A stretch of 63,043 nucleotides of DNA, filler included, from Octopus bimaculoides (Eukaryota): NCBI RefSeq assembly GCF_001194135.2. It is 7 parts of 7 records of this genome, joined end to end, with 100 filler letters (N's around TTAATTAATTAA, not from the genome) between each part and the next. Parts side by side here need not be neighbours in the genome. Positions count along the whole stretch, not along the records: positions 12,364 to 16,222 come from NW_026302928.1; 6 more parts are not named here. One strand, 5' to 3'. A model generated the notes under the pieces. That model saw only the letters and a list, made by a program, of their open reading frames with translations, was not told where the DNA came from and made no database searches. The stretch's first letter is position 1. Every line of letters begins with the position of its first letter. The translations under genes were made by a program, and so were the position numbers. Of the stretch, positions 1 through 63,043 are shown one piece after another.

Positions 1-32
<32 letters not shown>

Positions 33-42
33 TATATATATG

Positions 43-86
<44 letters not shown>

Positions 87-106
87 CATATATATATGTG
101 CATATA

Positions 107-140
<34 letters not shown>

Positions 141-529
141 CGAATATATATACATACATGAATATATACATACACGCACTCGCACACAAAGACACACACA
201 CACACACGCAAACTAAGGAACGTACAAGCGTACAAGCGCACCAAAATACCTACACCCATATAATAATAAAATAATTACTTTCTTCTAAAGTATTATTTCG
301 TGTTACGGCTTACACATATTCTAAAGAAAAGACAGTAATTGTGTTTTATTGAAATTATTATAGTACATAATGTTATCGATGTGGAGATGAAAAAAGAAAA
401 AAATATGATTTATTTTTGTATTATAATTGAGCACTTGATGCTATCATGTGCGATAACTTTATTTGATGCGGCCAAAAATCACGGCCCACCAACATCACTA
501 CCACCACCGCCAACACAGCCAGCAATATA

Positions 530-578
<49 letters not shown>

Positions 579-2213
579 TTACGTTCATAAAAATATATAT
601 ATATATATATATATAACAGAATACTAATAACATACTTTTAATAATTATTATAGCGTAACTGATTTGTTGGAAATTAGGCAAAAAGCCAAAAATTTTGAGA
701 AGAGCGGGCTGGTCGATACTTTCCCTCGTAATGTTTGTTTCGTGTTTTATTTTATGGAGCTATAATAGATAAAGGACAAAGTTGGTCTCAAGTGGTCCGT
801 AGACATCAGAAAAACGATACCAAAAGAAAAGATCGGTGCAGTTCAAACCTTAAAATGATATATCAAGCTGTGACAACACTTACAGAAACGATAATGATAT
901 CGGTTTGGATTTAGGCGCGATGACATAAATTGTAGTGGATTATAAGAAACCTAGCACTTGACTGATACTTTATTTTAGTAACGCTGAAAGAGTGAAATCC
1001 AAAAGTGGACCTCGGCGTTATTCGACATTAGCAAGTAAAGTGCTGGAAAAAATGCAGCTAAACATTTTGTCAAATGCTCTACTTGTCTAGAACTTGATCT
1101 TGTGTTAAAACTTCATTCACGGTGCAACACTTTCTTCTATCTGTCATTGAGAGAATCAAGACCATTTCATAACACGTCAACGTGAAAAACATAATACTGT
1201 ACTTCTGAAAAATAATCTATGAACGAATTCTATTAGGGAAACAATTCAAAATAAAAGGGTCTATAATTGCTTCAGAGTTTCGTTAAATGGGACGTTAAGC
1301 TATAGTTATGTCAAACATAACTCATTTTAAGCCAGGTTAATCCCGTCGAAATTTTGAGGATATTTATATAAATAGCGATATCAAACAAACGGAAGCATTC
1401 AGTTAACCTTTATTGCAGTAAATAAACCACATGAAACTGTTCTCAACCAAAGACAGTGGGCCAATATGGGTTAAATAGATGCAAAAGATTCAATGCACAA
1501 CCTTGTTTACTATTTTTTGTGAAACAAAATGCGGTGTCGCACGTAATATAAAACGTTCATATGAAAGTCGCATACATTTAAGTGCAGAGGAAAGTATCTA
1601 TAATAAACAATCATCATTATTGTGCACTCAGGAATGCCCATTTAAGTATCTCCTGAACAATTTTCTATATGTAGTATCGCAGTGCAACAATCAGTAACAA
1701 CCATTTCACAGGGAAGTTCATTTACGGAACGGCTGATCTTTAGAATTTTTGTTTCAGATCGTAGTGATAATATTCATAATTGTAGGCTTCCGAAGCTCTG
1801 AAACAGGTGCAAAAAACTGCTATTCAAAATCGAGTGCGTATTTGGTAGAACTGAATTCTTTAGTTTGGGATGTGTAGTGATGACCAATTTTGGGATTGTC
1901 TATTATCTTGTCTAGTGTTCCTACATTATGCGTTCAATGCCGGGGAGATAAGTGAAGAGGTAGCCGTGTTGTAGGCAAAATACTCCTGTGTTGGCAATTA
2001 GTGCTGTTGTGGGTGTGGATATAATATGGGTTACTGAAATTCAGTGAGTTGGTTTGATATTAGTTCTATTGAATTATTCAGTTATTGAAGGGGAAGAAAA
2101 AGAGTAGCGGTTGTTCCTTCGAGAAAAGTTGGTAGTTGTAACAGCAACAGCAGTAATGGCAGTCGACGTGGTAGGCGTATTAGAGGTAGCAGCAGTAAAG
2201 AAGACGAAGACGC

Positions 2214-2287
2214 AGAAGAAGAAGAAGAAGAAGAAGAAGAAGAAGAAGAAGAAGAAGAAGAAGAAGAAGAAGAAGAAGAAGAAGAAG
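2214..2287. repeat. (GAA)n microsatellite, representative of dozens of (TA)n, (CA)n, (TAGA)n, (TATG)n, (TAA)n, (GAT)n and (GGT)n tracts
   Basis: Directly visible. Confidence 0.95.
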
Positions 2288-2891
2288 GGGATGATGATGA
2301 TGATCATGATGATGTTGGTGGTGGTGGCTATATAATATTTGGTTTCCATAGTGATAAAGTTGCTGATTGAAAAGAACAAAACATTAGCATCCCTAGTAAA
2401 TGGATAAAGTAACTTAAAGTCAATGAGGTCAATCTAAAGTAGGGGTTATCGCTGTTTTTCGTTCTGTTGTAGCTGCTACTAAACTGTAGCAGTAGACAAT
2501 ATTACCAGTTGTGTTTTTTTTTTGTTTTTGTATTTTATTTTATTTTTCTTTATATTGTCTTCTTGAATGGAGATGAAAGAAAATAGAAATCTGTTTTAGA
2601 ATATTTTTAAAGTGTATTGTTGACTGATAATTTGAACGTAGTACAGTTTTGACGCCAATGTCATTGAAACATGACTCGAGCTGTAACCTCCTCCCTCTTA
2701 AAGGAAAGAAACGTATACCGATTATCAATTCCAGTCTCGGTTCACTTACTTTTATTACGTGCTTTCTTCGCCTCGAAGTGAAGATTCTTAGGGATATACT
2801 CCTAGGAAACGTCCGTTTATTTATATACGTGTTTATTATACTTGTCTTTGGCCTAATTCTGCGGTAGTTAATATAATTACTGATTTCTTAA

Positions 2892-3298
2892 AGGCGTGGC
2901 GGTGTGATAAGAAGCCTGCTTGCCAGCCATATGATTCCAGATTCAGTCCCACTGCTTTGAAACTTGGGACTTCTATAATAACTTCGTGAATGGATTCGGT
3001 AGACGGAAACTGAAAGAATCCCGTCGTATATATATATGGTTCCGGGTTCAGTACCACTGCGTGGCATCTTGGGCAAGTGTCTTCTACTATAGCCTCGGGC
3101 CGACCAAAGCCTTGTGAGTGGATTTGGTAGACGGAAACTGAAAGAAGCCCGTCGAATATGTGTATATGTATATATATGTATGTCTGTGTTTGTCCCCCCA
3201 CCGTCACTTGACAACCGATGCTGGTGTGTTTACGTCCCCGTCACTTAACGGTTCGGCAAAAGAGACCGATAGAATAAGTACTAGGCTTACAGGGAATA
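2892..3298 (+). mobile_element. SINE family 1 (tRNA-like head; partial older head followed by a younger copy)
   Basis: Shared blocks GGTTCAGTCCCACTGCGTGGCA, GATTTGGTAGACGGAAACTGAAAGAAGCCCGTCG and GATGCTGGTGTGTTTACGTCCCCG recur more than 10 times in the window. Confidence 0.85.
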
Positions 3299-4769
3299 NN
3301 NNNNNNNNNNNNNNNNNNNNNNNNNNNNNNNNNNNNNNNNNNNNNNNNNNNNNNNNNNNNNNNNNNNNNNNNNNNNNNNNNNNNNNNNNNNNNNNNNNNN
3401 NNNNNNNNNNNNNNNNNNNNNNNNNNNNNNNNNNNNNNNNNNNNNNNNNNNNNNNNNNNNNNNNNNNNNNNNNNNNNNNNNNNNNNNNNNNNNNNNNNNN
3501 NNNNNNNNNNNNNNNNNNNNNNNNNNNNNNNNNNNNNNNNNNNNNNNNNNNNNNNNNNNNNNNNNNNNNNNNNNNNNNNNNNNNNNNNNNNNNNNNNNNN
3601 NNNNNNNNNNNNNNNNNNNNNNNNNNNNNNNGTGTATATATTAGAAAAATAAGACAACGTAGAAAATACTAAAATAATGTTATCATGAAGAACATTTTAG
3701 TACCAGTTTCAGTCTTTGCGACTCTTTCAACTGAGAGTAAAGCATGCAAATTAACTGAATTGTGGAACAATTAAATGAAATGTTCTTTTTTTTTTATTAT
3801 TTCTATACTTTTCAAATGCAAAGGACTTTTTCTTTTTTTCTGTCGCCTCTGTCTCTTTTTTACTCTTGTGAGTTTGCGTGATCATTGGTGATCATNNNNN
3901 NNNNNTAATGTGTTAATGTACCCGCACATATATATATATATGCTTGGTGATCATTTTAATGTGTTAATGTACCCGCACGCAATCACACAAAGACCTTAAA
4001 GAATCGGTCAAAATATGTCGTGCTAAGTAGTTACGTCTCTATTTTAGATTTAAATTCTTCTGTCTGCATTTCGCTTTTCCTTTTACCTTGATCAGGTAAG
4101 TGATATTCTTCATAACGTGTTATCCTTCGCATTGAAACCGACTATAATATTTAAGGTGGAATCATATAAATGCATTAAAATCCGTTGTCCGAAGCAAGTA
4201 CTTGAATAGCAGATAGGAAACCTAGACGAGTACGTTAGTAACATAATATTATTCGTTCTGTGGTAGAAATTATTGATTCCCGATGTCATCTCTCAGCAAA
4301 ACAGCAAATATATCTGGAATATATATGTGAGTTATTTATGCACAAACATTTATTCTGATTGCATATGCATTTTTCTTCCGATATTCTAAGTTAATATTCA
4401 CCATTTTTTTCAGTTTCGAGATTAATTATTATTTTTTTTTTTACTTAACCAAGAAACATACACTTCAGTTCGCTGTGAGTGTGCTACTGTTTCGCGTAAC
4501 TTAGTCTATTTTCTATGATAATTTTTGTACTTTCATCAGGATTGCATCCCCACCCTCCCCAAAAATAATAATGATCATCGTCATTTAGAGGACGGCGAAG
4601 AAAGCAGCGAGGACGACGATGACCCGGATAACGGTGACCACCACTAACAGCACCACAATGATGATGATGATGTTGATGATGAAATAAAGTAAATGTTTCG
4701 CTGGCGATGATGTATATTCCAGGTTCTGCCAACAACTTATCTTACACACGCTTTAAAATTAATTTCTCT

Positions 4770-5161
4770 AGAGCTGGTAGAACCGCTGGTACGCAAGACG
4801 AAATGCTTAGCAGTATTTTACTTGCCCATAGGTTCTCAGTTCAAATTTCACCGAGGTCGACTTTGCTTTTCATTCTTTTAGGATCGATTAATTATGTACT
4901 ATTTGCGTACTGGGGTCGATCTAACCGAGTGCCCCCTCAAAAATTTCGGGCCTTGTGCCTACAGTAGAGGAGATTATTATTATCATTATTACGGTTATGA
5001 CGGCGACCTGGAAGAGTCGTTAGCGTCGCTACGTTCTGAGGTCGTCTTTGCGTTTCATCGGTTCGGAGTCGATAAATTGAGTACCAGTAAAATACTGAAG
5101 TCGAGGAAACTGACTTAAGCCCTCTCCCAAAATGGCTGCCCTTGTGGAAAAAATTTCAAAC

Positions 5162-5218
<57 letters not shown>
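4770..5218 (+). mobile_element. SINE family 2, two tandem copies with (TTA)n tail
   Basis: tRNA-like head with GTTC(T)GAGTTCAAATT, body CGAGGTCGACTTTGC(C)TTTCAT...GGTCGATAAA...AGTACCAG. Other copies at about 10372-10545, 40660-40830, 44280-44526, 44870-45040, 46820-47010, 49075-49550, 51010-51205 and 60603-60812. Confidence 0.8.
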
Positions 5219-5292
5219 TGTCGTCGTTACCCCGATTCGCTGCGGTGAACTTCACCTTTCATCCTTTCAGTGTTGTTAAAATAAAGTCGTGA

Positions 5293-5600
5293 AACTCCGT
5301 CGGTTACGACGACAAGGGTTCCAGTTGATCCGATCAAGGGAGCAGCTTGCTCGTGAAATTAGCGTGCAAGTGGCTGAGCCTCCACAGACGCGTGTACGGT
5401 TAACGTAGTTCTCGGAGAGATTCAGCGTGACACAGAGTGTGACAAGCATTGCTATTTGAAATACAGGTACAAGAGAAACAGGAAAGAAGAGTGAGAGAAA
5501 GTTGTGGTGAAAGAGTACAGCAGGGTTCGCCCCCATCTGCCGGAGCCTCGTGGAGCTTTAGATATTTTTGCTCAATAAACACTGGGGCATTGCGCCTCCA
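5293..5600 (-). mobile_element. SINE family 3
   Basis: Shared block AAAGCTCCACGAGGCTCCGGCAG...CTGCTGTACTCTTTCACC...GGATCAACTGGAACCCT. Confidence 0.85.
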
Positions 5601-5910
5601 CTAAAATAAAGTACCAGTTCAGCAATGGGATTATTGAAATCGACTCCTCATCCTCCCAACCCAAGTTGCTGGTATTGTCATGAAACCAGAAAGGATCATT
5701 ATCATTCCGGCTCGTTACCGTAAGTTCCAATCTCGCTGAGATCAAGTTTCCATTTCCTCTCTCGAAGATCTATCAAATATAAAGCTCCGTTCAAATATTA
5801 CTTCTGGAAATTGTCGTCATTATGGGAAAATAAAAAAAATATAAACCTTAATTTTCGTTCCCATGTCTGTATTTATATGAATATAATTTTATATAATAAA
5901 CACTCACAAC

Positions 5911-6195
5911 GAAACACCTAAAGCTCCACGAGGCTCCGGCAGGGGATGGTGGTGAATCCTGCTGTACTCTTTCACCCCTTTCTCTCACTCTTACTTCCTG
6001 TTTCTGTTGTGCCTGTAATTCAAAGGGTCAGCCTTGTCAGACTGTGTCACGCTGAATATCCCCGAGAACTATGTTAAGGGTACACGTGTCTGTGGAGTGC
6101 TCAGCTACTTGCACGTTAATTTCACGAGCCGGCTGTTTCGTTGATCGGATCAACTGGAACCCTCGACGTCGTAAGCGACAGAATGCCAACAATAA
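5911..6195 (+). mobile_element. SINE family 3 (inverted relative to 5293-5600)
   Basis: Same block on the plus strand, ending ...GAATGCCAACAA. Confidence 0.85.
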
Positions 6196-6443
6196 TTTTA
6201 TATGTATGTGCGTGTGTATATGCATGTATGCAAGTATTCGTGTGTTGAATTTTAAGTTAGCGAAATCAACAATCCAACAAAGTTATGGAGTATTAACCAA
6301 TGCGTTTAGTCATTTGCAATCAACTTCCATAATGCGCATAGCGAAACGAATGCATTATATTAGTAGCCTCAGTGCAATGTAATGTTTTACGTTTTTTCCC
6401 ATCATTGAAGATGGTTTTAAAACTATAGTTTGCATAAGGCGCA

Positions 6444-6968
6444 GGCGCAGGAGTGGCTGTGTGGTAAGTAGCTTGCTTACAAACCACATGATTCCGGGTT
6501 CAGTCCCACTTCGTGGCACCTTGGACAGGTGCCTTCTACTATAGCCTCGAGTTGACTAAAGCCTTGTGAGTGGATTTGGCAGACGGAAACTGAAAGAAGC
6601 CCGTCGTATATATATGTGTGTTTGTGTGTGCGTTTGTCCCACCCCAACATCGCTTGACAACCGATGCTGGTGTGTTTACGTNNNNNNNNNNGAGTGGATT
6701 TGGCAGACGGAAACTGAAAGAAGCCCGTCGTATATATGTATCTGTATATATATGTGTGTTTGTGTGTGCGTTTGTCCCACCCCCAACATCGCTTGACAAC
6801 CGATGCTGGTGTGTTTACGTCCCCGTAACTTTGCGGTTCGGTAAAAGAGACCGATAGAATAAGAACTAGGCTTACAAAGAATAAGTCCTGGGGTCGATTT
6901 GCTCGATTAAGGCGGGGCTCCATCATGGCCGCAGTCAAATATCTGAAACAAGTAAAAGAGTAAAAGAG
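6444..6968 (+). mobile_element. SINE family 1, essentially full-length copy
   Basis: Head GGCGCAGGAGTGGCTGTGTGGTAAG through tail GAAACAAGTAAAAGAG. Internal duplication around a 10-N gap. Confidence 0.9.
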
Positions 6969-7496
6969 TATAATATGCACCTATTAAATATTTGTGGTTA
7001 GTCTGTTGTAAAACAAATATATGTTACCAGCACCGTTATCTCTTTGAACAGCAGAGTTTATATCCAGCAATCTACAATAAAACTACAGGGGCTTAAATAG
7101 GGATTAAGGATGGTGTTTTATGCTACACTTTTGTTTAACCGTTTTGCTTACTGTAGATTGAATGGAAATACAGTGTAGGGAATTTTGAGTATCTACTGTG
7201 CGTAGGATGTACATATACAACCTCTACAACATGAAAAATTTAAAATAAATGAAAAATAATAACTCAGTGAAATTTATTAGAAAACCACTTTTATTAGAGA
7301 CATCGAAACTCTTCCACACAAGCTCCATTTGTTGCACGCAACAGATCTAGACAATACTATTATTATAATAAGCTATGGAAGTTGTAAAGATAATTTATGA
7401 ACACCCTTTATTTCACGTCATGCACAGAATACATAATACGTTTTATATTTGAGAGGAATAAGATATTCAGAAAAACATGCAAATACACACACCACA

Positions 7497-7569
<73 letters not shown>

Positions 7570-9954
7570 AAACGCGAGCATACAGATCCATAAGCATAAA
7601 AACATACACACACACATTTCCAAAGGCACACACATACATTAAAACATACATTTGCAAATATTTTATCGCTATTCTTAAGAACATTTATTATTTTCGAGGG
7701 CCTTGCAGACGGTTTTTACATCAGATATCCAAAGTCTAATGATATCTGGACTTAGATCTGAAGCGAGCGAGTGCTAGTAATGAGTATGCTACGGTCAATT
7801 TATTGTAGGGAGGCGAGAGAGGATTTATCTTGTAATAAAACTTATTTTACAGTCTTTCTTTAAATTCCTGTTTCAAGTTAGGTTTCTTATTCCGTTGTTT
7901 TCTACTATAAATTTTTCGCTTCTTTTCTTATTTCATCTTCTGTTACATTACAGGGTCAAAGTATATAACATTCTCCATTCATTGATATATCAACAGATAA
8001 TAAATGATATGGAGTTTGCATATGATTATTAAGAGGGCGGAGGAGAAGAAAACACAAAGACGTATTTAAAACCTCTTCAGAAAATAGATAAGAACCAAAA
8101 TAATAAACAGTGTGTAGGCAGCTTTTCCGGACTATAAAGTTCGTAGTATATCTTGGCAGCACATAAACAGTCAGCTTACACACCCTGTAGTAAAACAAAT
8201 CTCATATTGGTTTATTGATAGCTATATATTTCTTATATTGTTAATCAGTGGCGGCATTCCAAAAAGCCTCCTTTTCTAAATGACCTTTTAAACCCTTTTT
8301 TCTTTTCTATGATTCATATCAATATTTCGTTTCTCCTCCTCTTTAGATTTCTTCTTATAATGACAATGTTATCCTGTTAAGCGAGACAAGTGTAGGTTAG
8401 ATCTGTTTCTATTATATTTATTTGCCTTTTGTTTCCTTTTCAAACGACTTATATTCTTTTCTGCACTAAAAATATATAACGAAATTTTCGAAAAGTTTCA
8501 GGAAAAGAAATGAATACCAGGAGACGAATAGAAAACTTAAACTCACGAAATAATTTTGAGAACTCATGTTCAAGGACATTTGATAAAGGGCAACAACAAC
8601 AAGATAAAATAAGAACGTGTTTTCTCGCAAAAATAACAATATTCCTAGAACCATCAGCAAAATATTAACCATCAACCCTTCATACAGCCACCGAACCAGT
8701 TCCGACATGATGTAAGTAAGTGAAAAAAATATAAGATTCATCCTCAATATCAACCTTAGAGAAATTACTAATTCTGCGTTAATCCATCCACTTTCTCTAC
8801 TTACAATTCCTGGGAGAGTATTCAGGCACCTCCTCCGTAAGGTCCTATCAGAAGTAACCGGCTTCTCTAGATTCCAAAACGTGACCGAGACTGCATTTTA
8901 TCTATCCATTTCGTTCTTGGGGATCTTTTCTTCAATTTTTGTCCCATTTCATTTCATATTTGGTGTTTTGATGCAGCTTTGTAAAATAGTCATTGACATG
9001 AAATTCATTTTTGCCATAAATCAATGAATAGCTTTTAAAGGTAGGAAATGTTGTTAATGGCTTTTAAAGGTGGGAAATTTTGAGTAATTTTAGCCACTCG
9101 AAAGGTAAAGACATATAGGTGCCTGTTTCCTATGGTAACAAGCTCAGCTGTTAGTATGCTGCTTACCACGTGTTCTTTTTGTCGCTTATTAAGACACATT
9201 TGGTATGAAGTGATCATGAGATGTGTTACAAATATCAGCTAAATAGGCCTTAAATCACTCACCAATTTCTCTTTAGTGGTTTTTGCATAATCATAGGAAT
9301 TCCAATGTATAAAATACAAATTCGCAAAAATGTTCATAAAAAATTCCCCAAAATGAAAAATGTTATGGGGAGTTATATGGCGTGCGTAAAGCAGAATTCC
9401 GCCAATATTTCATTTGTCTAGAGTTGACAACACGTGCTATTACGCACAAAATGATAGCTTCGAAATCTTATTTTCTAATTGGGCAAAAATTATCAAAATT
9501 TTAATCCTCTGTAACATCTTTCAAAATTTTTTCTGACAAAAGCGAATTACCTCTTGAGATTCAGCGTTGAAAATTACATCGATACACCAAATTTTATAAT
9601 TTTTACTGAACTTTAAAATTTCCACAGGTACAACCAAACTTAGTCGATCCCGTTCTTGGTCTACCTATAGTTCTCTCATTTAGTGACTCGGCTTGAAGAA
9701 TCGTCAGCTGTTCATTCGTATGTCATACTAATTACATGCCCATAGTGCCAGAGCTGTGACATCACAATGTTTAGATGTGGTGATTCAAATTAGAAAGACA
9801 GTCTGATCTTTTATCTGCGCAACCTATGGAGTCAAGTTACCTCAGAGATTCTTCGGTGGAAGCCAATTTTGGCCGCTTGTATTCACAATCATACTTTTTA
9901 GATCATTACTATAGTAACACAACTACTGGTAATACAAATTTTGGCACAAAGCCA

Positions 9955-10371
9955 CCGTGCTGGATTAACCACTAAATCAAAATAAGCACGTGCTTAGGGC
10001 ATCGACGGTAGGAGGACATACCGCAGAAATGGTAAATGGTTTACGGCACAAAAGGAATCATTTGCTAAAATAATATTCAGGATGCCTCTACCTGTACTAA
10101 GTATAGATACAGATGTGTTACATAAGATTAATTGTGAGGATCTGATGAAAAACTTTGCAATTTAAAAAAGAAGGAAGACACTTTTCAAATATAAATAAAG
10201 TGGAAGTATTCACAAATAAACATTATTTTCCCTCTTACTGTTTTGTTTCGTTTTGAAAACTAAAAGTTTGTTTTATGTTTATTTGTTTATATTTTGAATT
10301 ACATAATCTTTTATGGGGGCACCAAAATCTTTTAAGTGCTTAGGGCCTCGATGGGTTTTAATCCAGCCCTG
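9955..10371. mobile_element. hAT-type MITE (417 bp) inserted in a SINE
   Basis: TIRs CCGTGCTGGATTAA / TTAATCCAGCCCTG. 8-bp TSD CAAAGCCA (9947-9954) / CGAAGCCA (10372-10379). Subterminal repeat TGCTTAGGGC at both ends. Confidence 0.8.
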
Positions 10372-11603
10372 CGAAGCCAGCAAGTACGAGACAAGTAATA
10401 AGTATATTCTATCAACTCCAGTGATTCACTGGTACTTATTTTATCGACCCTGAAAGGATAAAAGACAAAGTCGACATCTACGGTTATTTAAACCCAGAAC
10501 CTAAAGAAAGACGAAATGTCGTTTAGCATTTTGCCAGATCGCCTCCTTAGCGGAAATACAAATATTAACATTGTCTTAAATATGGTATGAATAATTAGGA
10601 GGATTGACTACATGATGTTTCTCCCTGTCACAAACAACAGCTAAAATAAAAATGGTCGAAACAACAGCATCCCTTATTTAATATCATAAGAAGCGTCCAT
10701 CAATAACATTTGATGTCGCTACAAAGACCAACGTTGTATCAGTAATAGCGTCTGAAAGAAACCTTTGTGTTAGGACAATATATAAGTAAATAGACAAATA
10801 AAAGATCCAAAACTCGTATAACATAATAAATAGCACAGCTGCTACAATAAGAAATCATCGCTGTAAAAATATTCATCAACACCAACTCTATAATTGCAAA
10901 TGGCAACCACACGTTGTCACACACAGACTGCAAAACAGACAAATGTTTTGTCTGTATTTGGTAAATTTACACACAAAGAAGCGCAGGCACAGCCCCACAC
11001 ACACACATACAAAGGAGCACAGGCACACACACACACACACACACAAGGAGCACTGGAACAGCTATACACAGACTCATACACATATGCAAACATGTATACA
11101 TACAAATATCTCCTTGTATCTATCTATCTATCTATCTATGTATCTATGTTATCGAACTGCCAATCTATCTTATGTATATATCTATCGATGTAGCCTACCC
11201 ATCTACCTACCTACCTACCTACCTACCTACTAACCTAAGTACCTAAGTAACTCACTCTATATCTATCTATCTATCTATCTATGTAAGTCTGTCTGTCTGT
11301 TTCTCTCTCTCTCCATACACACAGACATACACATATGTTATGAATTTATTTTCTTTCTTATGTTTTTTTCTTATGGCTGGCTTTCTCAATCCTTTCTATA
11401 AAAGGATGTGTGGAAGAATATTGTTTGTATGCTTCGATTTCCATTGAATAGAAGAAATTTGGATCAATGCTTCTGTCAATTAACATTGCTATTAAGAAGG
11501 CATTTCAAACCAAATCTTCTTACACTTGTCAATAACAACTCACAAGTTTTATTGATTTCTAAAACCACATCCATATACATATGTATGTATTTATGTATGC
11601 ATC

Positions 11604-11685
<82 letters not shown>

Positions 11686-12363
11686 TATATATGTTCTTCC
11701 TTTCAGTTTTTCTCTCCTACCTTTACCTATTCTTCTCCTCTCCCCTTCACCGTTCTCTCCTCTGTCTCTCTCTCTCACTCTACCTTCTTGGCTCTCTCGT
11801 TGCTCACACGTGACTAACGGCCATTTCTCTTTCTTCCACTTCCTTCCTAAAGACAAGACGTGCATTTTTCTGTCTCTTCTTCAAGCTCACCACTTCATAT
11901 CGTCGTGGCTTAACAGCTCTTATCGTCTGTTCTTACTGTTTTGTTCTCACTGTCCTGTTTTTGTTACCACTTTCACCGTCCACAAAAAATCTCAAATTGC
12001 TTTGCAAGAAGGACTGTTTTAACGAAATCGCGTTTTATCCTTACCTTCGAAACACGGAGTAGATAAAACAGGGGAAAACTGATGAAGGGAATGTACTTAA
12101 TGTTGCATGTCTCGTTTCTCTGTTTGTTCGTCTTTTTTTCGTTGTTCGAAAAAATATTCGTTTTCTATGTTTTTGCTTCTTATGTTCTCGTTCCTAATTT
12201 TGTCCACGGTTTTTGTTGTCCTGTATCCATATATGCACACACACACACACACACACACACACANNNNNNNNNNNNNNNNNNNNNNNNNNNNNNNNNNNNN
12301 NNNNNNNTTAATTAATTAANNNNNNNNNNNNNNNNNNNNNNNNNNNNNNNNNNNNNNNNNNNN

Positions 12364-12619
12364 GAAGCCCGTCGTATATATGTATATACATGTGTGTGTG
12401 TGTGTTTGTGTGTCTGTGTTTGTCCCCCCCCCCAACATCGCTTGACGACCAATGCTGGTGTGTTTACGTCCCCGTAACTTAGCGGTTCGGCAAAACAGAC
12501 CGATAGAATAAGTACTAGGCTTACAAAGAATAAGTCCTGGAGTCGATTTCTTCGACTAAAAGGTGGTGCTCCAGCATGGCCGCAGTCAAATGACTGAAAC
12601 AAGTAAAGGAGTAAAAGAG
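12364..12619 (+). mobile_element. SINE family 1, 3' part
   Basis: Same shared blocks and tail as 6444-6968. Confidence 0.85.
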
Positions 12620-12761
12620 TATACAAGATGGAGCGTGTGATGCATTAATAAGTGTTAATGTGTAGTAGAAGGCATTCTAAAAGATGGAAGTTCAATTCCA
12701 AGGTGAACCTATCAGCAATAACAAGAACAACCACATCAAATTTTAATATTTCTAGAAATAT

Positions 12762-12857
12762 TTATTTGTCAAAATGAAAGAAAGCAAAAGATTGAAGTCC
12801 AGGAATAATTCCAAAAACCATCAAAGAATTTTCTGAAACATCCAAACCAAGAACTTG
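12762..12857 (-). pseudogene. Duplicated C-terminal fragment of the propeller gene (QVLGLDVSENSLMVFGIIPGLQSFAFFHFDK*)
   Basis: Direct copy of 13158-13253, offset 396 bp, with the same frame and stop position. Similarity continues about 75 bp into the 3' flank (12685-12761 vs 13090-13157). An in-frame stop lies just upstream. Confidence 0.8.
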
Positions 12858-13157
12858 GATAATTTACATTACACTACTTTGTAATTGACAACTTTGTGGT
12901 CTGATAGCCAAGTTCGTAAGAGGAGCTTACTATGATAGCTGCAGGTTTCTCTGAATCTACACCTTATACTATTCAATTATATATAAAAGCAGAGATAAAA
13001 ATCTACTAGCATACACTACATACATACCGAACGAGAGACTGTGTTGAAGAATGCTACAGCAATTGTTAGGCAGAGTGCAATGTAAACGGTGCAGGTTCGA
13101 TTCCCAGGTGAACCCAGTAACAATATCAACAACAACGTATTACATTTATGAAAATAC

Positions 13158-16100
13158 TTATCTGTCATAATGAAAGAAAGCAAATGATTTACGGCTAGGA
13201 ATAATTCCAAAAACCATCAAAGAATTTTCTGAAACATCCAAACCAAGAACTTTGTAAACTTCATTGTCTTCATGATTAAGGAGTAAAAATTTTTTCTCAA
13301 TATGTTGCGTTATTTCGTGTTGGGTATCTTGAGGAAATTGGTAAATATTGTTATCGTCATCTGTTATATAAACATATTCCCCGTGTGTGTGCAAGCGATA
13401 CGTGTAAATATCTGAATAGTTCTTTCTGCTGACTTCAACATTCCTAACCAACAATGTCTCCTGGTACCAACAAACGTCAATGACACCACCGCTCTTCCCA
13501 TGTCTATTTCTCTCCTCTCCCTCCCACTTCACAACAACAATGTCACCACCAGATGTCACCACTATATCACACACCACTATGTCTAGCTCTTTCACCGTTA
13601 CCTTCTCCTCCCCAGAGCACACTTCTCCCTTATGCTTACATGTCCCCCCATCGATAACAACCACATCTACATAGTAGTAGTAGATGTATATCTTGTCTTC
13701 CGTTATGTCTTTAATGTAATGACCACCACACACAAGTTCATTGTTGTTGTGCTTATAAATCCTGTTGTAGAATTTTTCAGTTTTGATGGTTTTTAAACGA
13801 CAGAGATCCCTGTTGAAGACCATCAATTCTTTACCAAAGGCGACAATGAAACATTTATCAGTCCACCGACAAATGTCCAGTGGTAGTTGTTGTTGTGGTA
13901 GTTGTTTATGTTGAAGTATGTCACCTGTCGTTGTTCTGATTAATGTGACAGTATTTCTAAACAACAACACACAGACATTGCCATCTAACTTAATTAGTTT
14001 ACTATTGCAGTCGTTACTGTCTTCAATATTATAATTAACAGGTTCAGGGCATGTAGGAATGGAAAGAGGGACCATTGCTGTTCTATATGGAAGTCTCCTC
14101 ACTGATATTTCATCAATTCCTGAATTATTAATCTCTGCTATGTAATTACCACATCTCACCTTTAATCTACCATTACCAATTATTTCACCTGATTCACCTC
14201 TTCTTCCCCCATCTCCACCTCTGTATTCCAATTTATTAATTGATTCATTACTGAATATTTCCTCAGATGTAATGGAAGGGAAACAAAGACCAGAATCAAG
14301 ATTTAATAAAGACACAGATTCCAGAACCTTCACTTGGTCCCCATCAATCTTTATGCAATGACATTCAATCAATTCAATATGTTGACACCAGTAAATACCC
14401 CCCACTTTTCTCCATATTACACCATAAGGGATGAGACTTGTCCAAACTTTAGATGTCTGCAAATCTTTTCCATTCAGTTGAAATAGTTCTTTTCTTTTAG
14501 GAACCGTGGCCATTATGTGTTTTCCTTGTGTAAAACACACACCACCAACTAAACTTGCAAAATTTCTGTAACATAGCAACTTCCCGTCTTTATCAAATAT
14601 TTTAACATTTCCATTATTGGCTTTTTCACACACAACTGTCTTTCCTTCATCAGAAATATCAAAATCTTTTACTTGAACAGCAAATTCGTCTGTTTGTAAC
14701 CGACAAACAGGGAATTTTTCTCGATTCACCATAAACAATCCTTCAACATACAAAAAACTGCCAAGACTGCCAACAAACCTTGGTCCTTTACTGCCTATAC
14801 TGTTGAATTCTACATTTCTATAAATTCTATGATTTAAAAATATCCTCTGGTATTCCCCTGTCTGTGACCAACACAGAATCTTATGCTGATTACTGGTGAC
14901 TCCACAATTGTCCCACCGACAAAAAATGTACAAATAACTGCCACCAATTATAATGTTGGTATAAATATTGTTATAATTCATGTAATGTCTGACTGAATGT
15001 AAGTACTCACCGTCTCTGTTGTAGAAAATGAGGAAATTTTTATTGCTAGCAAAGATGTCATCGTTAGATGTAACTCTAACATCACAGATGTCATTAATAT
15101 AATTACTATTACCACGCCCCTCTGTCATTAATAATGTTTTAGGTATGTCTATGATTTTTATTACTGTCACAGTTGAAGCTATTTCGTCAATAGTAACGAT
15201 ATATAATCGCTGATTCCCTCTCCATTTACCACTAACAACCAGTTGATTGTTCGACAAAGAAGCGATACACTTATATTTTTTTTCTGTCCGGTAAGTTACC
15301 AACGACAATGGAAATTCCACTTTTAATGTCAACAGTTGGTATCTATTATCCCCAGTAGTAATAACCAATGTATTTGACTGCCAACGACACATATTGACAG
15401 GGACAACACTTGTCAAGTTGACAGAGTCCAGAAGTTGACTTCCAAAAGTGAATATCTTAATGTTTTGATTATTACTGTCGTATCCTACAATCAGGTTATT
15501 TTCGGTAATCACTAAATAATCAATAATCATATTTGGTTTGTCTCCAGAACATCGAGGGACAGGAATATGTCTGCCTTTATCAGAAACTGTCAGATCCTGT
15601 AGATATAAAGAGGAAGACAACATTTCACTGACAGAAATGTTTCTGGAAAATACATCTACCAGGTCGATATAATAATTAAGTTGATTATTTGTAACGAGAT
15701 CATTAACCAACAAATTATGATCGTTTATAGCAAACATACGGCTTCTGTCTACAAGATACACAAACGTTTGGTCAATAGATCCACCGTAGAGATTGAGGGG
15801 ACATTTCACCTGGGACATTAAAACACTGGGGACCATCTTAATGCTACAAGGACGACGACTGACATGACCACCACCTCCTATTCTAGTTTTGTACTGAAAT
15901 GCTTTCCTCCTAGTAACAATTAATAGCTTTTCTGTTTTCTTGTCTATTGATAATGATTTCACAAAATAATCGATCTTAATTGTCTTAATTATTTCAACTT
16001 GATTATGATAATTGATGGCTAAAATATCTAAATGTGATGGTTTATCACAATAACAAACAATTTCACATTCACCCATCTTACACACCCGTACATAAGGCTG

Positions 16101-16222
16101 CCTTAATGATACACTTCTCACTGTCTTTGATAGGTTTCCAATGACCCATAATTGTTTCTGTAGGGGTAATGCGACACCTATTTGATGAGAATCCCATCGA
16201 CATATATCCGTAGCTGGAGACG
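13158..16222 (-). CDS. Large terminal coding exon (5'-incomplete) of a protein with four tandem NHL/six-bladed beta-propeller-like modules
   Basis: 987-aa ORF from the track. My translation shows the same frame stays open upstream of the GTG to the gap edge at 16222 (SPATDICRWDSHQIGVALPLQKQLWVIGNLSKT). Recurring blade motifs: P-x-D/N-[IM]-C-R-W (x3) plus GGVCFT, each followed by a Y-x-x-[IV] blade. High-complexity sequence with no internal stops. Confidence 0.9.
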
Positions 16223-16322
16223 NNNNNNNNNNNNNNNNNNNNNNNNNNNNNNNNNNNNNNNNNNNNTTAATTAATTAANNNNNNNNNNNNNNNNNNNNNN
16301 NNNNNNNNNNNNNNNNNNNNNN
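16223..16322. other. Unsized assembly gap (44 N + TTAATTAATTAA six-frame-stop linker + 44 N)
   Basis: An identical 100-bp construct recurs with the linker at 12308, 16267, 31058, 35043, 50704 and 54216. Confidence 0.9.
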
Positions 16323-16595
16323 CAAACTGCTAAGTTACGGGGACGTAAACACACCACCAGCATCGGTTGTCAAGCAATGCTGGGGGACAAACACAGACAC
16401 ACAAACATATACACACACATACATACATATATATATATATACATATATACGACGGGCTTTTTTTTCAGTTTCCGTCTACCAAATCCACTCACAAGGCTTT
16501 GGTCGGCCCATGGCTATAGTAGAAAACACTTGGCCAAGGTGCCACGCAGTGGGAATGAGCCCGCGACCATGTGGTTGGTAAGCAAGCTACTTACC

Positions 16596-16598
<3 letters not shown>
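16323..16598 (-). mobile_element. SINE family 1, 5' two-thirds
   Basis: Reverse complement of the family 1 head and body. Confidence 0.85.
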
Positions 16599-16637
<39 letters not shown>

Positions 16638-17190
16638 AAAACAATATATACATATATAATACATATATAATACACGCACTCAAAGCTTTGGTGTCCAGAA
16701 GATACCCCAAGATGCCATACAGCTGACTGAAACGGAAACCCTACAGCATCAAAGCAAACTTCCTAAACATACTTATATATACACATAGATACTATTACAT
16801 TTCCCGCACTATGCACTCTATACAACAAAATACATACATGTCAAGTGATCTCTTAAACACAACATGGAGGTAACATAGAAGGGAAACAAAAGAAAAAACT
16901 GTGTTTGTCATTTCTTTTTCTTTTTGATGACTGACCTCAACTTGAGAGATGAAAAGATTTTTTTCAATATCTGTAGTAAAATATAAATAGGTTAATGCAT
17001 AAATTTATGTACAATGTAAGCCTTAGAGTGAATTTGGTAGATGGAAAGCGTGAGGAAGCTCATTATGTGCGTGCACGTGTGTGTGCGTGTGGATGTGTGG
17101 ATGTGCATGTATGTGTGTAAGAGTGTGTGTGTAAATAATCAAATTACAACAGGTGGATGTCAACTATAATATTTGTATACTTATGCACTT

Positions 17191-17229
<39 letters not shown>

Positions 17230-17684
17230 AATATATACAGGTATGCATGTCAGTGTATATATATATGCGTGTATGTGTGTGTATAGGTGTATATATATGT
17301 ATGTGTCTGTGTATGTATGTGTGTGTGTGTGTGTGCATATATATACACATATTTATATGTATATATGTGTGTGTGTGTGTGTATGTATGTATACATACAG
17401 ATCTATGTGTGTGGCTTTGTGTATGTGTTTGTCCCCACTGGACAACCAGTGTTGGTTTATTTGCATCCTATATTTTAGAGGTTCAGCAAAAGAGCCCGAC
17501 AGAGTAACTACCAGGCTTGAAAAGTAAACTTCTCAAAATGGTGCCCCAGCATGGCCACAATTGAATGATTGAAACAAGTAAAGAATAAAAGAAAAGATAT
17601 GTAAATCATACATACATAAATGTAAACATATATACACATCTATATACATATAAATATACATATTATATATATATATACATATCG

Positions 17685-18025
17685 TCATGGCACTCCGTCG
17701 GTTACGACAACAAGTGTTCCACTTGATCTGATCAAAGGAACAGCCTGCTCGTGAAATTAGCATGCAAGTGGCTGAGCACTCCACAGACATGTGTACCCTA
17801 AACATAGTTCTCGGGGAGATTCAGCATGAAGCAGGAAGAAAGAGTGAGAGAAAGTAGTGGAGAAAGAATACAGCAGGGTTCGCCACTCCACCACCCCTGC
17901 CAGAGCTTCATGGAGCTTTAGGTGTTTTCACTCAATAAACACTCACAACACCCAGTGTGGGAATTGAAACCACAATCCTACGACCGCGACTCCGCTGCCC
18001 TAACCACTGGGCCATTGCACCTCCA
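17685..18025 (-). mobile_element. SINE family 3, full-length with tRNA-like head, CpG-decayed (partial plus-strand copy at 25300-25475)
   Basis: Head GGTGCAATGGCCCAGTGGTTAGGGCAGCGGAGTCGCGGTCGTAGGATTGTGGTTTCAATTCCC. Confidence 0.85.
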
Positions 18026-18193
18026 CTATATACATATATACATATATAAATATATGTATATAAACATATATATATATATATATATATACATAGCAGTGCT
18101 CCAGCATGGCCACAGTCAAATGACAGAAACAAGTAAAAGAGAGTAAAAGAGTAAAAGAATATATATATATGTATATGTATATATGTGTGTGTG

Positions 18194-18237
<44 letters not shown>

Positions 18238-18238
18238 T

Positions 18239-18301
<63 letters not shown>

Positions 18302-18960
18302 TAAAAATATCTATATCTATTTATATGTATGNNNNNNNNNNNNNNNNNNNNNNNNNNNNNNNNNNNNNNNNNNNNNNNNNNNNNNNNNNNNNNNNNNNNN
18401 NNNNNNNNNNNNNNNNNNNNNNNNNNNNNNNNNNNNNNNNNNNNNNNNNNNNNNNNNNNNNNNNNNNNNNNNNNNNNNNNNNNNNNNNNNNNNNNNNNNN
18501 NNNNNNNNNNNNNNNNNNNNNNNNNNNNNNNNNNNNNNNNNNNNNNNNNNNNNNNNNNNNNNNNNNNNNNNNNNNNNNNNNNNNNNNNNNNNNNNNNNNN
18601 NNNNNNNNNNNNNNNNNNNNNNNNNNNNNNNNNNNNNNNNNNNNNNNNNNNNNNNNNNNNNNNNNNNNNNNNNNNNNNNNNNNNNNNNNNNNNNNNNNNN
18701 NNNNNNNNNNNNNNNNNNNNNNNNNNNNNNNNNNNNNNNNNNNNNNNNNNNNNNNNNNNNNNNNNNNNNNNNNNNNNNNNNNNNNNNNNNNNNNNNNNNN
18801 NNNNNNNNNNNNNNNNNNNNNNNNNNNNNNNNNNNNNNNNNNNNNNNNNNNNNNNNNNNNNNNNNNNNNNNNNNNNNNNCCGGTTTCACCAGTCCTCAGT
18901 CAAATCGTCCAACCCATGCTAGCATGGAAAGCGGACGTTAAACGATGATGATGATGATGA

Positions 18961-19038
<78 letters not shown>

Positions 19039-19041
19039 GTA

Positions 19042-19085
<44 letters not shown>

Positions 19086-19405
19086 CACACACACATATAT
19101 ACATATACATATATATAAATATACATATATAACATATACAAGCATACACCATAAAAATTACTAAAACTTTAATAAAATATACACCTCATCTGAAGCATTT
19201 AAACATTATGTAAAAAGAATCTGTAAAAATAAATCAACTGAAAACAAACTTTAAAGAATAACAAGTAAATACACAACATACAAAAAAAAATGAATCACCA
19301 GCTGACTTCTCTGAGCAGCATCACTTCCACCATCATCACAACAATCTCCCCGTCCTACCCTGCCTCACCCCACTGCCAATGAAATAGAAACTTCTTCGCA
19401 CTCAC

Positions 19406-19469
19406 CTCTGACCTGAAATTGCCCAAATATGAGCAGCACCACTAAGGACAAAGCTAATTGAAAATTCAT
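19406..19469 (-). CDS. Candidate first coding exon encoding a signal peptide (MNFQLALSLVVLLIFGQFQVR-G), probably of the propeller gene
   Basis: ATG at 19469, then 21 codons + 1 nt, ending at donor GAG|GTGAGT (19405-19400, phase 1). Upstream acceptor TTCTCAG| at 19488. Hydrophobic core and small residue at the end. Linkage to the 13-16 kb exon is inferred. Confidence 0.6.
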
Positions 19470-19589
19470 GTTAACAGAGAAGAAAATCTGAGAACCAAAG
19501 TCTGGTGCAATTCATTATAAAGACATAGGTATAGAAATGTGTATATATGTGTGTGTGTGTGTATTATATATATGTATATATTATATGTA

Positions 19590-19623
<34 letters not shown>

Positions 19624-20099
19624 TGTATGTATATGTATATGTATATATATATATATATGCTCAGTACACATATACTCAACATATGCATGTATGTATGTAT
19701 GTATGTAAGTATACACATACATATATATATATATATATAAATATGTATATATATGTGTATATATATTNNNNNNNNNNNNNNNNNNNNNNNNNNNNNNNNN
19801 NNNNNNNNNNNNNNNNNNNNNNNNNNNNNNNNNNNNNNNNNNNNNNNNNNNNNNNNNNNNNNNNNNNNNNNNNNNNNNNNNNNNNNNNNNNNNNNNNNNN
19901 NNNNNNNNNNNNNNNNNNNNNNNNNNNNNNNNNNNNNNNNNNNNNNNNNNNNNNNNNNNNNNNNNNNNNNNNNNNNNNNNNNNNNNNNNNNNNNNNNNNN
20001 NNNNNNNNNNNNNNNNNNNNNNNNNNNNTATATATATATATATGCTCAGTACACATATACTCAACATATGCATGTATGTATGTATGTATGTAAGTATAC

Positions 20100-20130
<31 letters not shown>

Positions 20131-21247
20131 AATATGTGTATATATGTGTATATATATTTATGTATGTGCGCGTGTGAGTGTGTGTATATATGATTGTATG
20201 CAAGTATGTGTGTGTATGTATGTGTGTGTATGTATGTGTGTGCATTCATGTATGTACGTGTGTATGTACGTATATGTATGTATGCATGCATGTATGTATG
20301 TATGCATGTATGTATGTGTATGTATGTATGTATGTATGTATGTATGTATGTATGTATGTATATGGTGTTTGTGTAATAAAATCATTGCTAGACTTTTTGG
20401 CTATTGAATTATGATTCTATCGGGTCAGCTGCTCAGTTTCCCAAGACCAAACCATATCATTGATGTTACCTGGACACTCTGGCAAGCATTGACTAATATA
20501 GGCTTACCGCTCAAGAGATCCCAGAATAAATAATCAGTGGAATAGCTTATGTTATTACATGGTGGTTTCAGGTTCAATCCTCCTGTGTGGTACCTTCAGC
20601 TAATTAATGTCTTCTGCTATCATAGCCCCAAGCTAAACAAAATCTTGCAGGTAGAATTGTAATAGAATGAAACTGAAAGAACCCCTTACTGGATGTCAGT
20701 GCCACATAAAAAGCATCCAGCTGTAAAAAAACATGCCAAAGCAGACCTCACCAGTGCTGGTGACATATAAGGAATAAAGCCCCCAGTTTACTTTGTAAAG
20801 TGGTTGACATGAGGAAGGGCACACAATCATAGAAAACCATACCAAAAAAAAGACAATGGAGTTTGGTGCAGTCCTCTCGCTTGCCAGCTCCTGTATAACT
20901 GTCCAACACATGCCAGCATGGAAGACAAACATTAGATGATGACAACAATGATGACAACAACAACAACAATGAAGGTGGTGACAGCGGCAATGGGGGTGGC
21001 AATGACAACGACAATATATACACAGCTATATCACAGTATCACTGTAACAACCGTTTGTGTCTCCTTGTCTTGACATCACCTGTCAGTTGTAAACAAGCTG
21101 CACCATCACACAAGCAGTGTCAATCGTTTCCAATTTTGGTGAAGAGGTGAGTGTTGGCAACGGGAAAGGGCTTGGAACCGTTAAAAATTCACTTTAATGA
21201 AATCTATTTGACTGATGCAAGCATGGAAAAAAACTGAAGTTAAGGCA

Positions 21248-21315
<68 letters not shown>

Positions 21316-21729
21316 GACAACGACGACGATGATGATGACGATGACGATGACGATGATGATGATGATGATGATGATGACGATGGTGATATAGATATAGACG
21401 TAGATATATGTCAGGCCTTAGTCAATCAATGTTGATTATTCATCTGTAAGCGTATACACAAGCTTGAGCATGATTATGTTAGGATGACCGACAGTTGTCC
21501 ATGCATGCAAGCCTCCTGTTTCCATACCAACAATGTTTATCCAAGAGGAAAGACCATTGACTAGGACTGATGCAGTTTGTCTCCAGTGTTACCACAGGTG
21601 CTGCTATCAACACACAAAGAGCTGGAATAGCTACCACAAGATATCTCACTCCTGATCCTCTAACTCTTTGACAAAACCACTGTCCTGGATTACTACTTGC
21701 TTATCTACCCATTAGCCGGATTTATACTG

Positions 21730-22275
21730 TGCATGCAGAGTTTGTTGATCTGTAAAAAACGCATAGGTAGAAACTCCATAAGATGTACCCAGTGTAAGCT
21801 ATGGACATATAAGAGGTGCAGCAATATCAAAGGAAGGCTAACTAGGAAGATAGTTTTTGTATGTGGCAAATGCTCAGGTGTTATAAACACTGAAAATGTG
21901 CAGAGAACAGCTTCTGTCACATTCCAGGGAGAAAATCTAGAAGTAGTTGATAACTTCCGTTACATAGGGGACCAAGTCAGTAGCAGGGGTGGATGCTCTG
22001 AAAGTGTAGCTTCTAGAATAAGAAAAGTCTGGGCAAAGATCAGAGAGCTTCTACCTCTGCTGGTGACAAAGGGCCTCTCGCTCAGAGTAAAAGATAGACT
22101 GTATGACACATGTGTATGAACAGTCATGCTACATGGCAGTGAAACATGGGCTGTGACTGCTGAAGACATGCGTAAGCTTGCAAGGAATGAAGCGAGTATG
22201 CTCCGCTGGATGTGTAATGTCAGTGTGCATACTCGACAGAGTGTAAGCGCCCTGAGAGAAAAGTTGGACATAAGA
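21730..22275 (+). mobile_element. RTE/RTE-X LINE fragment (PHD-like finger + RT C-terminal region)
   Basis: SIRCTQCKLWTYKRCS...FVCGKC, LEVVDNFRYIGD, CV*TVMLHGSETW, EASMLRWMC. The stop at 22117 fits CGA>TGA decay. Confidence 0.8.
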
Positions 22276-22825
22276 ATCATAGGTATGCGGTCCATGGAAG
22301 CAAGGGGAGCAATGCTTCCCTTCAAAATTATTGAAACAAAATTGAAACTGTATTACTTATTTTTCATAAGATCGTTCTTCTAATGTTCTGTAAAATTAAT
22401 ATAAACTCCATGACATCATAGGCTTCAGACTTTTATTGTTGGAATTAGCATGAGACGACAAGCAGTGGCAGATGACACAAAAAAATCTGTGCAAGGGAAG
22501 CAACATATGTTGTTGCATCCTTTTCAGTGTAATATTTTAACATTTTTTCCGATAAAAATGCCACAAAGACAATTTTTTCCTAGTAAGAGCTGATACCGAA
22601 TAGTTTTAGATGCTAATAAATACTTATACGCTTAGACTAAGTTTCTGTCAATTTGCAATACCTATGATATATATGATCTTACGTTGTTAAGTAACACTTA
22701 GATAGAAAAAGGGAAGCAAGTTGACATTCTGCTTCCATCCAGAAAGATAACACGTGGGTCGTTTTCTGCCTTTATTCAACTAATATTTTATACTTTTTCA
22801 AATTACAGAACACCCTTTTTTTTTT

Positions 22826-23913
22826 TTTGTTCATTGTATAGCCCATAGATTAAATCTGGTTCTGCTGCAAGAATGCAATAAGTTTTTTTCACAGATAAAG
22901 TCCTTTTCGTTATTTTTTTGTAAGTCGACCAAACACATGCATCTATTAGATACTGAAATTAAAAAGCATTTTCCAAAAGTGGCACCAACTCGCTGGAACT
23001 TGAATCATTCTTTGGTAGAAACAGTTATTGAATATCATGAGCAACTTGCTGATTTATTCCTAAACATCATTGATAATTCAAGTAAACGGGACACGAAAAG
23101 CTATACTTATGCTCAGGTGTTGTATTCTAATTTACAAAATTGTGAATTCAAATTTTTGTTAAATGTGTTTGGATATATTATCATTTACACAAATGCAGCA
23201 TTTGACATCTTCCAGAAAAAAAAAATATCTGGCATATCCTACTGTATTTGTAAAGTAAATGAAATTGTGAAAGTTTTGAAAGAAAAAAAGCATGAATTTT
23301 CTAAATTTTTGGCTAACGTTGATGGCATTTATCCTCAGATGTAGAAAAGAAAAAAGGCATTTGAAACAGAAGAAGAAAGATACAGACAACGGTTCTACAA
23401 AATTATAGATTTAATTCACAAGCAAATTGAGATATGATTTCAAAATTTTAATGAATTACATTTTTTAGCACTTCTCGATCCAATGAGACAAAATAACAAT
23501 GTCCAAGGAACATATCTAACTTGCCTTAAACATTCTTATGGAGATCATTTCGATAGCCAAAAGTTAAGAAGCGAACTTACTGACTTGTACAAAGATGCTG
23601 AATTAAAAGGAAAATCTGTTCAAGATTGACTTTACATTCTGCATAATAGTGGATTAGATGAAGTTTTGCCCCAGTTAACGAAGCATTGGGAATTAATATT
23701 AACACTACCAGCAACAAGTGCTACAATGGATTGCTCCTTTTCATACTTAAGGAGAATTCATAATTATACAAGAAATTCACAGGGTTGAGTAGTTTAGCTC
23801 CAACTGATATAGAAAAAAGTGTTTTAAAAAGCATTAAGAATGATACCTTCTACAATGATGTTATCAACAATTTCTATAAGAAAGAGAGAAGGATTGAATT
23901 AACATTTAAATAA
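22826..23913 (+). mobile_element. Decayed hAT transposase (3' half)
   Basis: FVHCIAHRLNLVL (CxxH motif), APTRW, and a dimerisation-domain-like LTLPATSATMDCSFSYLRRI...DIEK...FYNDVINNF...RRIELTFK*. Stops and frameshifts. Confidence 0.85.
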
Positions 23914-25648
23914 AATAGGTAAGTTTTAATTTTAATTTTTTTTTATTTTAGAAATAGCTGTATAATATGAACATGTCAATGTGACTCAAATATCTATGTG
24001 ACAGAAAATTTGGGTCATTGCTTCCTCAACCAGAAAGATCACTGTACACCCTTGATATATANNNNNNNNNNNNNNNNNNNNNNNNNNNNNNNNNNNNNNN
24101 NNNNNNNNNNNNNNNNNNNNNNNNNNNNNNNNNNNNNNNNNNNNNNNNNNNNNNNNNNNNNNNNNNNNNNNNNNNNNNNNNNNNNNNNNNNNNNNNNNNN
24201 NNNNNNNNNNNNNNNNNNNNNNNNNNNNNNNNNNNNNNNNNNNNNNNNNNNNNNNNNNNNNNNNNNNNNNNNNNNNNNNNNNNNNNNNNNNNNNNNNNNN
24301 NNNNNNNNNNNNNNNNNNNNNNNNNNNNNNNNNNNNNNNNNNNNNNNNNNNNNNNNNNNNNNNNNNNNNNNNNNNNNNNNNNNNNNNNNNNNNNNNNNNN
24401 NNNNNNNNNNNNNNNNNNNNNNNNNNNNNNNNNNNNNNNNNNNNNNNNNNNNNNNNNNNNNNNNNNNNNNNNNNNNNNNNNNNTCCTGTTTGCCAAGGGA
24501 GTTATCCCTCTCACCACGGCCAGCAGCACGAACGTATCCGGATTTCAGGGTTATTTCCCTTCGTCGGCGTTCGACAGCCGATGACCTTGGTGAGAGAGAA
24601 AAACCTGGCAAATCTTATATCTTCTTTTCCAGTGGCATTCTTCACTGATATTGAAAAGGTGAAAACAAGCAATGTTAATTCTCTAAATGAAGTATTAACA
24701 GTAACTGCACGATAAAGTGTAGTATATTGCCACTTAAGTGTGGCTGACCCCTAGGGGTGGATGTTACTGTAGGGAATGACTAACATTTGAAGGATAATGT
24801 ATTCGCTTGGAAATCAGGTCATCGGTGAAAAATGCTTACAAAATCAGTGCCACACTCATTCTCGCCTACATTGAGAAGAGAAATGTAACTGAAATGTTAC
24901 TTTAAAGAAAGGATAATGAATGGGAGAGAAAAAAGAGAGTGGAGAGAGATAGTGCAGGAAGAGAGAGGGAGGTTTACTGCAAGTAGACCTCACAGAGGAT
25001 CAGGTATTGACATTGATAGTTGTATTGTTGAAAGACCCATTAAAGCCTCTCCTATTTGTTATAGTTTCCAGACCATAACGGAGGAGTTCAAAATTAGCTG
25101 TGTGTGGGAACTTATATGTGGTGATGACCCAGCTCTCATTGATAGATTGCATGGAGGAACATGGCTTCGTGGTTAGGGGTATTCAGATCATATCCATTAG
25201 GTCGTGAGTTTGATTTCCAGTGATACATTGTGTATCTTGAGCAAGGCTCTTTATTTAATGTCGTTCCGGTCAGCTCAGTTGGCAAAAATGAGTAGTACCT
25301 TTGTTTCGAAGGGCCAGCCTTGTCTTCACTCTGTGTCATGCTGAATCTCCCCGAAAACTACATTATGGGTACATGTGTCTGTGGAGTGCTCAGCCTCTTG
25401 CATGTTAATTTCATGAACAGGCTGTTCCATTGATTGGATCATCTGGAACCCTCATCGCCGTAACAGAGTGCCAGTTAGATAAATCAGTTGATGTATTAGA
25501 GGACATGTTCCAGATATGGATGCTGGTTCTAAAATTGAGGGATCTGAAGGTCAATTTTGAAGCAGCTGTCCATAGTTATCCCCTTACCCTTTGATTTTGA
25601 AAGAGATATTCACATCAGGACAGTTGACCTCTATGACAGTACACACAA

Positions 25649-26519
25649 GGTCTGATCAATAAGTATCCGGACTGTTGCCATAGTAACGAAGCTAAAGCAC
25701 ACAGAGTAAAGCTGCTGGGCAAAGATTGAGCATGCATTCTGCTGTACATGCACACTACGTTTTAACATTCTAGCTCACTTCCACTGTTTATAGCAGTATT
25801 TGGAAGGAAGGAAGGAGTGTAGCGTGTGATCATTGCATTGACCATGACAGAGAAAGATGTCATGGCAATACCTGTTCAGAGGCCAACACAAAGTTGCAGA
25901 AAGTGTATGGAGTGGAGTGTACAAGTGGTTCAGACGTTTCGAAGATGGCCAAAAAAATGTCAATATTGACAAGCATTCTGGGAGACCCGCAACCAGCAGA
26001 ACTGAGAAAAAGATCACAGATGTGTGTGCAGCTGGGAGGAGAAACCATCGAGTCCCTATCCATGAGTTATCAGAGGATGTGCTGATTAGTTACGGTACAG
26101 TTCAGTCCATTATCACTGAAGATTTGGGTATGAGATGAGTGTCTGCCAAGTTTGTGCCAAAACTGCTTTCAGCTGACCAAAAAGACACTTGCCTTTCAGT
26201 TGCACAAGATCTCCTTGATTGTGTCGAGAACGATGAAAACTTTTTGAAAATTTTGTGTAGAACTCTGAGCAGGTATCACCAAGCTTTTGGCAAAATTTGC
26301 TGCAGATTCTCTGCTCAACTTCCTGTATCATGACCAATGCAACGATCATATGCTACACATCTTCCTTCCAAGTACTGCTGTAAATGGCAGAGAGCTAGAA
26401 TGTTAAAACTTAGTGTGCATGCACAGCAGAATTTACGGTCAGCCTGTACCAAACAGCTTCACTTTGTATGATTCAGCTTCATTACTATAGCAACAATCCG
26501 GATACTTTTTGATCAGACC
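25649..26519 (+). mobile_element. Non-autonomous mariner derivative with long (about 250-280 bp) inverted arms
   Basis: Termini GGTCTGATCAATAAGTATCCGGAC and its near reverse complement. Internal HTH region VYKWFRRFEDG...HSGRPATS...EDLGMR*VSAKFVPKLL...DENFLK. No DDD catalytic domain. Confidence 0.85.
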
Positions 26520-26859
26520 AGTGCTTTTCTATGTCTGTCCCAAACAATATCCAGCTTGTTATGTTTAAACCTAACAAATATTTTCCTTTTGCTGATATTT
26601 GTGTACATATTTTAATAACAGGGGGATTCTCTACATTTATTCCAGAACAGTTTTTTTTTCCGGATGGCATTATTGTTTTTGTGACAACGTTGTATCACAT
26701 AGGGAGGTAGTACCTTGATGACATTTTTGGGCAGTTGCTAATCACATGTGTAATGTCTGTCTGTGTGTATGTATCTATATAATGTCTGTATGTACGATGC
26801 ACGTGTGCATGTATGTATGTACATAATTGTGTGTGATGTAAGCATGTGATGTATGTATA

Positions 26860-26893
<34 letters not shown>

Positions 26894-26917
26894 CATATTT
26901 TATTATTCTGACGTGAC

Positions 26918-26950
<33 letters not shown>

Positions 26951-27746
26951 TTATCTATCTGTCTTCCTCTATCTTTCTATCTATCCCTCTATCTACCTAT
27001 CTATNNNNNNNNNNNNNNNNNNNNNNNNNNNNNNNNNNNNNNNNNNNNNNNNNNNNNNNNNNNNNNNNNNNNNNNNNNNNNNNNNNNNNNNNNNNNNNNN
27101 NNNNNNNNNNNNNNNNNNNNNNNNNNNNNNNNNNNNNNNNNNNNNNNNNNNNNNNNNNNNNNNNNNNNNNNNNNNNNNNNNNNNNNNNNNNNNNNNNNNN
27201 NNNNNNNNNNNNNNNNNNNNNNNNNNNNNNNNNNNNNNNNNNNNNNNNNNNNNNNNNNNNNNNNNNNNNNNNNNNNNNNNNNNNNNNNNNNNNNNNNNNN
27301 NNNNNNNNNNNNNNNNNNNNNNNNNNNNNNNNNNNNNNNNNNNNNNNNNNNNNNNNNNNNNNNNNNNNNNNNNNNNNNNNNNNNNNNNNNNNNNNNNNNN
27401 NNNNNNNNNNNNNNNNNNNNNNNNNNNNNNNNNNNNNNNNNNNNNNNNNNNNNNNNNNNNNNNNNNNNNNNNNNNNNNNNNNNNNNNNNNNNNNNNNNNN
27501 NNNNNNNNNNNNNNNNNNNNNNNNNNNNNNNNNNNNNNNNNNNNNNNNNNNNNNNNNNNNNNNNNNNNNNNNNNNNNNNNNNNNNNNNNNNNNNNNNNNN
27601 NNNNNNNNNNNNNNNNNNNNNNNNNNNNNNNNNNNNNNNNNNNNNNATATATATATATATATATATTTGTGTGTGTATATGTATGTATGTATGTATGTAC
27701 GTATGTATGTATGTGCATGTGTTTACGTGAATATATTATCTATCTA

Positions 27747-27790
<44 letters not shown>

Positions 27791-28422
27791 TATTATATGT
27801 GTATGTGTGTATATGTTATATATACACACACACACAGTAGCTATGTAATCTGAATCTGTGATCTGGGTGTTACAGTTGAGTCAGCTAACATCAATTTAAC
27901 ACAATTTGTTAAATATTTGACACCCCTTCCCCCACCCCGAACCCCCCTCAACAAAATCTTTTGTTGACGTTGATGTTGTTGTTGTGTGTGTTATGTGTGC
28001 ATATGTGTGTGTATGTGTTTGTATGTGGGAGTAGAGTCATTATGTACATGTAGTTGTCTGCATATGTGTGTGCGGTATTTCTTCTGTGAGTATAAAAGTA
28101 TGTGTGTGTATGTGTGTGTATGTGTGTGTGAGTGTGTGTGTGTGTGTGTGTGTTTCTTTGAGTGTGTACGTATGAGTGTGTTTGGATATGTGTGTGTGTA
28201 TGTGTGCGATTTTGTGAGTGTATGTGAATGTATGTTTCTTTGAGTGTGTATAAGTGTATGTGTGATTGTATATATGTGTGTTTATGTGTGCTTGTGTTTG
28301 CATGTGTTTGTATGTGCAAGCAATATCACTATGACACATGTGGGTGTCTGTATGTATGTGGTGGGGATGTTTATTAGTGTTTGTGTGTGTGTTTATGTTC
28401 AAATGCATGTCTATATTTATAT

Positions 28423-28499
<77 letters not shown>

Positions 28500-28678
28500 A
28501 ATTTTCTTTTCCACAAATTACATGTTTCATTTCTTGTTACACTGTCTGTCACATATCTGTTACAGTTAATATATGTATCATCCTGATAAGAAAAACAACA
28601 ACAATATCAACTACAATTGGAACAACAATAACAACAAAGATGGCTTATGGTCAATCTCCACCCCCTCATTAAATTATA

Positions 28679-29157
28679 ACAGGGTGTTCAGACTAAATTT
28701 GACAGTCAGCATAAAAGGAAAAGAAAAGACAATATCCCATCCAAAAATAAATGTATTTTAAAAATTTAAAAAATCAACTAGATTATGACTGAAAGATAAG
28801 TTTACCCAAAGTAGCTGCCCTCAGGTTCCACCACAGCCTCAAGACAGCTCCAGAGCCTGGCCTATATGTTCCTCACTGTGTCCGTGGGAAGATCTTCAAA
28901 TACCTCCTTGATCTTGGCCACCAGCTTGGACTTGGTGTCTTTCTAAACTGTACCCCACACATAGCAATTAATAGGATTACAATCAGGGGAATTAGGAGGC
29001 CAGAAATTGGGGCTAGTGAAGTCGTAGAAATTCTCCTTTAATCACTTCTGTCTCTTTCCAGAGGTGTATGACAAGGAGCTGAATCCTGCTGCCACACATA
29101 TGGCCTTCCAGCAGCCAGAGTTTAATCTCAGTTTCCAGCAGCTTCACATAGTCATCT
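28679..29157 (-). mobile_element. maT/DD37D-type Tc1-mariner transposase 3' fragment with one end
   Basis: Minus strand reads YVWQQDSAPCHT...WPPNSPDCNPINCYVWG...LEAVVEPEGSYF, with stops. CAGGGTG terminus at about 28680. Confidence 0.75.
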
Positions 29158-29159
29158 AA

Positions 29160-29345
29160 ATGTCTTTTCTGCTTCTCTCCAATTGAATCCCTGCTTTTTC
29201 AGCTCTGCCTCAATATCTCTGCTTCCAGTAATTTTTAGGGCACCTTCTCATCCACTTCCTTTGTGTGTTCCAGGTCAGGTCTTGACAAGTAATGCAGGAT
29301 GGTTTCTTTAAGGTGTGGCCAATACATCTTATGTTTCCTTGTGGA
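29160..29345 (-). mobile_element. RTE-like LINE 3' coding fragment
   Basis: IGHTLKK...DLTWN...resembles the RTE WIGHTLRK...ALTWNPQGKR region. Confidence 0.5.
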
Positions 29346-30618
29346 AAGGCCTTCCATTCCCAGATTTCATTGGTTTTGAATTGTCATTGATGCTTCTGTA
29401 ACTTTGCTTTTTATGCATGTAAGTGGCACATAAAAAGCACCTTTCGAATGTTGGGCCTCATGGAGGCCATGACAAAGGACTGAGACCTTTGGCAATATGC
29501 TGTGCTTGAGTAGAAGACTCTTCAAGCCAAGTGAAATCATAGTTGTGAAAGATACTGGTGTCATGTAACTGGCACCCATGCTGGTGGCATGTGAAAGCAC
29601 CCATTACACTCTTGGAGCGTTTGGTGTTAGGAAAGGATGTCACTATCATTTATTATCGACTTGGTACCCATAGCTGAGGCCTCAGTCTGTCATTAATGAC
29701 CATGGGTGGAGGTCCTAGTTGTCTACCCTTCTGGGACAATATTGTCTGTGGCTGAACAGTCTGATGCATGAATGATAGTCCCTGCTACTCAAGCCACTCT
29801 TGCAGGCTGTCCTGGTGCTATTTGTGTTGTACTGTTCTCTTCTATCTCTCCTGTATAGAGTGCTTCAAAGGATCCACTTCTGAGCAGTAAGAATGGAGGA
29901 CAGCTTGTTACCTAGAAGCATACACTATCCTCCCAACATCCCTGATAGATCCAAAGAAACAGCACAGCCATTATAATCCGGAACAGGTGTCATTATAGGA
30001 GTTGCCACAATGAGGTTACAGACAACATCAAACTTATTCAGAGGTTCCAGCACTTTTTCCTCAGGGCTTACTTCTCCAAGAGTCTCTGAAACTGTTTAGC
30101 ATGCAGATTATTCTGTCAAAAGTAATGCTTATTTATTCCAAATGTTTTGAATTAGCCATGCATTACCTTGATGATATGATCATTAATTTTTAGAATAGCA
30201 TTGTAGGGTTGGTGTGAGAGGCTTGATCTGGTCAGTTTGAACAGAAAACAGGTAAAATATTTAGGCCTGATATGGTTGGTTTTAATGTTAAAAGGTTAAA
30301 AGCAGCCCTTTGTTCACGACCAGTCCTGATTGTGATTAAAGAATAAAGGAACAAGTATGCATATAGGGCTTAATTATAAAACTAGGGGCTACCATATTAA
30401 ATGAAATTAGCAAAGAAACTGTAATAGTCATTAATGATGTGAACAATCATTGATCTCTGTCACAAATTAGGGTGTCTCCATTGTTAATATGACCTTTGAC
30501 CTACTGTTACTGAGGTCATAAGTTCAAACTGCTAAAAGTAAATCTGCATCATCAGTGATTTTTAGACAAACTAGCAATCGATGTTTTTTTTCACTATATT
30601 TCTACCCATCACCCTTTG

Positions 30619-30690
<72 letters not shown>

Positions 30691-30780
30691 AAACAAATAA
30701 TAAATGAGTATATGCATATATACGTACAGGTATACACACACACACACACACACATAGATACATACATACAGACAGACAAG

Positions 30781-30831
<51 letters not shown>

Positions 30832-31163
30832 GAACAGGAGGGATATAATATCCAGGCAGATTCCGAATTTCTCTATGTAAAATACCAAGGCTGGTTCCTT
30901 CAAACAGTACATTTTATGGTAAACTTCCTCTAACTTCCATCTGAAGTTACAGCCTATTTCTTGGCTATACTAATATATCTGTTTGTTTTCTACACCACCT
31001 GTCTTCGTCTGTTNNNNNNNNNNNNNNNNNNNNNNNNNNNNNNNNNNNNNNNNNNNNTTAATTAATTAANNNNNNNNNNNNNNNNNNNNNNNNNNNNNNN
31101 NNNNNNNNNNNNNCAGGCCATACTGAGGCCTTTCTTCTTTCTGCTGCTGTCTTCAGTTATGGC

Positions 31164-31164
<1 letters not shown>

Positions 31165-31213
<49 letters not shown>

Positions 31214-34200
31214 CTTTTAATCTGCATGTTTGTTACAATCACTCACTGAGACACACCTAACATCCTAGGGTGAGTGAAGTCTAAGAGGTGTTAGAGTATG
31301 ACTGAAAGCTTGAGGAGGGCAAGTGGCAGGGGCAGCAGCGAAATATCTTCATGTAATACAACACAGACATTTAAATTGATAGGGTTTTTCTAAGGATGTG
31401 GGCAGTACTTGTCAGCACAATCTTTTGAATTTTTCTGAGACATGGTTCTCTTGGGATATTATCTAGATGTTTCTGACATCCCTTTCTTATCCTACCAAGG
31501 GCACCCACAATACCAGGAACAGTTCTTGCTTTAAGTTGCCACATCTTTTGTATTTCAATGTCCAGGTCCTTATATTTACTTAATTTGTTCATGTCCTTAT
31601 ATTTACTTAATTTGTCAAATTTGATCGGTCCTGACAGATACATTTATGTCAATTGGAACAGTTATATCAATGAGGAGGCATGATTTTTGTCTGAAGTCTT
31701 TCAATATAATGTCTGGCCTCTTCGCATCTATTTTTCTGTCACTTTGAACGATGAAGTTCCAGAGGAGTGAGATGTGATCATTTTCAAGCACTGGAGGTGG
31801 TTTATGTTCCCACCAGTTTTTATCATGGCCAGGTTTTTGCAAATTACCCAATGAATATATTGTGCTGCTCTATCATGCCTGTTGAGATACTCTGTAGGTG
31901 CAAGAAGACTGCACATGGAGACAACATGATCAATGGTTTCATTTCGTTGTTGACATACACGACATGTTGGACTATTGCCGTTCTTTAATATGTTGGCCTG
32001 GTAGTTCTATGTAGGTAGGCATTCATCTTGGGCTGCTATGATAAACTCTTCTGTTTCTGATTTTAAGCCAGAAGACACTAACCATTGATGGGTAAGGGCT
32101 TTGTCAACATTGGCACTATTAGCTCTCTTTGGGTATTTGCCATTGAGAGGCTTTTCTTGCCATTTATCAGTAACAATATCTAAAGCAGAATTTTTAGCAT
32201 GGGTTTCATGCACTTAGCTTTTTCTGTGCTTGTTTCCAGTATGTCTAATTCTGGAAGTTGTTGTATTCAGAATGTATTTAGATATTCCTTTGCCAGTTAT
32301 CCGAGTTTTTCAGGTAGGTGTCTAGGCCAATTGTGGCAATCTTCATTGTTAATAACAGTTGTAAAAGTCCATGGCCACCCTCTTTTCTAGGCAGGTAAAG
32401 TCGTTCTATATCTGCCTTAGGATGGAGCATTCTATGCATTGTCAACAATTTTCGTATTTTTCTGTCAAGATTACATATATTAGTAATTGACCAGTTAACG
32501 ATATTGAAACTGTAAATCACGACTGGTATGGCTAAAGTATTGTTCACTTCAATCCCGTTTCTTGCATTCAGTTCTGTCTTGAATATTGCTCTTACTCTGC
32601 GATAACATTCTCTTCTGATTCTTTCCCTCATCACTGAATGTTTGATTCTGTCCCTTTCAAATACCCCTAGGTATTTGTAGCTCTCCTCTGGTTCTAACTT
32701 CTTTATGACATTCTGCTAGTCAAGATTAACATTGGATGTTTCTGTCATTTTTCCTTTGATAAAGGTAGCTTTTGCACATTTATTGAGGCCAAATTGCATC
32801 CTGATGTCATCACTGAATTGTCTAACAATTGCTAGTAAGCCCTGTAGTTGTTGGTCATTTTTGGCAAAGAGCTTTAAATCGTCCATATAAATGAAATTAT
32901 TTATATTTTTATCAAACATTTTATAGCTGTACTGTACATCATCAAGAAATCTCAAGAGAGGCATTCAGAATAGACAAAAGAAAGTCACCCTGGAAAATGT
33001 CACATGAAATTCTTACATTTCCAACATTGAGAGATTCATTGTCACTGTTCAAAGTTAGTGTGGTTTTCCATGATCTCATACTTATAGACAAGAAGTTTCA
33101 CAGAGTAGGTACTATTTTATACATATCCAGACATTTCTTAATCCAGCTATGTGGTAAACTATCAAAAGCTTTTTTGCAGTCTATCCAGGCTATTGACAAG
33201 TTTTTGTGTCATTTTATTGATGAGTAGCTGATCTTTACGACAATAGGACCCACATTTACACCCTTTTTGCTCATTAAGGAATATGTCTCTTTCTATTAAA
33301 AAGACTATAGATATATTTAATCAAGACAGATGTTAGTATTTTATACATTGTTGTTAAATAGGTTATGGGTCTATAATTTTTTGGTTCATTTGTTTCTTCA
33401 TTTTTTGGAAGTCAGAATGTAACACCATTAACTAGCCCAAAGAGAATCATACTAGGTTGTTGCAAAACATTGTTGTCAAGTTTTGGAGAAGGTATTCAAC
33501 CAAAAGTTACGAATTTTATCCTTTCCTGGAGACTCCCATTTGCTTTGACTTCCTGAGAGCAGATCTTACATCCTCTACCTTGATACCCTCCCACTTTTGC
33601 TCCAAGTGGCATTTTCATTGTGTGTTTTTCCCTCTACCCAAATTTCATTCCAAAATTCCTGTACATCTTCTTTTGATGGCACAGACTTTACTGTAGCTGG
33701 TATTTTCCCTATCTTCCTGTAAAAATTTTTGGGCTATTTTTGAACATGTTCTTCTTGAAGAATCTAACATGCTTTTCAATCCGTGCTATGCAGGCAGCTT
33801 TAGCACATATCTTTTGCTTGATAGTTTCTATAGTGGTATCAATGTCAAGTATGGTTTTCATATTATATATTTTCTTTAATTTTTGGATTTTTGTTGGTTT
33901 GACAGTCTTGTTTTTTAAAACATTCTATGTCGGACCTAAGTAGCTGAATTTGGTGGTGAATACACTCTTGCCGCCAAGTAGGCTTTTTGAGGGAATGCTG
34001 TTGTTTTTTATTCTTTTCACTACATAGAATCGATGAGATTTTCGCAGATGCATATTACAGGTGGTTGAGATCTGTTATATCAACATCATTAGCTGAAATT
34101 ATACCAATTACTATTAAGTTTTGGTTGGAATTGCAAATTTTTGAGAGAGTGTCACATTCATCCATACTGGTTTCTTTAATTTTTAGCCATTCAATCATGG

Positions 34201-34640
34201 TTTGATTTTTTAGATCATGTAGCTTTGTTGGGTCAATTTCTGTGTGGCTTTCTTCATCTATTTGATTTTCATCTGCCTTAGTGTTTATGGTTGGTTCAGA
34301 GAGCATTTCACTTTGTTTATCAGTTACATTAACTCTTTCAATCATTATTGCATTTTTATCAGAGCTGGGTTGGTCTGTAATTTATTTCCTCTGTAGTATC
34401 ATCTTTAGCTGCAACTTTGTTCCTTTTTATCCTTTACTGATTGTTTAATTTAGTCAATCAGTTAGTAATTTCTTTTTCATAATGTTTCTTCTGACGTTGG
34501 CAATTTTGTTACTATGTAGGGTCTTATTTCAAGATGCTTCTGTCTCCAGTTTAAGTAGGTTTGTAAGGAAATACATGGCATGATAGAAGGCCTTAAGAAC
34601 TTCTTTATTGTCTCCCCTAGACCATTTTTCATTCTACTAT
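31165..34640 (-). mobile_element. Near-full-length decayed non-LTR retrotransposon, R4/Dong clade (RT + CCHC + restriction-like endonuclease)
   Basis: Minus-strand fragments in order: KWSRGDNKEVLKAFYHA (5' end), ANVRRNIMKK, GIFQGD, YMDDLKLF, C-x2-C-x7-H-x4-C (CRVCQQRNETIDHVVSMC), RPDIILKD...LLIDITVP, KLSKYKDL, QKIVLTSTAHILRKTLSI*. Then a 3' UTR and (TAA)n tail at 31165-31211. Multiple stops and frameshifts. Confidence 0.9.
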
Positions 34641-34648
34641 TGTTGTTG

Positions 34649-34651
<3 letters not shown>

Positions 34652-34698
<47 letters not shown>

Positions 34699-34805
34699 TT
34701 ATGTTTGACTTTTGCTTTGCATTTGTACAAGTTGGACCCAAGCCTCACCCAGAGACCTCAAGAGACAACAAGTTAGAAGTTCATGTAGGATTTTAACATT
34801 TAGAC
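34652..34805 (-). mobile_element. Probable 3' UTR remnant of a third R4-like family with (TAA)n tail
   Basis: About 105 bp of unique sequence between two (TTA)n arrays. Carries a TCTC-x-G-x-TGAG motif and an AAAAGT pre-tail similar to the 3' UTR of the long element. Confidence 0.45.
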
Positions 34806-34806
34806 G

Positions 34807-34998
34807 TTATTATTATTATTATTATTGTTGTTCAGTAGTTTTATTTTTATAACGTGCTTTCACTTCACTACCGAGCGCAGCTCTGTGTGCCTTGGGTAGA
34901 TGCTGTGGTTTGCTGTGATGCTCTTATGGTTACTGTATTGAAAGTGTTTTGCGTAGGATGTGTGTAGTGCCCAGTAGTGCAATTTTCTGTATGTTATA
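34807..34998 (-). mobile_element. 3' end of a second R4/Dong-like family (5' side lost in gap)
   Basis: Encodes YNIQKIALLGTTHILRKTLSIQ*, followed by a 3' UTR and (TAA)n tail. Near-identical to 60377-60603. Confidence 0.8.
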
Positions 34999-35098
34999 NN
35001 NNNNNNNNNNNNNNNNNNNNNNNNNNNNNNNNNNNNNNNNNNTTAATTAATTAANNNNNNNNNNNNNNNNNNNNNNNNNNNNNNNNNNNNNNNNNNNN

Positions 35099-35233
35099 AG
35101 TAGTAGTAGTAGTAGTGGTGCTGGTAGTGATAGTGGCGGTGGTGGTGGTGGTGGTAGTAGTAGTAGTAGTAGTGGTGGTGCTGGTAGTGATAGTGGTGGT
35201 GGTGTTGGTAGTAGTAGTAGTAGAAGTAGTAGC

Positions 35234-35283
<50 letters not shown>

Positions 35284-35428
35284 AGCTGGTAGTGATAGTG
35301 GCGATGGTGGTGGTAGTAGTAGTAGTGGTTGTGGTTCTGGTTGTAGCAGCAGCAGCAGCAGCAGCAACAGTAGCAGCTGTTGGTAAGGTTGCTGTTGCTG
35401 TTGTTGTTGTTGTTGTTGTTGTTGCTGA
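35099..35428. repeat. Compound trinucleotide low-complexity tract (GTA/GTG/GCA/GTT)
   Basis: Directly visible. Confidence 0.9.
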
Positions 35429-35609
35429 TTAGTTTCTAAATGCAGTTGCCTTCAACTGTGACGTTGTATTGCCAAGTCCCCGGACGTGAGCTGTATGAAT
35501 GAACGATGACCTAATGTTTTATTACATATATTTTGTATTTCTAATTGTGTTTTTCCTTTGTGCCGGTGTTTGTTTTTATTTGTTTTGTTTATTCTTAGAG
35601 GGGTGGGGG

Positions 35610-35775
35610 TTGTGGGGACGTTGATTGTTGGTAAGTCGTAGCCGATGGCGTCGGCGGCTGCGACGGTCGTGGTGGTGGTGGTGGTGGTGGTGATTACTGT
35701 AATGTTTGTGATCTCCGAAAGAGGGGCACGTCGTTAAAATTTCCGAAAATTGCATTTCAGGCCGATAATTGAAAT
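35610..35775. promoter_or_regulatory. Small CpG island, candidate promoter
   Basis: Dense CpG (GCCGATGGCGTCGGCGGCTGCGACGGTCG) at the right edge of a CpG-poor domain. Confidence 0.35.
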
Positions 35776-36171
35776 TGCGTGTGTATGTATGTATGCATGC
35801 ATGCATGTATGTATGTATGTTCGTATGTTTGTATGTATGTATGTATGTGTGTATGCATGTATGTATGTATGTTTGTATGTTTGTATGTTTGTATGTATGT
35901 AAGTGTGTGTAGGTTTGTAAACACATCCATACGTATGTATATGTGTATATATAAATATATATATATATNNNNNNNNNNTGCGTGTGTGTACCCAGATGTG
36001 CTACGATCTCTGTTTGAGTTAGAACTCTTCGTAGATTACCATTATCCGGTCGGTTTCCTGTATAGTCGTTAGTCGACCACTGTAATTGGGAGCATTGCTA
36101 GACATGTGTTTTCCAACACAAACACGCACACGCACACACATACACACACACACATACACACACATATATAC

Positions 36172-36325
36172 ATGACGGGCTTCTTTTAGTTTGTGTCTAC
36201 CAAATCCACTCACAAGGCTTTGGCTGGCCCAAGGCTATAGTAGTAGACGCCTAAGGTGCCACACAGTGGGACTGAACCCAGAAGCATGTGGTTGGGAAGC
36301 AAGCTTCTTACCACACAGCCACGCC
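36172..36325 (-). mobile_element. SINE family 1 head, CpG-decayed
   Basis: Reverse complement of the family 1 head with several CG>TG/CA changes. Confidence 0.8.
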
Positions 36326-37423
36326 AGCATTTATTTTTGTTGGGTTTTTTTTTTCTTCTTGTCTTGAATCTGCTTCATTAGCGATAAGCTGAGCCTTAAA
36401 ACAACAAGAAAACACATAAATAGTATTAACAAACAATAAAGACCTTAATGAAGTTTGGTGGGTAAACTGAACGAGTAAGTGTATCGCCATTTTACGATAG
36501 CAGTTCAAAAGCAGACTTTGTTGACCNNNNNNNNNNNNNNNNNNNNNNNNNNNNNNNNNNNNNNNNNNNNNNNNNNNNNNNNNNNNNNNNNNNNNNNNNN
36601 NNNNNNNNNNNNNNNNNNNNNNNNNNNNNNNNNNNNNNNNNNNNNNNNNNNNNNNNNNNNNNNNNNNNNNNNNNNNNNNNNNNNNNNNNNNNNNNNNNNN
36701 NNNNNNNNNNNNNNNNNNNNNNNNNNNNNNNNNNNNNNNNNNNNNNNNNNNNNNNNNNNNNNNNNNNNNNNNNNNNNNNNNNNNNNNNNNNNNNNNNNNN
36801 NNNNNNNNNNNNNNNNNNNNNNNNNNNNNNNNNNNNNNNNNNNNNNNNNNNNNNNNNNNNNNNNNNNNNNNNNNNNNNNNNNNNNNNNNNNNNNNNNNNN
36901 NNNNNNNNNNNNNNNNNNNNNNNNNNNNNNNNNNNNNNNNNNNNNNNNNNNNNNNNNNNNNNNNNNNNNNNNNNNNNNNNNNNNNNNNNNNNNNNNNNNN
37001 NNNNNNNNNNNNNNNNNNNNNNNNNNNNNNNNNNNNNNNNNNNNNNNNNNNNNNNNNNNNNNNNNNNNNNNNNNNNNNNNNNNNNNNNNNNNNNNNNNNN
37101 NNNNNNNNNNNNNNNNNNNNNNNNNNNNNNNNNNNNNNNNNNNNNNNNNNNNNNNNNNNNNNNNNNNNNNNNNNNNNNNNNNNNNNNNNNNNNNNNNNNN
37201 NNNNNNNNNNNNNNNNNNNNNNNNNNNNNNNNNNNNNNNNNNNNNNNNNNNNNNNNNNNNNNNNNNNNNNNNNNNNNNNNNNNNNNNNNNNNNNNNNNNN
37301 NNNNNNNNNNNNNNNNNNNNNNNNNNNNNNNNNNNNNNNNNNNNNNNNNNNNNTATGTGTTAAAATGTGTGTGCTTGATTATATAAAAACACAAATACAT
37401 ACATACATACATACATACATACA

Positions 37424-37454
<31 letters not shown>

Positions 37455-38523
37455 TCATTGGCAAATAGGTGGATGAATAAAAAAAAAAGAATCCTAAATT
37501 GATTTATGATTGAAATGACTGACAGCCTCCAATGCACTTTGCCCCTCTTTATCTAACGATCCATACGGACGCTGTATTCGTTCATTAAAACATCAAAAGA
37601 CATCAAAGACTACGTTTTACCAATTCCAGACAATGGGAAACTAGAACTATTTTAGGAGCGTCAAAGATCGGTTCGGAACGTACAAAGAAGAGCGCCTTAT
37701 TTTCCTTAATAATACCAACAAACATCAAAGACTTGCATTCATGACAAATATTTGGAACAAGCTTCTCTTACACACACGCACACACACACATACATACGCA
37801 TACATACACACGCGCACACTCACGCACAAGCACTGCGTATATGTGAATCATATTTGTTATGTGTGTGTATGGAGAAAACGAAACAGTAACATATGCATAC
37901 ATAAAGTGTATGCAATTATGTATTTGTGTGATATACATACATACATATACACATACATATATACATATATACCTGTATATCTGGGTGTATATATATATGT
38001 GTATATAGNNNNNNNNNNNNNNNNNNNNNNNNNNNNNNNNNNNNNNNNNNNNNNNNNNNNNNNNNNNNNNNNNNNNNNNNNNNNNNNNNNNNNNNNNNNN
38101 NNNNNNNNNNNNNNNNNNNNNNNNNNNNNNNNNNNNNNNNNNNNNNNNNNNNNNNNNNNNNNNNNNNNNNNNNNNGCACAGGCGTACATAAAAACATTTT
38201 TTTCTCATTCTAGAGTTTGTTTATATTTGTCTATTTCTGCTTTGCTTTTTTTGCTTTTTTTTTAAAGATTTTTCTTCCACTCTCCGCAAACGTGCCTCCA
38301 CATTCAGTAAATAAGTATAGAAACATCGCTACCGAAATTGAATTTTATAACCTTATAAATATAAATATATATATATTCTACATAATATTACTCTATTGTG
38401 ATAAATGTTGCTAGTATATCGCATGATATAACTAATAATATTTTGATATCATTATAGAGCATTTCACGCCTACGATTTAAAGATAATTTTCAAAGAGCAA
38501 CTATATATGACAACAGACAATCG

Positions 38524-38601
<78 letters not shown>

Positions 38602-38769
38602 TGTGTATGGTGGGGTATGTATATGTGTGTGTGGGGGTGTAGACTGGCATACATATATCTATGTATAATCGATAAATTGTCCTTTCAAACGCTTACGTCG
38701 ACATTTATTCCTTTCTCTTCTTTGCACAGTAACAACAACGTAAAATGTCATCTTTCAGGCATGTGTCTG

Positions 38770-38811
<42 letters not shown>

Positions 38812-38918
38812 CACTGTCACTCACACACACTCAGTCACTCACTCTCTCTCACACACACACACAAGTCACTCACTCAGCAGACACACACGAGTCACTCAAA
38901 CGCACACAAATCACTCAA

Positions 38919-38976
<58 letters not shown>

Positions 38977-39189
38977 AGACAGTCACTCACTCACACACAC
39001 ACGCACGTACGCACACATATTGATCTATTTATTGATAGAAACACTATCACTGGTGTATGTATGTATGTATGCATGTATGCATGTATGTATGTATGTATGT
39101 ATGTATGAATGTATGCAGAATTTGTGAGTGTGTGTTTGTATTTCCTTCTGTTCCTATAAACAAACACACACACACACACATCCTTTTTC

Positions 39190-39497
39190 GCGTTTCAGTC
39201 ACTTGACTGCGCCTTTAGCCGAACAAATCGACCCCAGGATTTATTCTCTGTAAGCCTAGTACTTATCCCATCAGTTTCCTTTGCCGAACCGTTAAGTTAC
39301 AGGGGCGTAAACACACCAACATCGATTGTCAAGCTATGGNNNNNNNNNNNNNNNNNNNNNNNNNNNNNNNNNNNNNNNNNNNNNNNNNNNNNNNNNNNNN
39401 NNNNNNNNNNNNNNNNNNNNNNNNNNNNNNNNNNNNNNNNNNNNNNNNNNNNNNNNNNNNNNNNNNNNNNNNNNNNNNNNNNNNNNNNGTGTTTTTG

Positions 39498-39533
<36 letters not shown>

Positions 39534-39572
39534 GACGGGCTTCTTTCAGTTTTCGTCTACCAAATCCACTCA
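39190..39572 (-). mobile_element. SINE family 1 (gapped)
   Basis: Family 1 blocks on both sides of the gap. Confidence 0.75.
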
Positions 39573-42500
39573 CTATGCTTAAAACTTTATTACCAGCTTT
39601 ATTCACTTGCCTTATGGTTTATGTCCAGTTGTCATTTAACAGTCGCCGAAACAAAATTATTGCTACGCCCTGCCGGTGGGGACGTGTGCTCCACCTTGAT
39701 GGAAACTTCAGGTTACACTAAATTACCCCAAACTACATACCTGAATCAGCATCTTTAGGAAGATGGTCGTGTAAACATATCCACGAATCTGATTGGATCT
39801 TTGATACCTGTATAGAAAATTCTTTGACATGGCTCAATGCGGAAGGCATTTCGTTGAAGCTAGACCTGTTAGAAATAGCAGCCAAGTCATGATTAGTTAA
39901 TTACAAAAACGTCCTTGATTGTAATTGATTCTTTACGTGCCGTATGCCATTTTCCGTAAGCTTATCAATGAATGGGGCACACAAAATTTTGATACTATTC
40001 GGTTAAATCATCAGCGGATGTGTACAAAATCGTTCCGGACTTTGATTGGTTTCTGTATGTCACGTGTCAATAAAAAGTAGGCTTATCGTTTATCTATGAA
40101 TAGAAGGCGCACATCTTCGATATGAACCAATGAGGTGCTTCTAATGGGGGTCAGAGAATTTGCGAGAAATAGCTGCAACATCTTCCTATTACATTCTTCC
40201 GTCTTCAGAAAAGAGACGGTACATTAAATCATACATTCTTAGATACACTATTCTTACAAGTTAAGAAAAAAATAAAAAGACAAGATGATCACATCTGATA
40301 TTACCTTTAATCATAACTAGATTAATTAAAGATGACCGTGTACTAAACATCAATAACAATTATAAAATAATAGGTTCATTAAACGGGTTCATTGCCGGGG
40401 GAAATAGCTTGTTTTATTCAATTAATTCCCTTTGTTTTGTATATTTTGCTTTTATGGTGTTCTTGCACTTAATGTCGTCCTAGCCCAAAGAATGTTATTT
40501 AAAACTAATTTAATGTGAGGCTGTTCATGAAATACACACTGCTGCGAAGTAGACTAGTTTAAAAACAAGGCTGTTATGAAATAAATTGAGTTGTCGACAA
40601 GACTACGTTTTTATAAGGTTTGTTGATGGTGTGTAATTCTTTCTGGTATATGCACAAGGTCTGAAATTTGTGAGATGAAGGGATAATCACTAATATCGAC
40701 CCCAGTGCACAACTGGTTTTAATTCTATCTTGAAATGAATAAAGAAGTAATTCGACCTCGACTAAATTTGAACGCGATGTCAGAGAAGAAATGAAGTTAA
40801 GTAATTTGTCCGATGCGCTGGCGATTCTGCCAGCTCGTCACCTTGCGTTATAAAGTAAATACGGTGGTATATAAGACTAGGCTCCTTATAGTTATGTAAT
40901 AAATTATATATAAAACTTTTAATATCAGGCCTTTAATGTTAAGTAATAAATACTGTTGTATACGTGACTAATTTAATATAAGGTCCTCGACCTGATATGA
41001 TAAATTCTCTTGTATTAAAGATTAGTTTCATATAAAGCTTTATTCTGATTTTATAAATTGTTATACTCAAGACTAGTTTAATACAAGCGTCTAATGTTAT
41101 GTAATAAATGCAGTCGTATACAAGCATAGTTTACTAGAAAGTTGTTGAGCTGATATAACAAATAAAAAATTTTTTTGTATAACAGACTGGTTCAATATGA
41201 GTTTTTTTTTTTTTAAATATGTTAACCATTGTTACGTATAAGGCTGCTTTCATATAAGGCATTTAATGTGTTGAAGTAAATATACGGCTTTTTTGTTACG
41301 TAATATTGTTGTATGCAAAGCTTTTTTAACTTATAATAGAATCAGGATGATGAACCTGCAAAACAGGGAAATAACGAGACAAGGTTCAGAGATCGAATTC
41401 AATCGATTACGAATAATCACGGGTGCGTGATTAGGGTTTCTCGTGGTTCTTGTTAAGTTCCCAGTCTTCTTTGATTAGTAAAATTTAAGAAGAATGAGAA
41501 CCAATTTCGACCATCCTGTCTGTTTCTTGTTCATATTTTCAAGCATAACTTTATGTAGGACTACATTTTCTTAATAATTCAATCGACCCTAGAAATAGCA
41601 GCTAAACATCGTCTTCATAACCGTTCTAATAACACAAACACAACACAGAAGAGATATAGAACTAAATATATAGATATAGATGGGATGGACACGCCTGGAG
41701 TGCATTTGATCATAGTTCTAAGTTCAAGGATACCATTGAATATCCTGCGTTTTAGCTATGGTTTAAATTTTTTTTTTTTTTTTTTGAGATTTTCGAATAC
41801 GACAAGGCTTGCTTGATGCGCTACATATTCTGCTCAGGCCTTTTAACTAGTCCCAGTACTTTATTGGTACTTTATATAATTGATTCTTCAAAGAAGAGGC
41901 CGAGTTGATCAGGGAGAACTTGAACTCAGAGCGTATCATGTATGAGCGTCTACGTATATATGTGCGTTCGTTTGCGTTTGTGTGAGCGCGTGCATGTGTG
42001 TGTGTGTGTGTGCATGCGCGTATGTGTGCATGTGTGTGTGCCTGTGTGCCTACACGCATACACACACACACACAAACACACACATATTTGCATATAAGGC
42101 CAACACCACTCAATGAGCCGTATTGTTGTTGTTGTTGGTAGTGGTGGTGGTCTCGTGTTAATACAAATTTGAGGGGGATTTGTCTTCTATTTCTACCCCC
42201 ATCGACCACCTCAAATTCTCGATTTACTCAACCAGCTAATATCGAAGGTATATATATATATCTTTTTCATTCGTAAATCCTACTTTCTCTACGTTATCTA
42301 CGTAAAATACCACGTGACAATTCAACAACCAATCAGATTCCAGAATATGCATTCTCCCTCACCATCTTAATAAATAACGTGTTTGCTGAAAGTTTGTTTG
42401 CTATTTTTACAACTTCTGTTGTCGTATATCTTATTTCTAGTCAAATTTATGTGTATTTTAGAAGGAGTAATCTAAAGAATAGAGGCTTCTGCTACTCAAT

Positions 42501-44223
42501 TTGAAGACTATTTAGAAATTAACTGAAGTATACTTTAACAAAATAGATTTTATTTATCTGAAAGCCACATCCTATTTATTTTCATATACGTCTACATCTA
42601 TTGACATAGTCTGATAGTATTCTGAACAGTGGACGGATGAAAAAATCCTGTCGAGACGCGAGAGAAAGCCTTTGTCTCCAGGCTTATCCGTGTGGTTAAG
42701 GACCTTACTTCTCAACCACACACTGAATAAGTAAAAGACATACAATAGAATAAGTACCGAGGTTGATTCGTTCGACTAAAATTCTTCAAGGCGTGCTCCA
42801 GCAAGGCCGCAACAGTCTGATTATTGAGATAAAACAAAAGATATATCACTCATGTATGTGTATGTGTGTGTGAAGGGCGTGTGATTGAGTGTATGTGTGT
42901 GTATGCGTGTGTGTGTGTGTGGGTTTGTCCTCCACCACTGCTTGACAAACCGCTGTTGGTGTGTTTACTTCTCCGTAACTTAAGCGATTCGGTGAAAGAC
43001 ACAAACGGGATAAATACCNNNNNNNNNNNNNNNNNNNNNNNNNNNNNNNNNNNNNNNNNNNNNNNNNNNNNNNNNNNNNNNNNNNNNNNNNNNNNNNNNN
43101 NNNNNNNNNNNNNNNGCAGCAGTTTGATTTGTTTGTGTGTGTATGTGTGTGTGTGTGTGCGCGCGCGCGCGTGCATCTACGTATCAGTTGCTGGTCAAAT
43201 GTGATTAAGCAGTGATCTAATTAACACGCGGCACATCCTCGCTCTATACACAAATATAGCCATTGATTAAACACAGATATAACAGCGATACACAAACTCT
43301 ATATTTTACATTCCTTGTGTATGACTCAAGTGTAACACACAACTGGCTACTGGTGGTGGTGACGGTGGGAGTATAGGTGATAATGGTCGTAATCGTTTTT
43401 GGTCCCCTTCTTAATGGTAGTAGGGGTTAAGTGGTTGATGGGTGATGGTGGTGGTGGTGATGGTGGTGGTGGAAGTAGAGATGATTATGGTGGTGGTGGT
43501 GGTGGTGATTGTGAGCTTGGTTTAAGCGTTGCAGACGAAACTGGTTGCTATGGCTCATGTACGGTCCCGTGTTTGTCCAGATTCGAGGGTTAGTAGAGCA
43601 TTTCACCGTTGTGGTCCATCTGTGACCATCCCTGTGTATTTGTCTATGTTTAATTATATCTACGAAATGTTCTTCGTGCATCGCGTCCTTCGTTTTCGCA
43701 TTGATGTTTATGCATATATAAATGTATGAACCGGGCTGGCAGAACCATGATCGAAGACAATCTATCCGTGACCGTCTTTTTTTTTTTTTTTTTTTCAATT
43801 CTGAGACAGATACATCACACTGTCTAATGTGTGTCTTTCCATATATTTAAAAATAATTGAGTGTAATTTCAGTGAGATTTGGCTGCTATTTCTAGCAGAT
43901 TGAGTGACTTCATAGGTGCACCGGGGTCGATCCGTATGAGCCTTGTCGTCGTTAAAAGCAGGTAACGATCGTGGTTGAAATAGAGGTGGTGGTAGTGCTA
44001 CTGCTACGGTTCTCATTGGGACTGGACTGGTGATGGAGGCGGAGCTGGGAATCTTAAGTTGGTCCCAGCTGTTGTTTTTTCTTGCCTTGCTTGAGTGCAG
44101 ACTTCATTGAGCTGCGCTAATCAAATGCATTCCAGATTTCACCACCGAATCGTTTTCGTTATGACAATGTGTGGAATAGGAATTACATTATCCAACCTAT
44201 ATTTTGTGATCATCATCATCATC

Positions 44224-44277
<54 letters not shown>

Positions 44278-45645
44278 GTTATGAAGGCAGTGAGCTAGTA
44301 GAATCGCTTGCACGCCGGACAAAATGCTTAGTGGCTTGTCGTCTGTCTACGTTCTAAGTTCAAATTCTTATTTCTTATTTCTTTATTGCCCCCAAAGGGG
44401 CTAAACATAGAGGTGGCAAGCAAGGACAGAAAAAACGATTAAGTCGATTACATCGACCCCTAGTACGCAACTAGTACTTAATTTATCGACTCCTAAAGCA
44501 TGAAAGGCAAAGTCTACCTCGGAGGANNNNNNNNNNNNNNNNNNNNNNNNNNNNNNNNNNNNNNNNNNNNNNNNNNNNNNNNNNNNNNNNNNNNNNNNNN
44601 NNNNNNNNNNNNNNNNNNNNNNNNNNNNNNNNNNNNNNNNNNNNNNNNNNNNNNNNNNNNNNNNNNNNNNNNNNNNNNNNNNNNNNNNNNNNNNNNNNNN
44701 NNNNNNNNNNNNNNNNNNNNNNNNNNNNNNNNNNNNNNNNNNNNNNNNNNNNNNNNNNNNNNNNNNNNNNNNNNNNNNNNNNNNNNNNNTGGGGTGAATC
44801 TAATCATCTGCATCCCCCGCCCTCACCCCATCCCGTCCCACCGAAATTTCAAGTTTGAACCAAAAAATTAAAAATTCAAGCTTGAGCCTTAAAAAAATTA
44901 TATTCTGAGTTGAAATGCCGCCGAGGTCAAGATTGCCTTTCATTCGTTCAGATAAAATGAAGTACCAGTCAAATACTGGGGAGTCGAAGTAATCAATTAA
45001 CCCCCACGACCTAAACTTACAATCCTTGTACCAAAAAAATAACAAAAAAAAAATGAAAGAATTTGTTTTTTTTTTTCTTTTAGACTGTAAAGTGTGATTT
45101 CTGAGAGAACAGGCAATAGGTGACGATGGGAAATTTTTGTTAGTTGTGGTGGAGGTGATAGCTATGGCAGTAGTCTCGGTAATGGTGCGACATGAGGCTG
45201 TTCATTGGCATTAGTGTTCATGGTGGTGGTGGTGAGGATGGAGAAATTCGAACTATTTTGGTATTGGTGGTGGTGGTGGTGGTAATGACGACGAGAGTAG
45301 TGATTCTAGTGACGAAGGAAATGGTGGTCGTGATAGAGGTAATGACGATGGTAGTGGTGGCGGTGGTGCTGATGATGATGATGATGTGGTGGTGATGATA
45401 GTGATGAAGCGAGATATGGGGGTGGTAGTGGTGGTATTAGTAGTAGTGTTGAAAACAGTGGGGGGTGCGTGATGGGGAAAGGTGGTTGTGGGCGGTGGTG
45501 TGTGCTTAAAATATTTAAAACTATATCCATTAGTTTAATTAGATAAGTATACGGTACGAATCTGTAGAGTCTCGAAGATAAAGTGGTGGATAGCGGGTTT
45601 TGTTGGTTGTGTATATACATACAGACACATACATGGATACTGACA

Positions 45646-45681
<36 letters not shown>

Positions 45682-46587
45682 TATATATACACGTTTATGT
45701 GCGTTGGGATTGTATATGTGTGTGTTATATATACATATGTCTACATACATGAATATATATGCATATATATGTGTATGTATGTATATAAAGGTTTATATAT
45801 GCATCCATGCACACATATATATTAATAAAAATGGGTGTGCGTCTTTGTGAGTGTGTATGTATGTATGNNNNNNNNNNNNNNNNNNNNNNNNNNNNNNNNN
45901 NNNNNNNNNNNNNNNNNNNNNNNNNNNNNNNNNNNNNNNNNNNNNNNNNNNNNNNNNNNNNNNNNNNNNNNNNNNNNNNNNNNNNNNNNNNNNNNNNNNN
46001 NNNNNNNNNNNNNNNNNNNNNNNNNNNNNNNNNNNNNNNNNNNNNNNNNNNNNNNNNNNNNNNNNNNNNNNNNNNNNNNNNNNNNNNNNNNNNNNNNNNN
46101 NNNNNNNNNNNNNNNNNNNNNNNNNNNNNNNNNNNNNNNNNNNNNNNNNNNNNNNNNNNNNNNNNNNNNNNNNNNNNNNNNNNNNNNNNNNNNNNNNNNN
46201 NNNNNNNNNNNNNNNNNNNNNNNNNNNNNNNNNNNNNNNNNNNNNNNNNNNNNNNNNNNNNNNNNNNNNNNNNNNNNNNNNNNNNNNNNNNNNNNNNNNN
46301 NNNNNNNNNNNNNNNNNNNNNNNNNNNNNNNNNNNNNNNNNNNNNNNNNNNNNNNNNNNNNNNNNNNNNNNNNNNNNNNNNNNNNNNNNNNNNNNNNNNN
46401 NNNNNNNNNNNNNNNNNNNNNNNNNNNNNNNNNNNNNNNNTAAAATAAGGAAAACTTATATAACTAACCACATCATATGACATGATGGTTATAGCTGGGC
46501 TTGTTCACAGAGCCGATAAAGATCTGTTAAAGCATATTCCTTAACCTTTTACAAAGCTAAGAGCTCTCTCTCTCTCTCTCTCTTCTT

Positions 46588-46820
46588 CCTCTCTTTTACA
46601 CTTTTACTTGTTTCAGTCATTTGACTGTGATCATGCTGGAGCACCGCCTTTAGTCGAGCAAATCGACCCCAGGACTTATTCTTTGTAATCCTAGTACTTA
46701 TTCTATCGGTCTCTTTTGCTGAACCGCTAAGTTACGTGGACGTAAACACACCACCATCGGAAGCTATAGAAGAAGACACTCGCCCAAGTTGCCACGCAGT
46801 GGGACTGAACCCGGAACCGT
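46588..46820 (-). mobile_element. SINE family 1 with internal deletion
   Basis: Family 1 tail and body joined to a head fragment. Confidence 0.75.
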
Positions 46821-47524
46821 AAATTTTGGGGGAAGGGACTAGTCGATCACAGCGACTCCAGTGTTTCACTGGTACTTAATTTATCGATCCTGAAAAGATG
46901 AAAAGGTAAGTCAACCTCGGCGGAATTTGAACGTCGAATGTAGCGATAGGCAAATTACAGTTAAGCATTTCTTCCGGCACGCTACCGATTCTGCCAGTTC
47001 GCCGCCTTACATACATAAATAATTATAATAGTCTCTCGAATCTAAGAGAGAAGATTCTGCAATTTCTTGATGAACAACTTCCATGGATGATTTCTTCATA
47101 ATGACCAAATGTATGCACTGTACACTTGCTTGCTCCTTCCATCAAATCGACATTAGCTGCCGAGGTGCAGAGTGTGCCACACGTCAGATTTCGAAGTGAT
47201 CGCAAAGCGACGTGTAGTGGTGTGTCTTGCTCAAGAACACAATGCACCGTGCCGTCGAGGAATCGAACCGACGGCCACGTGATCGTGTGTACAACACCTT
47301 AGCTGCTAGGTCACGTGTTCTGACACATAAATAGATACATTCATACATACAAGCATGCATGCATACATGCAAACATATATACATACATACATACATATAT
47401 ATACACATATATACATACATACAGGTCAGCAGAAAGACAAAATACATTCGCACGCACGCAGAGACACACATATTTCATGCGTTTGTATATCTGTGTGTGC
47501 GTGCGTTCACATATGTGTGTGCAT

Positions 47525-47558
<34 letters not shown>

Positions 47559-47675
47559 ACGAATGAAAGAAGGAAAGAAAGTATGTATGAAAGAAAGAGA
47601 GAAAGAAAGAAAGAAATAAAGAAAGAGTGTACGTGTGTTTCTGAGTGCATTATGAGTGTGAGAACATATTGTACA

Positions 47676-47711
<36 letters not shown>

Positions 47712-48305
47712 AGTGTGTGTGTATAATTCCTTGTGTATATTTGCGTCCGTGTGTTTACACTTGCCTGCCTTTTATGCTATCTTTTAANNNNNNNNNNNNN
47801 NNNNNNNNNNNNNNNNNNNNNNNNNNNNNNNNNNNNNNNNNNNNNNNNNNNNNNNNNNNNNNNNNNNNNNNNNNNNNNNNNNNNNNNNNNNNNNNNNNNN
47901 NNNNNNNNNNNNNNNNNNNNNNNNNNNNNNNNNNNNNNNNNNNNNNNNNNNNNNNNNNNNNNNNNNNNNNNNNNNNNNNNNNNNNNNNNNNNNNNNNNNN
48001 NNNNNNNNNNNNNNNNNNNNNNNNNNNNNNNNNNNNNNNNNNNNNNNNNNNNNNNNNNNNNNNNNNNNNNNNNNNNNNNNNNNNNNNNNNNNNNNNNNNN
48101 NNNNNNNNNNNNNNNNNNNNNNNNNNNNNNNNNNNNNNNNNNNNNNNNNNNNNNNNNNNNNNNNNNNNNNNNNNNNNNNNNNNNNNNNNNNNNNNNNNNN
48201 NNNNNNNNNNNNNNNNNNNNNNNNNNNNNNNNNNNNNNNNNNNNNNNNNNNNNNNNNNNNNNNNNNNNNNNNNNNNNNNNNNNNNNNNNNNNNNNNNNNN
48301 ATATA

Positions 48306-48341
<36 letters not shown>

Positions 48342-48688
48342 GACATTCATATAAAATATATATATATATATGAGGAAGGGTAATGTGTGAGTTATTGTGT
48401 GTGTGTGTGTGTGTGTGTGCTTATGTGTGAGTGAATGCAGTGACTTACCGACATAGTTATGTGTGATTAATATAGCTATATAAATATCTGTGATTGAATG
48501 TAGAATAAAACGTGTGTATGCTTGTGTGCGTGTATGTACTGAAGTGTTTATATCTTTATTTTAGTACACTTATTGCGGTAGCGCAAGATACAATAATGCA
48601 TATATGTATAAGTGTATAGTGTGTGTGTGTGTGTATGTGTGATATAAGTAATACCTCACATATAAGTATCGAAACGCGATCAGATGGG

Positions 48689-48719
<31 letters not shown>

Positions 48720-49038
48720 GTAGATAGGTAGATAGGTAGATAGATTAGATAGATAGAAATGATAAAGAAACAAAAACACGTTATCTTTGATATGCCAATA
48801 AATGTACACTGATCGATAATCAATACAAATTTGTGAAAATATTTGAACATTGCTCTATATATACACATACTTTTATCTCTTTCATGACGGAAGTTTTCTT
48901 CGATTGAACTGAGGATTTTATTATTCATTTTCTGTTCAAAGCAACGGATGGAGATTTTTCACCTTTTGTTTACCAGGCTGAGGTTGATCAAAATAGTTAC
49001 CTGCCAATAACGAAGTCCAATAAAATAACATAATTAAA

Positions 49039-49074
<36 letters not shown>

Positions 49075-50344
49075 CCTTTCTACTAAATGCATAAGGCCTG
49101 AAATTTTGGGTGAGGGAGTAAATCGATTACATCGACTCCAGTATTCGACTGGAACTTAATTTATCGAACTCCGAAAGGATGGAAGACAAAGTCGACCTCG
49201 GCGGAATTTGAACTCAGAACGAAAAGACAAAGTGAAATACTGCTAAACATTTCGCTCGGCGTCCTAATGTTTCTTATTTCTTTATTGCCCACAAAGGGTT
49301 AAACATAGAGGGGGACAAACANNNNNNNNNNNNNNNNNNNNNNNNNNNNNNNNNNNNNNNNNNNNNNNNNNNNNNNNNNNNNNNNNNNNNNNNNNNNNNN
49401 NNNNNCAGAAGGGGTTTCGATTACATAGACCCCAGTGCGTAAGTAGTACTTAATTCGACCTCGGCGGAATTTGAACTCAGAACGTAACGGCAAACGAAAT
49501 ATCGCTAAGCATTTCGCCCGGCGTGCTAACGATTCAGCCAGCTCACCTCCACGCTGTATGGCAAGCCATAAATTGTGAGCTATCGAAGATATGTGAACGA
49601 AGGTGCCTCGTCCTTCAATACGCTTGAAATACCAACTTAAACTCCTTTATGGAATGGTTCCTTATTGTCGTGAAAAGAGACGGAAACGTCAGAAGAATAT
49701 CTTCTTCAGTAAGCCTTATTCAGCAGAATCACGGTTGTCATAGGTCTACTCGGTCGCAGATATCGACCTGATGATGAATAACAACAACAGCACCAATAAC
49801 TAAGTTAACTGAAAAGTCTTGACGGTTTTTCATAATTTTTTTTTCTTCTTTATTTTGCAAGAAAGAAATATTTTGAATTAATTCCATCCAAAGACCCAAT
49901 TTTCAAAGCAGCGATTATGCAGTGCTGTAGGAAGTAATCGATTGGCAATTTGGTATTTTTCAACAACGGTTAATTATGATTATCAATTGACACTGGGCGT
50001 TGATTTCACGCCCAGTCCCACTTCCAGACACACACCTTACCCACATGTCATGCTATTGGCATTATGCAAAGGATGGGAGAGGGAGCAACCATTCCAGCCC
50101 ATAGCTCTCACAGCCCCCAGGAACTGAACTTCACTCCCCCGACGCCCCATAATGCATCTGGCGTAAACGTCATGATTCCAGTGTTCGACGTAATTGTTAC
50201 CGAATGTCACTTAGGATGAGAGTAAGAAAAAAGATAGATAGATAGATAGATAGATAGATGGAAAGAGAGAGAAAGAGAGACAGGTACAGGCATACATAGA
50301 TAGCGGGAGAAAGAGAGAGAGAAAGACAGACAGACTGACAGACG

Positions 50345-50406
<62 letters not shown>

Positions 50407-50859
50407 GAAAGAGAGAGAAAGATGGAGGGAGAGATGAGGAGAGTTCTATGGAGACAAGATTGGTGTGGGTTATTGATTGTGATTGATAACCAATCTGTGT
50501 GATATCATCATCATCTTCGTCATCATTGTCATCACCACCACAACCATCATCATCATCATCGACCTCTGCTCCACACTGCTGTCCACCGAACTATTTACTA
50601 AATGACGTTTCTGCTTTTAAAATGTGATGTAATTTTGTTTGCCTCAATTAGCCCCGTCTNNNNNNNNNNNNNNNNNNNNNNNNNNNNNNNNNNNNNNNNN
50701 NNNTTAATTAATTAANNNNNNNNNNNNNNNNNNNNNNNNNNNNNNNNNNNNNNNNNNNNATATATATACACACACACACATTACATATGCACACAAAAAA
50801 ACACACACATATATATATAACACAAACACAGACACACAGACACACACGCACACACACAT

Positions 50860-50892
<33 letters not shown>

Positions 50893-53454
50893 CATATATA
50901 TACTTATATACGACGCGCTTCTTTCAGTTTCTGTCTGAACCCGGAACCATGTGGTTGGTAAGCAAGCTACTTACTATACAGTCACTTCTGTGCGTATAAA
51001 TTTAGTTTAAAATGTTGGCACAAGGCTAGCAATTTCGGAGTAAGTCGATTACATTGAACCCAATGCCCAAATGGTTCTTATCTTATCGACCTTGAAAGAA
51101 TGAAAAAAAATTGAATTCGGTGGAATTTGAACTCAGAAAGTAATATCGGATTAAATGCCACTAAGTATTTTTCCTGTGGGCAAAAGATTCCGCCAGTTCA
51201 CCTCACTTACGTGGGTGTAATGCTGACATCTTTACTAAATGTGCCATGTGTGTATACTGTTATGAGTTGAGGAATAGAAGAGGGGTGTTTATTTCATCAT
51301 TCAGGAATAACCGTTTCGCTGATTTGTAGATGTAACCTTTGGTTTTTAAAATGCGTAAGTAGTATTTCAAATTCCTCGTTATATAACTCAGCAACTCTCT
51401 GGTTTCATTTCCAGCATGTTTTTCAAAGTTTTTTTTCTCAACAAAACCGAGTAGCGGTAGCTGCATCGTATATTATACAACGTCATTTATGTTTGCAAAT
51501 GGCTGGCAAGAATCGATTGCTTAAGAATGTCTTTTAACATTTGTGGCGTGAGGAAGTATATATTACCTAACTATTTTCATTGCAATCATATAGAGATTTC
51601 AATGTTTCTATTAAATTATTTATAAAATATAATTTAGGAATCGTTTTAAAACATTACTCCTTTGGGTATAACATCTCCGTTTAGATGTACGAATTCAACC
51701 GTTTTTATTGAATTTTATTGCAGTCATTTTTCATAGTAATTTCTCAACACTTTGTAAAGTACAAACACAAATATAAAAATAAAAACAATTTTTTTTTTTA
51801 AAAAAAAAACAGAAATGGAAACAGAAAAGAAAAAAAAATAGAAACAAAAACCATAATTCGAGTATAAAACAAAACGAAAACAATATTTAAATGAATTATT
51901 TGGTTTAAATTATTTTAAGGTAGATGAGAGCAGTGAAATCTTTCTTAATCATGGTAATATCCATTGGAGGCGGGGTAGGCATAATATATGATTTGATTTA
52001 TTATGGTTGTCCTATCTTCGGATAGAAAGATGAGATTTGAATGCAAGGTAAACGAAATGTATTTAGATATCGAAAGAAATCGTAATTCAAAAAAATAGAT
52101 TAATGATATCACGCCTCTCATCTCCTGAGACTTGTCTTGCTCTGGCTATTTGCCAATATTTAAAACCACCTTTTATATTTGTGTAGTNNNNNNNNNNNNN
52201 NNNNNNNNNNNNNNNNNNNNNNNNNNNNNNNNNNNNNNNNNNNNNNNNNNNNNNNNNNNNNNNNNNNNNNNNNNNNNNNNNNNNNNNNNNNNNNNNNNNN
52301 NNNNNNNNNNNNNNNNNNNNNNNNNNNNNNNNNNNNNNNNNATATATATATATATATATATAAAATATCAAGGACGCAAGTACTCAACCTTCTCAAGAAC
52401 CTCAACAGTATCAATTTCATTCGCGTCCGATGGTCTACGAATACAATGTTGACAACTCATTCATTTATTTAAAATGGGACGTAAGAAAGAAATTCTTCCT
52501 TTCTCAGGCAGATGTAAATCAACCTTATATCATGTTCCTCTGTCACTCTTCCTAACATTTTCATTCCAGCTTTCTGGGCAGAATTTGTAGGCAAGTGAGA
52601 TACTGTTTCGAATCTATGTTCTGACAATTTTCCAGTCTTTTGCGGCTTCTTATATCTCCATTCAAATACATAGTGAATATAATCTTACTGATAGATTAGC
52701 ACTAAAGAAGCAGTGTGTCTGTGGTTGGATGACATGTTCAGTATACACACGAAACGTTTAATTGCCGTTGAACAGACGTAACCAGGTCACTGTGCTACTT
52801 TTTCACTGAATCTGGTTTTTGCTCGCACCCCAACTTAACAAAGTTTATGTTTTCCTCTATTTGTCAGATCTTATATAAGATTTCCTAACGAGAGTTCATC
52901 AGCTTGGTAGAGCTTGTACTCCTTGTACTAAACAGAAATAACACCATTTAAGTTGGAGAGAACTTATAAAACATTAAAAAGATAGTCTGTGTTGTACATA
53001 TATATGTAAAATAAACAATAAATTTTCAAGTATCGAATTCTTACAAAAACGGGAGGAAAGGGAATCGTTTTCTCATGTATCGCTTGCGAGATTTTTTTTT
53101 TTTTTTTTTTTTACTAAACGTTTTAAAAAGATAAGCGTTAGAATGATAATCGTTTTCTTCATAAGTTTCATATAACATTTGAAAACTATCTTCAGGCAGC
53201 AAGTTCAGCATGTTGGAATAATCAGCGGAATGATGGTAGACGTATAACTCAGAGAACAGGAATTAGGGACCTATCAGTTATGATATATTAAACAATACTC
53301 TACATTAATGCAGCTTTCAGAAATATAAGTACAGCTAATGTTTAATGTCTGAGGAAAAAATTATTTTTCCTCACACAACGTCTCTATCTCTTCTATTACA
53401 TCACGCATACACATAAACACACACACTCACACACGCGCGCGCACGCACACATAG

Positions 53455-53519
<65 letters not shown>

Positions 53520-54271
53520 TGTATATATATTTATATAAGTGTGTTTGAGTGTGCATATTTATGTGCACATATATGTAATTATATATATATATACGTGCGT
53601 ATATACTTATGTATGTAAACATCAATTTATGTTTGTATAAGGCAGTTTCAGACACAGAGGATAAGAATAGAGAGGTTTTATAGAAATGCCAAATGAAGCA
53701 AGAGGGATTATATAAACAATTTTGTTTTGTTATATTTGGAGGCAATTCTCATTTGAATGTTTCACTGATTTGGTGCGATCAGCGATCTGTTTAGAAATTG
53801 CTATGTAGTTCTTTGAAAAGTTATTCCCCAATGAAAACAACAAATATTTACAAGCGTCTCACTGCAAGCAAAATTTAAATGATAGGATTATATTGTCGAA
53901 AACTTTGAAAATTTCACCATTCCACCCCTTACAAAGTGCCACTAGATTCCACACAAACAATAACACAGATATGTGACTCATCAGATACAGTTTCGTCTAT
54001 AAAAACATACATTCAAATATATCTAGCTAACTCTCGATATTCATGTGTGTGCGTGTGTGCATTAGTGTGTATTAGTGGGGATATAAGTGAATGCAAATAT
54101 ATATTTTTGTATATTCATATATATATACATGTATACACACACACACGCACACACGCATATATATATATATANNNNNNNNNNNNNNNNNNNNNNNNNNNNN
54201 NNNNNNNNNNNNNNNTTAATTAATTAANNNNNNNNNNNNNNNNNNNNNNNNNNNNNNNNNNNNNNNNNNNN

Positions 54272-54470
54272 CGCTTGTCAAGCGATGTTGGGGGGACAGA
54301 CACAGACACACTAACACACACGCACACACCCACACACACACACACATACACAGGCATACATATATACGACAGGCTTCTTTCAGTTTCCGTCTACCAAATC
54401 CACTCACAAGGCTTTGGTCAGCCCGAGGCTATAGCAGACGACACTTGCCCAAGCTACTTACCACTCAGCC
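54272..54470 (-). mobile_element. SINE family 1 fragment (further fragments at 54690-54800, 55225-55530, 55770-55860, 56304-56400)
   Basis: Family 1 shared blocks. Confidence 0.75.
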
Positions 54471-56419
54471 ATTCCTACGCCTTTTACCAAACTTTCTAAT
54501 TCTTATTTCGTTTTTCTTTTGTTTTTGTTTTTTGTTTTTGCATTTCCATTTGTCCACCTCTCCGGCCGACTGCGTACATCCGCACTCCCACCCGCGTACG
54601 TCCGCACTCCCGGCTGCGTACATCTGTACTCCCGACCACGGACAAGGACAGATGTAAAGCGACGGCCTTCATTCTTTCAATCGTTGTCTCTTTTTACTCT
54701 TTTACTTGTTTCGGTCATTTTGACTGCGGCCGTGCTTGACCACCGCAAATCGGCCCCAGGACTTATTCTTTGGAAGCCCAGTACTTATTCTATCGGTCTC
54801 ATTGAAAAAATATAAATATTTCGTAGGGGGTTAGTAGCCATTTGTGACTCCAGAGGTCGAAAGGGAGCGTTTGGCCAAAATTGGAGGAGAACCTTCGGTC
54901 GAAAGCATTGTGCACGTGATCAGATCAGTACGCAGACGAACTATTGCCATAGCAACGAGGCTAAGGCACACGGATTGACTTGGAAGTAAGTTTTACTGCT
55001 CCGGCTTAAATTCGCTGTTTCCAACAATCCTTGGAAGGAAGGAAGGAAGGAAGGTATGTAGCGTGTGTGTGTATGTGCGTGTGTGCGTGCGTGTGTGTGT
55101 GTACGCGCGTGTGTGTGTATGTGCGTGTGGGGAATGATTGTTATATTTCGGAATGGACTTTTTGGGGGTTTTTTGTGGAGATACGCCCCCTCCCATATAT
55201 ATAACGATATCTCTTTCAACATACTCTTTTACTCTTTTACTTGTTTCAGTCATTTGACTGTGGCCATGCTGGAGCACCAACTGAAACTAGTAAAAGAATA
55301 TATACATATATATATATACTTGGAAAAGGATTACTCTTCTACATGTTTGAGTCATTTGGCTGCGGCCATGCTTGAGCACCATCTTTTAGTCAAATAAATC
55401 GACCTCAGGACTTGTTCTTTGGAAGCCTAGTACTTATTCTATCGGTTACTTTTGCCGAACCGCTAAGTTACGGGGACGTAAACACACCAGCATCGGTTGT
55501 CAAGCGATGTTGGGGGAACAAACACAGACACACAAGCATATACACATACATACATACATATATATATATACACATATATATGTGTATGTATATATATATA
55601 TATATATGCTAGAAATGGCAATGAAATCTCCCTCAAATCATAGCCTTCTGGCTCATAAATATATGTATTTATGAGCCAGTGGAAGAGGCCTCCTCGTAGA
55701 AGATAGAACTGCTTGAAATAGCAGCTAAATATCCTTCAAATCACACACTACTGCGTTATGTGCGCACATGGTAGGTTACGGGGACGTAAACACATCAACA
55801 TCGGTTTTCAAACGCAGACACACAAACATATACATATACATACATATATATACATATATATACANNNNNNNNNNNNNNNNNNNNNNNNNNNNNNNNNNNN
55901 NNNNNNNNNNNNNNNNNNNNNNNNNNNNNNNNNNNNNNNNNNNNNNNNNNNNNNNNNNNNNNNNNNNNNNNNNNNNNNNNNNNNNNNNNNNNNNNNNNNN
56001 NNNNNNNNNNNNNNNNNNNNNNNNNNNNNNNNNNNNNNNNNNNNNNNNNNNNNNNNNNNNNNNNNNNNNNNNNNNNNNNNNNNNNNNNNNNNNNNNNNNN
56101 NNNNNNNNNNNNNNNNNNNNNNNNNNNNNNNNNNNNNNNNNNNNNNNNNNNNNNNNNNNNNNNNNNNNNNNNNNNNNNNNNNNNNNNNNNNNNNNNNNNN
56201 NNNNNNNNNNNNNNNNNNNNNNNNNNNNNNNNNNNNNNNNNNNNNNNNNNNNNNNNNNNNNNNNNNNNNNNNNNNNNNNNNNNNNNNNNNNNNNNNNNNN
56301 NNNAGGTTACGGGGATGTAAACTCACCACCATCGGTTGTCAGGCCATGTTAGGGGACAAACACAGACACACAAACATATACACACGGATACATACACACA
56401 CACCGCCATGATAGATCGC

Positions 56420-56610
56420 TGACCACTACATTTATATATTTTTTCTCCTTGTTTCTCTCCTTGTTTCTTTCTGTGTTCCTTTCTGTTGAAGAGCGTTGGC
56501 TTGAAACGTCAAAGACTTTCTCTATTCCCGAGCGTTAAACTAATACATCCATTTGTTGTTTACACCACCTGTCTTCGTCTGTTGTTTTTTTTTTCGTAAA
56601 TCCTCTCACA
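56420..56610 (+). mobile_element. Probable Penelope-like terminal-repeat remnant (related piece at 30870-31013)
   Basis: TTGAAGAGCGTTGGCTTGAAACGT motif. TACACCACCTGTCTTCGTCTGTT is shared with about 30990-31013. Assignment is by recollection of PLE termini. Confidence 0.4.
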
Positions 56611-57028
56611 AATCTAGGAAAAAACAATATCACCAGAAAATAAAACTAAAAAAATAAACAGCAAAAAATAAAATGCACCGTCTCAAAATGGCGCCGTTCT
56701 CACACTGAGCAATGATATTTGCATGGAAACTTGTTACATAACCGAATGGTGTGTTAATTATGTAATGGCATACTGTAATGACGGCCCAATAGTAAATGGG
56801 TGATAGCCGTTAGGTAACAGTGCCGAGATTGTTGGAGAGGGGGTTTTTTGGGGTTTTTTTTAATTATATAATTTTTGTAGTTTTCTTTTTTTTTCTTTTT
56901 TTTTTAATTAACTCTGTTAAATCACAATAGGAAATCGGTGTGTAAAGGATGTGATGTGTGATGTCGGTTTTGTGTCTGTCTGTTGTGTGTGTGTATGTGT
57001 TTGAGTGTGTGTATGTGTGCATGTGTGT

Positions 57029-57059
<31 letters not shown>

Positions 57060-57808
57060 CGTGGGTATGTATACATACATACGTATATGTATATATTTAT
57101 GCAATGTGTATATGTTTATATATATATATATATATATATATACATACACATATATCTATATACACACCCATATATATATATATATATATGNNNNNNNNNN
57201 NNNNNNNNNNNNNNNNNNNNNNNNNNNNNNNNNNNNNNNNNNNNNNNNNNNNNNNNNNNNNNNNNNNNNNNNNNNNNNNNNNNNNNNNNNNNNNNNNNNN
57301 NNNNNNNNNNNNNNNNNNNNNNNNNNNNNNNNNNNNNNNNNNNNNNNNNNNNNNNNNNNNNNNNNNNNNNNNNNNNNNNNNNNNNNNNNNNNNNNNNNNN
57401 NNNNNNNNNNNNNNNNNNNNNNNNNNNNNNNNNNNNNNNNNNNNNNNNNNNNNNNNNNNNNNNNNNNNNNNNNNNNNNNNNNNNNNNNNNNNNNNNNNNN
57501 NNNNNNNNNNNNNNNNNNNNNNNNNNNNNNNNNNNNNNNNNNNNNNNNNNNNNNNNNNNNNNNNNNNNNNNNNNNNNNNNNNNNNNNNNNNNNNNNNNNN
57601 NNNNNNNNNNNNNNNNNNNNNNNNNNNNNNNNNNNNNNNNNNNNNNNNNNNNNNNNNNNNNNNNNNNNNNNNNNNNNNNNNNNNNNNNNNNNNNNNNNNN
57701 NNNNNNNATAATTATATGCATATATCCATACATATATGTACATACCTACATCTATATGTATACATACATGCATATATGGGTACAGGACATCACAAAAAAA
57801 ACGTTAAG

Positions 57809-57841
<33 letters not shown>

Positions 57842-58226
57842 GAAACATGCATACACTCATACAAACTTACAAACAAACTCCCACCACCCACACACATATC
57901 CACACATCTAATCACCAAACGAGGACTGTGACCTGGGAGAGGAAACAGTGATTTATACATTATTTAATGTGTCAGCTGTGATGTCAGGCTGGCCTGGGAA
58001 ACATTTCAACTGATGGACTAGTTGTGGTGGGACAGGACGGAGAGGTAGGAGGGTTACGGTAGATAGATAGATAGATAGATAGATAGGTAGGTAGGTAGGT
58101 AGGTGGGTAGGTAGGTAGGTAGACAAGCAGGCAGACAAAACGACAAACAGACAGACACATAGACAGTTAGGTGAATAAATTAATAGATTAATTGATAGAG
58201 ACACAGATAGATAGCTAAAACTACAG

Positions 58227-58284
<58 letters not shown>

Positions 58285-58489
58285 CGGGTACAATATTCAT
58301 ACGAAGATAGCAAGCTAAAAAACTAGAAATACAGGGGGAAAAAATAGAAACAGATAAAATATTTCTAAAAATTATAGAAAAAACAAACAAACACAAACAA
58401 CGAAAAACGAACTGGAACGTGACAGACGACAAACAGACAGACAGGCTGCGACAGAGTGAGGGAGAGAGGGTTAAAGAAAAGAGATAAAA

Positions 58490-58757
58490 GAATGCGGAGT
58501 GCTTGTTGCGTGTGACTGTGCATGAGCGGAGGCGTTGGCGGAGCGAGGCACAGTAGGCGCTTACTATTATATTCGACTAGCAAAACGGGGGGAAAGATAA
58601 CACACACACACACATACACATTTATTTATTTATAGGGGGCGTTGCTAGCGACCTGGTTTAGATTCTCTTGTAAATTGTCTCCCAGTTCAGTATATTACTC
58701 AGTTATCTCCCCGCTGTTTCCTTTTTTCTTCTGTATTCTCTGGAAGAATTTTTCGCG
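58490..58757 (+). promoter_or_regulatory. CpG-retaining candidate promoter/5' UTR of the SOUL gene
   Basis: Locally GC/CpG-rich, with RFX-like GTTGCTAGCGAC at 58641-58652, directly upstream of the candidate ATG. Confidence 0.45.
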
Positions 58758-58781
58758 ATGGCTGCGGAGGACACAGGCCAG
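58758..58781 (+). CDS. HEBP2: SOUL/HEBP2-like haem-binding protein, candidate coding exon 1 (MAAEDTGQ)
   Basis: ATG in context GCGATGG within a CpG-rich region. Ends CAG|GTCGGT in phase 0, compatible with the phase-0 acceptor at 60963. Confidence 0.55.
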
Positions 58782-59571
58782 GTCGGTACCACAGCTTCGT
58801 TCTGCTTGCTGTTGATGTTCTGCTTGTTGTTGTTGTTGTTGCTGTTGCTGTTGTTGTTGTTGTTCGTATTTGTTCTAAACCATTGTTGTCGTCATTGTCA
58901 ATGTTGTTCCATTTACCGATATTCTTCTTCTTCTTCTTCTTCTTCAGCCGTGACCAGCCCATCTACCCTTCTTTTTTAGCCGTGTACGGTGGGTGCGCAG
59001 CATGGGTGAAACACATTAAAAGAATGCGTGTGCGTTTGTGTGTGAGTGTGTGTGTATTGCGCGCGCGCGCAGGAAGGGCCAAAAGTCACGCACCAAAACA
59101 TTCAGCATTTTATAATTGCATTATTCATTATACGTTTCGGAGAGAAGGAATTAGAGTGGGCACTTACTGCTAGGGTTTCGGGGAAATCCTTGACAGTGCG
59201 GTTCCTCGATTATCCCTAGAGGCGTTCCTGTATCGAGAGGGCCACATCTCTATCATCTCATCCTCCCCATCTTTTTTTTTTTTTTACATTTGTATGCCAT
59301 TCATATGTCCCAATGTATTCTGTGTATACGTTTTTTTTTATCATTTCATTATTATATGTACCCCCCCCCCCACACACACACACATACACTTTCTGTCTGT
59401 CTCTGTGTTGTTTCCTCCTCCTTCACCCTTGTGAGAAATAAATGAAATCATTATTTTCAAATTACAATGAACGTAAACAAACAAACAAAGTTTGCCTTTA
59501 GAAGCGTTGAGATGTCTTAGAAAGTTAAAGAAGTGATTTTAAATTCTCAATCGTGGCAAACTATGTGAATA

Positions 59572-59718
59572 AAAGTAGCTTGCTTACCAACCACATGGTT
59601 CCGAGTTCAGTCCTATTGCGTGGCACCTTGGGCAAGTGTCTTCTGCTATAGCCTCGGGCCCACCAAAGCCTTGAGAGTGGATTTGGTAGACGGAAACTGA
59701 AAGAGGCCCGTCGTATAT
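59572..59718 (-). mobile_element. SINE family 1 head in SOUL-gene intron (another at 61100-61252)
   Basis: Reverse complement of the family 1 head. Confidence 0.8.
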
Positions 59719-60026
59719 GCAGGGGTTGGTCAAAATAATGGAAACACCTTGAAATTTCAAACAAATTTATTTTAATAAGGGCTGGGACCGCCTTTGGCAA
59801 TAATTACAGCTTCCGATTTCGCAGGGGGAATCCACTATTTCTTTGCTCGTAGTTGGACAAACACACAGAAAGTTACACGCACACTTACACAGCCAGCTAG
59901 CCAGCCAACCAGACAGACAGACAGACAGATAGATAGATAGATAGATAAACATAATTAAGGGATCAGCAACAGTTGCTTCACCACATTAATAAATTAATAT
60001 TCCTTTACCCTTTTATTTGTAATAAT

Positions 60027-60086
<60 letters not shown>

Positions 60087-60319
60087 TAAAATCAATAGTT
60101 TTCCAAGCGTGACCATCACATCTTTTCTTCTAAGACATCGTTATTTAAAATATGGTAGAAATTAAAAGCTGCAGCACATTGAAAGTTTACCTCCCTTAGA
60201 TGAGAGTTATTTCCCTTGGTCCGCAAATTCGAAGAATAACCTATTAATCTTAAATATATTGTCCGAGTCTAATGATGATGATAATGATGAAGATAATAAT
60301 GATAATAATAATAATAATG

Positions 60320-60371
<52 letters not shown>

Positions 60372-60376
60372 TAATA

Positions 60377-60563
60377 CCAGGACTTACAAATATATGTAAC
60401 ATACAGAAAATTGCACTACTGGGTACTGCACACATTCTACGCAAAACACTTTCAATACAGTAAACATAAAAGCACCACAGCAAACCACAGCACATACCCA
60501 AGGCACACAGAGCTGCGCTCGGTAGTGAAGTGAAAGCACGTTATAAAAATAAAACTACTGAAC

Positions 60564-60603
<40 letters not shown>
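60377..60603 (+). mobile_element. 5'-truncated R4/Dong-like copy embedded in (TAA)n
   Basis: Encodes PGLTNICNIQKIALLGTAHILRKTLSIQ*, plus the 3' UTR shared with 34827-34998. AAT arrays on both sides. Confidence 0.8.
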
Positions 60604-60605
<2 letters not shown>

Positions 60606-60962
60606 GGTTTCAAAGTTTGGCAGCAATTTTGGAGCAGTGTATAAAAATCAATTAGATTGACCCCCACCACCAGTGTTCAACAGTTAATTATTTTATTAAC
60701 CCCTGAAAGGCAGAATCGATCTCGGTGGAATTCGAACTCAGAACGTAGAGACGGACGAAATGCCGCTAAGCATATTTTACCCGGCACGCCAAACGAATCT
60801 GCCAGTTCACTTGCCTGAGCAGTATTTGAATCCATCATCATCATCACAGCCCACGTCTGCGCCGATCCAAAAAGAAAATGAAAATAAATCTTAATTCTAA
60901 ATGTCAAATATTATTTCAAAGGATCATATTTATAATTCTTCATCTTTTCTTTCTTTTGACAG

Positions 60963-61034
60963 GGACCTTACAAATCCCCGGATTTTTGTCAGGGTTATGG
61001 TAACCCCAAATTCAAGGTTCTCTCCAAGACTGAT
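60963..61034 (+). CDS. HEBP2: SOUL/HEBP2-like haem-binding protein, coding exon 2 (GPYKSPDFCQGYGNPKFKVLSKTD)
   Basis: Polypyrimidine acceptor TTCTTTTGACAG|, donor GAT|GTAAGT, 72 nt, phase 0/0. FC-x-G-x2-[C/N]PKF-x-V resembles the SOUL N-terminal segment. Confidence 0.85.
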
Positions 61035-62580
61035 GTAAGTATAATGACGAGAGATACAAACTAGCACCTCACCCCCACATTGCACTCCCTTCGCACCTAT
61101 ATACTTCTTTCAGTTTCCGTCTACCAAATCCACTCACAAGGCTTTGGTCGGCCTGAGGCTATAGTAGAAGACACTTGCCCAAGATGCCATGCAGTGGGAC
61201 TGAACCCAGAACCATGGGGTTGGGAAGAAAGCCTCCTATCATACAGCCACGCCAATACACACACATATATGCATATATATATATATATATATACACACAC
61301 ATATATATATATATATACATACATGCACACACATATATATATATGCACACACATACACACACGTACATGTATACATACACACACAGACACACACACATAC
61401 ATACACACATACAATCATACATACATACAAACCTCCACCACCACGACCTCGACCATCGCAACCTCCTCCACCACCACAACCTCCACCATCACGAATTCCA
61501 CCTCCACGACCTCCATCACGATGCCCTCCACCACCACAACCACCACCTCTACAACCACCTCCACTACAATCGCAACCAGAACCATCACCACCACCACCAC
61601 CAACAGCAACAACAACAGCACTGTTGCCGCTACCACCTCCAACACAACTACCACCACAACCACTNNNNNNNNNNNNNNNNNNNNNNNNNNNNNNNNNNNN
61701 NNNNNNNNNNNNNNNNNNNNNNNNNNNNNNNNNNNNNNNNNNNNNNNNNNNNNNNNNNNNNNNNNNNNNNNNNNNNNNNNNNNNNNNNNNNNNNNNNNNN
61801 NNNNNNNNNNNNNNNNNNNNNNNNNNNNNNNNNNNNNNNNNNNNNNNNNNNNNNNNNNNNNNNNNNNNNNNNNNNNNNNNNNNNNNNNNNNNNNNNNNNN
61901 NNNNNNNNNNNNNNNNNNNNNNNNNNNNNNNNNNNNNNNNNNNNNNNNNNNNNNNNNNNNNNNNNNNNNNNNNNNNNNNNNNNNNNNNNNNNNNNNNNNN
62001 NNNNNNNNNNNNNNNNNNNNNNNNNNNNNNNNNNNNNNNNNNNNNNNNNNNNNNNNNNNNNNNNNNNNNNNNNNNNNNNNNNNNNNNNNNNNNNNNNNNN
62101 NNNNNNNNNNNNNNNNNNNNNNNNNNNNNNNNNNNNNNNNNNNNNNNNNNNNNNNNNNNNNNNNNNNNNNNNNNNNNNNNNNNNNNNNNNNNNNNNNNNN
62201 NNNNNNNNNNNNNNNNNNNNNNNNNNNNNNNNNNNNNNNNNNNNNNNNNNNNNNNNNNNNNNNNNNNNNNNNNNNNNNNNNNNNNNNNNNNNNNNNNNNN
62301 NNNNNNNNNNNNNNNNNNNNNNNNNNNNNNNNNNNNNNNNNNNNNNNNNNNNNNNNNNNNNNNNNNNNNNNNNNNNNNNNNNNNNNNNNNNNNNNNNNNN
62401 NNNNNNNNNNNNNNNNNNNNNNNNNNNNNNNNNNNNNNNNNNNNNNNNNNNNNNNNNNNNNNNNNNNNNNNNNNNNNNNNNNNNNNNNNNNNNNNNNNNN
62501 NNNNNNNNNNNNNNNNNNNNNNNNNNNNNNNNNNNNNNNNNNNNNNNNNNNNNNNNNNNNNNNNNNNNNNNNNNNNNNCA

Positions 62581-62660
62581 CCACTGCACACCACCACCAC
62601 TGCACACCACCACCACTGCACACCACCACCACTGCACACCACCACCACTGCACACCACCA
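62581..62660. repeat. 16-bp minisatellite (CCACTGCACACCACCA)x5 or more
   Basis: Five exact units visible after the gap, in the SOUL-gene intron. Confidence 0.9.
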
Positions 62661-62765
62661 CCACTACCATCGCCTTCACAAATATCACAATCATTGACAA
62701 CAACAACACCAACACTGATATGTCCACTAACAGTAGATATGACCATCACTACTTAATTATTGCAG

Positions 62766-62895
62766 GATTACGAACTGAGAGAGTATGAAACAACGAGATG
62801 GGTAGCCATTAAGAAAGAGATGCCGCAAATCACCCATTCCAACAGCAGCATGTTCTTCAGCCTGTTCAAGTACATCCGAGGAAAGAACTCTGAGA
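62766..62895 (+). CDS. HEBP2: SOUL/HEBP2-like haem-binding protein, coding exon 3 (DYELREYETTRWV...MFFSLFKYIRGKNSE)
   Basis: Acceptor TTATTGCAG|, donor GAGA|GTAAGT (phase 1). YE-x-R-x-Y...W-V and F-x2-LF-x-YI-x-G-x-N are hallmark SOUL motifs. The gene continues beyond the window. Confidence 0.9.
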
Positions 62896-63043
62896 GTAAG
62901 TACATATTGAAGTACGTGTTCCTTGTCCTTAACGCTGATGCGAACTCTAATTGTAAACTTGTCCCAGAATGAGATGAATGGATGTGGATGCTCGGATGCT
63001 GGCGATTTGGCATCATTCTCATCATCATCATCATCAAAAAAAA

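What the first reader, a model, noticed from the sequence alone, without database searches (positions are those of the whole stretch)
13158..16222. Uncharacterised protein of 1020 aa or more made of four tandem beta-propeller modules in one exon
Seen: four aligned modules with period about 225-285 aa. Anchor blades are PATDICRW (16194-16202 for CRW), PVNMCRW (15381), VGGVCFT (about 14530) and PLDICRW (13863). Each is followed about 35-40 aa later by PYVRV / KYKCI / PYGVI / FYNRI. Modules 2-4 are preceded by linkers PVPRC / FPVCR / IPTCP. Established: single propellers of this NHL-like type cap many molluscan TRIM-like proteins. Inference: a quadruple, intronless array is unusual and could be a multivalent recognition or lectin-like scaffold from a lineage-specific family.
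Basis: partly seen in the sequence, partly recalled or inferred. Interest (0 to 1): 0.75.

Follow-up and report, generated by a model that had tools for sequence, protein, structure and literature searches.

The report
Octopus protein of tandem NHL propellers
The stretch encodes the last 1020 residues of an unstudied, octopus-only protein made of about six NHL-type beta-propellers in a row, from a large fast-evolving gene family in which two of the four propellers seen here vary between copies almost only on one face, which suggests binding modules with differing specificities.

Summary

- **Internal repeat:** it is invisible to BLAST but clear in profile-profile comparison (E 1e-5 to 1e-9, above column-shuffled controls).
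- **Structure:** AlphaFold2 gives an almost all-beta chain. Module B alone folds confidently (pTM 0.82) into a six-bladed propeller. Its best PDB matches are the NHL domains of TRIM2, Brat and Mei-P26.
- **Origin of the modules:** all four match, in register, the NHL domain of cephalopod RING/B-box/NHL proteins.
full-length relatives are about 1600-1900 aa with six modules, so the window holds modules 3-6. Module C is short, with four confident blades. No signal peptide is seen in relatives, so a secreted lectin is unlikely.
- **Family:** it is found only in octopods (Octopus species and Argonauta hians), always as "uncharacterized". It is largely clustered on one O. vulgaris chromosome-scale contig, where two copies lie in tandem. 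The one relative checked, P0001, has a single coding exon, and dN/dS is about 0.55.
- **New finding:** among paralogs, modules B and D vary mainly in the B-C and D-A loops (one face), while A and C are conserved.

Function is inferred, not shown. This is a new variant of a known kind, of moderate interest.

The parts
13161..16220 (-). Open reading frame of 1020 codons. It is the C-terminal part of a protein of roughly 1780 aa (inferred from relatives). The frame is cut at the piece's edge at its 5' end.
   Evidence: Translation without stops. It is 80% identical over its whole length to aa 763-1783 of O. vulgaris P0001. dN/dS is 0.55, significantly below 1.
13158..13160 (-). Stop codon (TAA) of the gene.
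   Evidence: Relatives end at the same position (...FAFFHYDK/R).
15558..16220 (-). Module A (aa 1-221), which is family module 3 without its first blade. It starts at the 'ATDICRW' blade 2. Blades 2-4 are clear and the last blades are degenerate.
   Evidence: Strand groups in the AF2 model. hhalign to the NHL domain of TRIM-like proteins gives E 2e-8 over 82 columns, to module D E 6e-7 and to module B E 3.5e-5. The first blade is seen upstream in P0001.
15786..15887 (-). Low-complexity Gly/Arg/Ser-rich insertion in module A (aa 112-145), predicted disordered. Its length varies widely between paralogs, and it is poly-Ser/Arg in some.
   Evidence: pLDDT is below 50. There are 134 inserted alignment columns in this C-D loop class.
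15576..15719 (-). Very conserved segment at the end of module A (aa 168-215, NNQLN..DLVDVFSRN..SEMLSS..DLTVSDK), modelled with low confidence and short helices. Its role is unknown.
   Evidence: Nearly invariant columns D174, Q180, D186, D189, F191, S203, D209 and V212-K215. pLDDT is 23-29.
14706..15557 (-). Module B (aa 222-505), family module 4. It is a complete six-bladed NHL-type propeller, hypervariable among paralogs on the face formed by the B-C and D-A loops.
   Evidence: AF2 of aa 212-515 gives pLDDT 80.5, pTM 0.82 and 24 strands; the N-terminal strand at aa 217-220 is read as completing blade 6. Foldseek top hits are the TRIM2, Brat, Mei-P26 and TRIM3 NHL domains, with TM 0.62-0.70. 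hhalign to NHL domains gives E 1e-20 over 209 columns. Loop entropy is about 2.0 against 0.7 bits, p = 4e-13.
14055..14705 (-). Module C (aa 506-722), family module 5. It is short, with a canonical NHL first blade (VKDFDISDEGKTVVCEKANNGNVKIFDKDGKLL) and four confidently modelled blades. It is conserved among paralogs.
   Evidence: Strand groups are. hhalign to module B gives E 1.5e-5 in register and to NHL domains E 5e-5. The TRIM71 NHL blades match this first blade. Strand entropy is 0.65 bits.
14094..14309 (-). Long low-confidence stretch within module C (aa 638-709), containing a Gly/Arg-rich segment (..YRGGDGGRRGESGEIIGNGR..).
   Evidence: pLDDT is 22-40.
13161..14054 (-). Module D (aa 723-1020), family module 6. 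It is a propeller with about six blades and long hairpins in blades 2-3. It is hypervariable among paralogs on the same face as module B.
   Evidence: 23 strands with pLDDT 80-93 in the full model. hhalign to module B gives E 7.5e-9 over 190 columns and to NHL domains E 4e-12 over 195 columns. Loop entropy is about 1.86 against about 1.05 bits, p = 7e-7.
12667..12865 (-). Partial duplicate of the gene's 3' end. It holds the last 33 codons plus a stop (12762-12863) and about 100 nt of 3' flank, roughly 400 nt downstream of the real stop. It is not part of the ORF.
   Evidence: Direct repeat with 13072-13261. The translation IIQVLGLDVSENSLMVFGIIPGLQSFAFFHFDK* is preceded by stops. The same arrangement is found in O. 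vulgaris, at 93% nt identity.

Best explanation
The window holds the last exon-free 3.06 kb of a gene from an octopod-specific, tandemly amplified family. Its products are soluble proteins, probably intracellular, of about 1600-1900 aa. They have a variable, charged N-terminal region of about 230 aa followed by six homologous modules of about 220-300 aa. Each module descends from the six-bladed NHL propeller found at the C-terminus of cephalopod RING/B-box/NHL (TRIM-like) proteins. The window encodes modules 3 (minus its first blade), 4, 5 and 6.

Shown:
- the intact frame;
- the internal homology;
- the NHL-type six-bladed fold of module B;
- the relationship to TRIM-like NHL domains;
- the restriction to octopods;
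- the relaxed but real purifying selection.

Inferred mechanism: the chain works as a multivalent binding platform. Propellers B and D carry paralog-specific ligand-binding faces. That face is formed by the B-C and D-A loops, the same face that binds RNA in Brat. Propellers A and C are kept alike between copies, either by a shared partner or by gene conversion. The many tandem copies would then offer many specificities, as in expanded intracellular recognition or restriction families. The ligand (protein, RNA or other) is unknown.

My confidence in the structural and evolutionary part is about 0.85. In the 'diversified binding platform' part it is about 0.35.
For: - **Frame and motifs:**
- **Family:** 59 clusters, all Octopus, all unnamed. 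30 of them lie on one 29.19-Mb O. vulgaris contig.
- **Tandem neighbour and single coding exon:**
- **Six modules:** the profile self-alignment runs over more than 800 columns at offsets of one and two modules, E 3e-13 and 1e-11.
- **AF2 whole ORF:** almost only beta strands in groups of four, pLDDT 68. Foldseek hits multi-propeller proteins at E 1e-18.
- **AF2 module B:** pTM 0.82, six blades of four strands, with the N-terminal strand read as completing blade 6. The best PDB matches are the NHL domains of TRIM2, Brat, Mei-P26 and TRIM3, TM 0.62-0.70.
- **Family profile against PDB sequences:** the TRIM71 NHL domain is best, E 1.8e-4.
- **Family profile against 1.84 billion proteins:** only 44 hits. 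Beyond the family itself come a cuttlefish RING+B-box+NHL protein at E 2.8e-11 and other B-box/NHL proteins.
- **Each window module against those NHL domains:** E 2e-8, 1e-20, 5e-5 and 4e-12.
- **Argonauta hians homologue:** 38% identical over aa 109-1783 of P0001.
- **Localisation:** no signal peptide or clear membrane span in 12 full-length relatives.
- **One-face variability in B and D:**. The definition of the top face comes from PMC4015489.
- **Selection:** dN/dS 0.55, p = 6e-6 for being below 1.
Against: - No Pfam model reaches its cut-off on the window ORF or on any of 30 relatives.
- Module C shows only four confident blades and is linked to the others only through B.
- I had no model coordinates or PAE. 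That the modules are separate closed propellers is therefore shown only for B, which was modelled alone.
- Pairwise dN/dS in the variable loops is 0.48-0.54, so positive selection is not shown.
- dS itself varies up to about 13-fold between region classes (0.06 to 0.8). This points to gene conversion or mosaic copies and could by itself explain why A and C look 'conserved'.
- The crude net charge of the top-face loops is near zero (+3 for B, -3 for D). That does not match the electropositive RNA-binding face of TRIM-NHL proteins.
- There are no expression or functional data, and no paper mentions these genes.
Confidence: 0.6

Rival explanations
1. A conserved structural or scaffolding protein, for example in the cytoskeleton, cilia or a large complex. 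Its propellers simply hold fixed partners, and the copy number and loop variability reflect relaxed constraint after duplication rather than diversified recognition.
For: - Multi-propeller scaffolds (DDB1, SF3b130, UTP proteins) are the top whole-model Foldseek matches.
- Modules A and C are well conserved.
- No dN/dS above 1 was found.
- The six-module architecture is kept between Argonauta and Octopus.
Against: - TM-scores to those scaffolds are only 0.13-0.2, and there is no sequence similarity.
- Housekeeping scaffolds are normally single-copy and widely conserved. This family has dozens of copies and is absent outside octopods.
- The variability is not diffuse. It is confined to one face of two propellers, while the opposite face is nearly invariant.
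Confidence: 0.2
2. A young, largely functionless amplified gene cluster. The copies spread by tandem duplication and gene conversion, and many are decaying. This copy is merely still intact.
For: - dN/dS is about 0.55, which is high.
- Many database entries are fragments or patchy models of 112-1000 aa, and P0048 looks chimeric.
- A truncated duplicate of the 3' end lies beside the gene.
- SINE-like repeats surround it.
- dS heterogeneity suggests conversion.
Against: - 1020 codons here stay open in 35-40% G+C DNA, as do 1781 codons in the O. vulgaris counterpart and 1581 codons (the part held) in its neighbour.
- dN/dS is significantly below 1.
- The architecture is retained at 38% identity in Argonauta, so the family is old and under selection.
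Confidence: 0.12
3. A secreted or surface lectin-like multivalent binder.
For: - Six-bladed propellers serve as lectins and extracellular receptors elsewhere; megalin YWTD propellers are among the Foldseek hits.
- Cysteine content is 3.3%, with several invariant Cys.
Against: - No signal peptide or transmembrane segment is seen in 12 full-length relatives from independent annotations.
- No EGF or other extracellular domain is found by Pfam.
- The nearest relatives are domains of RING/B-box proteins, a class I know as cytoplasmic.
Confidence: 0.05

Closest known systems
[quoted passage not shown]
   Same: - The fold is the same: six four-stranded blades of about 270 aa, with the N-terminal strand read as completing the last blade.
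- Sequence similarity is detectable in register, including the shared 'G-I-C-x-W ... TLP..KQ' second blade.
- The face that varies here is the ligand (RNA)-binding face of Brat.
   Different: - No RING, B-box or recognisable coiled coil is present in full-length relatives.
- There are six propellers in tandem instead of one.
- The Pfam NHL model does not reach its threshold.
- The crude loop charge of the top face is not clearly electropositive.
DDB1 / CPSF160 / SF3b130 family of triple-propeller scaffolds
   Same: One polypeptide is built from several beta-propellers. These are the best whole-model Foldseek E-values, about 1e-18.
   Different: - I know these as seven-bladed WD40-like propellers with interleaved topology.
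- TM-scores are only 0.13-0.16 and there is no sequence similarity.
- Module B here has six blades and is of NHL type.
LDL-receptor family YWTD propeller arrays (LRP2/megalin)
   Same: They have repeated six-bladed propellers along one chain, and they appear among the Foldseek hits.
   Different: - I know these as extracellular proteins whose propellers are separated by EGF and LDL-A modules.
- None of these domains, nor a signal peptide, is present here.
- The sequence relationship is to NHL, not to YWTD.
Expanded, fast-evolving TRIM recognition families (for example vertebrate TRIM5 and fish finTRIM with a variable B30.2 domain; from my own knowledge, not tested here)
   Same: They form tandem gene clusters, are lineage-specific expansions, and concentrate their variability in surface loops of the C-terminal binding domain.
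   Different: - The binding domain differs (NHL propeller against B30.2/SPRY).
- No E3 ligase module is present.
- There are six binding domains per chain.
- Positive selection is not shown here.

Membership tests
NHL-repeat six-bladed beta-propeller (Pfam PF01436 type) | A fold of six blades, each a four-stranded antiparallel sheet, closed by a strand from the other end of the domain. | tested here: met
   - **Module B modelled alone:** 24 strands in six groups of four, with the N-terminal strand (aa 217-220) read as completing blade 6; pTM 0.82.
- **PDB comparison:** the best matches are the NHL domains of TRIM2, Brat, Mei-P26 and TRIM3, covering the whole domain at TM 0.62-0.70.
- **Other modules:** D has 23 strands at pLDDT 80-93 in the full model. 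A is cut and C is incomplete.
NHL-repeat six-bladed beta-propeller (Pfam PF01436 type) | Significant sequence-profile similarity to bona fide NHL domains, in register over most of the domain. | tested here: met
   - hhalign of modules A, B, C and D against an alignment of NHL domains from RING/B-box/NHL proteins gives E 2e-8, 1e-20, 5e-5 and 4e-12.
- hmmsearch of the family profile finds the cuttlefish TRIM-like protein at E 2.8e-11 among 1.84 billion proteins.
- The PDB TRIM71 NHL domain scores E 1.8e-4.
NHL-repeat six-bladed beta-propeller (Pfam PF01436 type) | The Pfam NHL repeat model reaches its gathering score. | tested here: not met
   There is no NHL hit on the window ORF even at E 10. 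Among 30 relatives only P0053 has a hit, at 18.5 bits against a cut-off of 20.
TRIM-NHL E3 ligases (RING, B-box, coiled coil, one NHL domain) | An N-terminal RING finger and B-box. | tested here: not met
   The N-terminus lies outside the window. No RING or B-box is found in any of the 30 relatives scanned, many of them full-length. Only the patchy model P0048 has Ank+RING, and it looks chimeric. The N-terminal family profile shows no similarity to the N-terminal parts of P0078, P0079 or P0083.
TRIM-NHL E3 ligases (RING, B-box, coiled coil, one NHL domain) | A single C-terminal NHL domain with an electropositive top face that binds RNA. | tested here: inconclusive
   There are six modules rather than one. 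The crude net charge of the top-face loops is +2, +3, -1 and -3 for modules A-D. No electrostatic calculation was possible without coordinates.
DDB1/CPSF160/SF3b130 triple-propeller scaffolds | Three seven-bladed WD40-like propellers with global structural superposition. | tested here: not met
   Foldseek gives E about 1e-18 but TM 0.13-0.16. Module B has six blades and is closest to NHL domains. There is no sequence hit.
LDLR-family YWTD propeller arrays | Extracellular proteins with a signal peptide, whose propellers alternate with EGF modules. | tested here: not met
   No EGF or LDL-A domains are found by Pfam. No signal peptide is seen in full-length relatives.

The most novel reading that the evidence does not exclude
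An octopod-specific, germline-encoded repertoire of intracellular recognition proteins. Each carries six NHL propellers, and alternate propellers (the 4th and 6th) present hypervariable ligand-binding faces. The gene cluster would supply dozens of specificities against viruses, transposons or other non-self molecules. This would be a propeller-based counterpart of expanded TRIM/B30.2 or LRR receptor families, without an E3 ligase module.
Probability: 0.2. Interest if true: 0.8.

Novelty: new variant of a known kind. Interest (0 to 1): 0.55.

Why it matters
NHL propellers are well known as single C-terminal binding domains of TRIM-NHL proteins. I know of no described animal protein that strings six of them together with no other recognisable domain, and no paper in the searchable library mentions these genes.

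The family is among the larger octopod-restricted gene expansions: 59 clusters at 90% identity, about half of them on one O. vulgaris contig. So far it carries only 'uncharacterized' labels.

The pattern found here gives a concrete hypothesis that can be tested. One invariant face and one hypervariable face occur on two of the four propellers, next to conserved propellers. The hypothesis is diversified binding specificities on a common platform. If it holds, it bears on how cephalopods, which lack adaptive immunity, generate recognition diversity. If it fails, the family is still a clean case of domain amplification from a TRIM-like ancestor.

Tried and rejected
- **Self-BLASTP** of the ORF (word size 2, E 10) found no internal repeat. 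The repeat is visible only with profiles.
- **Pfam** on the ORF and on 30 relatives found nothing above threshold. The weak DUF4934 (19 of 30), DUF3642 and WDR90 hits were not used.
- **phmmer of the ORF against PDB sequences** gave no hit.
- **tRNA and Rfam scans of the piece** found no tRNA and only a chance-level lncRNA match at E 0.97.
- **TRIM coiled-coil test.** I asked whether the family's N-terminal region matches the N-terminal (RING, B-box and coiled-coil) part of the related TRIM-like proteins. hhalign gave E 0.16-0.35, so the idea is rejected as unsupported.
- **Ank+RING on P0048** as evidence for an E3 ligase ancestry was rejected. The model joins non-contiguous pieces of the family and is probably chimeric.
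- **Positive selection on the variable loops** by pairwise Nei-Gojobori counts gave omega 0.48-0.54, so it is not shown. dS is also inflated there, which makes the pairwise test unreliable.
- **Electropositive top face** by loop charge counts was inconclusive.
- **Technical failures.** Two early attempts at the representative search failed, once because the profile was too long and once because the job was lost. It was rerun with trimmed sequences.
- **Literature searches** for the LOC identifiers, NHL plus octopus, and cephalopod plus tripartite motif plus NHL found nothing relevant.
- **Source species.** No database protein is more than about 80-82% identical to the ORF.
Full report
**1. What is in the sequence.**

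The piece (12364-16222) has 34-41% G+C. On the minus strand a frame runs from the piece's edge (first full codon at 16220) to a TAA at 13158-13160. That is 1020 codons without a stop. The ORF lister shows it only from an internal GTG as 987 aa, because the frame runs off the piece.

The anchor motifs are 272, 284 and 222 aa apart, and each is followed 37-41 aa later by the second motif. The descriptive observation is therefore correct.

**2. Is the repeat real?**

- Self-BLASTP finds nothing, so the modules are far diverged.
- I built a profile from 30 family members (alignment A1) and compared it with itself. This gave 1-319~272-613 and 755-952~251-432 at E 2e-7, and 779-831~2-56 at E 2.5e-5.
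- I cut the profile into four modules: A 1-221, B 222-505, C 506-722 and D 723-1020. Compared pairwise, they gave A-B 3.5e-5, A-D 6e-7, B-C 1.5e-5 and B-D 7.5e-9, with scores of 40-66. Ten column-shuffled controls per pair never exceeded 24.
- A-C and C-D are at control level, so C is connected only through B.
- On the full-length relative P0001 the self-alignment extends over more than 800 columns, at shifts of one module (E 3e-13) and two modules (E 1e-11). The anchors lie near aa 243, 497, 763, 1028, 1311 and 1541.
- The complete protein therefore has six modules. The window's first residue corresponds to P0001 aa 763, so the window holds modules 3-6. Module 3 lacks its first blade, which lies beyond the edge.

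**3. Fold.**

*Whole ORF.* AlphaFold2 on the 1020 aa with A1 gave mean pLDDT 68 and pTM 0.58. The chain is almost only beta strands in groups of four, with low-confidence stretches at 112-145, 168-215, 494-517 and 638-709. By strand count:
- B has six blades.
- D has about six (23 strands, pLDDT 80-93).
- A has about four within the window.
- C has four, plus a long low-confidence stretch that contains a Gly/Arg-rich segment.

Foldseek of the whole model against the PDB returns multi-propeller proteins (DDB1, megalin, SF3b130, UTP proteins) at E about 1e-18. TM-scores are only 0.13-0.2, as expected when only the domain type is shared.

*Module B alone.* Modelled as aa 212-515 with 46 sequences, it gave pLDDT 80.5 and pTM 0.82. 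It has 24 strands, which I read as six blades of four, with the N-terminal strand (aa 217-220) as the outer strand of blade 6. Its best PDB matches are the NHL domains of TRIM2 (TM 0.65-0.70 normalised to the target, E 2e-9), Brat, Mei-P26 and TRIM3, aligned over the whole domain.

I had no access to coordinates or PAE. Separate closure of A, C and D is therefore inferred from strand counts and homology, not seen.

**4. Family assignment by sequence.**

- Pfam gives nothing above threshold on the ORF or on 30 relatives. One member has a sub-threshold NHL hit, and 19 have weak DUF4934 hits.
- A trimmed eight-sequence profile (A4) against PDB sequences ranks the TRIM71 NHL domain first (E 1.8e-4). 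TRIM2, Thin, TRIM3 and Brat follow. The matches come through the canonical first blades of modules B and C.
- The same profile against 1.84 billion representative proteins finds only 44 hits at E up to 1e-3.
- The strong hits looked up are all Octopus proteins or fragments, plus two Argonauta hians proteins of 1913 and 1925 aa.
- The next best hit is a cuttlefish (Acanthosepion pharaonis) protein with RING, B-box and NHL. It scores E 2.8e-11, and its aa 389-623 align to profile positions 212-450. Then come unnamed B-box/NHL and RING/B-box proteins and a bivalve NHL protein.
- A few bacterial WD40 proteins also appear, as generic propeller noise.
- An alignment of those NHL domains matches each window module in register: A 2e-8, B 1e-20 (209 columns), C 5e-5 and D 4e-12 (195 columns). 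It also matches the three upstream modules of P0001.
- The cuttlefish domain even carries the same second-blade signature (..HGICLW...VVVTLPENKQ...).

The modules are therefore diverged NHL propellers.

**5. Not a TRIM protein.**

- The relatives scanned show no RING or B-box.
- Their N-terminal region of about 230 aa is charged and variable. It has no detectable similarity to the N-terminal parts of the TRIM-like relatives.
- One model, P0048, has Ank+RING in front, but it joins non-contiguous family pieces and is probably chimeric.
- Twelve full-length relatives lack a signal peptide or a convincing membrane span. An intracellular soluble protein is the likeliest reading, and a secreted lectin is unlikely.

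**6. Gene and family.**

- All 59 clusters found in the 5.8-billion-protein search are from O. vulgaris, O. sinensis or O. bimaculoides. All are unnamed, and 30 lie on one 29.19-Mb O. vulgaris contig.
- At the locus of the best hit (P0001, 80% aa identity), aa 3-1783 are encoded by one continuous ORF. A paralog 81% identical lies about 12.7 kb upstream in the same orientation.
- The window is 86.9% identical in DNA to that locus across the gene and into the 3' flank. It is 93% identical over a further downstream segment, and collinear. It is therefore the counterpart, or a very close paralog, in another octopus genome or an unannotated copy.
- No database protein matches it more closely.
- The Argonauta protein aligns to P0001 aa 109-1783 at 31-38% identity. 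The six-module architecture thus predates the split of those two octopod lineages.
- No six-module relative from squids, cuttlefish or other molluscs appeared.

**7. Selection.**

- Against the O. vulgaris counterpart, dS is 0.18, dN is 0.10 and dN/dS is 0.55. Against the tandem neighbour, dN/dS is 0.53.
- The excess of synonymous change is significant (Fisher p = 6e-6). The gene is under purifying selection, but weakly.
- dS varies from 0.08 to 0.51 along the gene. It is far lower in modules A and C than in B and D. This suggests gene conversion or mosaic ancestry among the tandem copies.

**8. Where the paralogs differ.**

- I used the strand assignments of the models. The convention is that the D-A and B-C loops form the top face of an NHL propeller and the A-B and C-D loops form the bottom (PMC4015489).
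- In module B, column entropy among the 30 paralogs is 2.12 and 1.96 bits in the B-C and D-A loops. It is 0.68 and 0.75 bits in the A-B and C-D loops, and about 1.1 bits in strands. This holds in every blade (Mann-Whitney p = 4e-13).
- Module D shows the same pattern: 1.87 and 1.85 bits against 0.86 and 1.19 bits (p = 7e-7).
- Modules A and C are conserved overall (strand entropy about 0.65 bits) and show no such bias.
- The alignment around these loops is anchored by nearly invariant bottom loops (TENN, TFDGQ, WQSN, KVEFP). The effect is therefore not an alignment artefact, and the variable loops also differ in length.
- Pairwise dN/dS in those loops is about 0.5, so diversifying selection is not shown.
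- Loop charge counts do not reveal an electropositive face.

**9. Interpretation.**

*Shown:* the C-terminal four of six NHL-type propeller modules of an octopod-restricted, amplified, single-coding-exon, uncharacterised gene family derived from TRIM-like NHL domains.

*Inferred:* a multivalent binding platform. Propellers 4 and 6 carry copy-specific binding faces, and propellers 3 and 5 do something common to all copies or are homogenised by conversion.

A defence-type recognition role is attractive because of the lineage restriction, the tandem amplification, the fast evolution and the face-specific variability. It is untested.

*Rivals:* a plain scaffold, a partly decaying amplified cluster, or a secreted lectin. 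These are weighed in their own sections.

**10. Verdict.**

Three corrections apply: six modules rather than four, module C is incomplete, and the protein is probably not secreted. It is a new variant of a known kind (NHL propellers) and not a member of the TRIM family. Interest is moderate at 0.55. It is a real, unannotated and unusual architecture with a testable hypothesis, but without functional evidence.

Noticed in passing
window 12667-12865 (coding-like part 12762-12863), minus strand: About 400 nt downstream of the real stop lies a truncated duplicate of the gene's 3' end. It holds the last 33 codons plus a stop (IIQVLGLDVSENSLMVFGIIPGLQSFAFFHFDK*) and about 100 nt of 3' flank, and it is preceded by stop codons. 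The same remnant sits downstream of the O. vulgaris counterpart (L001:22962-23332), at 93% nt identity, which is higher than the 87% of the coding region. An AATAAA overlaps its stop codon, so it may lie in the gene's 3' UTR.
   Followed up: partly
window 12364-12620: A dispersed, SINE-like repeat. At least eight copies, in both orientations and at 76-87% identity, occur within the 33-kb O. vulgaris locus L001. It adjoins a (CA)n microsatellite at about 12375-12425.
   Followed up: partly
window about 13072-13136 and 12667-12731: The duplicated 3' flank contains a tRNA-like T-arm (GGTTCGATTCCC / GTTCAATTCC). ARAGORN finds no tRNA. This may be a relic of a tRNA-derived element.
   Followed up: no
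window 13161-16220, compared with L001:17421-22763: Synonymous divergence from the O. vulgaris counterpart is very uneven. dS is 0.08 in codons 1-100 and 501-600 but 0.51 in codons 901-1012. It is much lower in modules A and C than in B and D. This suggests gene conversion or mosaic recombination among the tandem paralogs.
   Followed up: partly
window 15576-15719 (aa 168-215): One of the most conserved stretches of the whole family (..NNQLN.YIDLVDVFSRNI.VSEMLSS.LYLQDLTVSDK..) is the part AlphaFold models worst, with pLDDT 23-29 and short helices. It has no match to NHL blades. It might be a family-specific inter-propeller element or a binding motif.
   Followed up: no
window 15786-15887 and 14094-14309: There are Gly/Arg-rich, RGG-like disordered insertions (IGGGGHVSRRP; YRGGDGGRRGESGEIIGNGR). 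They sit in the otherwise conserved modules A and C. In some paralogs the first is replaced by long Ser/Arg runs.
   Followed up: no
P0048 (O. vulgaris CDS model), not in the window: One annotated family member starts with ankyrin repeats and a RING finger (Pfam). It then contains only non-contiguous pieces of modules 3-6. It is probably a chimeric gene model across a degraded copy and a neighbouring gene.
   Followed up: partly
L001:1-4743 (O. vulgaris OX597841.1): The gene immediately upstream of the P0001 counterpart is a paralog, 81% identical and in the same orientation. This shows head-to-tail tandem arrangement at this locus.
   Followed up: partly
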